Shown: positions 1 through 64,000, numbered from the stretch's first letter. The stretch: 64,000 nucleotides of DNA from Bdellovibrionales bacterium (GCA_965203275.1 OZ241865.1:1408001-1472000); one strand, 5' to 3'. Translations and numbers: made by a program. Notes: a model not told the origin generated them from the sequence alone.

Positions 1-2286
1 ATCTTTTCTGGTCCTTACACATTGGCTTTGATGACAATCCACAGAATAATGTTTTGGAAATTTACCTGCTGTTGAATTGGATGGTACTTTTGTAAGAATA
101 GAATATTCTTTCTTATCTCTATTCTTAAACCACCTAGTATTATTGTTTGAAAAAGAAAAGTTTTGAGCTTCAAATGTATCTGGATCATCTGTATCCCATA
201 TAAGAGTATTATTAGAACTACCTCCACAGACATCCTTAGGAATAATGGTCACTGTTTGTCGACCATGTTGAATCCCGCTCAAAGTACCCTCACAACGTAC
301 TTCAGCTGCATGTCCAGCTGGAGCTCCGATGGTCATATTGATGGAACTAGTTGTATTAGTGGTGCCGGTGCCATCCCTTCGACGACCTAACTTTGTGCAG
401 TTTTCTAAATTATGGGTAAACTGGTCACATATCCCTACCTCAAAATCGACATTATTCCGATTGCACTGCAAACCATTAGAAGGCAATCTCCAACTAGTGG
501 TTGGACTAGAGCTGGAGTAATTCCTCCCCTTAACTCCATCGCCGGGTTGACCTACATCGTCCTCGCCATGCTTAAAACCTACTTCAGATGTGGGTCTTCT
601 GGCATCTATATAAAAACGACTCTTAACAACATTACCAACCTTACCAATCTGACGTGGATTGGTTACGCCCAACTGTGAGGCTTCTATTACCTCTAGCTCA
701 TACCTTCTATTAGGTGGTAAATCATTGAACTTTAATCGCAAATTGATATCATTACCACTGCTATCTAAAAATGTACTGTTTGTACTGCCGAGTTGACCCG
801 GAAATTTCACTTCATGACACTTCTGCCAAGGACCTTTTGTAAAAGAACAACTTGCCCATGGATAAGAATTACAACTTGAAGACATGAGATAATTAGTTGT
901 GCTATCACCACTTACACAACCCCTGACCCCTCGACATAACAAGACTGTTCCAAATTCTTTTGACCTGCTCTGAGGAAACTTCAAGTCCATAATAATATTT
1001 TTGTAATTAGAGCCATCTGTATCACACGAAGTTTGTTTGCGTGAACTCAGCAGTAAGTCCTTATTATGACCATTCTTGAGGGAGGTAACTTCTACACTGA
1101 CAGGAGTTTGATTTCCTTCTACAAGCATTCTTGTTTGATGAGAAAATCTTTGCATTGCATTGCAAGAATAACTCTGGTTTTCTTTTTCATATTTTAACTT
1201 AACTGTCACTTGGAATCCTAAGTCAGGATTACCTATGGTACTTAAACCTGAATTACTGCTTTTGATTCTAGTTTTAAAGGCTGGACTCCCTGATACAGAA
1301 AGCCTAGGATGAGTCAATATTAATTTATGTGTAGCAGGTGAACGTGGACAAGTCACAGGTATTGATACAAACTTACTGCCGTCATACTTTGTCTCTTTAC
1401 ATTTAATATCTGCATAACTTTCTATGACTTTTTGATTTGTAAGATCAACAGGGTTAATCCTGATATAGAATTTCACATTTTGAAGGTTGTACTCTTTAAG
1501 ATACTCCTTCCATAAAGAGGCAATTCTTCCATCACTTGTTGTGGTGCTACTGGTAATGGTAAACATTTTACCTTTTTTGTCTTCGTCCAGTTCATTTGCA
1601 TCAAAAAATTGAGGGTCGGAGTTATATAAAAATTGTAGAAAATTAACAGCATTCAGCAACAAGACAGATGTACCTGTCTGAACAGAAGAACCAGCATTCA
1701 CTTTCACCAAATCCACTCCGGTATTGATAAATTGAGATGGAGGGTTGCTATTGATCAATTCCCTGTATAATTTTGTATACAGCGTTGGAGTATTTAAGCT
1801 AGTGCCTGAACTGATATCGTTAATCTCATATTCAGCTGGATTTGTGCTGGCAATTTGAGTGCCTTTTTTAATAAGCAGTGGATTATAATCATAGCCAGCT
1901 TTGTATCCGTAAAGACGAGTCCCTAATGAGACCACTCTATCTAAACCTGATTGGGCAATGCTTTGACAATCTGAATCTTGTGCAGATGAACGCATCACTG
2001 TTTGACTCTGTGTGAAGTAATATGCTGTGCCTACACTGATTAAGGCAAGCATGGTCATCACAATCAACATTTCTACTAAGCCCATTCCTAGCTGTGATTG
2101 TGGTTGTGGCTGGTTGCACTTTTTAAAATGATTTTTTTTAAGACAATCAAAACCTGGACTTAAGGGGGGGGGGGGGGGGTAGGCTAATTGCGTTATGCAA
2201 TTTTTTTGCAGAAGTGTTTGTACAAATATTTGTACAAATGAAAAATAAAACCAAACTAAATAAATAATCTTTTTGTATATATACAT
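1..2286 (-). CDS. Large prepilin-type N-terminal cleavage/methylation domain protein (minor pilin/adhesin-like, Cys-rich), 3' end outside window
   Basis: Not in the ORF track because there is no stop in the window. Manual translation from ATG 2286: MYIYKK...AYPPPPPLSPG...QSQLG|MGLVEMLIVMTMLALISVGTAYYF, a class III signal peptide with G|xxxxE. The same frame is open at the window edge (…DCHQSQCVRTRKD). Contains a C16 tract (plus-strand G16, 2164-2179). Confidence 0.8.
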   Translation of the reverse strand, partial: MYIYKKIIYLVWFYFSFVQIFVQTLLQKNCITQLAYPPPPPLSPGFDCLKKNHFKKCNQPQPQSQLGMGLVEMLIVMTMLALISVGTAYYFTQSQTVMRSSAQDSDCQSIAQSGLDRVVSLGTRLYGYKAGYDYNPLLIKKGTQIASTNPAEYEINDISSGTSLNTPTLYTKLYRELINSNPPSQFINTGVDLVKVNAGSSVQTGTSVLLLNAVNFLQFLYNSDPQFFDANELDEDKKGKMFTITSSTTTSDGRIASLWKEYLKEYNLQNVKFYIRINPVDLTNQKVIESYADIKCKETKYDGSKFVSIPVTCPRSPATHKLILTHPRLSVSGSPAFKTRIKSSNSGLSTIGNPDLGFQVTVKLKYEKENQSYSCNAMQRFSHQTRMLVEGNQTPVSVEVTSLKNGHNKDLLLSSRKQTSCDTDGSNYKNIIMDLKFPQSRSKEFGTVLLCRGVRGCVSGDSTTNYLMSSSCNSYPWASCSFTKGPWQKCHEVKFPGQLGSTNSTFLDSSGNDINLRLKFNDLPPNRRYELEVIEASQLGVTNPRQIGKVGNVVKSRFYIDARRPTSEVGFKHGEDDVGQPGDGVKGRNYSSSSPTTSWRLPSNGLQCNRNNVDFEVGICDQFTHNLENCTKLGRRRDGTGTTNTTSSINMTIGAPAGHAAEVRCEGTLSGIQHGRQTVTIIPKDVCGGSSNNTLIWDTDDPDTFEAQNFSFSNNNTRWFKNRDKKEYSILTKVPSNSTAGKFPKHYSVDCHQSQCVRTRKD

Positions 2287-2399
2287 TTTAACTGAACCCT
2301 TAAACTTATTATAAATGATTTATCGACAACTTAACGAAAAAAGTAAAAAATATATAATTTTTTTAAGATTCTGTATCAATATAATACACATCGACAGTG

Positions 2400-3662
2400 A
2401 AATACCCAGAATCCGGGATTCCGGGATCTGGGATCCGGAATCCGGCAACCCGGCATCTAAATGAACTTTTTCCTTAACATGTTGTTAAAAAACGAGGAGA
2501 TCCTTCCCTACTAAAAGTGGTCAGGCTTTCTAGGTTGCCAGCATTTGAGAAGGCGATAGCCTTCGGCTGGCAACCAGAAAGTGACCAGAGGTCAGACCAC
2601 TTTTAGTGAAACAAATCCTTCAGTCTCCCACTGCCCCATCCTCTCCCTAATTATTTTTTGTTTGATGGTTACGCAGAATCTAAAAAAAATAAAAAAACAA
2701 AAAAAAAGAACTTTTTCCCTAACATGGTGTTAAGAGAAAAAAGGATCCTTCCCTACTCAAAATAAATGGATTTTCTAGGCAGTTAGCCTTTGATCAACGG
2801 CGATAAGCCGTTGGGCTAACTGCCAGAAAACATGCCAGAGGCATGATGCATTTTGAGTGAAACAAACCCTTAACATGTTGTTAAAAAACGAGGAGATCCT
2901 TCCCTACTAAAAGTGGTCAGGCTTTCTAGGTTGCCAGCATTTGAGAAGGCGATAGCCTTCGGCTGGCAACCAGAAAGTGACCAGAGGTCAGACCACTTTT
3001 AGTGAAACAAATCCTTCAGTCTCCCACTGCCCCATCCTCTCCCTAATTATTTTTTGTTTGATGGTTACGCAGAATCTAAAAAAAATAAAAAAACAAAAAA
3101 AAAGAACTTTTTCCCTAACATGGTGTTAAGAGAAAAAAGGATCCTTCCCTACTCAAAATAAATGGATTTTCTAGGCAGTTAGCCTTTGATCAACGGCGAT
3201 AAGCCGTTGGGCTAACTGCCAGAAAACATGCCAGAGGCATGATGCATTTTGAGTGAAACAAACCCTTAACATGGTGTTAAAAAATGAGGAGATCCTCCCT
3301 ACTCAAAATGAGCAGGCTTTTGAGACAATGACCATTTTGTCAAAGGCGAAAGCCTTTGCAGGCAACGCTCAAGGTGTAAGAAGGAACTTTTTCCTTAACA
3401 TGTGGTCAAGAGACGAGAGGATCCTCCCTACTAAAAGTAAACGGACTTTTGAGACATTGCTCTTTTGGGACAGCGTAAGCTGTCAGAGCAATGTCCAAAA
3501 GCAACCAGAGGTTGGTTTACTTTTAGTGAGACAGAGGCTAGACCACTTTTAGTGAAACAAAACAAGCTGATAAATTAGGAGCTTATTTATACAAGTTGTG
3601 TAAAAACACTTAAAGTTAAAATTGATTTTTTCTGGGATCTAGGATCCGGCAACCCGGCATCA
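2400..3662. repeat. Cluster 1 of structured intergenic repeat elements (units ~2508-2612, 2753-2863, 2904-3008, 3149-3259, truncated 3299-3360, 3428-3533 plus tail to 3558)
   Basis: Repeated module TAACA(tgg/tgt)TGTTAA..GGAGATCCT.CCCTACT[A/C]AAA…nested inverted repeats…CCAGAGG…TTT[A/G]AGTGAAAC. Bounded by ATCCGGCAACCCGGCATC motifs at ~2440 and ~3644. Confidence 0.9.
2472..3263. repeat. 396-bp direct tandem duplication (2472-2867 / 2868-3263)
   Basis: CCTTAACATG recurs at 2472, 2868 and 3264. The two intervening 396-bp blocks read identical. Confidence 0.9.
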
Positions 3663-3690
3663 AAAAGCACTTTTTAACTCTTCTTTTACT

Positions 3691-3846
3691 TTATTAATCT
3701 TGGTAGGAATATGGTTATTTACTTGTTCCTTAATAGGGTTTATTTCTTTTTTAATAGTCCTATCTCTTTATTAATCTTGGTAGGAATATGGTTATTTACT
3801 TGTTCCTTAATAGGGTTTATTTCTTTTTTAATAGTCCTATCTCTTT
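3691..3846. repeat. 77-bp tandem duplication
   Basis: ttattaatcttggtaggaatatgg… starts at 3691 and at 3768. Confidence 0.9.
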
Positions 3847-4086
3847 TTTTATCGGGTCTACTGAAGAATGTATTATAACCCTTAAAACAATAATTGATAA
3901 AATGGCATTTATTATCTCTTTTGATGAATACAAATCTTGCAATCCAAAATAATTTACCACTATTAACAAAATAAACAAAACAAGGATAAAAAAACCTGTA
4001 TATCCTTTTAGCAATGATGAAAATATATCCATTGGTGATGATTGATTATTTTCTGGCCCGTTGCCATTACCTGAATGATCATTCAT
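3817..4086 (-). CDS. Small two-TM membrane protein (NH(I/L)PT coiled-coil family), possibly extended to 3660 by frameshifting
   Basis: 89-aa ORF with two hydrophobic helices and GAGGA upstream. The downstream 77-bp duplication encodes KEQVNNHIPTKIN in the -1 frame. Confidence 0.65.
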   Translation of the reverse strand: MNDHSGNGNGPENNQSSPMDIFSSLLKGYTGFFILVLFILLIVVNYFGLQDLYSSKEIINAILSIIVLRVIIHSSVDPIKKEIGLLKKK

Positions 4087-4693
4087 AAAATCCTCAAGCT
4101 ATATTCACAAAAAAAAGAGGCTATCAAGCCACTTTAAGCTTATGAATTTATCTACAATCTACGACAATAGAAATTAATATTAGAATATCAATCCTAAAGG
4201 ATTTTGTCAATATGACGATAAGAGTCATATCAATTCTTCTTATCTCTAAAGATTGAATCGTTTAATTTTGTACTTAATTTATTATGTTATTCAGACCACT
4301 TATGAGGATAAGTGGTCTTTTTTAGCAATTTTACCAAACGTTGTCGAAATTTTGATGTTTTGAAGCTTAAAAATAATAGCCTTGAAACTATGAAAAAAAA
4401 TTAACTATTTAAATTAACTATTCAAATCAGGAGTTATTATTTATTACGATATGCAACAGGTTTGTTTTTGTTGTGAGCTTCTTGTTGGCCTCTTATAGAT
4501 GAAAGTCCAGAGTCAAAAGAGAAAGTGTCTCATTATGGATCACAAACAGAATCACAAAAAGATTTTTTATCTGATTTTTAGATAAAAAGTTTCATTATTT
4601 TAAAATTTCTGACGATAACAATTATAGGTTTAAATAACTTAGTAAATAAAATTTATAAAAAATAATCCATATTTCAAACAAGGAGGAAGTCTT

Positions 4694-6791
4694 ATGTACA
4701 CTACAGCGTTTCAGCAAAAAATGCGGGGGGGGGGGGCAGTGCGTCAAAATGTCTGTGGTCCTCATTCTGTCTTGTTTGCAGGTGTTTTTAGAGCCTGTGG
4801 AAGTCTTTGCCAGGTCTGATGCCACTGCTTCTCGCTTAAAACCATCTAAAGTTACAAATACCAGAGTTAGTAATTCCCGATCTAGTAGATCAAGGGTTCA
4901 ACGTTCAAGAGCTTCAAATACCAGGGTTAAAAAACGCACTTCTTCTAGAGCAAGAAAAGAAAACAGAGCAAGAAGACAAAACACAAGAGTATCTCTTGAG
5001 GCTCGCTGGAAGCGATTACCTGTCAAACAAAAAATCAAGTTATATCATTCTATGGTCAGAACTATGGCTGTCTTAGAGTTATCTCGTCGTCAACGTTCTA
5101 CAAAAACATCCTCCCTTTATCCATTTTGGCAATTATTTATAGCACAAGCTTATGCTCAGAATTCACCCGTAGCATGTTTTCTGGGAGGGTATACTGTACG
5201 TGGTTGTCGAAGGGGTGATTGGAATGCGGCAAGGAACATATCTGGTAGGAGATGTGATTTAAATGGTAATGGTACTAATAATGGTATTACATGTAATCCT
5301 GAAATATTCCCTACAGCCCCTTGTGTTTATGATTTGAGAGAGGCAAGAGAAACAGTAAGTAGAAACTATAGCACCACTCAAGCTTGTGCTTATGCTGATG
5401 CTCAACTGATAGCACAGAAATTAAGAGATGGTAGTATCTCTCCGGAGCAGAAAAGAACAGTTGTTGAAGAACAACTCAATAATGAAGATTTATGGCAGTT
5501 AGGTGACCCTAGTACATGGATTGACAAAAGAAATAAACTCATCGAAACAATCTTAGGCGGAAATAATGCAATGACTCGATACAATGAAGCTCTTTTAAGT
5601 GAGGCGACTGGTATTTTAGATAAGCTTCAAGAAGTGGATGTAGCGTGTCGTCATGTAAGTAGCTCCTTTGAAGAGAAACACTGCGATGTATTTCGACATG
5701 ACTTAAGAGCATTAGAAACTGAAAAGAATCGTGCAACTGAAGCTACAGATTCTTGTTTTAAATTTCATGAATTACCTGGGGAGCATTTTTGTCAAGTTAA
5801 AACCGGTGATGATAAATATCTTGTTGTAAGGCTGGAAAGAGGTGGTGAAGAAAATAACAGATTAAACGCTGTTGTTTATCAAAGCGATAGTAGTCCAGCA
5901 GGAGACTACTGTTTGGATTCCAGTTTCACTGCTCATGATAAACATGTTATTAATGATGCACAACTGGCTAATTTTTCTAATGTGGGTTATCCATTTAGTG
6001 GTGCAAGACGACTTGCATGCAATCGTAACAATCAGAGCCATAGTGCAAGCTTTACCTATCAAGGCCATGAGATTGAAATAAAAAAAGAACTGGGTGCAAG
6101 TAATCGTTGTTTATTTGATGAAGATGATGATGATGATGATATTGATAATATTGATGATATTGATAGAGATTTAGGCAATGATCGAACTGAGCTTTTTTTC
6201 CCAGGAATAGTAGATGATGGTGATGAAGAAGAAGAAGGAGGTGATAATAGTATTTATGGGTCAGCATTAGAAGCATATAATAAAGAAAAAAATAAAGGAC
6301 AGAATACGGATAAGTGTATAGAAGCAAGTCATGTAGCCTTTCATGAAGCAGGACTTCTCTTTAACACAACCTGTCTAAATCAAGGTAGACGTCGTAATAA
6401 TCTTTTTATAGATAAAAGCACAGGGAGTAGCATTAGCAGAGTCCGTAGCATTATATGGTTAAAACGTAGTGATTATAAAGAATATGACAGATTATCAATT
6501 GCGGGAGGAGGATCCAAACCAATACCTTCTACAACTCCTCCTCGTAATAGCTGTAATAGCGATAGTTCTATATGTCGTAAATATTTAACCCTTACAGATT
6601 ATTTGTGTGGTATTGGGAATGCTCCTAGTGCTGATGGAACTGGATGTGAAACCCCGGTAGCAACAGAAGCAAGCAGTGAAGATTGGACAACAGGACTAGC
6701 AAACGAACTCCAACATTGTTCTTCAGCTGCCCCTGCCTCTGCCAGAGATGGAGGAAGTGGTGGTCGAGCGACACCGGGGCAGGGTGGGTGA
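4694..6791 (+). CDS. Secreted Cys-rich protein, poly-G family paralog 1 (main ORF 4749-6791; RBS-linked ATG 4694 out of frame across G12)
   Basis: AGGAGG RBS before ATG 4694; G12 at 4725-4736; signal peptide, R/S-rich segment, FWQLFIAQAYA motif, Cys-rich body. Paralogous to 18993 and 22297. Confidence 0.8.
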
Positions 6792-6945
6792 GCCAACGGA
6801 GGAATAAAGCTTTTTTACAAATAACTCAGCTTTCTCTTTTCTATTATGAATTGCTTGTGTTGTTTATAAAGTCAACAAGTCAAATCATCAAGGCATAAGG
6901 CTCAATCCAGCCTAGGTCACAATTCATAGCAACCAATAACAAACA

Positions 6946-7872
6946 TCAACAAGCTAAATGACTTTTGATCGTACGGGAAATACCTATAGCATCTAATCCA
7001 TATTTTTCATAAAGAGATTGAGGTGAACCGCTTTCACCAAAGGTATCAGGAACACCTATTTTCACTAACCGAGCTGGACAAGGAGTTTCTGCCATCACAT
7101 TGGCAACAGCACTCCCTAAGCCTCCTACAATATTATGATCTTCTGCTGTGAAAATCACAGACACTTTGCTTTTCCAAGATTCAATTGCTTTTTTATCTAT
7201 CGGCTTGATACTGCACATATTCACCACGGCAAGGTCTATTTGATCTTCTTTTAAAATCTTTGCAGCTTCTAAACTCAAACTTGTTTGATGACCTGTTGCA
7301 AAAATCACAGCATCTTTCCCTGATTTGACTTCTGTGGATTGACCATAAGAGAATTGATAATCTTCATCAAAAACAGAAGATACCTTTTGACGAGTCAATC
7401 TTACATAAGCAGGCCCTTTATGGTCTACAAGGTATCTCATAAGTGCTTTGGTTTCTATATCATCCGCAGGGGAAAATACACTCATACCAGGGATAGTTTG
7501 CATACAAGATAAATCTTCAAGAGCCATTTGTGTTGTGCCGTCTTCTCCTATACCAATGCCAGCATGAGTTCCAACAAGCCGGACATTAGCTTCCCCATAA
7601 CCCACAGTCACCCTTATAGTGTCAAAACGGCCTGTTAAAAAAGCCCCAAAAGAACATAAAAAAGGAACTTTTCCACTCAAGGCCATGCCTGCAGCTACCC
7701 CAATCATATTGGCTTCTTGTATGCCCATTTGAAAAAACCTTTGAGGAAACTTTTTTGCAAAAAGGGCAGATTGTGTACTCTTAGATAAATCAGCATCTAA
7801 AACAACAATATTTTGAAATGTCTTGCCTAGCTCCAATAAGGCTTCTCCAAAGCTATTCCGGGTTGCTTTCAT
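6946..7872 (-). CDS. Transketolase C-terminal subunit (pyrimidine-binding + C-terminal domains)
   Basis: ATRNSFGEAL, LDADLSKST, GIQEANMIGVAAG, GEDGTTQMALED motifs. Confidence 0.95.
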   Translation of the reverse strand: MKATRNSFGEALLELGKTFQNIVVLDADLSKSTQSALFAKKFPQRFFQMGIQEANMIGVAAGMALSGKVPFLCSFGAFLTGRFDTIRVTVGYGEANVRLVGTHAGIGIGEDGTTQMALEDLSCMQTIPGMSVFSPADDIETKALMRYLVDHKGPAYVRLTRQKVSSVFDEDYQFSYGQSTEVKSGKDAVIFATGHQTSLSLEAAKILKEDQIDLAVVNMCSIKPIDKKAIESWKSKVSVIFTAEDHNIVGGLGSAVANVMAETPCPARLVKIGVPDTFGESGSPQSLYEKYGLDAIGISRTIKSHLAC

Positions 7873-8090
7873 ACTCTCTCTCCTTTTGTAACTTACAATA
7901 TCATTCAGGTTGTGTTTGCTTTACAAATAGTTATCTCTTTGTTGATTTTATCTTCAAATTTTGTTTTCAAATTGTTTCATTTGATTTTTTATAAAGTTTA
8001 TGTCGGTCCATTTCTACTCAGACTCCACTTAGTATCAGAAGAACTTTGCTCAAAATCAAAAGATAAGCAAACTGTGTTATTTCTACAGGT

Positions 8091-8939
8091 TTAGCATTCT
8101 AACTCTTTAAAGGCTTTTTGAAGTTGCTCCTTGTTAGGTGCAACACCATGCCAATGGTTTTCATTCTCCATAAAACTCACCCCCTTACCCTTGATTGTAT
8201 CTGCAATGATCACAGTAGGCTGGCTTTGATGGTTTTGGGCTTGGTCTAATGCTTTAACAATTTCAGGGATATTATGCCCATTGATTTTTAGAGTTTGCCA
8301 TTTAAAAGCTTGGAATTTTTTAGCTAGATCAGATAAATCCATAATATCTTCTACCCGTCCATCAATTTGATATTTATTGCAGTCTGCAATCAAACATAAA
8401 TTGCTTAAGGCAAAGTTCCCTGCGGACATAATGGCTTCCCATATTTGCCCTTCTTGCATTTCGCCATCTCCTACCATGCAATAGACACGATAATTTTTCG
8501 AATCCATACGAGCAGCGAGAGCCATGCCTATAGCCACAGACAATCCCTGACCTAGAGAACCTGTAGAAGCTTCTACAGCAGGCAATCTTACCCTATCAGG
8601 ATGACCTTGAAATGGGCTACCTAACTTCCTTAAACTCAGTGTGTCCTTAGGATCAAAATAACCAGCATAAGCGAGGGTGGCATAAAGAGCTGGTACACCA
8701 TGCCCCTTACTGAGAATAAAGCGATCCCTATCTGGCCAGCTAGGTTCTTTAGGGCGAATTTTCATTTGGTGAAAAAACAGCACTGTGATCAAATCAATTG
8801 CCGAAAGGGAACCCCCAGGATGCCCACTACCTGCCTTTTCCAGCATATTTAAAATGAGTTTGCGACTTTGTTGTGCTTGTTTTAATAGTTTATCGTACAT
8901 GCAGAATACCTTTTTGGGCATTATATATAATGAAAGCAC
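8091..8939 (-). CDS. Transketolase N-terminal (TPP-binding) subunit; likely start 8900
   Basis: GSGHPGGSLS, DRFILSKGH, GSLGQG, GDGEMQEGQIWEA motifs. Confidence 0.95.
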   Translation of the reverse strand: MLSLYIMPKKVFCMYDKLLKQAQQSRKLILNMLEKAGSGHPGGSLSAIDLITVLFFHQMKIRPKEPSWPDRDRFILSKGHGVPALYATLAYAGYFDPKDTLSLRKLGSPFQGHPDRVRLPAVEASTGSLGQGLSVAIGMALAARMDSKNYRVYCMVGDGEMQEGQIWEAIMSAGNFALSNLCLIADCNKYQIDGRVEDIMDLSDLAKKFQAFKWQTLKINGHNIPEIVKALDQAQNHQSQPTVIIADTIKGKGVSFMENENHWHGVAPNKEQLQKAFKELEC

Positions 8940-9080
8940 ATTTGATGCAAGTTTTTTTCAATATCAATATTAAGTGTTATTTATAAAAAATCACAAAAAC
9001 CACTTATTCTGGTAAGATTTCTTGATTTCATTGTGATATTGAGGTGTTCATTGATTTAACAGGCCCGTTGTGTCAAAGAA

Positions 9081-10940
9081 TCATTCTGGATCATCAGGCC
9101 ATAGCTCCACTCTACTGATCTGCTCTCTGTATTCTTGTACCCTCCTTCTGTAATTGCTCACATCACTACTTTGTAGAGACAAGAAACCTTCATAAAAAGC
9201 TAATCTATTTCTTAATCTGATAAGGGTTTGAGATTTGTTTCTTCCTAGTACATTTGATTCTTCACAAAGTTTTTTTCTTTCTAAGCAATCTGCCTCTCCA
9301 TGATTTTGTTGTGATGTTTGATATGCTAAGTTTGAACATTCTCTATAAAGCTTGATTTCTGATCGATCAGGGCAGTTTCCATAAAGAATTGAATAAAAAT
9401 GAGCTGGATCTAACATGGAAGATTCTAAACCTAATCTAATATCTCTCGCTCTGGCATATTGATTAGCCATCACAGATGAATGTTGCACTACTCGGCAGTC
9501 ATACCTTGGTTTAAATCTATCAGGGTTTTCTTCTCTACCACCACGTGTGCTGGTCACCTCCCCATGATCATCAACGACACTTCCTATGCTTCTTTCTTCA
9601 TACTCATCATGTAAACCTAAAAGATGAAGCAGTTCATGTAGTATTGCAGGACAATCAATGTCTGCTGCATAACTTAAACTATAAGAACGACTATTTTCTG
9701 ATTGAATATTAATTTCAATGGGGGAAATGCATGCTCCCATTTCTCTCTTAAGTTCTGTTTGAGGAGAAAGGTTTTCACCGTCAATAATCCGGACAGAAAT
9801 ATTTTGTCCATCAGGACCTGTCATTCTTCCATTTTGTTGATCCATACAGCTTCTCACATGTCTCAAATAATGAGTATGGACTTCTGCTTCTGCTAAAGAA
9901 CCATCATAGTCATCTGCAGGTTTAAAAATCAAAGCTAGAGGGACTGTATAATTATCTCCATGGGGTTCTTTTTTAATAATGTAGCCAAATCTTCCATTAC
10001 GTTCAGTTGGAATTTCTCTGATTTCCCCTGGCTGAAAATCACTACATGCAGTATGTTCATTTATTGAATCTATGTCAGCAAGTAGGCTAGCAAGATTATT
10101 ATTTATAGAGCTACCTCCTGAATAACAAATATTTTTAGTCACTACTTGATTGGCATTAGATTGATTGAGTAAGTGTTGGAGTCTACTTTCAATTTGTTTA
10201 TAATCATTAAGCATCCTAGCACAGACAGGATGTTCTGGTTCTTCGGAGCAGGCTTGGGGGATTTCTATAGATGATGCTTGATGCAGAGCCTCTAAAGTTG
10301 CTGAATGCATGCAATTGTCTCCTCTGTGCTGAAGACTTTTAATCACATCATTATATTGTCTGATGGATCCAAAAAGTAAAAGATCTCTTATTGATGAACT
10401 TTTACAGTAGGAGGAGCAATATCTTTGAGATCTTTGAAGATGTATCACATTGATTTTACGGACTGTTTGAATATGTTCTAGATTATAAGTTGCAGGATAT
10501 AAGATGCGATTTGATTGTTGTTCTAGAAAAAGAACTTGTCTTTGAGATATTCTGTTCCTTACTAAGTCTCGACATCTAACTCCTCCTCTTCCTACTCGAC
10601 GATTACAAATATTTAAGAGCCTTTCTTTTATTAAGTTAAGTCCTTCATTAATAAACTCTGTATTTTCATAATGAGATTGATTAAGTAATGCCTCAGCTCG
10701 ATTCAAAAGAGAAGGCAAGTTTTCAGGAGTGACAGCCAATGCTCCTTGATCCCTTTGCTTTTCTGAAATCCCTCGTATTTTTTCAAAGCTATCTGGCCGT
10801 TCGTGTTCAGGGCCAGAAGGTGGGCTGGGCCAAGGCATGATGTTGTTTCCAGTATTTGCAAAAGAAGGATTCAGACTATACAAGGATAAATAAGTAATTA
10901 AAAATGCCTTTTGTAAAATGAATCGAGACCATATAAGCAT
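9081..10940 (-). CDS. Secreted Zn-metallopeptidase-like protein
   Basis: N-terminal signal peptide (…NPSFA); HELLHLLGLHDEY matches HExxHxxGxxDEY; downstream SVM Met-turn; many Cys. Confidence 0.7.
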   Translation of the reverse strand: MLIWSRFILQKAFLITYLSLYSLNPSFANTGNNIMPWPSPPSGPEHERPDSFEKIRGISEKQRDQGALAVTPENLPSLLNRAEALLNQSHYENTEFINEGLNLIKERLLNICNRRVGRGGVRCRDLVRNRISQRQVLFLEQQSNRILYPATYNLEHIQTVRKINVIHLQRSQRYCSSYCKSSSIRDLLLFGSIRQYNDVIKSLQHRGDNCMHSATLEALHQASSIEIPQACSEEPEHPVCARMLNDYKQIESRLQHLLNQSNANQVVTKNICYSGGSSINNNLASLLADIDSINEHTACSDFQPGEIREIPTERNGRFGYIIKKEPHGDNYTVPLALIFKPADDYDGSLAEAEVHTHYLRHVRSCMDQQNGRMTGPDGQNISVRIIDGENLSPQTELKREMGACISPIEINIQSENSRSYSLSYAADIDCPAILHELLHLLGLHDEYEERSIGSVVDDHGEVTSTRGGREENPDRFKPRYDCRVVQHSSVMANQYARARDIRLGLESSMLDPAHFYSILYGNCPDRSEIKLYRECSNLAYQTSQQNHGEADCLERKKLCEESNVLGRNKSQTLIRLRNRLAFYEGFLSLQSSDVSNYRRRVQEYREQISRVELWPDDPE

Positions 10941-11254
10941 AGATTATACCCTAAGTAAATTACCGATGCATAAAATTGCATAAAATGAACAACTTTTACT
11001 CTTTTTATTCTGTTTTTTCTATGAATATGATCGGTAGAATCAAGACAAAACTTAAAAAGTTTGTTGAAAAATCCCATATTGTGCATGTATATTTTTCTGT
11101 TTTTTTCAAAGGTTTTTCAAAGGTTTTTATTCCTGCATTTAAGTTGCAAAACATCCATAATATGACTCTACTTTTGTGGAGTTTTTATAATCTTTAAACT
11201 CAAAGAATTAAGGTATAGAGCTTCCTTTCCGAAATATGTTTTAAGGAGAGAAGT

Positions 11255-11887
11255 GTGGGTTTACTATGGAGTTTATTTTTATTTGGTTCTTTGATTGGAT
11301 ATTCAGAAATCTTTGCTTCTGAAGCTGTCGTCCTTCAGATGGAGGTTTCTCATTCCCGGAACACTGATCAAACTTCTATTATTTTTAAAGATAAAAAAGT
11401 GGAACTTGTGACCAACACTTTTACTCGGAAAGACACACCTCGTTTAGGTAGATTTCAAGTTCCTTTGAGCAATAGGTTAAAATTACTCAGAAAACAAATT
11501 CAGCTTTATCGCAAACTCATAGATTCAAAAAAACCAGCTATTGATGTATCTAAGCTTTATAAGGCTATAGGTATAAGTCAAAACAAGAAAGACCCTACTG
11601 TCCATCATGCTCCAGTGGTCCGGCTGAATGGAAAGGAGGTATTAGCACAGCATCCTTATTTTCAAGCTTTGAAGAATATTTTAAGAGATATAAGTCAAGA
11701 AGAAAAATGGTCTTGTGTTGACTGTGCTGAATATCAAAGGAAGCAAAATAATATTGTCAGATGGATTAGAAAGACAGGGAAAAAGCCAGTGATTCGCACT
11801 TTCTCAAGAAAGCATCTCAATTGTTTCCCTTTAAATAAAAATCGAATAGAGTGTATAGATCCACAGTTTGGTATTTTTGAAATTTAA
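11255..11887 (+). CDS. Secreted hypothetical protein
   Basis: GTG start after AAGGAG; signal peptide ending EIFA; basic, with C-terminal Cys. Confidence 0.75.
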   Translation: MGLLWSLFLFGSLIGYSEIFASEAVVLQMEVSHSRNTDQTSIIFKDKKVELVTNTFTRKDTPRLGRFQVPLSNRLKLLRKQIQLYRKLIDSKKPAIDVSKLYKAIGISQNKKDPTVHHAPVVRLNGKEVLAQHPYFQALKNILRDISQEEKWSCVDCAEYQRKQNNIVRWIRKTGKKPVIRTFSRKHLNCFPLNKNRIECIDPQFGIFEI

Positions 11888-12242
11888 TGGTTTTATCCTT
11901 CTCTTTAAAAAAATCAATTTTTATTGATTGATATTTGTTTACCATAAGCCTTATAAGCTATTGATGAGCTGTCTGATTGTATCATTATTGCTTCTGAAAA
12001 CATTCTATAGCTAGTATATTCATATCAAATATCAGCAAAACAATTAAGACATCACAAATTTTATTTTAATAGATTTTAACCATGTTACAACGCTTTCCAT
12101 TGGGGTGATATAAAATCTATAGGAATTCATTTTTGTAAACCATTGAAATTTATCAACTTTATGCTTTATGCCATTAAATTTAAAAATAAATGCTTGAAAT
12201 AGTGTATAAATTTTGTTAAAGTAAAGGGAAAAGGAGGCAAAT

Positions 12243-13028
12243 ATGTCTGAACCAGCCATTAAATATCCAGAAAACTTAGTAGAAAAGGGATTTACACATG
12301 AACAAGCTCTCTCTCTTGTGAGCTATTTTGGTTATTTATCTCAAAAAATCTTTGCCAGTAAAACTGATGTGGAACTGATCAGGCAAGAAACAGCTTTTAT
12401 TAAAGAACAAGGTGAAATCCAAAAAGCGACTATACTTAGAGAGACAGAAGCTATTAAAAATGGAACAAAACTGCAAAAAGAAGAAATGACTCAAAAAATG
12501 GAATTGCAGAAAGTAGAATTATTAAAAAGGATGGATATACAAAAGGAGGAATTACTAAAAAAAATAGAAGTACAGAAAGTGGAATTATTGAAAAAGATGG
12601 ATGTGCAAGGGGAAGCTCTGCATAGAAAGATAGATGTGCAGAAAGAAGAACTGTTAAAAAGAATGGATATACAGAAAGTAGAATTGTTAAAAAGAATGGA
12701 CTTGCAGAAAGAAGAATTATTGAGAAAAATAGATGCACAGAAAGAAGAATTATTGAGAAAAATGGATGTGCAGAAAGAAGAGATATTTAAAGAAATGGCA
12801 TTGATTCGCAGTGAAATGGAAAAACAAAAAGCAGAGATACTTAAAGAAATAGCATTGCATCGCAGTGAGACAGATTTACAAATAGCAGAAATAAAAAAAG
12901 AAATAGCAATAATCAAAAAAGAAATAGTATTGCAACGAGAACAGATCATCAATACTGTATATAAAATGGGATTTGCTATGACAACTATTATAATTACTGT
13001 TTTAGGATTGATTATTAAATTTGGTTAG
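12243..13028 (+). CDS. DUF1640/CCDC90/Bdr-like coiled-coil protein with 11-aa tandem repeats and C-terminal TM anchor
   Basis: KGFTHEQA…ASKTDVE head; ~9 repeats of (M/I)D(V/I/L/A)QK(E/V)ELL(K/R)(K/R); hydrophobic C-terminus; AAGGAGG RBS. Confidence 0.75.
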   Translation: MSEPAIKYPENLVEKGFTHEQALSLVSYFGYLSQKIFASKTDVELIRQETAFIKEQGEIQKATILRETEAIKNGTKLQKEEMTQKMELQKVELLKRMDIQKEELLKKIEVQKVELLKKMDVQGEALHRKIDVQKEELLKRMDIQKVELLKRMDLQKEELLRKIDAQKEELLRKMDVQKEEIFKEMALIRSEMEKQKAEILKEIALHRSETDLQIAEIKKEIAIIKKEIVLQREQIINTVYKMGFAMTTIIITVLGLIIKFG

Positions 13029-14124
13029 TTTGCACTAGGTAAGGATTTTGGTAAAAATGGTTGAGGGGTTTTATTTTCTCAATACAATCTATAGCTAATT
13101 GATGAGCTGCTTTATGGGTTGTGACATTCTGCTCCCGAGAAACCTGAAAAATATGAATTAAATTATTATAAATTTTTTGAGAATACATCTTTTGTTTGCT
13201 CTGCATATCTTGTAGAGAATGTTTTTCAAATTCTGAAAACACAGAAATCAATCCCCCTGCATTGATGACAAAGTCAGGAGCATATAAGATGCCTTTTTCA
13301 TGTAGGATTTGCCCATGCCTTTCTTCCACAAGCTGATTATTAGCTCCACCTGCAATGATCTTGGCTTTGATCTGTGGTATTGTCTTGTCATCAAAAAGCC
13401 CTCCTAATGCACAAGGAGCTAAAACATCGCATTTTGTAAAGAGGATACTTTTAGGATCCACTACTTTGGCATTTGTTTCTTGTGCTACCTGATCCACAAG
13501 AGACGAATTAATATCTGATATAATTAATTCTGCACCACTTTTATAAAGGTGAGTGGCTAAATAAGAACCTACATGCCCTACACCTTGAATAGCTACAGTG
13601 ATTCCATCAAGATGGCTGATCTGGTATTGATGTTTAAGAGCAGCTTTGATACCCATGAGTACACCATGGGCTGTGTAAGGGCTTGGATCACCTGATCCAC
13701 CTAGCTCTTGAGCAGTTCCAGCAACCCAGGGGGTTTCTCTATGGATGTATTTCATATCTTCTACACATGTTCCTACATCTTCTGCTGCGATATAACGTCC
13801 ATTCAAAGAGTGAATGTATTGGCCAAAGGCACGAAATAAAGCTTCAGATTTTATTTTTTGAGGATCACCAATGATGACAGATTTACCTCCACCTAACTTT
13901 AATCCTGATACAGCTGCTTTGTAAGTCATACATTTTGAAAGACGTAGCACATCAATAAGAGCTTGTTCATCAGAAGCGTAGGGCCATATACGTATCCCAC
14001 CTAAAGCTGGGCCTAAGATTGTACTATGAATAGCTATGATAGCCTTAAGATTCACCTTTTTGTTGTGACAAAAGATAACCTGTTCATGTTCTCCTTGTTG
14101 CTCAATCACTTGAAAGATACTCAA
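13015..14124 (-). CDS. Leucine/valine (Glu/Leu/Phe/Val) dehydrogenase
   Basis: LGPALGGIR, GGGKSVI, AEDVGT, GDPSPYTAHGV, QGVGHVG, GGANNQL, APDFVINAGG. Confidence 0.93.
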   Translation of the reverse strand: MSIFQVIEQQGEHEQVIFCHNKKVNLKAIIAIHSTILGPALGGIRIWPYASDEQALIDVLRLSKCMTYKAAVSGLKLGGGKSVIIGDPQKIKSEALFRAFGQYIHSLNGRYIAAEDVGTCVEDMKYIHRETPWVAGTAQELGGSGDPSPYTAHGVLMGIKAALKHQYQISHLDGITVAIQGVGHVGSYLATHLYKSGAELIISDINSSLVDQVAQETNAKVVDPKSILFTKCDVLAPCALGGLFDDKTIPQIKAKIIAGGANNQLVEERHGQILHEKGILYAPDFVINAGGLISVFSEFEKHSLQDMQSKQKMYSQKIYNNLIHIFQVSREQNVTTHKAAHQLAIDCIEKIKPLNHFYQNPYLVQTNQI

Positions 14125-14356
14125 ATGAAACCTCCTTATTAGAGTTTATTACATTTACAATAATTATTTAATTAAGTCAAATGAATCTCACAATATGTAC
14201 TTATTTTTTATTGTATCGGGCAAATTTTAGATAAATTCGAGTAAATCCAGATAAATTCGGATAAATAAAAACTAGATATTAAAACTTATTTGTTAAAATA
14301 TTTGACCAAAAGTCAGACAACAGAAATAATAGAAAAAGATGCCCTTCTTATAATCC

Positions 14357-15430
14357 TTGAAAAGGATATGTGTGTATGAGAACATAAAAGCTCAAAAGGA
14401 TATCATTATGGATCACCAATTAAATATTCCTTTACCTAATGAGTTGCCACCTCCATTGACGAGAGAATCTTTGAATAAAGAAAATGTCTCTCAAGCTATT
14501 GATATGGCAGTCATCCAAAATACAGATCTTATGAATAGGCTATCTTTAGCTTTAAAGCGTACGGCTCATCTTGAATCCAGGCTGAAATTTTCTGAGAGAA
14601 ATAATAATCAAAGGAAAGAAAAGCTCACTGTCTTAGATGACGAAATACATGTTTTACGTTCAAGTCAAAATCAAATGCAAACTCAGATGCAAGGTTTATT
14701 TACAAAACTCAATCAATCAGAAAAGAAATATACAGATATTTATCAACAATATTTAGAAAAAGAACAACAACTTCAAGCTTATCAAAAGCAAATAGAACAT
14801 TTTAGAGATGTTGCACAAAATAGTCATGTACAATCTCAAAAGGATTTAATTTCTCTTGTAGATTACCATGAGAAAAGATACGCCACTGTTGAAAGAGAAT
14901 GCAAAAATTTAAAAAAGCAATTAGAGTTTCAAACACAAAAAATAAAACATTTAGAATCTGAAAAACTCGAGGCAAAGAAGCAAATAGCTCAAGCTCAACA
15001 TCAAATAACATCGTTTGAAAAAAAGCTTCAAGTTTTTCAAAAAGAATCAGATCAAAATTTAAAACAAATGTATAATTCTTTAGAACGAGATCAAAAACAA
15101 ATCCAAAATAAAGATATACAAATTGTTCAGCTAGAGGCTAAAGTCACTCATTTCAAGAAGCTTCAAGAGGAATATAAAAATATTCAAGAAGTACGAGATC
15201 AGTTAAAAATCAGCCTGCAATCTAAAGATATTGAGTTAAAAAACATGAAAGAAAGATTAACACAATCTAAGAAAAGTCAAACAACTATAGCAGCAAACAA
15301 TAAAGTCCTCAGCGATCAAGTTAAGGAACTTAAACAATTGTTAGAGATCAAAGGGCAGGGACAAGGGGATGAAAAAAAGCAATCTATTCAAAAGCAACTA
15401 AAAATTATTGAAAAGCTACTTGCCAGATAA
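14357..15430 (+). CDS. Long coiled-coil hypothetical protein (likely start 14408)
   Basis: Q/E/K-rich heptad composition throughout. Confidence 0.75.
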   Translation: MKRICVYENIKAQKDIIMDHQLNIPLPNELPPPLTRESLNKENVSQAIDMAVIQNTDLMNRLSLALKRTAHLESRLKFSERNNNQRKEKLTVLDDEIHVLRSSQNQMQTQMQGLFTKLNQSEKKYTDIYQQYLEKEQQLQAYQKQIEHFRDVAQNSHVQSQKDLISLVDYHEKRYATVERECKNLKKQLEFQTQKIKHLESEKLEAKKQIAQAQHQITSFEKKLQVFQKESDQNLKQMYNSLERDQKQIQNKDIQIVQLEAKVTHFKKLQEEYKNIQEVRDQLKISLQSKDIELKNMKERLTQSKKSQTTIAANNKVLSDQVKELKQLLEIKGQGQGDEKKQSIQKQLKIIEKLLAR

Positions 15431-15489
15431 TCTTTATATCCTTCTAACATTTATCTTAAATTCGATAAGTTAATAGATGAAAAATGTGG

Positions 15490-17919
15490 CTACATCACAA
15501 GTTGTGATAAGGCTTGATCTGCACTGATCATACTTTCTCTCATCTTTGTAGACATATACACAGCTTCTTTGATTGGTTTTCCGATAGAATCTTGTACTTT
15601 TTTAGATGGAAGGATAATTTTAATTTTCTTTACATCAGATGAACGAATACTTTTAAGAATAGAACCACTAGATATTCTCTCTAATTGTATCTGACCATAT
15701 TTTGAATTGAGGAAAGAAACTAAATAATAAGGATTAATACCTTCTTTAACTTTGATTTTAATAAGAAAACCAGAAGCTATACCATCTACAAGGTCTGGTG
15801 GAATATTGGTAGCTATTCCAGAATTTCCTGCTCTTGTTATAAGTATTGTGTCTTCATCTACTTTGTTTTTAATGACTTCTTTATTTACTTCTAAGGATTT
15901 CTTTATATATTTTAAATTTTCAAAATTAATGCCTTCCTTTGTAATACTTTTCACTAAAATATAGGGAAGCCCTTCTTCTTTTTCAACATAAATAGACGAA
16001 TCGTCAATATTAGCTCCATTATGTATAGAGTCTATAATTTCTTCAAAATCAATCACAGGATATTTTGATTGATAAATGTTTTCCAGGTGATTTATATATT
16101 TCTTTAAATATCTTTTTGCAATAAAATTGTTCTCTAATAAAGAAGCCTTAATAAAAAAATTGTTTTTGTCTATTTGATTATTTTTGTAAAAATTTTCAAC
16201 ACAAGGTAATTGGTCTTTTTCAATAGGTCTTCCTTTTTTATCATGTCCGCAATATTTATTAATGGAAATAAAAATATTTTTATTATGACAGTTGCCTTTT
16301 TGAATAAATAAAACACTTGTGTTGATTGTTACATGAGGGCTAAAGGTTTCAAATGGCAATTCAACAATTGCAAATAAATGACCTTGTTCTAATATGTGTT
16401 GTCTTAAATAAGACTCTTTTTCATTACCTAAGATGCCATTTGGAAGAACGATAGCCATTCTTCCTCCTTCTTTGAGAAGCGATAAGCACTTTTCTATAAA
16501 TAAAACTTGTGGCTCCTCTTTTATTTTTAATTTCTCAGTTTTGATCCATTTTTTATTATCCTTATCAAACTTCCACTTATAACCAAATTGAAATTGTTTT
16601 AATTTACTTTCTCCATAAACAGGAATTCTAGATCCAAATGGTGGATTAGTCAGTAGAATGTCAAAATGGCCTTCTTTGATTTTCTCATTTGTGAGTGATT
16701 TCCAATTCCTTTTGTCTTCCAAACTATCATCACAAACAATGCCACTAGCACCATCACCTATTAAGGTCATATAAACCTTTGTGACCTTAGATAAAAAATA
16801 ATCTTTATCTATACCTCTAAATTTTTCTGTTGCAATTTTTTGTTTTTCTCTATCTATCTCAATCTGAGGCCAATTATATTCTTTGCCTTTTTGATCAATC
16901 TTTTTCCAAATATATCTTAATGTTTCAATGAGAAATCCACCGCTACCACAAGCAGGATCAATAACCATATCTTTATCATTAGGATCTAAAATATGAACCA
17001 TCATTTTAATGACATTTCTAGGAGTAAAAAACTGTCCTTGTCCACCTTTTAAAGCATGACCAATAAATGTTTCAAAAGCATCAGCAATAATATCTCTTTC
17101 TGCTTCTATCAGGCAATAGTTTTGTAACTCTCCTACAACATAAGCAATAGAATTTTCATCTAAAATAATTTCATCTGTTTTGTCTAATACCTCGCGATAT
17201 GAATCTTTTACTTTCTTAAAAATATTTAATATTCTTGTTTTTACATCTTTAGGTTTTTCATTAACTCCAGCTCTAAAAGAAACTATATCATTTTGTTTTG
17301 TAAATTTTTCATCATAGATTTTACAAAAAATAATATTAATCAATTGTTGAGCTAACACTTCGTCTCTGGTTACCCCAACAGTATTAGCAGCTAAATAATT
17401 TCTCATAGCTTTAAAAGTAGCTCTTAGATTATGAGTTGGTTTAAGGTCTTTTCTCTTAAACATCCCTATATCTTCAAGCCTTTGTCCGTATTTTGGGATA
17501 TTGGGGATTTCTTCAAATATAACCTTCCCATGTTTTTCTATCTTTCTTAAGAAAAGCCTTTCATTACCATTAAACCAAACTCCTAAATATGCTCTTGATA
17601 ATCTAAGATAATCTTCTAATTGAGACTTGCCGTCTTTTTTGTTTTTTCGTTTACATTCAACAATAATCTTTATATCTTGTTCTTTCTTTTTATTATTTGC
17701 AAAAATAGCAATATCTACAGGATATTCTTTTTTTGTATCAGAAGGTTTGGATTTGACTCTAAACTGAGGTTTTGTTTGGATGTGCTTTTTGGGATAATGA
17801 TAATCTTCAACCAACTGTTTAGAAAAGGGTTGTACAGCATCAATTTCTTCAGGGGTTGCTTTGATTTTCCGACCTGAAATAAAATCTATAATATGTCTTT
17901 GTGTTTTTGATTGTACCAT
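15490..17919 (-). CDS. Fused restriction-modification protein (HsdR_N-like nuclease + N6-adenine methyltransferase + HsdS-like TRD; Type IIG-like)
   Basis: PVDIAIF…IIVECK nuclease motif; GQFFTPR, IDPACGSGGFL, NPPF; C-terminal TRD-like region. Confidence 0.88.
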   Translation of the reverse strand: MVQSKTQRHIIDFISGRKIKATPEEIDAVQPFSKQLVEDYHYPKKHIQTKPQFRVKSKPSDTKKEYPVDIAIFANNKKKEQDIKIIVECKRKNKKDGKSQLEDYLRLSRAYLGVWFNGNERLFLRKIEKHGKVIFEEIPNIPKYGQRLEDIGMFKRKDLKPTHNLRATFKAMRNYLAANTVGVTRDEVLAQQLINIIFCKIYDEKFTKQNDIVSFRAGVNEKPKDVKTRILNIFKKVKDSYREVLDKTDEIILDENSIAYVVGELQNYCLIEAERDIIADAFETFIGHALKGGQGQFFTPRNVIKMMVHILDPNDKDMVIDPACGSGGFLIETLRYIWKKIDQKGKEYNWPQIEIDREKQKIATEKFRGIDKDYFLSKVTKVYMTLIGDGASGIVCDDSLEDKRNWKSLTNEKIKEGHFDILLTNPPFGSRIPVYGESKLKQFQFGYKWKFDKDNKKWIKTEKLKIKEEPQVLFIEKCLSLLKEGGRMAIVLPNGILGNEKESYLRQHILEQGHLFAIVELPFETFSPHVTINTSVLFIQKGNCHNKNIFISINKYCGHDKKGRPIEKDQLPCVENFYKNNQIDKNNFFIKASLLENNFIAKRYLKKYINHLENIYQSKYPVIDFEEIIDSIHNGANIDDSSIYVEKEEGLPYILVKSITKEGINFENLKYIKKSLEVNKEVIKNKVDEDTILITRAGNSGIATNIPPDLVDGIASGFLIKIKVKEGINPYYLVSFLNSKYGQIQLERISSGSILKSIRSSDVKKIKIILPSKKVQDSIGKPIKEAVYMSTKMRESMISADQALSQLVM

Positions 17920-17979
17920 AGCCTACTCCTTGATCTGTTTGATCAACCCAAATTTTTGATTTTTTTAGCAACACGTTTT

Positions 17980-18609
17980 TCATAAGATTTCATAAGAGTA
18001 AGGGCCTATACAAAAGCTGTTATTTTCGTTTTTATTAAACAAGGTCGTGGGTTTATTAGATTCTTTTTCATTCAATAAATAAACAATTTCCTTAGTTGTA
18101 TGATCTACTAATCTTTCAAATGCAATATTAAGATGGGGCAGAAAATCATTCATGCTACTACAACGAAACATACCATTTTCCTTGTTCCATGTTGTAAAAC
18201 AAACTAAACTGCCTGTAGAATTACAAAGAACTAAAACGCCCTTTCCTTTTTGAGGATTGCAATTAATAGCTATCTCTTGATCTTCTGTAGGATATATATC
18301 GTATGCATATTGTGGAAATTTATTGTAAATAAAATCTAAAACTTTTTTTGCATTCCCTCTTGCTACTTCAGAGAACTTTTCAAATTCTTCTTCCTCACAT
18401 TCCTTGTCTATTTCATGGTCTAAAATATCATGTAACTTTTCTTCTTCTTGCTTGCTATATGGTAAAGAAGTTTTTGTTGAAGAACTTGAAACACTATAAT
18501 AAACGTACTTATTAAAATAAATAGGTTTTCTTTCATTCCGTCGAATACTTTTTATTAACATTTCTAAAATATTAAAAATCATATAACTTTGACTCATAAA
18601 AACCTCCAA
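17980..18609 (-). CDS. Hypothetical protein upstream of the R-M gene
   Basis: 209-aa ORF; likely ATG start at MSQS after GGAGG. Confidence 0.6.
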   Translation of the reverse strand: MEVFMSQSYMIFNILEMLIKSIRRNERKPIYFNKYVYYSVSSSSTKTSLPYSKQEEEKLHDILDHEIDKECEEEEFEKFSEVARGNAKKVLDFIYNKFPQYAYDIYPTEDQEIAINCNPQKGKGVLVLCNSTGSLVCFTTWNKENGMFRCSSMNDFLPHLNIAFERLVDHTTKEIVYLLNEKESNKPTTLFNKNENNSFCIGPYSYEIL

Positions 18610-18955
18610 TAATTTTCTTGAATTTTCATAATTTGCTTTTATTTTTTGAAATAGTCTTATACTTTACACTTTCTTCAATAAATATACAAGACTTTTTTGC
18701 TTTTAACTACTTAAATTTCTGCCGTCCATTGTTTTATAATACATAACCTTAAAAATAAGTGCTTTTCAGAAATTTATAGCAATAAAGTGTCTCATTATGG
18801 ATCACAAAATAGATCACAAACAGATTTTTTATCTGATTTTTAAATAAAAAGTTTTATTATTTTAAAACTTCTGACGATAACAATTATAGGTTTAAATAAC
18901 TTAGTAAATAGAATTTATAAAAAATAATCCATATTTCAAACAAGGAGGAAGTCTT

Positions 18956-21161
18956 ATGTACACTATAAACAAACTCAACATTTCAGCAAAAAATGCGGGG
19001 GGGGGGGGCAGTGCGTCAAAATATATTAATAGCCCTACTTCTGTCTTGTTTGCAGGTGTTTTTAGAACCTGTGGAAGTCTTTGCTCAATCTGATGCCACT
19101 GCCTCTCGTGTAAAACCATCTAAAGTTACAAATACCAGAGTTAGTAATTCCCGATCTAGTAGATCAAGGGTTCAACGTTCAAGAGCTTCAAATGCCAGGG
19201 CTGGACAACGCACTTCTTCTAGAGCAAGAAAAGAAAATAGAGTGAAAAAACAAAACAAGAGAGTATCTTTTGCGACTTACTGGAAGCAATTACCTGTCAG
19301 AAAAAAAATCAAATTATATCATGCTATGGTGAAGACGATGGCAGCTTTAGAGTTATCTCATCATCAACGTCCTAAGCGTTCTACAAAAACATCCTCCCTC
19401 TATCCATTTTGGCAATTATTTATAGCACAAGCTTATGCTCAAGACTCACCTGACAATGTGTGTTTTTTTGGAGGGCATGTTTTACGTCAGTGTGATTTTG
19501 ACAGAGCAAGAAATGACGAGAGTAAAAAATGTAGTTTAGGTGATCAAGCAGGTGTTCGGTGTAACCGTAGTATATTCCCTACAGCCCCTTGTGTTTATGA
19601 TTGGAATGAAGCAAGAAGACGCGGAACAAGAAACTATAACACCACTCAAGCTTGCTCTTATGCTGATGCCCAATTGATAGCACAGCAATTAGAAAGCGAT
19701 GGCCCTTCTCGCTTTACTGCAATCACTCCAGATCAGAAAAAAGCAGTCGTTGACGGACAAATGAATAATGTAGATTTATGGGATTCAGATGACCCTGAGG
19801 AATGGATTGAAAAAAGAAATGCACTCATTGAGGAAACTCTAGGTGGAGAAGGTGATGCAATCACTCGATACAACGCAGCTCTTTTAAATGAGACAGATGA
19901 TCGAATTATAGGTGATTTTTTTCAAGCAACTACAGCAGCATGTACGACGAATGCTTCACAAAAACCTGCTGAGAAAAAGTACTGCACTGTATTTCTAAAT
20001 GATGTAGAAGAATTATCAAACGCAACACAACTAGGGGTTCAAATGCATGACGGAGTTGAAGTTTATGACGGTGAAGGTGAGTCCCGTGAACGTAGGCTTT
20101 GTTTTAAATTTCAGGAATTACCTGGAGAGCATTTTTGTCAAGTCAAAACTGGTGATAATAAATATCTTGTTGTACGACTGCTACTTCAATATCCTCCTTA
20201 TTCATACGCTGATGCAAGATTAGGAGCTGAAGTTTATCAAAGTAATAGTCCAGAAGGAAGCTATTGTTTCAGTTCTAATTTCAGTGCCGATGACGAATAT
20301 GGTCTGACTAATTTTTCCAATCCTAATGATTTAGCAGGAGAACAGGGAATTGCATGTAATATTCGTGGTAAGAGCCACATTGCAACTTTTAGCCATCAAA
20401 GTCAACAGATTGCAATACAAAAAGAACTTGGCCCAAGCAATCGTTGTTTATTCAAGAACCCCCGAAGGGGTGACAACCAACGGGCAGAAGCACGAGGAGT
20501 TATTCCAAATTTAGGAGATAATGAAACGACTACTTTCTTCCCAGGAATAGCAAGTGATGATAGTTTTTATGATGAAGCATTAGAAAGAAATCAGCAGGGT
20601 ATGACATCGAATGGGACTATGAATGATCGCAAGTGCATGGAAACAAGTTATGTAGCTCTCTATGAAGCAAGTCATCTCTTTGAATCAGCATGCAAGAGAG
20701 CTATTCCTTATAGAGCTACTCGTCGTCGTTTATATGTACATCAAGGAGCAAAGGAAATTGATTATAACACAGCATTCGTACTCAATCAAGCAGATTATAA
20801 AAGTTTTGACAGACTATCGATTGATAGTAATCGTGGAACAGAACTAACTTCTAAACCAATAGATCCTATAATGAGGAATTGGTGTGGTCCTGGTCGTCAT
20901 ATAGCTGGTTATGGTGTTCCAGAAAACTGCATACAAAATAAATATCGAACCAGTACAGATTATTGGTATGGTGATGGAAATGGACCTAATGCCAATAACA
21001 TGGAGCCTTCAAACGGCAACTGGCGGACAGGGCTAATAAGCGAACTCCGACATTGTGGAGGTGCTACTCCTTCAAGAACTTCCACGCCTGCTGGGCCTAG
21101 AGGCCCTCAAGGGCCTCCTGGACAGATGAGGCGACCTAGAGGTAGTAGCGGTGTTCAGTAA
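18956..21161 (+). CDS. Secreted Cys-rich protein, poly-G family paralog 2 (main ORF 18993-21161)
   Basis: AGGAGG RBS before ATG 18956; G12 at 18997-19008; same leader and FWQLFIAQAYAQ motif as 4749. Confidence 0.8.
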
Positions 21162-21180
21162 GCCTTTCTACAAAGCTATC

Positions 21181-21990
21181 TCAAAAATCCGTTTATTTTT
21201 AGTAGGAAGAATCCTTTCCTCTTTTTTCAGTTTTAGGACCTGATGCCGGGTTGCCAGATCCCAGAAGAAGGATCCCTTTTATTCTGAAAATTGGTATACT
21301 CCTTTAAATCCATACCAGCAAATCTTATAATTTAAAAAGGCAAATTATTTTTTCAGCTTGAGAATGTCATCTTTAGACAAACCTGTCATTGTAGAGATCA
21401 ATGAAATATTGAGATTTTCTTTCAACATATTTTGTGCCACTTTCTCCATTCCTTCCTTACGACCTTTCTCTACCCCTTTTTCCATCCCTTTCTCCATTCC
21501 TTTCTCCATCCCTTCCTTACGACCTTTCTTCATCCCTTTCTCCATTCCTTCTTCATAAGCACCCTTTTCTCTGGCTGCTTGATCTTTTCTGTCTCTCTCT
21601 TTCACCATTGCAAGCTCCTGTAATGTCTCATCTTTTGTTTCCCTAAAATTGAACTAGCCGTCATTTTCACTCAAAATGAGCCACACCTCTGGTGTGTTTT
21701 TGGGCATTGCTCTGACAGCTATCGCTGTCTAAAAAGAGCAATGCCGCAAAAAACTGCTCATTTTGAGTAGAGAGGATCTCTTCGTTTCTTAACACCATGT
21801 TAAGGAAAAAGAGTTCTTTCTGATGCCTGACTGCCGGATCCCAGATCCCGGAATCCCGGATGAACACCATTTAAGGAAAAAGTTCCTTTCTTTTTGTTTT
21901 TTTATTTTTTTAGATTCTGCGTAACTCTCAAAAAATGAATATTATGAGTGGGAGGCGAGGGCAGACTGAAGGAGTTGGCTTGATGTGTGG
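21181..21990 (-). repeat. Cluster 2 of structured repeat elements (full unit ~21666-21770; fragments 21181-21265 and 21780-21970), bracketing an orphan RpnS-like ORF
   Basis: Reverse-complement unit with CC-AGA-GG, GC-GATA-GC, TAACA/TGTTAA palindrome, GATGCC…CCGGATC and gttacgcagaatcta modules. Confidence 0.85.
21345..21608 (-). CDS. Orphan Rpn C-terminal fragment (RpnS-like; EKGM repeats + HTH-like tail)
   Basis: AREKGAYEEGMEKG…VAQNMLKENLNISLISTMTGLSKDDI is the typical Rpn C-terminus; GGAG RBS before ATG; nuclease part absent. Confidence 0.75.
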   Translation of the reverse strand: MVKERDRKDQAAREKGAYEEGMEKGMKKGRKEGMEKGMEKGMEKGVEKGRKEGMEKVAQNMLKENLNISLISTMTGLSKDDILKLKK

Positions 21991-22237
21991 GTTTGTTTTT
22001 GTTGTGAGCTTCTTGTTGGCCTTTTATAGATGAAAGTCCAGAAGTCAAAAGAGAAAGTGTCTCATTATGGATCACAAAATGGATCACAAAATGGATCACA
22101 AACAGATTTTTTATCTGATTTTTAAATAAAAAGTTTTATTATTTTAAAACTTCTGACGATAACAATTATAGGTTTAAATAACTTAGTAAATAGAATTTAT
22201 AAAAAATAATCCATATTTCAAACAAGGAGGAAGTCTT

Positions 22238-24330
22238 ATGTACACTACAGCGTTTCAGCAAAAAATGCGGGGGGGGGGGGGGGGCAGTGCGTCAAAATGT
22301 CTGTGGTCCTCATTCTGTCTTGTTTGCAGGTGTTTTTAGAACCTGTGGAAGTCTTTGCCAGGTCTGATACCTCTCGCGTAAAACCATCTAAAGTTACAAA
22401 TACCAGAGTTAGTAATTCCCGATCTAGTAGATCAAGGGTTCAACGTTCAAGAGCTTCAAATGCCAGAGTTAAAAAACGCACTTCTTCTAGAGCAAGAAAA
22501 GAAAACAGGGTAAGAAGACAAAACACAAGATTATCTCTTGAGGCTCGCTGGAAGCGATTGCCTGTCAAACAAAAAATCAAGTTATATCATTCTATGGTCA
22601 GAACTATGGCTGTCTTAGAGTTATCTCGTCGTCAACGTTCTACAAAAACATCCTCCCTTTATCCATTTTGGCAATTATTTATAGCACAAGCTTATGCTCA
22701 AGCTCCATTCTCTGAAAAATGTTTTTTTGGAGGACATGTTTTAAGTGGTTGTCGTTGGGGTGCTGCAAGGAGAGACTCTAGTAAAAGATGTACATTAACT
22801 GGTGAGTATGGTGCTATTCTTAATGGTATTAAATGTAATAGTGAAATATTCCCTACAGCCCCTTGTGTTCAGGATTTTAGAGATGTAGGCGGAACTCGGA
22901 GAAAAACCTATAGCACCACTCAAGCTTGTGCCTATGCTGATGCTCAATTGATAGCAGATCAATTAAAAAATAGTGGCTCTCTTGATCTTGATGCGATCAC
23001 TCCAGAGCAGAAAAATGCCGTTTTTTGGGATCAAATCATACCCGGTGACTTATGGGCTTCAGGTAACCCCGAAGACTGGATTGAACAAAGAGATCAACTT
23101 ATCAAAGACACCTTAGGCGGGAATGATGCAATGACTCGATACAATGTAGCTCTTTTAAATGCGACAGATGGTAATATTGTAGAACGACTTGAAGATGTGG
23201 AAGCAGCGTGTAGGCTTAACCATGTACAAAATCCCTTTGAACAGAAACACTGCGATGTATTTATAAATGATTTTAACGTGTTAAAAGAAGCAAAAGAGCA
23301 GAGGAATTGTTTTAAATTTCATAAATTACCTGGGGAGCATTTCTGTCAAGTCAGAACCACAACTGGTGTTAGAGATGACGCTACTCATAAATATCGTGTT
23401 GTACGCCTGGAAAAAAGCGGAGATGATGAACAGAGCAGGTTAAAAGCTGTTGTTTATCAAAGCGAAAGCGGTCCGGCAGGAGACTACTGTTTGGATTCCA
23501 GTTTCACTGCTCATGATAAACATGTTGATAATACGCAGCTGACTAATTTTTCCAATCTGACTTATCCATCACAAAAAGAACCAGGACTTGCATGCAATCG
23601 AGGTCAGAGCCATAGTGCAAGCTTTACCTATCAAGGCCATGAGATTGAAATAAAAAAAGAACATGGTCCAAGCAATCGTTGTTTATTCGATGATGATATT
23701 GATGATATTGATAGAGATTTAGGCAATGATCAGACTGATCTGTTTTTCCCAGGAATAGCAAATGATGAGAATAATAATATTTATAAGACAGCATTAGAAG
23801 AATATAATAATACAAAAGATCAAGGAGAAAATAAGGATAAATGTATAGAACCATATCATGTCGCCCTTCATGAAGCAGGGCTTCTCTTTTACAAAGCATG
23901 TCCAAATCCAAGTAGCAGAGATAATCTTGTTGCACGGGATCCGAATAAACAAAGTTCTGAATACGATGTTTTCAAGCCTTTATCTTCATGGTTAGCGTTT
24001 CTTAGCTATAAAGATTTTGAGACATTCTCCATTTTTCCTTCTACAAATAAAGAAACTGCTAAACCAATAAATTTTATAATCCCTAATTGTAGTGATGATT
24101 CTGCATGTCGTAAAAATTTAACCTTTATGGACTATTGGTGTGGTATTGGAAATGCCCCTAGTGCTGATGGAACTGAATGCACTAGCCCGGATTCACCAGC
24201 AGGTGAGGGAGAAGGCAGCAATACTTGGACAACAGGATTAGCAAATGAACTCAGACATTGTTCTGAAGCTACACAAGCTCCTCCCGCCAGAAGAAGAGCG
24301 GGTGGTGCTACAGATGGTCTTAGGCAGTAG
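22238..24330 (+). CDS. Secreted Cys-rich protein, poly-G family paralog 3 (main ORF 22297-24330; RBS-linked ATG 22238 out of frame across G16)
   Basis: AAGGAGG RBS; G16 at 22269-22284; N-terminal ~130 aa and ~300 bp upstream nearly identical to paralog 1. Confidence 0.8.
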
Positions 24331-24505
24331 GAGGTGAATAAAGCTTTTTTACAAATAACTTAGCTTCTCTTTTTAGAAAGCTAACTCTTACGATATGTAG
24401 GTAGAGTATATAGAAAACAATAAATATTTCAAACAAGAACAAAAAGGAAGTCATTATGTACACTATAAATTCAATGTTTCACCAAAAAATACACAGGGGA
24501 GGGCA

Positions 24506-25963
24506 ATGCTTCAAAATATATTAATAGCCCTACTTCTACCTTGTTTACAAATATTTTTAGAGCCTGTGGAAGTCTTTGCCCAGTCTGATGCCTCTCGCGT
24601 AAAAGCATCTAGAGTACAAATACCAGAGCCAGTAATTCCAAATCTAGTAGCAAGGGTTCAACGTTCAAGTGCTTCTAATACCAGCAGGGAAAAACACTTT
24701 TTTTATCGACTATCACTAGGCACTTTTGATAACTCTGAGAGTACTTTGCCGACGAATGAGAATGATCAGAGATGTGACAAATTAAAACACTGCACAGAAG
24801 TTAAGGAAGGCAATGTTTGTATTATAGAAAGTGGGCAACATAAGCTAATAGGAAGAAGTATTGAGTATTCAAATGACTATGTAGCAACTTATACTTGTCC
24901 TAAGGATTCACTAACATATTTTATTGAAGACAAAACCAATATTAATGGTATTTTGGATGCACTTAATAATGTAGCAGGAGAACATTGTACAAAAATAAAA
25001 AGATTGTATTTATCAGGACATGGAGTTCCAGGTTCGCTAGCTAATGGTTTAAATAAAGATAATGTCAGTCAGTTAAAAGATTATAGTTGCCTTATGGCTG
25101 ACAATCCTATAGTTGACCTAACTGGATGTAATGCTGGTAAAGGCTGTGCAGGAAAGTTTTTTATGCAAAAGACAGCTGAGACTCTGTTTCAAAATACACA
25201 AGGAACAGTTATTTCTCCTAATGTAACTACATATTTTGGACATGATGTGGGTATTTGGTCAAACAGAAACTTTGCATATAATTCTTTAACATTTACACCA
25301 CCGCCACCTGAACCTTCTCAAACAAATTGGGAACAGCTAAATAATCCAGTGGCTTTCCGTAACACTAGAACTGAAAGTGATAGTTATCAAGATAGCATTA
25401 TGGCAGGGATATTAGGAAAACCTATTGAAGATAAAAGTTTGCCAGATGAATGTATTGATGAGATCCGCGAAAAACAAAGGGCTGTTATTAGAGAAATGAG
25501 TCCAGCTATCGATAGAGGGTGTAAACCATTAATACAATGTACTCGAAGGGTAGCTGGCAAAGTTGTACATCCATTTTCAAAGTTACTAGATCAAAGCAGA
25601 TTATGGACGAGAGCTAGAAGTGCTTCTGGAATGAGGGGCTATAATCAATCTTCAACTTTTGAACAAGCAACCCGTGTGATAGATCAGCTGGATACAGTTC
25701 ATAAACAATTAAAAGATTGTGGAAGGTATCTTGTAGGGCATGTAATAAGCAGGCCTCCTGATGAAAATTCTTGCATCCATCCCATCACTCTCGATCGTTG
25801 TGTAAGTTGTATAAGATTTAGTCAAACCCAACGCACCCTGTCTGGTAGAAAAAAATGTGTAGAGACTTATAGAGAAGGTTGTGATATCACTGATTATTTT
25901 CTACTACCAAATACACCAACAACAACAACAAGAAACAGAAGCCGTGGTGGTGGCGTAAGATAA
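24506..25963 (+). CDS. Secreted protein with poly-G-family leader and DUF4347-like (His-Cys) domain
   Basis: Leader MLQNILIALLLPCLQIFLEPVEVFAQ; LYLSGHGVPG…VDLTGCNAGKG. Confidence 0.7.
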   Translation: MLQNILIALLLPCLQIFLEPVEVFAQSDASRVKASRVQIPEPVIPNLVARVQRSSASNTSREKHFFYRLSLGTFDNSESTLPTNENDQRCDKLKHCTEVKEGNVCIIESGQHKLIGRSIEYSNDYVATYTCPKDSLTYFIEDKTNINGILDALNNVAGEHCTKIKRLYLSGHGVPGSLANGLNKDNVSQLKDYSCLMADNPIVDLTGCNAGKGCAGKFFMQKTAETLFQNTQGTVISPNVTTYFGHDVGIWSNRNFAYNSLTFTPPPPEPSQTNWEQLNNPVAFRNTRTESDSYQDSIMAGILGKPIEDKSLPDECIDEIREKQRAVIREMSPAIDRGCKPLIQCTRRVAGKVVHPFSKLLDQSRLWTRARSASGMRGYNQSSTFEQATRVIDQLDTVHKQLKDCGRYLVGHVISRPPDENSCIHPITLDRCVSCIRFSQTQRTLSGRKKCVETYREGCDITDYFLLPNTPTTTTRNRSRGGGVR

Positions 25964-25987
25964 TAGCACAACAAAAGGAGATGCAAT

Positions 25988-26719
25988 ATGTTAAAACATG
26001 TTCAAAGTATTTCAATGAAACAAAAAATGCTTTTTGTTGTTATGATCATAATGAGTTTGCCTTATTTAATTTCTGCTCAAGAGCTGAAGAAAACCCAAAA
26101 GCAAAAAAACGAGATCACATATATTAAAGAGCCTCCGCGTAAGGATTTATATAGAGAGATTACACGTACGACAGGTGTATCCTTAAAAGAAATTTCTAAT
26201 CTTGTATTTCAAAAAGGGAGTGCTAAAATTAATCAAGCAACGTTAAATAAACTATCTGTATATGTGAACAAAACAGGAACTACTGGAATTGATAAAGAAT
26301 ATCAACAGAGGATGAATAGCATCAAGGCTTTTTGTGATCGTCAAGATCGACAGAGTTCAAGTTGTTACTCACAAGTAGAAGATTTAAAAAAAGAGCAAGC
26401 TTATTTGAAAAAGCTACAAGATCAAGCTAAAAAGGACAAAAAACTAGCAGTATACTATAACTTAACAATTTTAACCCATGCCATAAAGACTAAAATTTTT
26501 GCAACAGCCAATGAACATCTTGCAAAAACTTGCCCACCTCAAAAAATCAATTCAAATTTATGTATGGCTAAAAGAAAAGGTATCCGTGACCTTTACGACA
26601 TTGCAGATCATCTAAAATTAGTAGCTTCCGCTCAGATAAAAGGTAAGGCTCAAAAGACAAATAAAGAGACCCAAAAAATTGCAAACTATATTCATAAACT
26701 AATCATTGCTTATGAATAA
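25988..26719 (+). CDS. Secreted helical hypothetical protein
   Basis: AAGGAG RBS; signal peptide; co-oriented directly after 24506. Confidence 0.75.
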   Translation: MLKHVQSISMKQKMLFVVMIIMSLPYLISAQELKKTQKQKNEITYIKEPPRKDLYREITRTTGVSLKEISNLVFQKGSAKINQATLNKLSVYVNKTGTTGIDKEYQQRMNSIKAFCDRQDRQSSSCYSQVEDLKKEQAYLKKLQDQAKKDKKLAVYYNLTILTHAIKTKIFATANEHLAKTCPPQKINSNLCMAKRKGIRDLYDIADHLKLVASAQIKGKAQKTNKETQKIANYIHKLIIAYE

Positions 26720-26847
26720 AATTAGCTATTTCTTTCTTTTATTATGTGTACTATATTCTCTGGCCACTTGATTTTTCCTCTGTTTCACTAAAAGTAAACC
26801 AGCCGTCATTTTCACTCAAAATGCATCATGCCTCTGGCATGATGCAT

Positions 26848-26905
26848 TAAGTTAAGAAGTCATCCATTATTTTTCTGATTCCCGATGGATGACTTTAACT
26901 TAGCA
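26848..26905 (-). terminator. Long hairpin downstream of secreted paralog A (second copy at ~30390-30446)
   Basis: aagttaa..gtcatccat…atggatgactttaactt inverted repeat, conserved after paralogs A and B. Confidence 0.5.
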
Positions 26906-27003
26906 TAGAGAAACTCACTTATAAAGACTTAATAAATTTATCAAACTTATGAAAAAGTTAAAACCATATAAGTTTTAGCTTCCTCGTCAGTTAATTTCAG
27001 AAA

Positions 27004-27480
27004 CTACCTATTAACCTCATCAGCAGTGTCAGAATGATCTGCTTGACATCTACGCATCTCTTCTTCAAAGACGTTATGAAAATTATCTATAACCTCCTGA
27101 ATTTCATTAACTCTTTGTACATCTGTCAGGTCTTCATCAAAAGCTCCTCTTCTATATTTGTTGAGCCTTCTGAGCATTGATTTTGCGATTTGAATACAAT
27201 CAATTGGCAGAGAATCTATATGATCTTTAATATTTTGAAAATCATTTCGATTAATAACGAACAATCTATCTTGGTTACTGGAATATGCAGTTTCCGCAAG
27301 AAAATCTAAAAATAAGTCAACCCACACAGATGTAGACAATACAAGGTTCCTATGATATCTTTCTCTTGCTTGAGGTGCAGTTATCTCATTTTCATTCTCA
27401 TTAACTTGTGAAATAGATTCTTCACTATAACCAATTAAGATCACTAATGATAAACTTAAAATACTTAAAATGTTTTTCAT
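27004..27480 (-). CDS. Secreted protein, MKNILS/DEVNR family paralog A
   Basis: Leader MKNILSILSLSLVILIGYSEESISQVNE and tail FEEEMRRCQADHSDTADEVNR shared with 30547 and 35997; AAGGAG RBS. Confidence 0.8.
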   Translation of the reverse strand: MKNILSILSLSLVILIGYSEESISQVNENENEITAPQARERYHRNLVLSTSVWVDLFLDFLAETAYSSNQDRLFVINRNDFQNIKDHIDSLPIDCIQIAKSMLRRLNKYRRGAFDEDLTDVQRVNEIQEVIDNFHNVFEEEMRRCQADHSDTADEVNR

Positions 27481-27576
27481 AATACTTCTCCTTTTTTAAT
27501 GTTTTAATAAAATGACTTAATAATAAATAAAATCTTCCTCTACCTTCTAAAGCCCTTAAAGCTCTAATAAGTTTGA

Positions 27577-27606
27577 CTTATAACATCACTTCAGAACAAA
27601 AGTCAA
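27577..27606 (-). promoter_or_regulatory. Putative sigma70 promoter conserved upstream of paralogs A/B/C (also ~31281-31310, ~36976-37005)
   Basis: Minus strand TTGACT-N18-TATAAG with TG extended -10, conserved in three copies; a related sequence lies at ~42063-42092. Confidence 0.55.
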
Positions 27607-27933
27607 GGCAAATTTTAAATTTTTCTAAGATTTATAAAACAACATGTAAGATTTACATATTTTGAGATTCAAAGTTTGATGTTTGGTAGCTAAAAAAAAG
27701 ATGGAGGGACTTCAATTCAATAAGTTATTAAAAATAAAAAGATTTTTATATAAACAATGCAGTTGTATTTGCTCAAAATAAATGTTAAACTATGTATAGA
27801 ATATTTATCTAACTTTTTAATAAAGCCAACTACAACTATAGGATTTTTAATAATGAACGATCATAGCAATTTAGATTCTCTTATTGAAGATGAATTGAGA
27901 AAAAGTTAGTTTATTCTTATTTTGATTTATTAG

Positions 27934-28260
27934 ATGATGTATCCGATGAGGAAGAAATACCATTTATTCATTCACGTTTATGATAATAAAGGATGTTTTA
28001 TTATGAGTGAGTCTAAAAAATTAGAAGATGATTTTAATCAATTAGGTATTAATTTGAAAAACAGTCCTCATGTTTTAGAACAACTTCGGATGTTCAATGA
28101 ATTTCAAAAAAAATTTGGCATCAAGATAGAAAAAGGTGCTAATTATACTCTAAAGCATCCATTTGAAAGAATAAGGATTAACCCTAAAAAACTACCTAAT
28201 AGAAAACCTTTTCGCCTTAGTCGTCACACTTTTACTCGTAATTTAAAAAATAAACTTTAA
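27934..28260 (+). CDS. Small basic hypothetical protein (likely start 28003, MSESKK)
   Basis: AAGGA before ATG 28003; ends inside a 58-bp direct repeat. Confidence 0.55.
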   Translation: MMYPMRKKYHLFIHVYDNKGCFIMSESKKLEDDFNQLGINLKNSPHVLEQLRMFNEFQKKFGIKIEKGANYTLKHPFERIRINPKKLPNRKPFRLSRHTFTRNLKNKL

Positions 28261-28283
28261 ACAAAATTATAGGAAAGTTAATA

Positions 28284-28517
28284 ATGATCGACACAAAACT
28301 TATCGATGCAAATTATGATTACTTCCAAAAAGTACTTCCAAAGCTAATGAAAAAACATCTCAATAAGATAGCCGTTGTGAAAGATCAAAAGGTTATTAAA
28401 GTTTTTAATACAGTCGCAGAGGCTCATCAATTTACACTTGACGAAAAATATCAACATGGACATTTTATCATTCAAGAAATCAACAACACAATTCATCATA
28501 TCTCAAGGATAGGTTGA
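28284..28517 (+). CDS. DUF5678-like small protein
   Basis: NYDYFQKVLPKLMKKHLNKIAVVKDQKVI…FIIQEI; overlaps the downstream protease gene. Confidence 0.6.
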   Translation: MIDTKLIDANYDYFQKVLPKLMKKHLNKIAVVKDQKVIKVFNTVAEAHQFTLDEKYQHGHFIIQEINNTIHHISRIG

Positions 28518-29062
28518 TGGTGAAAATTCAAGATGCTTCTCTTGAACAACTTGGACGTCTGTCTCTTTTCTCTTTTAAACATGAATTCAAAGGTAGAGTT
28601 ACAGAGCTTAAAACACAGGGAAGTATTGTTAATTCGGAAAATGATCAACAAGTAGCAGGAGTATTTCTATGGGACACGGGGGCTACTACCTCTTGTATAA
28701 ACTCTAATCTAATTTCTAAATTGAATTTACATCCTGAAGGTACTACTCGAGTTCATACAGCTAATGGAGTAATAAAAACCTATATGTATGTTGCTAACAT
28801 TCTTTTAACAGATACTCAAAACCATAGAGCAGAAAGCTTTGATTACAAAACACTGGTTACTTCAGTTGATCTGAAAGAAGATATATTGGGTCTTATCGGA
28901 ATGGATATTATTGGCAAAGGTTCTTTTTTAGTTCATTACAATAGTATTACAGATCAGCATATATTACAGTTTTCTTTTCCTGAGTTAGAAAAATTTAATC
29001 ATTTTAATTTTAAAAATGAAGCTAAAAAACAAAATAAACAATCTTTAAAAAATAAACTTTAA
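28514..29062 (+). CDS. Retropepsin-like (clan AA) aspartyl protease
   Basis: LWDTGATTSCI, HTANG, GLIGMDII. Confidence 0.85.
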   Translation: MMVKIQDASLEQLGRLSLFSFKHEFKGRVTELKTQGSIVNSENDQQVAGVFLWDTGATTSCINSNLISKLNLHPEGTTRVHTANGVIKTYMYVANILLTDTQNHRAESFDYKTLVTSVDLKEDILGLIGMDIIGKGSFLVHYNSITDQHILQFSFPELEKFNHFNFKNEAKKQNKQSLKNKL

Positions 29063-29115
29063 ACAAAATTATAGGAAAGTTAATAATAATCGACACAAAA
29101 CGTATAAGCTTGTTT

Positions 29116-29169
29116 TTAAAATTTCCAGTTTTCTTTTTCCATAAAATTGTCTAAATTCACACACTCAAT
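29116..29169 (-). pseudogene. C-terminal remnant of a DUF4411 (PIN-like) gene
   Basis: Minus frame reads IECVNLDNFMEKENWKF*, resembling DUF4411 C-termini, directly after ImmA/IrrE where that partner normally lies. Confidence 0.6.
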
Positions 29170-30346
29170 AATTTGCTTCTAAATTTTCAACTGATTTGAC
29201 CTTCATAAATAAATACTCAGCTGTTTGGTCAATAGATATTCTTTTGTTTAAGTATCTATTAAATACCAAATTGAGATATGGTTTCCCTAAGTAAGAAATT
29301 TTTGTATTATAATAATCTGCACCAGATTTCTTTTTGGCTTTTTGATTTGACTGTTCTTGAAACTCCTTTTGAATCTTCTCAATAAAATTACGGTATTCTG
29401 TTTTTGTTATTTGTTTTTTATCTAAAAACTTCCTTAAAATGACCTCTCTACTCACTTTATATGATTTTGCTAAACTTTCTGTAATATTTTTAATGGCATT
29501 GACGCCTTCAATATGAGAAGGATTGTGAGAAGAATATTTCTTTATTTCATTTTTAAGATCGTTACTTGGAACGAGAAATTCTGCTGCAAATTTATTGCAA
29601 AAATTTTCTATTTTTTTATCATCACCATCTAAATGTTTAAGGTATTGATCGCTGAATGCAAAATCAATATGACTTCCTTGATAAAGTAAATGAGCTAATT
29701 CATGGAACAATGTAAAAATTTGTTTTGTTTCAGTTGATGTGTTGTTGACACAGATAATTGGAAATGTTTTATCATAAAGACAAAATCCTGAATAATCATC
29801 GGACCTAAAAGCATTTTTAAAAACAAAAATACCTTTTTGTGTTAATAATTTTCGCCAATGGTCAAAAGCTTCTTTTGAAGATGACCATTGTTTTTGTTTG
29901 ACAATATCAACGCCTAAAAAGCTTCTTACTTCTTTAGCAAAATCTTTTACATTTATGTTTTTTTCAATCTTAATTTTTTTCGTAATCAATTGGTCTTCAT
30001 AAGGATTCTTTTCATTACATAATTCTAACAAATTCATTTGAAGTATTTTGCCTTCTCTTAATACAAACCTGACAGATGGTGGTATCGCTTTTTGTTGAAT
30101 ACTAGGAATGGTACGAAAAGATTTTTCTATGCTCTCTTCTTGAGGCACTTGTGGGAAAAAGAACAACACAAGAGGTCTTTTATATTTATCAGATAGTTCT
30201 TCTAATTGAATGTAAGTAGGATATTTAGTTCCATTTTCCCATGCAGAAATATTTTTAAATGACTTTTGCACTTGATCTATTTTAAAACCGGCAGTTTCTC
30301 TTGCCCACTTTAAAATGTCAGGGTTGATATTATTGCATTTTGTCAT
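29165..30346 (-). CDS. XRE-HTH + ImmA/IrrE family metallo-endopeptidase
   Basis: INPDILKWARETAG HTH; FTLFHELAH; ENFCNKFAAEFLVP. Confidence 0.9.
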   Translation of the reverse strand: MTKCNNINPDILKWARETAGFKIDQVQKSFKNISAWENGTKYPTYIQLEELSDKYKRPLVLFFFPQVPQEESIEKSFRTIPSIQQKAIPPSVRFVLREGKILQMNLLELCNEKNPYEDQLITKKIKIEKNINVKDFAKEVRSFLGVDIVKQKQWSSSKEAFDHWRKLLTQKGIFVFKNAFRSDDYSGFCLYDKTFPIICVNNTSTETKQIFTLFHELAHLLYQGSHIDFAFSDQYLKHLDGDDKKIENFCNKFAAEFLVPSNDLKNEIKKYSSHNPSHIEGVNAIKNITESLAKSYKVSREVILRKFLDKKQITKTEYRNFIEKIQKEFQEQSNQKAKKKSGADYYNTKISYLGKPYLNLVFNRYLNKRISIDQTAEYLFMKVKSVENLEANY

Positions 30347-30546
30347 AACTTCTCTTATTCTGTAAATTTCTATAAAGTTTTATAAGTATTAAGTTAAAAA
30401 GTCATCCATTATTTTTCCGATTCCCGATGGATGACTTTAACTTAACATAGAGAACCTAACTTATAAAAACTTAATAAATTTATCAAACTTATGAAAAAGT
30501 TAAAAACCATATAAGTTTTAGCTTCCTCGTCAGTTAATTTCAGAAA

Positions 30547-31218
30547 TTACCTATTAACATTAACCTCATCAGCAGTATCAGAATGAGCTGCTTGACAGCT
30601 ACGCATCTCTTCTTCAAAGTTGGTAGAAAAATCATCTATCATATCTCGTATCGCATGCTGTTTTTGTACAAAGGTCGTTCCGTACTCAAAATCAACGCTG
30701 ATTCCTCTGAGAAAAAGTGCTGTCAACAATTCTGAGGTGTGTCTGATACAAGGAGGTGACAGACGATCTATATTATTTTCAACATTTTGTAAAATCATTT
30801 GATCATCTATTACCGCATTGCTATCATTTGCACATTGTTGTGCAGAGACAAAGAAATTACATCCTTTATAATAATTTCTTAGTCCGCTTATTAAAAAATT
30901 GACTCTATCGGTACCTTCGGCATTGGCCTGTTCGAAAAGGATCTCTTGTATTCCCTCTATTCTCCCGTTATACACTTTAGAATATAAAAAATAGTCAGAA
31001 TAGCTGTATAATTTAACAGGATTACTAAAAGCAATAGTAGCAATTGTAGTAATGAATTCTTTTACATCTGCTTCATTGCTCTGGGTTGCTTGAGTAACTT
31101 CATTAACTTGCGAAATAGATTCTTCACTATAACCAATTAAGATCACTAATGATAAACTGAAAATACTTAAAATGTTTTTCATAATATTTCTCCTTTTTAA
31201 ATAAAATAAATGATTCAA
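30547..31218 (-). CDS. Secreted protein, MKNILS/DEVNR family paralog B (likely start 31182)
   Basis: Same leader and tail; near-identical to paralog C over most of its length. Confidence 0.8.
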   Translation of the reverse strand: MNHLFYLKRRNIMKNILSIFSLSLVILIGYSEESISQVNEVTQATQSNEADVKEFITTIATIAFSNPVKLYSYSDYFLYSKVYNGRIEGIQEILFEQANAEGTDRVNFLISGLRNYYKGCNFFVSAQQCANDSNAVIDDQMILQNVENNIDRLSPPCIRHTSELLTALFLRGISVDFEYGTTFVQKQHAIRDMIDDFSTNFEEEMRSCQAAHSDTADEVNVNR

Positions 31219-31688
31219 TAAATAAAAACTTCTTCTACCTTCTAAAATTCTTAAAAATTCTAAAGGTATTATAAGCTTGACTTATAACATCACTTCAGAA
31301 CAAAAGTCAAGGCAAATTTTAAATTTTTCTAAAATTTATAAAACCACATGTAAGATTTACATATTTTGAGATTCAAAGTTTGACGTTTGACAGCTAAAAA
31401 AACAAGATAGAGGAACTTCAATAGGTTATTAAAAATAAAAAGATTTTTTGCAACTAATGTAACGACTAATTCAAACAAACATAATCATTAAAATGAACTA
31501 TCAAAATCAAAACAAAGTGCAACACTAGGCAGTTCAATCACATTTTTTGGAAAAAGGAAAAGCCAGAGGAGTTAAAGAAAGCCTTGAAAAACCGCATCAG
31601 AGCCACCATCAATGTATATGCTATTTCCCTTTTTCTTATATCTTTTATTATTTCACTTCAAAACTATTGATAACCTTTACTTAGTAAT

Positions 31689-32147
31689 TCACAAACCTAA
31701 CTGCTCTAAAGATGTTTTTTTGTCATAATCTGTTATTGTAGGAAAATATGGGTTTTTTGTTTCTTTTTTTATCTCTCTTATAATTTCTTTAAATAAACCT
31801 TTTCTCTTTCCATGAATTTTCTCTAAATGTTTCTGAAGTATAGTCAATAAAGTGTAGACTTGAGTTGGATCGTCATTGTAAAGTTCAATTATTGTATCTG
31901 TGAAATAAAGAATGGTTATTTCTATTGAATTATCTTCTTCTGTTTCTTTGTCTAATTGTTTCTGAAGTTTAGCTAAAGCGTGAGAGTATGTTGCTCGAAA
32001 ACGATAAGCGATTTTATTTTCTTCTTCCATTTTCTTATTCTTGAGGTATTTATTAAATGCATTGGTGTCTTTTTTAATAACATAAGTGATCACCAAAGTG
32101 AAAAAAGCAACTATGAGAGATAAAAGAGGTATTATGACATAATCCAA
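31689..32147 (-). CDS. Putative Panacea-associated toxin (N-terminal TM helix)
   Basis: Starts a few nt after the Panacea gene stop; hydrophobic N-terminus; no recognisable domain. Confidence 0.55.
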   Translation of the reverse strand: MDYVIIPLLSLIVAFFTLVITYVIKKDTNAFNKYLKNKKMEEENKIAYRFRATYSHALAKLQKQLDKETEEDNSIEITILYFTDTIIELYNDDPTQVYTLLTILQKHLEKIHGKRKGLFKEIIREIKKETKNPYFPTITDYDKKTSLEQLGL

Positions 32148-32150
32148 AGT

Positions 32151-32675
32151 TTATAATCCTTTTGTATCCTGCTTTGTGCCACCTATTTCTATATCTTTAT
32201 AGTATTTTTTTATAGAATCATCAGAGATTGTGTTAAAGGTATTGCTATCAGGATCGTAAACATTTTTCCATGGGGTTCCTTTTTGATGTGTTCGTTCTGA
32301 CAAATATGAACTAGGAAATTTTTTATATTTATGATAAACTTGTTCCATCATTTCAGTTGCTTCTTTTGAAAAATTGTCATTAATTTGATTTCCATTCTCA
32401 TCAAGGGCAAGTTTGCCCACTGGTACTATAGAACCTTCTTTTAAAGTAAGTGATCGAAAAACAAAAAGTATTGTTGGAATAATAGGACCATATCGCCATG
32501 CTTCAAATGGTGTATTAGACAGATGTTGATTATGCTTTGCTAACAAAAACCCATGAGCAATATAAGTAAATTTAAGAATATGTGTTAAATAAATATTTCT
32601 TTTATTTCTGTCAGAATCATTATTTTTAAGTTGAATAAAATAATTTGCAATAGCTATGGGGTTATAACCTGCCAT
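32151..32675 (-). CDS. Panacea (SocA/DUF4065, GepA-like) antitoxin
   Basis: IANYFI, LKFTYIAHG, FEAWRYGP, LSERTH..GTPW, ISDDSIKKYY. Confidence 0.88.
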   Translation of the reverse strand: MAGYNPIAIANYFIQLKNNDSDRNKRNIYLTHILKFTYIAHGFLLAKHNQHLSNTPFEAWRYGPIIPTILFVFRSLTLKEGSIVPVGKLALDENGNQINDNFSKEATEMMEQVYHKYKKFPSSYLSERTHQKGTPWKNVYDPDSNTFNTISDDSIKKYYKDIEIGGTKQDTKGL

Positions 32676-33035
32676 TATGTTCCCTGTCTCCTTTTATTTG
32701 AGTGTCTTCCATTTTTTTATTGCAATTACATCGAAAAAATAAAATCCCTATAATCTCTATAATTAAAGTATATATTAGGGTGTACCCTTATTCAAAATAA
32801 ATTCATGTTGACTCTAGCCTTATGTGTCATCCTGATACACAATAAGGATTTTTACTTAGAACTTAAGACTTAGAACTTAGAACTTAGAACAAATTAAGAA
32901 AGGAGTCATTTTTAACACTTAGATCATTTTAAGGATTATGTTACCTAAGTTATTGTTTTAAAAAGATTTTTTTGATGCCGTATGGCCGGATCCCAGATCC
33001 AGGATAAACACAATGTTAAGGAAACATGCTATAAG

Positions 33036-35504
33036 CTATGAATTTCTAATAGCAAAATTTAAAGTTTCATCTTTTAATTTGTTATGTAATTCTTTGATCT
33101 CTTTTGATCTAGGATGTGCTTTTAAAGCCTTTTTCATAAATTCCCATAATCTTGCAATATATTCTTTTCTTTTTTGAATATCTTGAATTCCTTTTTTAGC
33201 CCATTTTAAACCTTGAGTACCTAGAATATGATAAGGACGAATATCTTTATAACCTCTTTCATCTATTAAATTTATTATCTCCTCATAAGCTTCTCCAGCC
33301 AGAAAATGCGATTTTTCATTGTGGGGTGCAGATAATACTTGTTGAAATTTTAAATTAGCTAAAGAAGTTCTTACCAAAGGGTCTTTAGGATTAAGTCCGT
33401 AAGATTGATTCAGATAATTTTCAGCAAGATCAATACGATTAACGGCTAACATAAAGCAACCTCTTTGCAACCAAAAGTGATGATGATCTTTTTGCAAATC
33501 TTCTATGTCCTCATAGAGCTTATAAACCTCATTGTGTGGCTTATAAGTTATCTTTAATAGTCTTTCATGGTTAATGATATGTTTTAAAAGCCTTTGCATC
33601 CTTTTTGTTTCAGACGTTTTCTCTATAGATTTAATGGCTGCTATCCTTGCTAATCTAGCATAAAATTTAATTAAATGGTTTTCTGATGATAATCTCTGAC
33701 ATATTTCTTCTGCAATGACTTTATGTCTTAATTGAATACGGCCTTTATTTTCTATAAATAAATTTCTTCTGATCAATTTGTCTATATGGTTAGAATGTGA
33801 ATTGCTCGCCTGATCTATTCCAAGCATGATTTCTTCTTTTAAAAGACCACAGTTGTAATTTGTAGCCACAGATGTTAAATAATAAATAGCCCTGGATGCT
33901 TCATCTAGCTGTTCTGATTCTTCATAGATTTTGTCTTTAAACTTTTTGCCTGAAGTAGATTCAATCATTGCGACTAATAATTGTCTTTGATAATTTCCTT
34001 TAAATATAGACCTTTGCTCATCTAAACTTTTCCCTTTTAAATATCCTAGTAGATTTTTTTGATCTAGTATTTTTAAGATTTTATCTATTTCATTATCTAA
34101 TAATCTGTATGTTGCAAATTCTTGAACGTCCTTTTTATTTTGAAAAAGTGGGCTTTCTATAATGTTATCTACCTTATTTGATCTTATCATTAAAACAATA
34201 GTTTTGAGAATATTTTGATTAGCTAATCTTGAGAGTATTTGAGGAAACCCTATTCCGTACATATCAGGAGTATCAATAAATAAAGCATTCATACTTTCAT
34301 TTTTTTCTAAAAAAGGTATAATTTGATGAGGAGGAATATCTGAATTGCGGTCAATCCAACCAACAATATAACTGTGATCTAATAAAGATAAAGCTATTTT
34401 CATAGCTAAAGATGTTTTACCATCGCCTGCTGTTCCAGTAATGATAAATATAGGAGTTGATTCCTTTTTTTTGTAATTTAGAATTTTTCTTGTCCATTCT
34501 TTTTCTTTGTCTCTTTCAATTGCAATACCTTCTGTCATGTCTTTCCAGGTCGGTTCTGCTCCTAGAAGGTAAGGACTCCTTATTTGAGATGTTTTTTGTA
34601 TCATCAAATCAGAAACAAGAGGAATATCATTTACTGTTGATGTACTAGAAGTACTTTGGATTTTTTGTATGCCTGCTTCAGTTTCATTTTTGAGTGGTAA
34701 TAAAAATTCTTTTGAAAATTCTTGAAAAGTTTGAGGTATCCATTCAATATTATAATCTTTTAAACGCATTTCTTTTAATTTTGATAGCTTTGGAATAACT
34801 ATAAATGATCTTGGTCTGAATTCTGTAGAACCTCTGCCTTTTTCTTTCCTAAGATGGATATAATGCCATAATGATTCTTCATCTAACTGACTGCCTATAA
34901 ATATAGTTGGATATTGTAAAAGCTTTGCAGTGAGAGACATATAAGATGCATTAGAATGTAGAGTATTGATAGCAGATTGTTCCCTAGAAAAAATAACATT
35001 GTCAGGCAGGTCCTCTAGCATTCCATTTAAGTGATTTACTATTAAATCTTTTTGATCATTAACCTCTTTTTGAGGTGGTGTACTTTCAGATATACAAACT
35101 ATTTTGCGATCAAAATTAAACCGGGCTTGTGTTGCCCTAAAAAGATCGTCTATGTTTAATGTATAAATTACTTTCCAAGGTTGATGAATAAGAATTTTAT
35201 ATTCCTCTGTAAGACTTTGAGAATCTACTGTAAGGCGTTGTTTTAAGTAGTTACAAAGCTGTTTTTCTCCTTTTTGTCTAGCTAATTCAAAAACATCTGC
35301 CAATGAATATGACTCTTCAAAAGAATCGTCAGGATAAAAGTTTTTCCAAATTTCTTTTGATAAATCCTTAGATGTAGGTAAAGCTTGCCCCTTCTTATCC
35401 TTTGCTCCTACAGAAAATCCGGCACCAGTAAAAAGCATTAAATGAGCTGTTGATAGCTTTCCTTTTAAATAATCTATTATGCTTTTCTTTTGTCTTTCAT
35501 CCAT
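33036..35504 (-). CDS. SIR2-like + P-loop NTPase (STAND-like) + TPR protein, probable anti-phage defence
   Basis: LFTGAGFS, YTLNID, HLNG, IFIGSQLDE (SIR2_2); Walker A GTAGDGKT; C-terminal FWLQRG…LAENYLNQS TPR-like helices. Confidence 0.85.
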   Translation of the reverse strand: MDERQKKSIIDYLKGKLSTAHLMLFTGAGFSVGAKDKKGQALPTSKDLSKEIWKNFYPDDSFEESYSLADVFELARQKGEKQLCNYLKQRLTVDSQSLTEEYKILIHQPWKVIYTLNIDDLFRATQARFNFDRKIVCISESTPPQKEVNDQKDLIVNHLNGMLEDLPDNVIFSREQSAINTLHSNASYMSLTAKLLQYPTIFIGSQLDEESLWHYIHLRKEKGRGSTEFRPRSFIVIPKLSKLKEMRLKDYNIEWIPQTFQEFSKEFLLPLKNETEAGIQKIQSTSSTSTVNDIPLVSDLMIQKTSQIRSPYLLGAEPTWKDMTEGIAIERDKEKEWTRKILNYKKKESTPIFIITGTAGDGKTSLAMKIALSLLDHSYIVGWIDRNSDIPPHQIIPFLEKNESMNALFIDTPDMYGIGFPQILSRLANQNILKTIVLMIRSNKVDNIIESPLFQNKKDVQEFATYRLLDNEIDKILKILDQKNLLGYLKGKSLDEQRSIFKGNYQRQLLVAMIESTSGKKFKDKIYEESEQLDEASRAIYYLTSVATNYNCGLLKEEIMLGIDQASNSHSNHIDKLIRRNLFIENKGRIQLRHKVIAEEICQRLSSENHLIKFYARLARIAAIKSIEKTSETKRMQRLLKHIINHERLLKITYKPHNEVYKLYEDIEDLQKDHHHFWLQRGCFMLAVNRIDLAENYLNQSYGLNPKDPLVRTSLANLKFQQVLSAPHNEKSHFLAGEAYEEIINLIDERGYKDIRPYHILGTQGLKWAKKGIQDIQKRKEYIARLWEFMKKALKAHPRSKEIKELHNKLKDETLNFAIRNS

Positions 35505-35559
35505 TTTATATTTCGCTCCAAATTTTATAGTGATATGACTTATTTTACTTTGTCTCTGC

Positions 35560-35920
35560 CTTTGTCTTTATCATCACTTCCTTTTTACAAATAAAGGCTT
35601 CTTACACTTCATTTGACAATTTGACATATCCTACATGCTTTATTTTAACACTAACTTTAACGGATCGGCATTGCTTTTGTTCTTTTTTATGGTTTTGTGG
35701 GAGCTTTTAGGTCAAAATTTAAAATTTAATTCCAATGAATTCTTTGGTTCTACCCTCAGGTTTGACAAAATCAATACAGCAAGTGATGATCCTGCCTTTA
35801 TTTTTGACGGCAAAAGGTGATGCAGGATGTACAGCTTCAAATGTAGAATAGTCAGCAAATTTAAGCTCTTCCTTTGTTAAAAATAAAGATAAAAGATCTT
35901 TAATTCTATCTTCATCGTGA
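35560..35920 (-). pseudogene. Possible degraded gene fragment upstream of the SIR2-STAND gene
   Basis: Protein-like minus frame DEDRIKDLLSLFLTKEELKFADYSTFEAVHPASPFAVKNKGRIITCCIDFVKPEG… ending in stops, with no clear start. Confidence 0.3.
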
Positions 35921-35996
35921 CATATAAAACTTTGAAAAAGTTAAAACCATATAAGTTTTAGCTTCCTCGTCAGTTAAATTTAGTCAATTTCAGAAA

Positions 35997-36914
35997 CTAC
36001 CTATTAACCTCAGTAGCAACAATCTTTGTTTTCTTGAAGTGTAGTGTGTATTCAGCGTCTTCACTGTTGTCAATCTCAAATGTGACAAAACTACCATCTT
36101 GAGAGACATAATTAAGCCCTGAAAAATCAGCAGTATCAGAATTACGTTCTTGAATTGTGTATTCAGCGTCTTCACTGTTGTTAATCTCAAATGTGACAAA
36201 ACTACTATCTTGAGAGACAAAATTAAGCCCTGAAAAATCAGCAGTATCAGAATTATTATTACTTTCAGAACTACTATTACGTGCTTGACAGCTACGCATC
36301 TCTTCTTCAAAGTTGGTAGAAAAATCATCTATCAGATCTCGTATCGCATTCTGTTTTTGTACAAAAGTCGTTCCGTACTCAAAATCAACGCTGATTCCTC
36401 TGAGAAAAAGTGCTGTCAACAATTCTGAGGTGTGTCTGATACAAGGAGGTGACAGACGATCTATATTATTTTCAACATTTTGTAAAATCATTTGATCATC
36501 TATTACCGCATTGCTATCATTTGCACATTGTTGTGCAGAGACAAAGAAATTACATCCTTTATAATAATTTCTTAGTCCGCTTATTAAAAAATTGACTCTA
36601 TCGGTACCTTCGGCATTGGCCTGTTCGGAAAGGATCTCTTGTATTTCCTCTACTCTCCCGTAATACACTTTAGAATATAAAAAATAGTCAGAATAGCTGT
36701 ATAATTTAGCAGGATTACTAAAAGCAACAATAGTAGCAATAGTAGTAAAGAATTCTTTTACATCTGCTTCATTGCTCTGGGTTGCTTGAGTAACTTCATT
36801 AACTTGTGAAATAGATTCTTCACTATAACCAATTAAAATCACTAATGATAAACTTAAAATACTTAAAATGTTTTTCATAATATTTCTCCTTTTTAAATAA
36901 AATAAATGATTCAA
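35997..36914 (-). CDS. Secreted protein, MKNILS/DEVNR family paralog C with C-terminal 37-aa (111-bp) duplication (likely start 36878)
   Basis: Near-identical to paralog B plus two NSDTADFSGLN…SEDAEYT units. Confidence 0.8.
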   Translation of the reverse strand: MNHLFYLKRRNIMKNILSILSLSLVILIGYSEESISQVNEVTQATQSNEADVKEFFTTIATIVAFSNPAKLYSYSDYFLYSKVYYGRVEEIQEILSEQANAEGTDRVNFLISGLRNYYKGCNFFVSAQQCANDSNAVIDDQMILQNVENNIDRLSPPCIRHTSELLTALFLRGISVDFEYGTTFVQKQNAIRDLIDDFSTNFEEEMRSCQARNSSSESNNNSDTADFSGLNFVSQDSSFVTFEINNSEDAEYTIQERNSDTADFSGLNYVSQDGSFVTFEIDNSEDAEYTLHFKKTKIVATEVNR

Positions 36915-37314
36915 TAAATAAAAACTTCTTCTACCTTCTAAAATTCTTAAAAATTCTAAAGGTATTATAAGCTTGACTTATAACATCACTTCAGAACAAA
37001 AGTCAAGGCAAATTTTAAATTTTTCTAAAATTTATAAAACCACATGTAAGATTTACATATTTTGAGATTCAAAGTTTGACGTTTGACAGCTAAAAAAACA
37101 AGATAGAGGACAAATTTAAAAATTTAGATTCAAACTGAAACATCAAAAAGCATCAAACAAGAAAGTGACAAAAAACTGAAAGAAGGCAAAAGTACCTAGC
37201 AACAATATATATATAAGGTGATTGGAAAGACAAGCTACATCCTCTTGACCAAGGGCTTGATATAGTATATACTTTCATGGTTATTGTTTTTTACAACTTA
37301 AAAGGAATCTAATA

Positions 37315-38382
37315 ATGATTAAAAATATCTTTTTTTATTTAACATTTATTTTAACATTTATTTTATCAATAGCTACATTTTCAAAATCCAAACAACCTCT
37401 AATAAAAAGTGAGATTGTCAGACAGACAGGTTTGGTAGAAGGACTTGAGGAAGTGCATGATGAGGTAGTCGAAGAAGATGCTAGTGAAATATTTGATAAT
37501 TCAATAGAACAGGACCTTGACGTAAGGAAAAACATAAGAAGGGTATATATTAGAGGTATTGGAGATATTATAGAAGATAATATTGAAACAGATCCTGAGT
37601 TTATGGAGTATATTAAGGAGTATAACCTTCTTAAAAGACAATACCTAAACGACTCTATAAATTCAGATATAAAAATACTTTTTTCTATCAAGCCATTACG
37701 TGACAATCATCCCAATCCAGTTTTACGTGCTAACTTTGAACAAATGCCTTTTGAAGGTTCTGCTATTTGCTTCAACTTAAGTGAATATAAATATAAATAC
37801 ATCGTTATAGATCGTAGTTTTTGGCAATATCATAGAAATAATCCAAATCTTAAAAAGGCTATTTTATTCCATGAAATAGGGCATTGCGATTTAGATAGAG
37901 AACATAATTTGGGTGAATTTTCTTTTATGAATCTATATGTCATATACTTTTTACTACCTAACTATCAATTTTATATAGATCGCATACCTCATTTAGCTCT
38001 AAGTAGAGTCTATGTTCAAAAATTCAATAGTGAATTCAATAATGATCCCGAGTTATTATTAGCAACGTTATATGAGGAGCTTTTCAAATCGCTCATACTT
38101 GAGGAAAGTGTTCTAAGTGATGTAGATAAAGTAAGAGCCTTACTTAAAGCTGGCTTTGATGTGAACCATCAAGCCCATAGTGGTGAGACAGCTTTAATAT
38201 GGGCTAGTATGTCCAACCACATTGAGACAGTACAAATTTTGATCAGTGCCGGTGCTGATGTGAACCATAAGAGCAATATTGGACTGACAGCTTTGAAAGC
38301 TGCCAGAGAACAAAGGCATGATCAAATAGTACAGATTTTGATAGAGGCCGGGGCTATAGAATCGTCCCATGATTTATTTTAA
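37315..38382 (+). CDS. Secreted Zn-metallopeptidase-like domain + ankyrin repeats
   Basis: Signal/anchor helix; FHEIGHCDLDREH; ankyrin repeats GETALIWAS…AGADVNH…GLTAL. Confidence 0.8.
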   Translation: MIKNIFFYLTFILTFILSIATFSKSKQPLIKSEIVRQTGLVEGLEEVHDEVVEEDASEIFDNSIEQDLDVRKNIRRVYIRGIGDIIEDNIETDPEFMEYIKEYNLLKRQYLNDSINSDIKILFSIKPLRDNHPNPVLRANFEQMPFEGSAICFNLSEYKYKYIVIDRSFWQYHRNNPNLKKAILFHEIGHCDLDREHNLGEFSFMNLYVIYFLLPNYQFYIDRIPHLALSRVYVQKFNSEFNNDPELLLATLYEELFKSLILEESVLSDVDKVRALLKAGFDVNHQAHSGETALIWASMSNHIETVQILISAGADVNHKSNIGLTALKAAREQRHDQIVQILIEAGAIESSHDLF

Positions 38383-39146
38383 TTAAGTAAGAGCATTTTA
38401 AGGACTCTGCTTATTTTAAAAAATACAAAAGCTCTAAAAGCTCAATATACAGGCATTCAGTTAAGTTATTCGGCGAGGAGTTAAGATTGACTATTTTTGT
38501 AACCAAGCCCTTACAAAGTGAATAATTATTAGAGAAAACAGGAAGAATTGATTTTTGTACTCATATTGATTGTAAAAATGTAAAAGGCAAAGAACTTTTT
38601 GCACATATTTATCACCAACAAGTAAATAATAAAATTCTTGATAGATTCATTAATCAAAAATATCAACAAGAATGATTTGGAAAATAGTTGGAAAATGAAA
38701 AGAAATATACCTCTACTGAAAAATAAAATACAACGATATTTAGATGGCTTTAAAGCTAAGGATATAAAACAATTAAAAATAACATTTAACTGGAAAGACA
38801 GTAAACAATATTCTGCCCTTTCTGATGTGATATTTATTACAAAGTAAAAATGCTCATAAGTAAAGCTTTCTGAAAAAATACCTCCACATCCTCAAATCAA
38901 CTGTCAAACTCAGGATTTACAAGTGCGGAAAGGTTCTAGCACAATCATCAGTTGAAGTAGTATATTAAAAGCTTTCACAATTGTCAAATTGCTTCACTTT
39001 GAGTGAAACAAACGACTGAGTTACTTTTGTCAGCTATAGAATCCTCCAGAGTTATTTATATTTCTAAATTGCTTGTTTCGGGTATAGGATTATTTTCTAA
39101 GAAAGTAAAATAAAACAAAAGGGCTGTTAAGCTCTTTTGCCATAGA

Positions 39147-41072
39147 TTATTGTGTTGCCACTTTAATATATTGATTGCCTGACTTGCTCATTAAGCCTCT
39201 CTTAACAAAAGCCTCACCTATGATTTGGTAGACTTGATTTGAGTATCCACCTTGTCTTGCAAGGTTTAGTATTTTAACGCCAGCATCAGCAAAATCATCA
39301 GAATAAGACAAGTGAGATAAATGATTATGAAATAGTTGAGCTATCTTTGGTTTGTTTGTCTGTGGATGTGTATAAATGTCATACCATATAGAATTATAGA
39401 TAAAGCCCATGTTATGTATTTGTCCACTGCTACACTGAAACTGGGCCTGTGCAGTTTTTTTACTACACTGACGTGTCCGAATACTTGAAGTAATCAAAAA
39501 ACTATGAAAATCTGCCTGCCCCTCATTAATAGCACTATAGCACCCTAGGAAAGTATTACAACACCAAGTTCCATTAAAAATACTATCACATCTTCTACCT
39601 CTATACCATCCAGTCCGACGTTTATTAGCATAAGTAATATTAGCATGACCCGCCTCATGCATTATCAAATGCACACTAGTAGTAGGCATCATAACTATTT
39701 TATTACTATAGGATGACCAATACCCTCCCCATCCACCATTTACAATAGGACTACATGTTTTTGGATTATTGCATGGAGTTACTACATCTATCTCTTTATG
39801 ATCTGCATACCATCCACCAGCATTTAGCTTCATCCATTCTCTTTGATACATGAACCAATAATAGGCCATAGGTTGATATGCTATGCGACTGCTAGATCTC
39901 CATTTTCCATTTATTAAAGTAGCCCGTTCCAATGTTGTCTTATCTGAAAAAATATAATCAGGCCTTATTTTATAATGATTGTTTTCAAGATAACTACCTA
40001 CGTTATCTGTGATATTAACAGCATAATTAGGAGAACGTGATGCACTGTAAATACAGGCATTGTAATTTGGATTTGTCCAACAGTTGTTTATAATACGACC
40101 GACCATATCAGGAATGCGAATCGATGATGCTGGAGTTCGACCTGGAGTTGGAGTTGGACTTGGAGTTGGACTCGGAGTTGGAGTTGGAGTTGGAGTTGGA
40201 GTTGGACTTGGAGTTGGACTCGGAGTTGGAGTTGGAGTTGGAGTTGGAGTTGGACTCGGAGTTGGACTTGGAGTTGGACTCGGAGTTGGACTTGGAGTTG
40301 GACTCGGAGTTGGACTTGGAGTTGGACTCGGAGTTGGACTTGGAGTTGGACTCGGAGTTGGAGTTGGACTCGGAGTTGGACTTGGAGTTGGACTCGGAGT
40401 TGGACTTGGAGTTGGACTCGGAGTTGGACTTGGAGTTGGACTCGGAGTTGGACTTGGAGTTGGACTCGGAGTTGGAGTTGGAGTTGGAGTTGGAGTTGGA
40501 CTCGGAGTTGGACTTGGAGTTGGACTCGGAGTTGGTGTCGGAACCGGACTCGGTCTTAAAACTGGTGTTGGAGTCGGAGTTGGATCTGGTGTTGGAGTTG
40601 GACTTGGAAGTGGAGAGGGTTGTGGACTCGGAGCCGGTGTTAGACTCGGAGCCGGTGTTGGACTCGGAGCTGGTGTTGCTCCGGACTCAATCAAAACATC
40701 TATAACTTCACTATGTCCATTTTCACTTGCAAGTGATGTTGGTGTATTGCCATCATCATCTTGATAATTTACGTCGGCATTTTGTTCTATTAAAATCCTT
40801 ACAATATCTATATGACCATTCTGGCTTGCATACATTAAAGCCGTACGACCATCATCATCTACATAATCTATATCGACACCATTTTCTAAGGAATCCCTTA
40901 CCTTATCGATATTGCCATCTTTACTCGCACTGATCAAGTTTTGTTCTTTAGTGACCGGAGGTCCTGCTTTGTCTGGTGTTGGTGATGGTGTTATTGAATT
41001 GGATGACTTGCTTCCACTTCCGCATCCAAATAAACACAAACACAATAAGATAATAGTTATTCTTAGATACAT
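39147..41072 (-). CDS. Lipoprotein with ankyrin repeats, long Pro-Thr/Ser linker and M4/M36-like (gluzincin) metallopeptidase domain
   Basis: Lipobox [17 protein letters not shown] ankyrins; (PTPS)n; HEAGH…AINEGQADF…HNMG. Confidence 0.85.
40140..40680. repeat. 6/12/24-bp coding tandem repeat (PT/PS linker)
   Basis: ggagtt/ggact(c/t) units. Confidence 0.95.
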
Positions 41073-41217
41073 ATACCTCTCTAAGCTATTTGATAGCCTT
41101 AAGTACTGTATCGGTATCTTTTCAAGGGACTTAACTGTTTTTGAGAATTTTTATAAGAAATATCAGCAACTTGTATCAAAATGATACAAAAAGTTAAGAA
41201 ATCGTTTTAAGATGATA

Positions 41218-41245
41218 CAAAAAAAGAGCTACCGAAGTAGCTCTT
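41218..41245 (-). terminator. Rho-independent terminator
   Basis: Minus strand AAGAGCTAC-TTCG-GTAGCTCTT followed by a T run, downstream of 41392-41784. Confidence 0.75.
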
Positions 41246-41391
41246 AGCTTAAAGGCAAATAAGACTCTAAGAATAACTGAGTCTAAACAATTTATCGGCA
41301 TGCTTTTAATCAGACTTAAGGAATTGTATGACAAAAGATAAAAAAGATTTTTATTTTGAAAGAAAAAAGCTTTAAGACTTCTAATGTGCGA

Positions 41392-41784
41392 TCATACGGG
41401 CTTTTCTTTATCTTTAGCATGTTCTTTTTTCACGTCTTTGCCTTTATTGATTAAAAGTCTATATAATTCATCGAACTTTCGATCGAAATTATCGAACTTT
41501 CGGTCAAATTTATCTTCCATGGACTTCATCTGTGTAGGTATATGATTGTATACTTGCTCTCTGATAGGCTTAATTGTAGCATCTATATATTGCTTTAAGT
41601 TACTCTCTGATTTGTTTACTAATTCCCTTAAGTTACTCTCTGATTTGTCGATCCGTTCATTAAAAGATCTAGTCGCTCTATCATAAAACATAAAGCCAAT
41701 AACAAAGCCAATAATAGATAGACTTATAATTGTCATTAGGTCTGTAGTTTTAAGTATCTCTAAAATAAAAACTTGCCATCTCAT
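41392..41784 (-). CDS. Small TM-anchored coiled-coil protein (NH(I/L)PT family)
   Basis: AGGAGG RBS; TM helix; NKSESNL and FDRK repeats; EQVYNHIPT. Confidence 0.75.
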   Translation of the reverse strand: MRWQVFILEILKTTDLMTIISLSIIGFVIGFMFYDRATRSFNERIDKSESNLRELVNKSESNLKQYIDATIKPIREQVYNHIPTQMKSMEDKFDRKFDNFDRKFDELYRLLINKGKDVKKEHAKDKEKPV

Positions 41785-41942
41785 AAAGGACCTCCTATTT
41801 GTATCTTAACATATATAATAAAAAAAGTACATCATCATACATTATTATCTAAAGCTAAAGCTTGTCTAGCAAAAAATACGGGAATATACTATGTATTGTC
41901 AGGGTTTAGTCTGACTTTAATCAAAATTTTATAGGGTTGGGC

Positions 41943-42051
41943 TTATTCTGTAGCTCCAGCCTCTTTTAATAGTCTTACAACCTTAGGAGGTTTTGATGAA
42001 TCTAAAGCCTTCCGACCATATATATTTTGAATATCGACGTCCGCTCCGGCT
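41943..42051 (-). pseudogene. C-terminal remnant of an ankyrin-repeat gene
   Basis: Minus frame AGADVDIQNIYGRKALDSSKPPKVVRLLKEAGATE*; no start codon. Confidence 0.7.
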
Positions 42052-42252
42052 GAATTTTTGATTTTATAACATCACATATCTAAAAAGTCAAGTCGTTTTT
42101 TTCACTCAAAATGAACTGGCCTCTGGCCACTTTTAGTGAAAAAAAAGTCCGAATAATAGTGTTTCATCTCTTAAAATATTTAAGTTTTGTCTTATTTTTA
42201 CCGATATTATTATAGATATGTACCAATTTAAGACATTTTAGGTATTTTAAAA

Positions 42253-45200
42253 ATGAAATCAATTTTTAAGACAGTGCAAGTCCATCAAAGTAGTTTTACA
42301 AGTATAAAAAGAACTCTTTTTAAGTCTAAAGGGTTATATATTATAGGATGCATTACTTTTTTAATGGTCGCATTTCAAAATTGTACGTCTGATACTGTGT
42401 CTACTAGCAGAGGCCCACAACCAGAACTTCCTGGAGAACTCCCTGGAGAACCTCCAGGGACAACTTCATCTTTGTCTTATGAAAAGGGTCAAATTATTGC
42501 TTACCTCCCCTCAGAGGGTGAGAGTATGCCCAAAGATAGATTTGATATCAATGCAGATGTCCATCTCAAAATGAGACATGTTCATCCTGATGCAGATAAC
42601 TTTAAGTGGACTATTACAAGAGGTTTTGACAGTATTGTGAATTCTAAGACCATAAACCAAAACGAGTATCAACATCGCTTCACACAGACAGGGAGTCACA
42701 TTTTATTTGCTACAGCTCACCAAGGAAGTTCTTCTGACTTATTGACTCAATCCATTAAACGGATTGTGGTTGGAGCAGAATGCCATTTAGAGAATATATT
42801 AGAGATGCAACTTCAGTCAGGCTCTTTTACCAGTGATTCTTCTGCCACTTTGACCTTGAGAGATGCTTCTGATTTTACAGATATTACGTGGAAAGTTATA
42901 TTACCTTCTGGTCAATCGGATCAATCGGAGCGGATTTTTAATGGTGCAACATTGACTATAGACCTGACAGGGGAACCATCAGGTGCTTTGATCATTGAAG
43001 TTTCTGCTGTGGATTCAGATGGATGTCTTGTCTATAGAAAAAAAGAACTTCAAGTCACAGAAAATCTGCAGGCCTACATCAATCCATTTCAAATAACAGA
43101 CGATGGTCAGGAAATTGCTGTCACACTAGAAAATAATAATATTTATAAATATAGAAGGCCTAGAGGAAGCATCCAAATTTTGAATTTAGATATTAAGAAT
43201 GCTGACAAATGCGAGTTTCAGCTCAATAATAGGAAGCGTTCTGTAATAAATTGTCAAGGTGCTATAGATATCAGTTTAAGTTCAAATACAGAGTGTCAGA
43301 GGACCCTTGTTAAATTCTGGATTTCTTCAGGAGATCAAGTTGACTCATCCTATCAATATTATAATTATTGTCCAGCCAATGATGGGCTTTGTTATTTTGG
43401 TTCTCTGAAAGAAAGTATGGGGCAACATTTTTGTTCAGAGAGTATTGCATTAGCAAGTGAAAGTGATCATCGTCCTGGTCTTGTTTCAGATAGAAGTATA
43501 GATGGACAATGTAACAATGCTCGCAGGAATGGATGTCTTACAGGTAATGCCGATGATGGTGCCATAGCAGATACAGAAGACTTTTACCGATGGCATTGTG
43601 TGGGAGTCAACAATGGGGAGACAGCCACAGACTGCCATAAGAGAATACCCATTAATGGGCAATGTGATAACTCAAAGAGAAACAGCTGTCTTGCAGGTCA
43701 AGTCAATGATGAGGTTTTAGAGGATACAGTAGAGTTTTATAAATGGCACTGTGAAGGGGAGCATGGAGGGACAACAGCTACAGATTGTCAAAAAAATGCA
43801 CTTTCAGCTGTGGTTATTCAACCTTCACCCATTCCATCACCTTCTATTGCACAATCGCAATCACTACAACCTGTCAATGGACAATGTGATAATTCTAGCA
43901 GGAATGGATGCCAGGCAGGTACAGTCAATGCTGGGGCTGTTGCAGATACAGACACTCATTATAAATGGCGATGTGATGGGCAACACGGAGGACGCAATTC
44001 TGGCACTTGTCAAAAAAGCAAACCTTGTCCTGCCCATCATCAGCGAGTCAACAATCAATGTCTCCCTTCTTGTGGACACAAAGGAGGCCCTGATGCTGTT
44101 TCAGGCAATGCTTGTAGTGATACTGAAAACTACGAAATAACTATTATAAGTGGTGTCTATGATGTTAGTCTTTGTTGTACCAGAACACGTAAAATCAATG
44201 GACAGTGTGATAACTCTCGTAGGAATGGATGCCGTGCAGGTACAGCCAATGCTGGGGCTGTGGCTGATACAAGCACACTTTATAAATGGCGATGTGATGG
44301 ACAACATGGAGGTCGCAATTCTGGCACTTGTCAAATCAGAATACCAATCAATGGACAGTGTAACAATTCTCGTAGGAATGGATGCCAGGCAGGTACGGCA
44401 AATGCTGAGGCTGTGGCTGATACAAGCACACTTTATAAATGGCGATGTGATGGGCAGCATGGAGGTCGCAATTCTGGCACTTGTCAAAAAAGCAAACCTC
44501 CTGCACCTGTCAATGGACAGTGTGATAACTCTCGTAGGAATGGATGCCAAGCAGGTACAGCAAACGCTGGAGCTGTGGCTGATACAAGCACACACTATAA
44601 ATGGCGGTGTGATGGACAGCATGGAGGTCGCAATTCTGGACAATGCCTTAAAATAAAACCTTGTCCTGCCCATCATCAGCGAGTCAACAATCAATGTCTC
44701 CCTTCTTGTGGACATAAAGGAGGCCCTGATGCTGTTTCAGGCAATGCTTGTAGTGATACTGAGAACTATGAAATAACTATTATAAGTGGTGTCTATGATG
44801 GCCCTTGTTGTACCAGAACACGTAAAGTCAATGGACAATGTGATAACTCTCGTAGGAATGGATGTCAAGCAGGTACAGCTAATGATGAAGCTGTGGCTGA
44901 TACAAACACACTTTATAAATGGCATTGTGAAGGGGAGCATGGAGGGACAACAGCTACAGATTGTCAAAAAACTGCACCTTCAGCTGTGGTTATTCATCCT
45001 TCACCTATTCCATCACCTTCTATTGCACGATCGCAATTACTACAACCTGTCAATGGACAATGTGATAACTCTCGTAGGAATGGATGTCAAGCAGGTACAG
45101 CTAACGACAATGCTGTGGCTGATACAGGCACACTTTATAAATGGCGATGTGATGGACAACACGGAGGGCAGAATTCTGGCACTTGTCAAAAAAATAAACC

Positions 45201-46701
45201 CCCAGCACCTGTCAATGGACAATGTGATAACTCTCGTAGGAATAGATGTCGTACAGGTACAGCCAACGACAATGCTGTTGCTGATACAGGCACACTTTAT
45301 AAATGGCGATGTGATGGACAGCACGGAGGTCGCAATTCTGGCACTTGTCAAAAAAATAAACCTCCAGCACCTGTCAATGGACAATGTAACAATAATCAGA
45401 GGAATGGATGTCGTGCAGGCAGTGCGACTTCTGCTAGTGTAAGTGGTAACTATGATGTGTGGTATTGTACTGGACAAAATGGTGGTAGCCGATCAGGACG
45501 ATGCAGTAAACTAAGACCCATCAATGGACAGTGTGACAATAATCGTAGGAATGGATGTCGTGCAGGCAGTGCGACTTCTGCTAGTGTAAGTGGTAACTAT
45601 GATGTGTGGTATTGTACTGGACAAAATGGTGGTAGCCGATCAGGACAATGCCGTAAACCAAGACCAATCAATGGACGATGTAACAATAATAGTAGATATA
45701 GATGTCATGAGGGCAGTCCGACTTCTACTGGTACAAGTGGTGACTCTTATGTATGGTATTGTAGTGGACGAAATGGTGGTAGCCGATCAGGACGATGTCG
45801 TAAAGCAAGACCCATCAATGGACGATGTAACAATAATCATAGGAATAGATGTCATGAAGGCAGTCCGACTTCTACTGGTACAAGTAGTGACTCTTATGTA
45901 TGGTATTGTAGTGGACGAAATGGTGGTAGCCGATCAGGACAATGCCGTAAACCAAGACCAATCAACGGACGATGTAACAATAATAGTAGGTATAGATGTC
46001 ATGAGGGCAGTCCGACTTCTACTGGTACAAGTGGTGACTCTTATGTATGGTATTGTAGTGGACGAAATGGTGGTAGTCGATCAGGAAAATGTCAAATAAG
46101 AAGACCAATCACTGGACAATGTAATAATTCTCAGAGGAATAGATGCAGTAGAGGCAGTCCGACTTCTACTGGTACAAGTGGTAACTATTATGTATGGTAT
46201 TGTAGTGGACGAAATGGTGGTAGTCGATCAGGACGATGTCAAATAAGAAAACCAATTGATGGACGATGTAGTTCTAATAGAAATAGATGCAGTGCGGGTA
46301 CATTTAGGGCTATTGCTGATACAAGTGCTTATTACAGATGGCGGTGTGATGGACAACACGGAGGTCGCAGTTCAGGCACTTGTCAAAAGTCCAGATGTAA
46401 CCCTCCTCACACTATATTAAGAAGTGGCCGCTGTATCCCTTCTTGTGGACATAAAGGAGGCCGTAATGCTGTTTCAGGCAATGCTTGTAGAGATACAAGC
46501 AATTATAATATAAATATGATCAGAGGTGTCTATGATGGTCCTTGTTGCACCAGAACCCCTAAACCTAAATCAGCACGTTGCAGAGACGGTGATCATTTTG
46601 GTGGTTGTGTTATGTGCGTGCATGGTCGTCGAATGAATTGTAATCAAAATCGAGAATGTCACCATTATCCAAATCTTCCTCGTGGATGTCGTGATGAATA
46701 A
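42253..46701 (+). CDS. Large Cys-rich repeat surface protein/adhesin (FQNC lipoprotein-like leader; PKD/Ig-like N-region; ~17 P(V/I)NGQCxN…W(R/Y/H)CxG repeats)
   Basis: VAFQNC leader; repeated ~48-52-aa four-Cys modules and three CLPSCGHKGG-type modules. Confidence 0.85.
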   Translation: MKSIFKTVQVHQSSFTSIKRTLFKSKGLYIIGCITFLMVAFQNCTSDTVSTSRGPQPELPGELPGEPPGTTSSLSYEKGQIIAYLPSEGESMPKDRFDINADVHLKMRHVHPDADNFKWTITRGFDSIVNSKTINQNEYQHRFTQTGSHILFATAHQGSSSDLLTQSIKRIVVGAECHLENILEMQLQSGSFTSDSSATLTLRDASDFTDITWKVILPSGQSDQSERIFNGATLTIDLTGEPSGALIIEVSAVDSDGCLVYRKKELQVTENLQAYINPFQITDDGQEIAVTLENNNIYKYRRPRGSIQILNLDIKNADKCEFQLNNRKRSVINCQGAIDISLSSNTECQRTLVKFWISSGDQVDSSYQYYNYCPANDGLCYFGSLKESMGQHFCSESIALASESDHRPGLVSDRSIDGQCNNARRNGCLTGNADDGAIADTEDFYRWHCVGVNNGETATDCHKRIPINGQCDNSKRNSCLAGQVNDEVLEDTVEFYKWHCEGEHGGTTATDCQKNALSAVVIQPSPIPSPSIAQSQSLQPVNGQCDNSSRNGCQAGTVNAGAVADTDTHYKWRCDGQHGGRNSGTCQKSKPCPAHHQRVNNQCLPSCGHKGGPDAVSGNACSDTENYEITIISGVYDVSLCCTRTRKINGQCDNSRRNGCRAGTANAGAVADTSTLYKWRCDGQHGGRNSGTCQIRIPINGQCNNSRRNGCQAGTANAEAVADTSTLYKWRCDGQHGGRNSGTCQKSKPPAPVNGQCDNSRRNGCQAGTANAGAVADTSTHYKWRCDGQHGGRNSGQCLKIKPCPAHHQRVNNQCLPSCGHKGGPDAVSGNACSDTENYEITIISGVYDGPCCTRTRKVNGQCDNSRRNGCQAGTANDEAVADTNTLYKWHCEGEHGGTTATDCQKTAPSAVVIHPSPIPSPSIARSQLLQPVNGQCDNSRRNGCQAGTANDNAVADTGTLYKWRCDGQHGGQNSGTCQKNKPPAPVNGQCDNSRRNRCRTGTANDNAVADTGTLYKWRCDGQHGGRNSGTCQKNKPPAPVNGQCNNNQRNGCRAGSATSASVSGNYDVWYCTGQNGGSRSGRCSKLRPINGQCDNNRRNGCRAGSATSASVSGNYDVWYCTGQNGGSRSGQCRKPRPINGRCNNNSRYRCHEGSPTSTGTSGDSYVWYCSGRNGGSRSGRCRKARPINGRCNNNHRNRCHEGSPTSTGTSSDSYVWYCSGRNGGSRSGQCRKPRPINGRCNNNSRYRCHEGSPTSTGTSGDSYVWYCSGRNGGSRSGKCQIRRPITGQCNNSQRNRCSRGSPTSTGTSGNYYVWYCSGRNGGSRSGRCQIRKPIDGRCSSNRNRCSAGTFRAIADTSAYYRWRCDGQHGGRSSGTCQKSRCNPPHTILRSGRCIPSCGHKGGRNAVSGNACRDTSNYNINMIRGVYDGPCCTRTPKPKSARCRDGDHFGGCVMCVHGRRMNCNQNRECHHYPNLPRGCRDE

Positions 46702-46815
46702 AAATCCATAATAAAAAAAGTTTATCTTGCTACACACCTTACTTTGAATCTTCAACAGATCACAAACACGTGTTGATACCAGGATTTATTAAAAATAGCT
46801 AACCTAAGTGAATTG

Positions 46816-47547
46816 TTAAGGCTTAGCAGTAAGGGTAATACCAAACCTGACAATATTGATAAATTTATCTTCTGGTGGAGGAAAGGGCGAGGCTGTATCA
46901 ATAGCCGATAGAACAATTTGATCAAATCGAGGATCACCAGAAGATTCTATCAGTTGTCTTTCAATAACATATCCATCGGCATCCAAGTAAACTTTTACAA
47001 CTGTGGCTAACTGTTCAGATATAGCAAGCCATTGAGGTAACTTCCAGTGAGATTGGATGTGCAGATGCAATCTTCCTATATAATTATTATAATCTAATTG
47101 ATCAATCCCCTGCAAAGCCGTGCCTGGAGCCAGACGATTGCCTTTGATGATGTTTTGTTTGGCTTCTATTTTTTTAAGATGCTTGAGCCTTTCTATAGCA
47201 TTTTGGCCCACTTGATATAATTGTTCATAATTTTCTTGTGGTTTTGGAGGTTTTTTAGCCTGTACTTTATTAGCCTTGGGCTGTTGTTTTTTTTTCAATG
47301 CTTGGATGTTTGGAGGTTTCAAAGGAGGGGTTGATTTTTTCACCTCTGATGCTTTTTGAACTGTTGTTTTTGCCGGAGGTAAGGGTGTGATTTTCTTTGG
47401 TATTTGTTTATCAGGCAAAGCAACTATGTCTACCTTAATAGCAGGAATATAATCGACTGAATGATGCCCTAAGAAAAATATATTAGTCACTAATAAAAAA
47501 ATAAAAACAACATGCAACAAAATAGATTGTATCAAGTAATGTGTCAT
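46816..47547 (-). CDS. TolA/TonB C-terminal domain protein
   Basis: N-terminal TM with SxxLH, Pro/Lys-rich linker, HWKLP…SSGDPRFD…ASPFPPP. Confidence 0.85.
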   Translation of the reverse strand: MTHYLIQSILLHVVFIFLLVTNIFFLGHHSVDYIPAIKVDIVALPDKQIPKKITPLPPAKTTVQKASEVKKSTPPLKPPNIQALKKKQQPKANKVQAKKPPKPQENYEQLYQVGQNAIERLKHLKKIEAKQNIIKGNRLAPGTALQGIDQLDYNNYIGRLHLHIQSHWKLPQWLAISEQLATVVKVYLDADGYVIERQLIESSGDPRFDQIVLSAIDTASPFPPPEDKFINIVRFGITLTAKP

Positions 47548-47604
47548 TTTTTTTGGACCTTTTATTATCTAACTTCGATGATCTTTGTCTACCCATACGT
47601 ATTT

Positions 47605-48402
47605 TATTTGCACTAAAAGTAAACTAGCCTCTGGCTACTTTCTGGCGATGACCACGATGGCTTTCGCCATCGATAAAATGGTCATCGCCTAGAAAACCTG
47701 ACCACTTTTAGTAGGAGGATCCTTTCCTCTTTTAACACCATGTTAAGGAAAACATCCTTCTAATGGTTTGCCCGACGGCTCTCGCCGTCGACAAAGGCTG
47801 ATTGCCTCAAAAACCGTTTATTTTTAGTAGGGGAGGATCTCTTCGTTTCTTTACATGATGTTAGGAAAAAATTTCCTTTATTGCAACTCGCTTGCTCCTT
47901 AAAAACATTTTAGAGGCATATCTTATTTCCCTAACATGGTGTCAAGAAGCAAGGAGATCCTCCCTACTCAAAATGAGCATATTTTTGAGGCATTGCTCTT
48001 TTTAGACAGCGTGAGCTGTCAGAGCAATGCCCAAAAACACACCAGAGGTGTGGCTCATTTTGAGTGAAATGTTAAGGAAAAAGAACTTCATTCGTAAATC
48101 CGCTTGCTCCTTAAAAGCATTTTAGAAGCATATCTTGTTTCCCTAACATGGTGTCAGAAGCAAGGAGATCCTCCCTACTCAAAATGCATAGATTTTTGAG
48201 GCAATGACCATTTTGCCAACGGCGTAAGCCGTTGCGGTCATTGCCCAACAGTGGCCAGAGGCCAGTTCACTTTGAGTGAAACAACTCCCTCCCTACTAAA
48301 AGTAAACGGATTTTTGAGGCAATCAGCCTTTGATCGACGGCGTGAGCCGTCGGGCTGATTGCCCAAAAACAGCCAGAGGCTGGTTTACTTTTAGTGAAAC
48401 AG
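47605..48402. repeat. Cluster 3 of structured repeat elements (minus units ~47611-47714 and partial 47770-47830; plus units 47964-48070, 48175-48282, 48293-48400)
   Basis: Same fold and invariant loops as cluster 1; divergent (back-to-back) arrangement. Confidence 0.9.
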
Positions 48403-48503
48403 TTGAGTTTTCTTGACATATCCCACAAAATAATCTAATATAATATATAAGGGAATTTTTATTCTGATATATAGTTCAGGGACAATTAGCACACGGGGGA
48501 AAA

Positions 48504-48776
48504 ATGAGTTACTTAGTTTTGTGGGAGAAAATAGATAAATATTTTAAACAGCATGGCATGATCACTTTTATTGTTCTATGTATGTTTATTTTACTTTTTT
48601 ATTTAACTTATCAAGTAACTAATCATCTCCCTACAGAAATCAGAGAGGTGAAGATAGAGCTTAAAGAAGACATTAAAGAGCTTAGGATAGAGCTTAAAGA
48701 AGACATTAAAGAAATTAAAGATGGGCAAGATATGATCATTAATCATTTACTTAATAATAATAAAAAAGGTCAATAA
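48504..48776 (+). CDS. Small TM-anchored coiled-coil protein (NH(I/L)PT family)
   Basis: TM helix, YQVTNHLPT, IELKEDIKE x2; TTGACA/TATAAT-like promoter at ~48414-48445. Confidence 0.75.
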   Translation: MSYLVLWEKIDKYFKQHGMITFIVLCMFILLFYLTYQVTNHLPTEIREVKIELKEDIKELRIELKEDIKEIKDGQDMIINHLLNNNKKGQ

Positions 48777-48879
48777 AAAAACAATCTCCTCACTGATTCC
48801 GCCGATAAAAATAATGCCGTTCGACTCATAACCTACTGATTTTAATCAACTTTATTTTTGCTGGCTATCAAACTCAGGA

Positions 48880-49100
48880 AGTTACGCAGAATCTAAAAAA
48901 AAACAAAAAAAAGAAATCTTGTTTCCCTAACATGATGTTAAAAAACGAGGAGATCCTCCTTACTAAAAGTAAACGGACTTTTGAGGCATTGCTCTTTTTA
49001 GACAGCGATAGCTGTCAGAGCAATGTCCAAAAGCAACCAGAGGTTGGTTTACTTTTAGTGAACCAGAGGCATGATTTATTTTGAGTGAAACAACTCCTCC
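48880..49100 (+). repeat. Structured repeat unit (48961-49063) plus extra 3' tail, abutting the RpnS array
   Basis: gttacgcagaatcta module, TAACA/TGTTAA palindrome, full unit, then CCAGAGG…GTGAAAC tail. Confidence 0.85.
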
Positions 49101-49487
49101 TAGGCCTTTTGAAGGTCTGATACTTCTTGTTTGGAAAGTCCTGTAGCTTTGCAAATAGCTTGAATATCTACATGACCCGACTTAAGAAGATTTAAAGCAA
49201 CTTCTTTTAACCCTTCTTGTCGACCCTTTTCCATACCTCTTTCCATACCTCTTTCCATACCCTTTTCCATACCCTTTTGAAGGTCTGATACTTCTTGTTT
49301 GGAAAGTCCTGTAGCTTTGCAAATAGCTTGAATATCTACATGACCCGACTTAAGAAGATTTAAAGCAACTTCTTTTAACCCTTCTTGTCGACCCTTTTCC
49401 ATACCTCTTTCCATACCTCTTTCCATACCCTTTTCCATACCCTTTTCCATACCTTCTTGTATGGCTCTTGAATAAGTACTTGGCCAT
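49100..49487 (-). pseudogene. RpnS-like copy 3 (1-nt insertion after ATG 49487; ORF 49100-49450 with internal 168-bp duplication)
   Basis: GGAGGAAATA-ATG-G-CCAAGT versus ATG-CCAAGT in the other copies; two GRQEGLKEVALNLLKSG…DLQK modules. Confidence 0.7.
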
Positions 49488-49496
49488 TATTTCCTC

Positions 49497-49730
49497 CTAG
49501 GCCTTTTGAAGGTCCGATACTTCTTGTTTGGAAAGTCCTGTAGCTTTGCAAATAGCTTGAATATCTACATGACCCGACTTAAGAAGATTTAAAGCAACTT
49601 CTTTTAACCCTTCTTGTCGACCCTTTTCCATACCTCTTTCCATACCTCTTTCCATACCCTTTTCCATACCTTCTTCTCTACCCTTTTCCATACCTTCTTG
49701 TATGGCTCTTGAATAAGTACTTGGCATCAT
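49497..49730 (-). CDS. RpnS-like copy 2 (free-standing duplicate of the Rpn C-terminus)
   Basis: Identical to the last 76 aa of 49740-50723; own GGAGG RBS; 243-bp repeat period. Confidence 0.8.
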   Translation of the reverse strand: MMPSTYSRAIQEGMEKGREEGMEKGMERGMERGMEKGRQEGLKEVALNLLKSGHVDIQAICKATGLSKQEVSDLQKA

Positions 49731-49739
49731 TATTTCCTC

Positions 49740-50723
49740 CTAGGCCTTTTGAAGGTCCGATACTTCTTGTTTGGAAAGTCCTGTAGCTTTGCAAATAGCT
49801 TGAATATCTACATGACCCGACTTAAGAAGATTTAAAGCAACTTCTTTTAACCCTTCTTGTCGACCCTTTTCCATACCTCTTTCCATACCTCTTTCCATAC
49901 CCTTTTCCATACCTTCTTCTCTACCCTTTTCCATACCTTCTTGTATGGCTCTTGAATAAGTACTTGGCATAATTATTTCCTCCTTATTTGTTATAATTTC
50001 TTGTTCTATCTTATATAATATCTCTTTAGGATAATCTGCGGTCTGAAACATATACTCACTCAAAAAACCTGCATACTCTCGATAACTAATCACATCTTCA
50101 CTATCTCGACGACAAAGCTTTAGTATAGACCTTATTTTATCCTTAGTCATATTCTTAGCAAACTTCAGAGCATAACATAAAGCTACTATTGAACCTGCTT
50201 TATTCCAAATGTCATCCTCCGATATCTTATTTAAGTCTATCACAATCACACCAAAATTCAACCCCAAATCACCAAAAACCTTCCTCATTTCTGGTGTCCA
50301 ATTAAATGCCCCTTGCAAATCAGAAGCTGTATGAGACGAAGCATCATTGTGTAACAAAAAAATCGTCATAACAGGGTAAGTACCTGACTTTAAAAGTGCC
50401 ACGTTGTAATCTAAAACATTTAAAAAAAGTTGCTTCTGAGACTGCTTGAAGCTTTTATGCTCTATAATGACACCGACTAAGCCCTGCATCTTCATACCTT
50501 TAACACCTACTTTAGCTATGACATCAGACCGACACTCCTCAATCCGTCCACCTAATTTTTGATCTAAAAAGTCTGTCTTAATAAATTCCAATCGATTAAA
50601 CTCAAAAGCATTAAACTGATCCTTAGCCAATGAGAACTTGATAAAATCTTTAAATCTTTTAGGGTGTTTAAGACCCATCCTTGCTATTTGATCATGCTGA
50701 ATTCTAAAATCACTTTTTGACAT
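49740..50723 (-). CDS. Rpn family recombination-promoting nuclease/putative transposase (PD-(D/E)xK) with internal RBS+ATG (49970)
   Basis: HDQIAR, DFLD…CRSDVIAKV…IIEHKS nuclease motifs; EKGM repeats; internal AAGGAGG-N8-ATG before MPSTYS. Confidence 0.88.
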   Translation of the reverse strand: MSKSDFRIQHDQIARMGLKHPKRFKDFIKFSLAKDQFNAFEFNRLEFIKTDFLDQKLGGRIEECRSDVIAKVGVKGMKMQGLVGVIIEHKSFKQSQKQLFLNVLDYNVALLKSGTYPVMTIFLLHNDASSHTASDLQGAFNWTPEMRKVFGDLGLNFGVIVIDLNKISEDDIWNKAGSIVALCYALKFAKNMTKDKIRSILKLCRRDSEDVISYREYAGFLSEYMFQTADYPKEILYKIEQEIITNKEEIIMPSTYSRAIQEGMEKGREEGMEKGMERGMERGMEKGRQEGLKEVALNLLKSGHVDIQAICKATGLSKQEVSDLQKA

Positions 50724-50975
50724 CGGTCTTCCTCCTCATAAATTCATAAATTATTGATATTCTATTACTTATCGGCTTATAACACAATTTCAAGGAAAAA
50801 ACAAGCTCAATAACACACCATGTTAAGAAAACACCCGGCATCTACACAAAAAAGCCTCTACAAAAGAAATTCCTATTTTTTGGCCCGCTGCGTATAGCAA
50901 GTTCTTTTAAGCTATGTTACAAAAAGATATTACAGGGAAAATTGTATATAATCTCATAAAAAAGAGGATATAAAC

Positions 50976-51470
50976 ATGTTAGAAAAAACATCAGAAAAGA
51001 AAAAACGAAGCCTTAAGAAGAACTCCAAGAATTCCAATAAAGAGGTCTCTAAAAAGCTTAAACCTTGGGAACGTAAAAACCCCTGGGACGATGCCAATGA
51101 CCATAAAGAAATTTGGAAGCATGAAAATATTTTATCCCTCAAAGAGAAAGACTATCCTAAATTCACTTTGGCTAAAAATAAAGCTCGTTTCTACCGTATG
51201 ATCAGCTGGTATAAGTCAAAGTGGGAATGGTTAGATATTGCTCCTTTGAGTGGCACTCGCACCCTTCTCAAGCAACAGAAAAAAGAATTAAGTGATATTC
51301 GAACTCATAAATTAGACTACGAATGGGATCTTGAAATGGGGACTTTGACTCCAAGCCAGCAATCTTATCGTAGAGACGAAATCAAAATGTGTGAAGTGCA
51401 TGAGAAAATGGCTATCAGTTTGATTTCTCGTATTCAAGCTACAATAAGGTCGTCAGATCATACCTTCTAG
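50976..51470 (+). CDS. Hypothetical basic protein
   Basis: 164-aa ORF with GAGGA RBS, co-oriented with prs. Confidence 0.7.
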   Translation: MLEKTSEKKKRSLKKNSKNSNKEVSKKLKPWERKNPWDDANDHKEIWKHENILSLKEKDYPKFTLAKNKARFYRMISWYKSKWEWLDIAPLSGTRTLLKQQKKELSDIRTHKLDYEWDLEMGTLTPSQQSYRRDEIKMCEVHEKMAISLISRIQATIRSSDHTF

Positions 51471-51497
51471 TAAACAAGAACTTTTAATGTAATAAAA

Positions 51498-52469
51498 ATG
51501 AGTTTTAAAGCCATGTATGGTAGTGGTCAACAAATAAAAATTTTTGCTGGTAATTCCAATCCCACATTGGCTAAGGATATTGCCCATCACATTAACACGT
51601 TGCTGGGTGACTGCAAAGTGAATCGCTTTATGGATGGAGAAGTACATGTAGATATCCATGACCATGTTCGAGGTCAAGATGTGTTTGTGATCCAAAGCAC
51701 TTGTCCCCCCGTCAATGAAAATGCTATGGAGCTTTTTGTTTTGATGGATGCTCTCAAAAGAGCTTCAGCAGCACGTATAACTGCTGTCTTACCCTATTAT
51801 GGCTATGCTAGACAAGACAGGAAGGTATCTCCAAGAGCTCCTATCTCTGCAAAACTTATGGCTGATTTGCTGTCAACAGCTGGAGCTAATCGTGTGATGG
51901 CTTTAGATCTTCATGCATCCCAAATTCAAGGATTTTTTAACATTCCCTTTGATCATCTCTTTGCTATCCCTACCTTAGCACAGGAATGGAAAAACCAAAG
52001 CAAAGTTCCTCGGGACTGTGTTGTTGTGAGTCCAGATGCAGGCGGTGTGGAAAGAGTACGTATTTTTGCTAAACAAATTGATGTTCCTATTGCTATTATA
52101 GATAAACGTCGCATACAACCAAATGAAGCAAGAGCTTATCATTTGATTGGTGACGTAAAAAACAAGACAGCTATTATTTTAGATGATATGATTGACACTG
52201 CGGGTACACTTGTAAAGTCTGTGGATTGTGTGTTAGATAATGGAGCAAATGAGGTTGTAGCCATTGCAACGCATGGGGTTTTATCAGGTCAAGCTATTGA
52301 AAATTTAAACAAAAGTCAGGCAAAGACCATTTGGGTAACCGACACAATCCCTCAAATACAAAATGCAAAATTATGTCCTAAGTTAAAAGTGATCCCTATT
52401 GCTTCGGTTTTAGCAAAGGCTATTGATCGGATTAACAAAAACAAATCTATTAGTTCTTTATTTATATAA
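51498..52469 (+). CDS. prs: Ribose-phosphate pyrophosphokinase
   Basis: FMDGEVHV, YYGYARQDRK, VVSPDAGG, DDMIDTAGT. Confidence 0.97.
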   Translation: MSFKAMYGSGQQIKIFAGNSNPTLAKDIAHHINTLLGDCKVNRFMDGEVHVDIHDHVRGQDVFVIQSTCPPVNENAMELFVLMDALKRASAARITAVLPYYGYARQDRKVSPRAPISAKLMADLLSTAGANRVMALDLHASQIQGFFNIPFDHLFAIPTLAQEWKNQSKVPRDCVVVSPDAGGVERVRIFAKQIDVPIAIIDKRRIQPNEARAYHLIGDVKNKTAIILDDMIDTAGTLVKSVDCVLDNGANEVVAIATHGVLSGQAIENLNKSQAKTIWVTDTIPQIQNAKLCPKLKVIPIASVLAKAIDRINKNKSISSLFI

Positions 52470-52495
52470 AGGGGTATAACCGAAGGGGTATTATT

Positions 52496-53197
52496 ATGAA
52501 TACAATCAAACTAGAAGTTAAAACACGTGATGTAGGAAAGCGTGCTATCCATGCTCTAAGAAAGACCAAAATGGTACCAGCTATAGTTTATGGAGCTATC
52601 CCTAATCATCCTATTGCTCTTTCAGAAAAATTACTTTTAAAATATTCTCATAAAAAATTTGAAAACACTATTTTTTATTTGCAATGTGATCAAAACACAC
52701 AAGTCCATGACACACCTGTTTTAATCAAAACTATAGAAAGAGACCCTGTGACTCAAAAGCCTTTACACTTAGACTTTTATGCTCCTGACATGAACAAAAA
52801 AGTCTCAGTTCATGTTGACCTAGAATTTGTCGGTAAATCTATTGGTGAGGCAGAAGGTGGAGTACTAGAAATTATGCAAAGAGAACTAGAGTTACTTTGT
52901 TTACCAGGTCAAATCCCTAAACATATTCAAGTACATGTCAACCATTTGAAAAAGGGAGATGTCTATCATATCTCACATTTGAAATTGCCAGAGGGTGTGA
53001 CAGCAGTGACCTCCGTTGATTTGCCTTTATGTGCAGTGAAAGAAGCTAGAAAGGTGATTGTAGAGACTCCTACTGAGAAAAAGGACGCATCCACTGATGG
53101 AAAAGATACAAGCAAAAAAGAAGATCAACAAAAGCAAAAAGAAACATCTTCACCAAAACAAAAAGAAACACCCTCTAAAAGCAAAGCTAAAAAGTAA
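52496..53197 (+). CDS. rplY: 50S ribosomal protein L25/Ctc
   Basis: VPAIVYG, RDPVTQKPLHLDFY, GGVLE; follows prs. Confidence 0.95.
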   Translation: MNTIKLEVKTRDVGKRAIHALRKTKMVPAIVYGAIPNHPIALSEKLLLKYSHKKFENTIFYLQCDQNTQVHDTPVLIKTIERDPVTQKPLHLDFYAPDMNKKVSVHVDLEFVGKSIGEAEGGVLEIMQRELELLCLPGQIPKHIQVHVNHLKKGDVYHISHLKLPEGVTAVTSVDLPLCAVKEARKVIVETPTEKKDASTDGKDTSKKEDQQKQKETSSPKQKETPSKSKAKK

Positions 53198-53385
53198 TTT
53201 TTTAGGGAAATAGACTTTTTTGCCTTATAGCCCTTATAATAGCATGGTATAATTTCTCTTTTCTATTTGAATCACTTGCCTTTAAGCTCAAAGAATTTAA
53301 AATAATACTTTAAAATCTTATTAAAAAATAAAAATGCTTTCTATTTTAAGTGGAGTCCATTTGAATTTATAAATCTCTACACCAA

Positions 53386-54534
53386 TTATTTTATTCTGAT
53401 GATATGAAGTTGCCCTTCATTAGACATTAAATAAACCTTTTGGTCTGCAACATTGACAGGAGCTAAAGTCCCTTTAACTTTATCATACTGCACCTGCACT
53501 TGACCTGAACTTTTATCTAAACCTAGTAAAGGTCCATGGCTTTGCCCTACGTAAACAGTATTTTGAAAGACCATAGGCTTTGTGCCAATAGAGTTCTTTA
53601 AAGAATACGTCCATTGCACTTTCCCTGTGGATTTATTGGCAGACACCACTTCTCCTTGAGATGTAGAAAAAAATATATTATTTTGATATGCTGTAGGATG
53701 TGAAGGGCCTCCCTTTTGAGCAATTTTCCAAAATTCTTTCCCTGTTTGAGGATCCAATGCATACATATCTTGTTCATAGCTGGAAGCATACAACATACCT
53801 TCATTTAAACCTATGTATAAATTTTTAAAACGACTATATAGGGCAAATGATTTTTCCCAAACCACTTGTCCTTGAACTTGTGAAACAGACACAACCGACC
53901 CGTCACTAAAAGCCAGTAAAACGCGATCCCTATAAATAATCGGTTGGCTTCCACCATAAATATTTAAAGAAGGGAAAGTCCCCTTACGTGCATAAACCCA
54001 CTTTTGTTCCCCTGTCCTTGCTATAAAAGCATAAGCAGTGTTGTTTGCTGTCACCACATATAAAATGCCATTGTGAAAAGTGGGAGCTTGTAAAACTTCT
54101 ACTCTTAAATGATAAGACCATACCTCACGGCCATTAATTGCTTCTAAACAATAAAGTTGACCATCTCCTCCACCAAAGTAAAGGTAACCATTGTGAAAGA
54201 CAGCACCTTGCACCCCTCCCTCAATATCCTTACGCCAAAGCTGTCTTTGCGTTTTTTTATCATAAGCGACTAAACCATCTCTAGCATTACCTTGAAAAAC
54301 AAACTTTTCAGTCACAAGAGGTTGCATCAGATGAGATGTTCTGGAGTCTTTGTAAATTTCATCTTTGTATGTATTTTTGATTCCTTGTGGAATAAGCTGA
54401 GGAAGTTGGACTTTGGCTGTTTGCTGTGTGTGTGAACAGGCCATCAATAAAATAAATAACCAAGCATAATGAATCTTCCATTGATTCAACACGCTGAGGA
54501 TATAAAAAAAATATTTATTTAAAAAAAATCCCAT
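53386..54534 (-). CDS. PQQ-like beta-propeller lipoprotein (BamB-like)
   Basis: LMAC lipobox; repeated A(L)DxxTGxxxW blades. Confidence 0.85.
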   Translation of the reverse strand: MGFFLNKYFFYILSVLNQWKIHYAWLFILLMACSHTQQTAKVQLPQLIPQGIKNTYKDEIYKDSRTSHLMQPLVTEKFVFQGNARDGLVAYDKKTQRQLWRKDIEGGVQGAVFHNGYLYFGGGDGQLYCLEAINGREVWSYHLRVEVLQAPTFHNGILYVVTANNTAYAFIARTGEQKWVYARKGTFPSLNIYGGSQPIIYRDRVLLAFSDGSVVSVSQVQGQVVWEKSFALYSRFKNLYIGLNEGMLYASSYEQDMYALDPQTGKEFWKIAQKGGPSHPTAYQNNIFFSTSQGEVVSANKSTGKVQWTYSLKNSIGTKPMVFQNTVYVGQSHGPLLGLDKSSGQVQVQYDKVKGTLAPVNVADQKVYLMSNEGQLHIIRIK

Positions 54535-54538
54535 ATTA

Positions 54539-55393
54539 TTATTGACCCTTTTTCATAAGGTGCAAAACCCTTTTAGCTGTTTGACCAGAAGGCAGTTGAG
54601 CATAATCCATACTTAATTTTTCATAATTAGCCCGAGCTTTTGCTATTTCTTGCACTCCTTCAAAGCAAAGACCTTGTTTGAGCAAAGCATCCGCATGTAA
54701 AAAAGACAAACTGTCTACATTAATAATTGTTGACCAAATTTCAATAGCCTCCTGACATTGATGATTTTCTACATAGAGATCAGCTAAAGACATCAGAGCT
54801 ATACTGTCAATCAGTTCACCTACTTTTAAATGCGTTTTGACTTGCTTTAAGGAGTCAAGGGCAGCTTGAAGATTCTCTTGATTTTTATGCAGATCAACTA
54901 AATAGAGAGCTGCTAAAATAGCCCCTTTTGTACCTGCATAATCGTTAATCACATTTTGATAACCTAAACTGATTTCTTCATAGTCTTTTTTTGAAAGAAT
55001 AATTTTTTGTGAAGACTTTTTTTGCAAAAGCTGATCTACTTGAGAAGGAGAGTCGGACTTTTTAGCATCTCCTTCTGTTTTCAAAAGAGCTTTTTTCTGT
55101 AAGGCGTCCCATCGAGCAAAAGATAGATAGAGCTGATTTTGTGCTTTTTTCTCACTCTCACCTTGATAGTATTGACTTACAGCAAGAAAGCTTATTGTCA
55201 ATATCAGCAACAGACAAATAATAATAAAAATGGGCTTTTGCTCATATAAAAACTGTATAATTAATCGAGAGGTCTTTTGAAAAGAATCATGTCTTTTAGA
55301 AAAAGGAACCCCTAAACTATTAGAAGTAGACTGAGAAGATGGATTCTGATCAGAGGTAGGCCCTTTATGAGGGTTTTTTGATGATTTTTTCAT
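54539..55393 (-). CDS. YfgM-like TPR membrane protein
   Basis: TM helix then TPR helices (YAGTKGAILAAL); directly upstream of the BamB-like gene. Confidence 0.75.
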   Translation of the reverse strand: MKKSSKNPHKGPTSDQNPSSQSTSNSLGVPFSKRHDSFQKTSRLIIQFLYEQKPIFIIICLLLILTISFLAVSQYYQGESEKKAQNQLYLSFARWDALQKKALLKTEGDAKKSDSPSQVDQLLQKKSSQKIILSKKDYEEISLGYQNVINDYAGTKGAILAALYLVDLHKNQENLQAALDSLKQVKTHLKVGELIDSIALMSLADLYVENHQCQEAIEIWSTIINVDSLSFLHADALLKQGLCFEGVQEIAKARANYEKLSMDYAQLPSGQTAKRVLHLMKKGQ

Positions 55394-55470
55394 AAGTACC
55401 TTACTTTATTTAAAGTCTTTGTGATAAATATATATAATAAAGATAAAAATTTAATTGTCAAGGGTTAAAG

Positions 55471-56667
55471 ATGATAAAAAATAAGCTTTATGTTGTAGGG
55501 ATTATGAGTGGGACAAGCCTCGATGGGGTTGACTTTGTCCTCTGTCATATTCAGAGATCGTCTAAAAACAAAGCCTTGAAGGTTCAATTTTTAGATAGAG
55601 CAAGCTCTAATTTTCCTGCATCTCTTTATCAAAAACTTCAAAAAGCTACAAAGCATTTAATGCCCTTAGATCAATTATCAGAGTTAGATTTTGCATTAGG
55701 GCAGTTTTATGCTCATCAGCTATCACAGCATCAAAAGCAAAAAAAATGGCACATAGACCTGATAGGATTACATGGGCAAACAGTTTATCATCACGGAAAA
55801 CATGCTACTTTACAGATCGGTAAGCCTCATTTTTTAGCTACTCAGTTGGGTGTACCTGTTGCTTCTGATTTTCGTTCTATGGATATTGCTCTTGGAGGGC
55901 AAGGGGCCCCTTTAACTCCATTTTTTCATAAGGAGGTCCTGGCAAGAGAGGCTTTTAAGCGGATGTCCCGTCTGTTCAAAAACCATCCTATTGCCATTCA
56001 AAATATCGGAGGAATTGCCAATGTGACCTTTATTTTAAATGACAGAACGATAGCTTATGATACAGGTCCAGGCAATGTTCTGATAGATGCTTTTATGCAT
56101 AAAACAACTCAAGGGAAAACTCACTATGATCAGGATGGTCAGTTAGCCTATCAAGGTATTGCTAATATTTCTGCTCTCAAAAAATGGATGCAAAGTCAGT
56201 GGGCTTTACAAAAGTCTCCTAAAAGCTTTGATAGTAAGCTTTTTAAAAATATTTTAACTTCATACTTTAAAGATATTCAAAAAGATTCTCTACCTGATAA
56301 GGTAGCTACCTTAACTGAATTAACAGCTAGGACAATAGCCTATTCTTATAAAAGGGAGCTACCTTGTATGCCCAAAGTTATTGTGTTGTGTGGGGGAGGA
56401 GCTTTAAATAAATACTTGATACATCGTATTAAATATAATTTTTCGAGTATATTTGAAGATAATGCATTTCAGGGTGCCTTGCCTGAAGTGATCACATCAG
56501 AGCAGTTAGGTTGGCCTATTGAGGCTGTGGAAGGCGGAGCTTTTGCACTTTTAGCAGCTTTTTGTTATTGGAACAAACCTGTGATAGATGCACAAGTAGA
56601 ACACTTTCATTTCAAAAAGAAACAACCTCAAGCTATTTTAGGTAGCCTTACACCCTCGCCTCTTTAA
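55471..56667 (+). CDS. anmK: Anhydro-N-acetylmuramic acid kinase
   Basis: GIMSGTSLDGVD, HGQTVYH, DFRSMDIALGGQGAPL, NIGGIAN, DTGPGN. Confidence 0.96.
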   Translation: MIKNKLYVVGIMSGTSLDGVDFVLCHIQRSSKNKALKVQFLDRASSNFPASLYQKLQKATKHLMPLDQLSELDFALGQFYAHQLSQHQKQKKWHIDLIGLHGQTVYHHGKHATLQIGKPHFLATQLGVPVASDFRSMDIALGGQGAPLTPFFHKEVLAREAFKRMSRLFKNHPIAIQNIGGIANVTFILNDRTIAYDTGPGNVLIDAFMHKTTQGKTHYDQDGQLAYQGIANISALKKWMQSQWALQKSPKSFDSKLFKNILTSYFKDIQKDSLPDKVATLTELTARTIAYSYKRELPCMPKVIVLCGGGALNKYLIHRIKYNFSSIFEDNAFQGALPEVITSEQLGWPIEAVEGGAFALLAAFCYWNKPVIDAQVEHFHFKKKQPQAILGSLTPSPL

Positions 56668-56757
56668 ATTCGGTTGAGGTTGTAAGCATTTAATTTTATT
56701 GTGGGTTTTTAGACTTTTTGCGATAAATTATTTTAAGTCCTTAAGTGAAAATGACCA

Positions 56758-57153
56758 CTAAAGAGTTTGGTCAAAGATAAAATGAAGCTTTTTTCTACGA
56801 CTCTCTTTAGCCTTTTCAACAAAATAGATTAAGTCGTCTATGATCTGATAATCTCTATTATTTAAAAAATGAAATTTCACTCTTGCTCCACGTGAGTCAG
56901 TTGAAAGCACAGAAGCTTGAAGTATGCGTTTACGCTCTCCTAATACCAAAACAATAGAAATTTTATCTTGTGATTTCAAGGCTTTTTTAGAATCCCTACT
57001 TATTGGATTTTTAGAAGGTATTGATGGGGTTGATAGGTAGGCTTCAGAATTATTAATATGTCTTAATTGCCCACAAGTAAAATCCCTTGCATAGACTTTT
57101 TTGTATTCTACATTTAAATAGGCAGGAAATAAATCTTGTTGTTTTTCTATCAT
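56758..57153 (-). CDS. PilZ-like domain protein
   Basis: Degenerate (N/D)xSxxG-type motif (HINNSEAYL) and GARVKF beta-barrel end. Confidence 0.5.
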   Translation of the reverse strand: MIEKQQDLFPAYLNVEYKKVYARDFTCGQLRHINNSEAYLSTPSIPSKNPISRDSKKALKSQDKISIVLVLGERKRILQASVLSTDSRGARVKFHFLNNRDYQIIDDLIYFVEKAKESRRKKLHFIFDQTL

Positions 57154-57319
57154 AATGTTTCCCTTTTTATTTTATTCGGCAGCCTACAATAAAAAATTAA
57201 AAAGAAAGTAAAATATTTATAAAAACCCTCCGTATGCCTAGGATAAATATTGATTTCACAGAGTATTTGATTTAAGTTATAGCTTACTTTAAATGAAATA
57301 AAAGGCACAAATAACCAAA

Positions 57320-58057
57320 ATGAGAAACGATCAAAGAAATTACTTACAACTAAGGCCTATTCAGATCCGTCCTCAACCTATCCGTTATGGGGAAGGAGGA
57401 GTTGAGATCGCTTATGGTCACACAAAGGTACTGTGCATAGCTTCTATAGAAGACTCTTTACCTAAGTGGTTTTTAGAATCTCATCAAGGTGGTTGGGTCA
57501 CAGCAGAGTATGGCATGCTCCCTCGCTCGACACATACTCGGATGAAAAGAGAGAGTATTTTGCCTGCTGGCCGAACTCAGGAAATATCTCGGTTAATTGC
57601 TCGTAGCCTCAGAGCTGTCACAGACCTCAAAGCTCTTGGAGAACGTAAAGTCATTGTGGACTGTGACGTTCTTCAAGCAGATGGTGGAACACGAGCTGCC
57701 TCTATTACAGGAGGCTTTGTAGCTCTTGCTTTAGCACTGCAATCTCTGGTAAAAGATCAAATCTTACCTACCATCCCTCTAAAAAACTATTTAGCAGCTG
57801 TAAGTGTAGGACTTTCAGACAATCAGGTGCTTGTAGATTTGAATTATGAAGAAGACAGTAGCATTGAAACTGACATGAATATTGTGATGACAAATGATCA
57901 GAAATTTGTAGAAATTCAAGGTACAGCCGAAGGACAACCTTTTGCACATTCACACCTGACAGCTATGATAGAGGTAGCCAGTAAAGTGATGCCTTCTATT
58001 TTCCAAGCCCAAGAAGCACTTATAAGTGATTTTTTCCCTCTCAAAAAGATGAGCTGA
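57320..58057 (+). CDS. rph: Ribonuclease PH
   Basis: GWVTAEYGMLPRST, EISRLIARSLR, DCDVLQADGGTR, VEIQGTAEG. Confidence 0.97.
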   Translation: MRNDQRNYLQLRPIQIRPQPIRYGEGGVEIAYGHTKVLCIASIEDSLPKWFLESHQGGWVTAEYGMLPRSTHTRMKRESILPAGRTQEISRLIARSLRAVTDLKALGERKVIVDCDVLQADGGTRAASITGGFVALALALQSLVKDQILPTIPLKNYLAAVSVGLSDNQVLVDLNYEEDSSIETDMNIVMTNDQKFVEIQGTAEGQPFAHSHLTAMIEVASKVMPSIFQAQEALISDFFPLKKMS

Positions 58058-58072
58058 GCCATAGTTTATAAT

Positions 58073-60664
58073 GTGTATCCTAAATCAGAAAAATCAATAA
58101 TACATTCCTTTACATCCTTGACTTTTGTTGAATATGCGTATATACCATTTCAATATTTAAAAGGGTTGACTATGAAAATTCAAAGGCATTTTACGTTTTG
58201 TTTTATCTTTTTATTATTAGCCTCTTATGTGGAAGGAAGTATCCTAAAAGATGATCAGGACTCTTGTACCCAGTCTCTTATGGCCCATGTAGGTTTATCC
58301 ATGTCGCCTGCACTTAATGACAAAATGGCTCAATATGTTCGAGGTGTTCTATTCGAACACTCTAATGGTCAAGGGTTTTATCCTTTATTTAAGCTCAATC
58401 AAAATTCCCCTGGACTTCATTTTAAAAGCACTCACTTTAGTAATGTCTATGAACTAGATCAACTACCAGCCTTATTTTTAACTACGACTATTTTAAAGTC
58501 CCTGTCCCATACAATACACATAGAAGTTCTCAAAAAAGTATGGAAGCACACGACTATTTATGATATCAATGGTCATTCACTCAAAGAAGAATCAAAGCCT
58601 TTAATAAGTAATATGTTTAGAGAGTACAAGCAGGGCATAAAGGATCATACTTTTCATAATCCTTATTTGCTTTCATTAGAGTTACGTCATTTATTTGCAT
58701 TATTAAAAGACCCTCATTATAGTAGTTATCTCACACTCAATAGCTATGGTAGAAACATTACAGGGTTGATCTCTTATAAACCTGGAAATGCTGTATTTAA
58801 TAAAAAAAACATTGAAATAGAAGACTTTTATATCTTTTTTGAAACATCTCATCGTTTGTATGTTTTCTTGACGGAACCCAAACGCAATTTATCTATGGTT
58901 GTTTTAGCTTTTCAAAAAACCTCAGATAGATCTTTAACTGATTATGTTTATTACAATCACTTTGAAGCACTTCAAATGTATCTAAAAACTGCATCTAGAT
59001 TATATAACAAAATAGATGAGAAAAATATCATGGACGTAGTAGACAATCGTTTTGCCTTTTCTTTTAATGATGATTGGACTAGTCAAATGATGTATCGATT
59101 GCAAGAAGCTCTCATAACACTTGATATGAAGCCCAATGAAGTGATTGCAGATGTTTTAAGATTATGGAATAATTCTATTTTTGAAGATCAAATGTATGAT
59201 ATAAAAATACAAACTCTCCTTAAAATAGCTCATTTTTTAGGGGTAGATATATTCACTCTTATTAGCAATGTAGATTTAAAGCCTTTTATTAAAGTTAATG
59301 AAACACCTTTATCTTCTCAAGAGCTTTACCAATTAGAGAAACTAATCAGTCAAAAGCTCAAAACAACTATTGTTGGTAACTCTCGCTTAAATATGGTACA
59401 AATGTCTGATCATCTCAACATCTCTCTTCGCTTATTAGAAAATATTATCTACCGCTACCATCTTCCACTTTATTCTATATTGAGAAACATGTTGAAAGCA
59501 CTTAATATTAATGTTGAAGTTTTTTTTCAGAATATTCATTTAAGTAAAGTGCAAGAAGAAAATGAAAAGCCACAACAAAAATTAAGTAAAACAACAGAAG
59601 AGCAAACACAAAAGTCAAACAATGCAAAGCAAGCTATTGATGTGACAGGTGTTCAAAAACAATCAAATGACATAAAGCACATTCAGTTCATCAGCAACCG
59701 TATCAAAAAAGCAACATCTGTATCTCTTATAAAGATTCCTTACTTAGAGAGAAACAAATTATTAGCAGTGAGTTTATTTCTATTAGACAAACAAAATCCT
59801 TCAATGAAAACTTTATTAAAAGCAAAATATTTAGCAGGCATCACTCTGTCTGAGTTGATTGGACAGGATCCTCTCGAAAATATAGTAGACCCTAAAAAAG
59901 CCAGAAGGGATCCTCTCTCTAATGACTACATAGAAAAGGCTTATAAGCTTTTTGCTTATTATCTTGGCAAACAGATTATGCAATTGAATCTTTCTTTAAA
60001 AGAAGTAGCTAAGATGACAAATGTTCAATATGATACACTCAGATCATTCTTTCAAAGAGGTAAAAAATCAAGATATTTATTTTTTGTTCAAATGGCTGAA
60101 GGATTGAATTTTTCTTTAATTGATCTTTTTAAAAACCTAGAGAAAGATATTTTACAAATAGATCTCATGGATTTAAAACTTGATATTCCAATTGATCATA
60201 ACCAAGCCATTGCAAAACAAGAGGCCTTGCGATTAGGTGATCGTATTCATCAAGTTATTCAATTAGGATATATATCTAAATCGGAGGCTAAAATGATGGG
60301 ATTAAGAAAAGACACATTGAAAAATGGAACATTTAAAATACTAGCGGTTATAAGTCTTATTCGTTCTTTATGTATTTCTTTTAAGCAACTTTCTGAGGAT
60401 CAAGATATTTCATCGGCCATCAATCTAAAATGCAACAAAAATAAAAATAAATTGAAACCTTCTGCTAGTCAGAAATTTTTACATCGTTTAAGACAGCATC
60501 TTAAGCAAAAAATGAGAGAAGCACATAACTCACAATCTGATCTTGATATTGAAAAATCAGTCGATCAACAATATAGTAGCATTCATGCCACCTATTATAA
60601 ATTAGCACTTACAGCTATTTATCTTGATACAACGACAACTGCACTTTTAGACGAAATGGATTAA
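58073..60664 (+). CDS. Large hypothetical protein with signal peptide and several XRE-HTH-like segments (likely start 58172)
   Basis: MKIQRHFTFCFIFLLLASYVEG leader; IKIQTLLKIAHFLGVDI, LNMVQMSDHLNIS, LSLKEVAKMTNVQYDTL segments. Confidence 0.7.
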   Translation: MYPKSEKSIIHSFTSLTFVEYAYIPFQYLKGLTMKIQRHFTFCFIFLLLASYVEGSILKDDQDSCTQSLMAHVGLSMSPALNDKMAQYVRGVLFEHSNGQGFYPLFKLNQNSPGLHFKSTHFSNVYELDQLPALFLTTTILKSLSHTIHIEVLKKVWKHTTIYDINGHSLKEESKPLISNMFREYKQGIKDHTFHNPYLLSLELRHLFALLKDPHYSSYLTLNSYGRNITGLISYKPGNAVFNKKNIEIEDFYIFFETSHRLYVFLTEPKRNLSMVVLAFQKTSDRSLTDYVYYNHFEALQMYLKTASRLYNKIDEKNIMDVVDNRFAFSFNDDWTSQMMYRLQEALITLDMKPNEVIADVLRLWNNSIFEDQMYDIKIQTLLKIAHFLGVDIFTLISNVDLKPFIKVNETPLSSQELYQLEKLISQKLKTTIVGNSRLNMVQMSDHLNISLRLLENIIYRYHLPLYSILRNMLKALNINVEVFFQNIHLSKVQEENEKPQQKLSKTTEEQTQKSNNAKQAIDVTGVQKQSNDIKHIQFISNRIKKATSVSLIKIPYLERNKLLAVSLFLLDKQNPSMKTLLKAKYLAGITLSELIGQDPLENIVDPKKARRDPLSNDYIEKAYKLFAYYLGKQIMQLNLSLKEVAKMTNVQYDTLRSFFQRGKKSRYLFFVQMAEGLNFSLIDLFKNLEKDILQIDLMDLKLDIPIDHNQAIAKQEALRLGDRIHQVIQLGYISKSEAKMMGLRKDTLKNGTFKILAVISLIRSLCISFKQLSEDQDISSAINLKCNKNKNKLKPSASQKFLHRLRQHLKQKMREAHNSQSDLDIEKSVDQQYSSIHATYYKLALTAIYLDTTTTALLDEMD

Positions 60665-60937
60665 GTTTAAATATTAAGATATTAAGAGAGAATAACTAAT
60701 AGGAGGATGCTTATTTTTCCGTAGCGGTTATTTTCAGAAAGCTTAGGCATGTAACATACTAAAAACTCTTGTTTTTTAAGATCATGTATGGAGGGACTAT
60801 AAGATAGTCCATCGCTATTGCTTTTCTATTTATTTTATTATAGAATCTATTTGTAAGGATGTGAGTTGATTTCGAAAGTTGATGTGTTAATGATATAATT
60901 TTATAAAATTCATAATAAATTTCATAAAAATAACAAA

Positions 60938-61279
60938 ATGATGGGGATCAACATGATACAAATTTCTGAGCTGGCAGCAAAACAAATTGCCCAGTTGAAA
61001 AATCAAGACAGTCACTTAGATGCTTTTTTAAGAGTTTCTGTGATGGGGGGAGGATGCTCTGGAATGTCTTATAAAATGAAATTTGACACTCAAACCAATG
61101 AGAAAGATCATATTTTTGAAGATAAAGGTGTTAAGTTGGTTATCGACTCTAAAAGTTATCTGTATCTTGTAGGTACAACTCTTGATTTTGACGGAGGTCT
61201 TAATGGACAAGGGTTTAGTTTTCAAAATCCCAATGCTTCTAAAACTTGTGGTTGCGGATCTTCTTTTTCCGTAAAATAA
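60938..61279 (+). CDS. Iron-sulfur cluster assembly accessory protein (IscA/ErpA/HesB family)
   Basis: GGGCSGMSY, NPNASKTCGCGSSF. Confidence 0.95.
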   Translation: MMGINMIQISELAAKQIAQLKNQDSHLDAFLRVSVMGGGCSGMSYKMKFDTQTNEKDHIFEDKGVKLVIDSKSYLYLVGTTLDFDGGLNGQGFSFQNPNASKTCGCGSSFSVK

Positions 61280-61301
61280 AATTTATAAAAGAGGGATCAT
61301 T

Positions 61302-62357
61302 ATGAGCAGTACAGAAGATAATCCTATCGGCATTTTAGGTGTTGAATTTTTAGAGTATGCCACTCCAGAAATCAAAAAACCTTCCTCTGCATTAGATCAT
61401 TTGTTTCATTCTTTTGCTTTTGAAAAAATAGCGTCACATAAGGAAAAAAACATTCACCTTTATCATCAAGGCCATATCCATTTTATTGTGAACCATGATG
61501 CAAAAGGCTTTGCTGCAAAATTTAAAGGAAGGCACGGTCCTTCTCTCTGCTCTATGGCTTTGAGAACAACCAATGCACAAGAAGCACTTAAAAAAGCCAT
61601 TGCCAGAGGTGGCAAACCTGTTAATGAAACACTAGACTATAATTGGCCTGCCATCTACGGCATTGGTGATTCTGTTATTTATTTTGTAGACTTTCAAGAT
61701 AGAGACTCTCATTTATATGAAATTTACGAACCCTTATTTGACATGCACAAAACATCTTTTATAGAAGGCTTTGGACTTCAAAGGATAGATCATCTTACAA
61801 ACAATGTTCCTCAAGGTGCAATGTTGAAGTGGCAAAGTTTTTATGAAACTGTTTTTAACTTTAAAGAAACCCGTTATTTTGACATTCGAGGTGAAAAGAC
61901 AGGGTTGCTCTCTAAAGTAATGACCTCACCTGGAGGTTCTGTCGTGATCCCTATCAATGAACCCACTGATTCTAAAAGTCAAATCCAAGAGTACTTAGAT
62001 GAATACAAAGGTTCGGGTGTGCAGCATATTGCCCTTGCTACTTCAGATATTATTCATGCGGTGGCTTCCTTACGTAAGGCAGGAGTAGAATTTTTAGATG
62101 TACCAGACACCTATTATGAAGCTTTGCCTCAAAGGCTTCCAAATTTAACAGAAGATATTCATACGCTCAAAGATTTGAAAATACTAGCTGATGGAGATGA
62201 CCAAGGTTATCTATTACAAATTTTTACAAAAAACATTATAGGACCTATCTTTTTTGAAATCATTCAAAGGAAAAACCATGATGGTTTTGGAGAAGGTAAC
62301 TTTCAAGCTTTGTTTGATGCAATAGAAAGAGATCAAAAAAGACGTGGCTATCTGTAA
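61302..62357 (+). CDS. hppD: 4-hydroxyphenylpyruvate dioxygenase
   Basis: IDHLTNNV, GVQHIAL, LLQIFT, FFEIIQRK..GFGEGNFQALF. Confidence 0.96.
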   Translation: MSSTEDNPIGILGVEFLEYATPEIKKPSSALDHLFHSFAFEKIASHKEKNIHLYHQGHIHFIVNHDAKGFAAKFKGRHGPSLCSMALRTTNAQEALKKAIARGGKPVNETLDYNWPAIYGIGDSVIYFVDFQDRDSHLYEIYEPLFDMHKTSFIEGFGLQRIDHLTNNVPQGAMLKWQSFYETVFNFKETRYFDIRGEKTGLLSKVMTSPGGSVVIPINEPTDSKSQIQEYLDEYKGSGVQHIALATSDIIHAVASLRKAGVEFLDVPDTYYEALPQRLPNLTEDIHTLKDLKILADGDDQGYLLQIFTKNIIGPIFFEIIQRKNHDGFGEGNFQALFDAIERDQKRRGYL

Positions 62358-63315
62358 TCATAATGGTTTATTCACAATCATTGCTTTTGTCTTGACTTGT
62401 TTTTGTCTGACTCAACATATAGTAGCATTGGAATCTTCTGATCATCTCTTAGCACAAAATAAAACCAGTCAAAATAAAAAGAACAAAATCGTTATAGATG
62501 ATATTTCTTATGGTGAAATGGTCAGGGAGCAGAGAACAAATAACCCCAAACCTCTTATACTGCCTTATCGTCAAAGGAGAAAAACATGGGGTGCAACTTT
62601 GTCACTTGGTTATTCTCTGTGGAATCCTGATAATTATGTGTCTTTTTTTAGAGTTACTCCACAGCCAGGGCAACCACAGCCTCAACAGCCACAAGGTCAA
62701 TCGTTTGAAAGTTTATATGGATCGCCCTCCATTGGATATATTTCATTTTTAGCTTCTGTTAAATTAAATAATCCAATGGGTGCATTTTCTTTAGGCTTAG
62801 GGGCTGGTTATTATGGCAACAGAAGTGAAGATGAAAATTTACGTTTGCACGTCATCCCTCTTGTGTTAGAGGCGACGTTGACAATAGACACTGTAATGAA
62901 AGAGCCTTACGTTGCTCCATTTGGTGGTGTAGGCTTAGCATACGTAACCTTTATAGAAAGCCAAACATTAGCGTCGCAGGGTAATCCTAACCCTGGTAAC
63001 CCCGGTAATCCTGACAACCCTAATCTTCCAGAAGATGATGGAACATTGCGAGAGAGGGCAGGTCAATTCGCTTTGTATTTTAATGCAGGTCTTCTTATTC
63101 AATTAAATTGGCTAGAGCCAAGTGCAGCAAGGTCATTATATTTAAGTGGTGTTGAAAATACTTACATTAAAGCAGGTGTTATGAAGTTTTTCAGAAATAT
63201 TAATTTTAGAGGGGATGCACCCACAAACCCTAATAATGATCCAAGTATTAATAATGAGAATAAAGACCTCATAAGTGATCTTACTTTTTATCTTGGCCTT
63301 CAGCTTGAGTTTTAA
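62344..63315 (+). CDS. Outer-membrane beta-barrel-like protein
   Basis: Signal peptide, alternating beta-strands, C-terminal YLGLQLEF; QP- and NP-rich loop insertions. Confidence 0.7.
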   Translation: MAICNHNGLFTIIAFVLTCFCLTQHIVALESSDHLLAQNKTSQNKKNKIVIDDISYGEMVREQRTNNPKPLILPYRQRRKTWGATLSLGYSLWNPDNYVSFFRVTPQPGQPQPQQPQGQSFESLYGSPSIGYISFLASVKLNNPMGAFSLGLGAGYYGNRSEDENLRLHVIPLVLEATLTIDTVMKEPYVAPFGGVGLAYVTFIESQTLASQGNPNPGNPGNPDNPNLPEDDGTLRERAGQFALYFNAGLLIQLNWLEPSAARSLYLSGVENTYIKAGVMKFFRNINFRGDAPTNPNNDPSINNENKDLISDLTFYLGLQLEF

Positions 63316-63450
63316 AGTTTAAGTTTTTAATTTAGTTTTTTTAATCTAAGTTTTTAATCTAAGTTTTCGATTCTTCTTTTAATCTTTTTATCTTATTTTT
63401 TAATCTCATTTTTTAATCTCATTTTTTAATCTTATTTTTTAATCCTATTC
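63314..63450. repeat. Degenerate ~12-13-bp short tandem repeats (ttttaatct…)
   Basis: aagtttttaatct and cattttttaatct reiterations. Confidence 0.6.
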
Positions 63451-63524
63451 TTTAAAAAAGATTTTTAAAAGGACCTGGCAAATAAATCTTATATTTTGCT
63501 TAACAATATGTGACACTATATTTC

Positions 63525-64000
63525 ATGCATATTGATATTCAAAAAAGCTTTCCTTTGTTTCATATAGTATTGGTAGAGCCTGAAATCCCTGGTAATACGG
63601 GGAATATTGGTAGAACTTGCGTAGGGATGAACTGCCTACTTCATATTGTAGGTCAACCTTCATTTGAGATCAGTGATAAGATGGCACGGAGGGCAGGGTT
63701 AGATTATTGGCCTTATTTAAAGATTTTAAGGCATGAGTCTTTTGCAGATTTTGAAGATTACATTGGTGGCACATCTCGCATGTTTTTATTATCTACAAAA
63801 GCTCATGTTTCTATTTTTGATACTTCTTTGCAACATGGAGATTATTTTGTATTTGGTAAAGAGACCAAAGGTTTAAGTCAAGATATTTTGGATAAATATC
63901 CCAAGCAAATGATAGGATTGCCCATGTTTGGACCTATCCGCAGTCATAATTTAGCTAATGCTGTCACAGCAGTTGTTTATGAAGCCACTCGACAAATCAC
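63525..64000 (+). CDS. trmL: tRNA (cytidine(34)-2'-O)-methyltransferase, runs off window
   Basis: Manual translation from ATG 63525: IVLVEPEIPGNTGNIGRTC, RRAGLDYW, FGKETKGL, RSHNLANA…YEATRQ. Confidence 0.93.
   Translation, partial: MHIDIQKSFPLFHIVLVEPEIPGNTGNIGRTCVGMNCLLHIVGQPSFEISDKMARRAGLDYWPYLKILRHESFADFEDYIGGTSRMFLLSTKAHVSIFDTSLQHGDYFVFGKETKGLSQDILDKYPKQMIGLPMFGPIRSHNLANAVTAVVYEATRQI

Follow-up and report, generated by a model that had tools for sequence, protein, structure and literature searches.

The window analysed here is a 64,000-nt stretch of DNA (G000:C1:1408001-1472000) from the source genome, G000, a single 2.57-Mb Bdellovibrionales contig of 35% GC that is 90% complete by markers. 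At 2508-3558 it holds a pile of five complete copies, one truncated copy and one tail-only copy of a non-coding element, set among heptamer arrays and the remains of a four-helix-bundle gene (Table 1). An exact duplicate block reduces the five complete cores to three sequences. Serial insertion into a cassette of four-helix gene and heptamer arrays is the best account of the cluster. To its right, AT-rich DNA at 3700-3850 contains an 87-nt direct duplication, and the protein family encoded at 4749-6791 (680 aa; paralogues near 19000, 22300 and 24500) has a basic N-terminus rich in Ser and Arg and matches no Pfam entry. At 49088-50729, on the minus strand, an Rpn gene is followed by tandem copies of its own C-terminal repeat segment.

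Table 1 Copies of the element and neighbouring features in the window (window positions)
Feature	Position	Strand	Remarks
Empty insertion site	2280..2307	+	Uninterrupted allele; two paralogous loci elsewhere in the genome hold the element here
Degenerate heptamer array	2408..2459	+	Of the kind flanking four-helix-bundle (PF05635) cassettes
Complete copy 1	2460..2613	+	Left mini-hairpin; leader motif 2473-2480; core 2511-2609; P1 2511-2522
Family B 3' remnant	2614..2703	+	Marker motif 2668-2680; element inserted into B; limits approximate
Complete copy 2	2704..2864	+	Leader 2718-2725; core 2756-2860; P1 arms from two different alleles
Exact duplicate of 2472-2877	2868..3273	+	Offset 396 nt; copies 3 and 4 plus B remnant
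Cores of copies 3 and 4	2907-3005 and 3152-3256	+	
3'-truncated copy	3261..3367	+	Leader 3265-3272; P1 5' arm 3302-3313; stops in P2 3' arm
Complete copy 5	3368..3533	+	Leader 3394-3401; core 3431-3529
Orphan 3' tail of another copy	3533..3557	+	Begins at P3 loop
3' end of four-helix-bundle gene (TIGR02436/PF05635)	3558..3613	+	Codons 84-101 and stop; joined directly to the element's right end
Heptamer array	3628..3660	+	Closes the broken four-helix cassette
Further complete copy	21664..21815	-	
Further complete copy	47607..47757	-	
Cluster of three copies	47922..48400	+	Cores 47967-48067, 48178-48279, 48296-48397; first right end joined to an inverted leader
Complete copy and orphan tail	48917..49091	+	Abuts 3' repeats of an Rpn (PF04754) gene

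The element measures ~155-165 nt (~160 nt) and folds into a conserved three-armed hairpin, or three-way junction. A leader of ~55 nt, made up of an A-rich/T-run mini-hairpin, CC[TC]TAACAT and GATCCTCCCTA, precedes a core of 99-105 nt, an AGTGA end and a variable A/C-rich tail. The ~105-nt unit of the initial annotation is sound as the core but falls short of the whole unit, and the terminal GTGAAAC that it gave is not invariant, AGTGA being followed by AACA in 290 of 708 cores. Within 2508-3558 the P1 stem spans 12-13 bp, that of the second unit being a mismatched chimera. Calculated with DNA parameters, the minimum-energy fold of all three distinct complete units there is the three-way junction (z -9.5 to -12; none of 200 shuffles equally stable), which, together with the covariation described below, bears out the repeat family proposed for this site. 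The P2-mid and P3 pairs listed in the same annotation are all present in the window, but only three of each lie inside 2508-3558; the remaining listed stem pairs originate in the copies at 21664-21770, 47607-47714 and 47964-49064. The leader TAACA, a bulged A, the AGA triloop and the AGTGA end are invariant, the bulge, loop and end motifs across species as well, and the asymmetric bulges and a T-rich internal loop are likewise kept. CTAC, which had been taken (as GTAG in reverse) for a mark of REP sequences, is variable (521 of 707 copies; TTAC in 114, TTCC in 56) and lies tens of bases away from both true element ends, on the minus strand 3' of the main stem, where the conserved GTAG of REP sequences lies 5' of the palindrome. 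Variants at L163:535-1171, L159, L165 and L171 either carry an additional 15-nt hairpin within the P3 loop or have an extended P2 loop, so the loops tolerate insertions.

A pattern search of G000 gave 1,199 leaders and 708 complete cores, of which 371 lie on the plus and 337 on the minus strand and 434 are distinct. BLAST with one third of the distinct copies as queries assigned 189,165 nt, or 7.4% of the genome, to the element in 612 clusters, and 5 of 707 cores fall within ORFs; like REP sequences, the element is of high copy number, extragenic and clustered. The summed contig depth over the cluster was ~100-fold background in three of four sequencing runs, and the high copy number is therefore not an assembly artefact; the best of these runs may derive from the source sample itself. 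With a covariance model, the family was found in 3 of the order's 151 genomes, namely G000, G001 and G004, in the last on three small contigs. The G004 copies are confined to contigs C1, C4 and C11 (L003, L006 and L009), and no core was found in the 1.18 Mb read from its four large contigs (about a quarter of G004 lies outside this portion). Since C11 carries a second S10 operon, whose rplN is 88% identical to that of G000 and 79% to G004's own copy, these three contigs probably belong to another organism close to G000. Pattern scans did not find the element in viral contigs (0 matches), plasmids or phages. The scan of genome contigs returned at least 13 loci; among those listed, 10 came from one Bdellovibrionales record, which was not counted as a further genome, and the other three were chance matches without the fold. 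Seven metagenome loci were not accepted either, the best scoring 32 bits in the model on both strands of a plain hairpin. No description of the family was found in the literature searched, whose coverage ended short of subscription journals and supplements; within it, the element is an undescribed variant of the orphan structured bacterial repeats.

Other hairpin repeats occur in the order. Family B, a long compensated hairpin repeat of G000 (84 marker matches genome-wide), is a frequent target of the element and is also found at window 2614-2703 and 3010-3100. Families C and D are unrelated to the element family. Family C, on the main contigs of G004 (C12-C15; L039-L058, L119-L157), is a modular branched hairpin with covarying small stems and 41 marker matches, which nests and inserts into four-helix genes. 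Family D, in G003 (L019-L038, L059-L118; e.g. C1:72700-73100), is a covarying long hairpin with a ~124-nt unit in tandem arrays; its 126 marker matches fall at 82 loci, and 70 have an outer arm paired at 13 of 14 positions, this arm occurring in 41 variants. Neither G003 nor G004, the hosts of families D and C, gave a Y1 or reverse transcriptase (RT) match.

The element inserts into new sites and into older copies of itself. An empty paralogue was found for 13 of 44 solo copies with non-element flanks, yielding 12 distinct empty/filled pairs in about seven target families by inspection; one of the empty alleles lies in the window at 2280-2307. Target loss in these 12 pairs ranges from 0 to 55 nt (median 12.5), a figure inflated by the fact that empty paralogues are not true pre-insertion alleles, and no pair (0/12) has a target duplication. 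One filled site lies inside a four-helix gene, with 4 nt lost, and the rpsQ-rplN spacer holds an element in L003 (G004 C1) and none in G000. Target sites have no consensus. The comparison of empty and filled sites thus confirms insertion, with loss and without duplication. The initial annotation had missed that this is a mobile repeat, with ~1,200 leaders and ~700 complete cores. Where a copy is sandwiched between element fragments, the half-element on its upstream side and the orphan arm on its downstream side pair with each other in 23 of 69 cases (shuffle mean 9.0, maximum 20, n = 2000), and the orphans match the copy's own end in 8 of 147 cases against 18.5 expected, so that they are not its duplicates.

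Right junctions lie 1-14 nt past AGTGA, giving ragged ends, and the P3 loop and the leader are junction hot spots. One exact joint, of a right end to an inverted leader, recurs in 49 of 707 copies and may descend from a few events. Microhomology at the junctions is only suggestive: it is significant over all right sites (n = 105; 2.81 vs 2.38 matches in 8 nt) and all left sites (n = 52; 2.98 vs 2.37), and with one paralogue per target family (45 right, 18 left families) the median p is about 0.08 per side. Choice of the left flank by pairing with the leader was rejected, as a swap control gave -3.9 kcal/mol against -4.0 observed and hence no site-specific pairing. The element has no replichore bias, and its orientation is not biased relative to local GC skew (p 0.53-0.86), which is weak in G000. 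From its insertion footprint and nesting, we conclude that it is very probably a mobile selfish element.

Nine mobiliser-type families were searched for, and 249 lineage-specific soluble candidates were read by eye. G000, at 90% completeness, contains no Y1 transposase/RAYT (PF01797), no RT (PF00078) and no IS110. Integron integrase (TIGR02249) was found above cut-off in none of six genomes, G000 included, and the two tyrosine recombinases of G000 are Xer/Fim-like by inspection. Similarly, neither a stand-alone TnpB nor a stand-alone GIY-YIG protein is present in G000, the TnpB zinc finger occurring only inside a Cas12-sized ORF and GIY-YIG matches only inside a UvrC-sized ORF; DinB and Prim-Pol were not found there. 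The IS91 search of G000 was blank, and its control also gave no signal anywhere. The single Y1 gene of G001 is an ordinary IS200 TnpA with no element in 3.8 kb; one of three RT matches in that genome has an element about 480 nt away, RTs not being common to G000. IS256 and IS1634 of G000 have their own ends, which do not resemble those of the element by inspection. The two ends of the element also differ from each other, 49 of 707 copies gaining an inverted leader by nesting. As separate observations, two Cas12a-like ORFs (982 and 1325 aa) face apart near a broken cas1-like gene at G000 C1:235349-244285 and 369600-376815, together with a type I-F-like locus (labels by inspection); the array of the latter has triplicated spacers, and an element abuts its end.

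The initial annotation had proposed a REP- or attC-like signal with a cognate enzyme elsewhere in the genome. This part of it was not supported: G000 has no Y1, RT or IS110, nor IntI above cut-off, CTAC is variable and lies away from both ends, and imprecise joining with loss of target is not what HUH or integrase reactions produce. Other features of the element look more like recognition by a protein. Its bulge, loop and end motifs are invariant across species, it has a sharp right boundary at AGTGA and junction hot spots at the P3 loop and leader, and in REP systems it is the bulge and loop that the enzyme contacts, according to the available part of PMC8266576. A dedicated, structure-recognising mobiliser outside the searched families, be it a divergent HUH protein or nuclease, an unassembled gene, or a plasmid or phage product acting in trans, could move the element as a REPIN-like substrate, the more so as the search covered nine mobiliser-type families. 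We consider this possible if somewhat unlikely, given the blanks for Y1, RT, IS110, stand-alone TnpB, IntI and Prim-Pol in G000, the ordinary IS200 nature of the only Y1 of G001, the lack of matches in viral contigs, plasmids and phages, and the chemistry implied by the ragged junctions.

Two kinds of multi-copy candidate stand out in G000, the Rpn nucleases and the four-helix proteins. Of 17 Rpn genes, 15 have element DNA in the 150 nt past the stop, as against 105 of 861 single-copy genes; all nine intact four-helix genes have it in the 300 nt downstream. G000 and G001, with 33 and 34 Rpn matches and equally 33 and 34 four-helix matches, are the only genomes seen in which both families are expanded. 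An Rpn protein (PD-(D/E)XK, PF04754) might nick and prime template switching, or an Avd-like four-helix protein (PF05635) might chaperone an RNA or DNA copy to the host polymerase; RpnA products have been described as priming DNA polymerase and enabling primer-template switching (available text of PMC5350276). Such an active partnership is nevertheless improbable. Rpn is expanded in the element-free genomes G003 (20) and G022 (16), and was rejected as a specific partner on these grounds; four-helix genes are expanded in the element-free main contigs of G004, in G021 and in G025. Four-helix genes are numerous in G000, G001 and G004 and absent from G002 and G003, a pattern whose value for a specific partner is weakened because the element copies of G004 are confined to the probably foreign C1, C4 and C11. 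The element breaks both Rpn and four-helix genes, which therefore behave as targets. The flanking geometry also varies, the flanks of paralogues are not independent of one another, and G000 lacks an RT. As to the genes themselves, G000 has nine intact four-helix-bundle genes, near-identical to one another, and about 370 heptamer arrays, which are degenerate; elsewhere in the order, four-helix genes flanked by heptamers are found again, in some genomes as divergent pairs on either side of a hairpin. Four truncated Rpn paralogues have an element immediately ahead of a downstream ribosome site and start that may open the small C-terminal protein.

The stems of the element vary in a concerted manner. 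Nine Watson-Crick alleles of P1 cover 583 of 707 parsed cores, and seven alleles of P3 cover 673. Among 424 distinct sequences, perfect stems were counted in 321 (P1), 344 (P2a), 347 (P2b) and 391 (P3), three- to five-fold above shuffles, the maxima of which were 80, 104, 68 and 99, respectively. Two-sided changes occur in 26 of 40 pairs in an unfitted MAFFT/RNAalifold alignment of 22 copies and in 29 of 40 in a model-fitted alignment of 52 distinct rows, both counts carrying no phylogenetic correction; in the fitted alignment 97.6% of cells are paired, against 34-46% for slid partners. Normalised mutual information is higher between paired arms (P2b5'-P2b3' 0.88, P2a5'-P2a3' 0.71, third pair 0.66) than between adjacent segments (P2a5'-P2b5' 0.47; others 0.47 and 0.43). 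Neutral random-tract conversion gave the reverse pattern under all six simulated settings (P2b arms 0.15-0.34, P2a arms 0.09-0.28, adjacent P2a5'-P2b5' 0.50-0.67), which argues that stems are swapped as modules and mismatched products under-represented. There are 82 stem combinations among 212 fully paired distinct cores. These linkage data, with which the alignments and pair counts agree, support the initial proposal that selection (or a structure-aware process) acts on shape and not on sequence.

Covariation of this kind could also be produced without selection, if fold-back template switching repaired mismatched hairpins and gene conversion then spread the alleles, leaving the fold as a by-product. 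Palindrome repair is an established mutational route, and mosaic alleles and discordant chimeras do exist here, P1 being imperfect in 103 of 424 distinct sequences. This explanation is quite improbable, however: asymmetric bulges and the T-rich internal loop, which repair should erase, persist across species; the simulation, which was of neutral linear conversion, yields the opposite linkage pattern; G-T is tolerated over A-C on one strand; and de novo insertion is left unexplained.

Strong covariation does not by itself make a bacterial intergenic motif a functional RNA. GNNA accounts for 620 of 633 tetraloops, and 229 of them are GNYA, the third base being a pyrimidine; such freedom at this position fits DNA mini-hairpins better than RNA GNRA loops. 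Single mismatches are more often G-T than A-C (39 vs 19, p = 0.012), which suggests that the written strand folds by itself and not as a cruciform. Relative to co-directional neighbours, 196 copies are oriented with and 168 against (p = 0.16), which argues against a cis-acting RNA. Rfam gave no family at gathering score (13 sub-threshold matches, best 22 bits), in agreement with the novelty claimed at the outset. On the evidence of loops, mismatches and orientation, the element probably acts at the level of ssDNA, with the strand as written, which was the first of the two initial suggestions; the second, a novel structured ncRNA, is unlikely in its cis-regulatory form. A host-useful structured RNA or DNA signal kept by host selection, for instance for mRNA stability or nucleoid organisation, might be read from the strong covariation, from the better RNA fold of the plus strand, compared with the minus, in 94% of the cores sampled and from copies inside operons (e.g. 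rpsQ-rplN), but it is very improbable for an element that has no orientation to genes, occupies sites that differ between paralogues and species, destroys its own copies and breaks genes, has GNYA in 229 of 633 tetraloops, matches no Rfam family at gathering score and is found in only 3 of 151 genomes of the order.

Our best reading, which we favour tentatively, is that of a lineage-specific, non-autonomous selfish element that enters as ssDNA when strands anneal in the course of host replication or repair, and this host-driven route is the single likeliest mechanism. A single-stranded copy, such as a displaced replication flap or an excised hairpin, would survive through its tight fold in a cell without RecJ. 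P1 would close the fold and hold two unpaired tails side by side; the tails would anneal imperfectly to exposed chromosome, and host enzymes would build the copy in, as in SPDIR (10.1101/2024.07.02.601687). Nicks made by the expanded Rpn nucleases may supply some of the priming sites. Recombination among the ~1,200 copies would shuffle nested stems, and covariation would follow if only copies that still fold kept spreading. SPDIR, described with annealing at imperfect microhomologies and in recJ/exoX mutants, makes two imprecise joints with net gain or loss of target and is promoted in the absence of RecJ; the element is similar in its imprecise joints and target loss, and may be so in microhomology and in a dependence on RecJ loss. 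SPDIR differs in that it occurs rarely, as a mutational process, and takes arbitrary donors in Acinetobacter baylyi, and the available part of that source does not present it as the way in which a dedicated, structured repeat family is copied (10.1101/2024.07.02.601687).

Among 61 genomes of the order, recJ is present in G002 and 46 others and had no match in 14; these include G000, G001, G003 and G004, which are kin and not independent cases. G008, G009, G010, G014 and G020 are also recJ-negative, and G021, G022 and G025 are recJ-positive like G002. The presence of ExoVII (xseA) and MutS argues against the host-driven route, as do the weak microhomology and the lack of an orientation bias with GC skew. 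The invariant motifs and the recurrent exact joint (49/707) look more like protein recognition than passive survival.

A further step, which we regard as doubtful, would be to see here a class of selfish DNA requiring neither an enzyme of its own nor one from a transposon, its shape alone letting host replication paste in the folded strand. Were this so, shape would mean nuclease resistance and juxtaposed annealing tails, and families A, C and D would represent at least three origins of the class in a recJ-less lineage, with evolution by whole-stem swaps. If a protein is responsible, the mobiliser would lie outside the searched families; if none is, the element would be a fold-only genomic parasite. 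This bears on the spread of orphan bacterial repeats without a known transposase. The family offers hundreds of copies, scorable empty and filled sites, natural compensatory alleles for each stem and a concrete host lesion (recJ loss), and the question of spread becomes directly testable with a 160-base oligonucleotide.

On the features tested, the element falls outside REP sequences, attC sites and MITEs; by analogy, it would work like REPINs and appears to resemble bcr1 in size and compensated branched fold. Integron attC sites have a single-strand fold with extrahelical bases and covarying arms, as the element does. Unlike attC, it forms a three-way junction, lacks cassette arrays, occurs in both orientations genome-wide and is accompanied by no IntI above cut-off; no co-oriented sites separating single-gene cassettes were found, the element being dispersed genome-wide without orientation to genes. 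With REP/REPIN/BIME sequences and their RAYT, as portrayed in the available parts of PMC3116915 and PMC8266576, it shares hundreds of intergenic non-coding hairpin copies that form tandem arrays and insert into or next to older ones, along with a conserved bulge and a probable ssDNA substrate. Unlike them, it is a branched three-way junction with a long leader rather than an inverted REP doublet, lacks an invariant GTAG at the stem foot and a RAYT in G000, and has ragged junctions with target loss and freely reassorting stem alleles. The bcr1 repeat of the Bacillus cereus group (about 155 bp) is equally lineage-specific and dispersed, with a branched fold kept by compensatory changes, and no mobilising enzyme is named for it in the available text (PMC3184786). 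Compared by description and not by sequence, bcr1 differs in being transcribed and flanked by 5-bp direct repeats (PMC3184786), whereas the element lacks a duplication in 12 of 12 pairs. MITEs, too, are short, non-autonomous and able to fold (PMC3184786, available part), but the element generally has no terminal inverted repeats, no target duplication and, by inspection, no likeness to the ends of IS256 or IS1634. At G000 C1:432252-433487 an IS256 copy has inserted at an element's P2 tip and is accompanied by a short duplication, in contrast to the element's own footprint.
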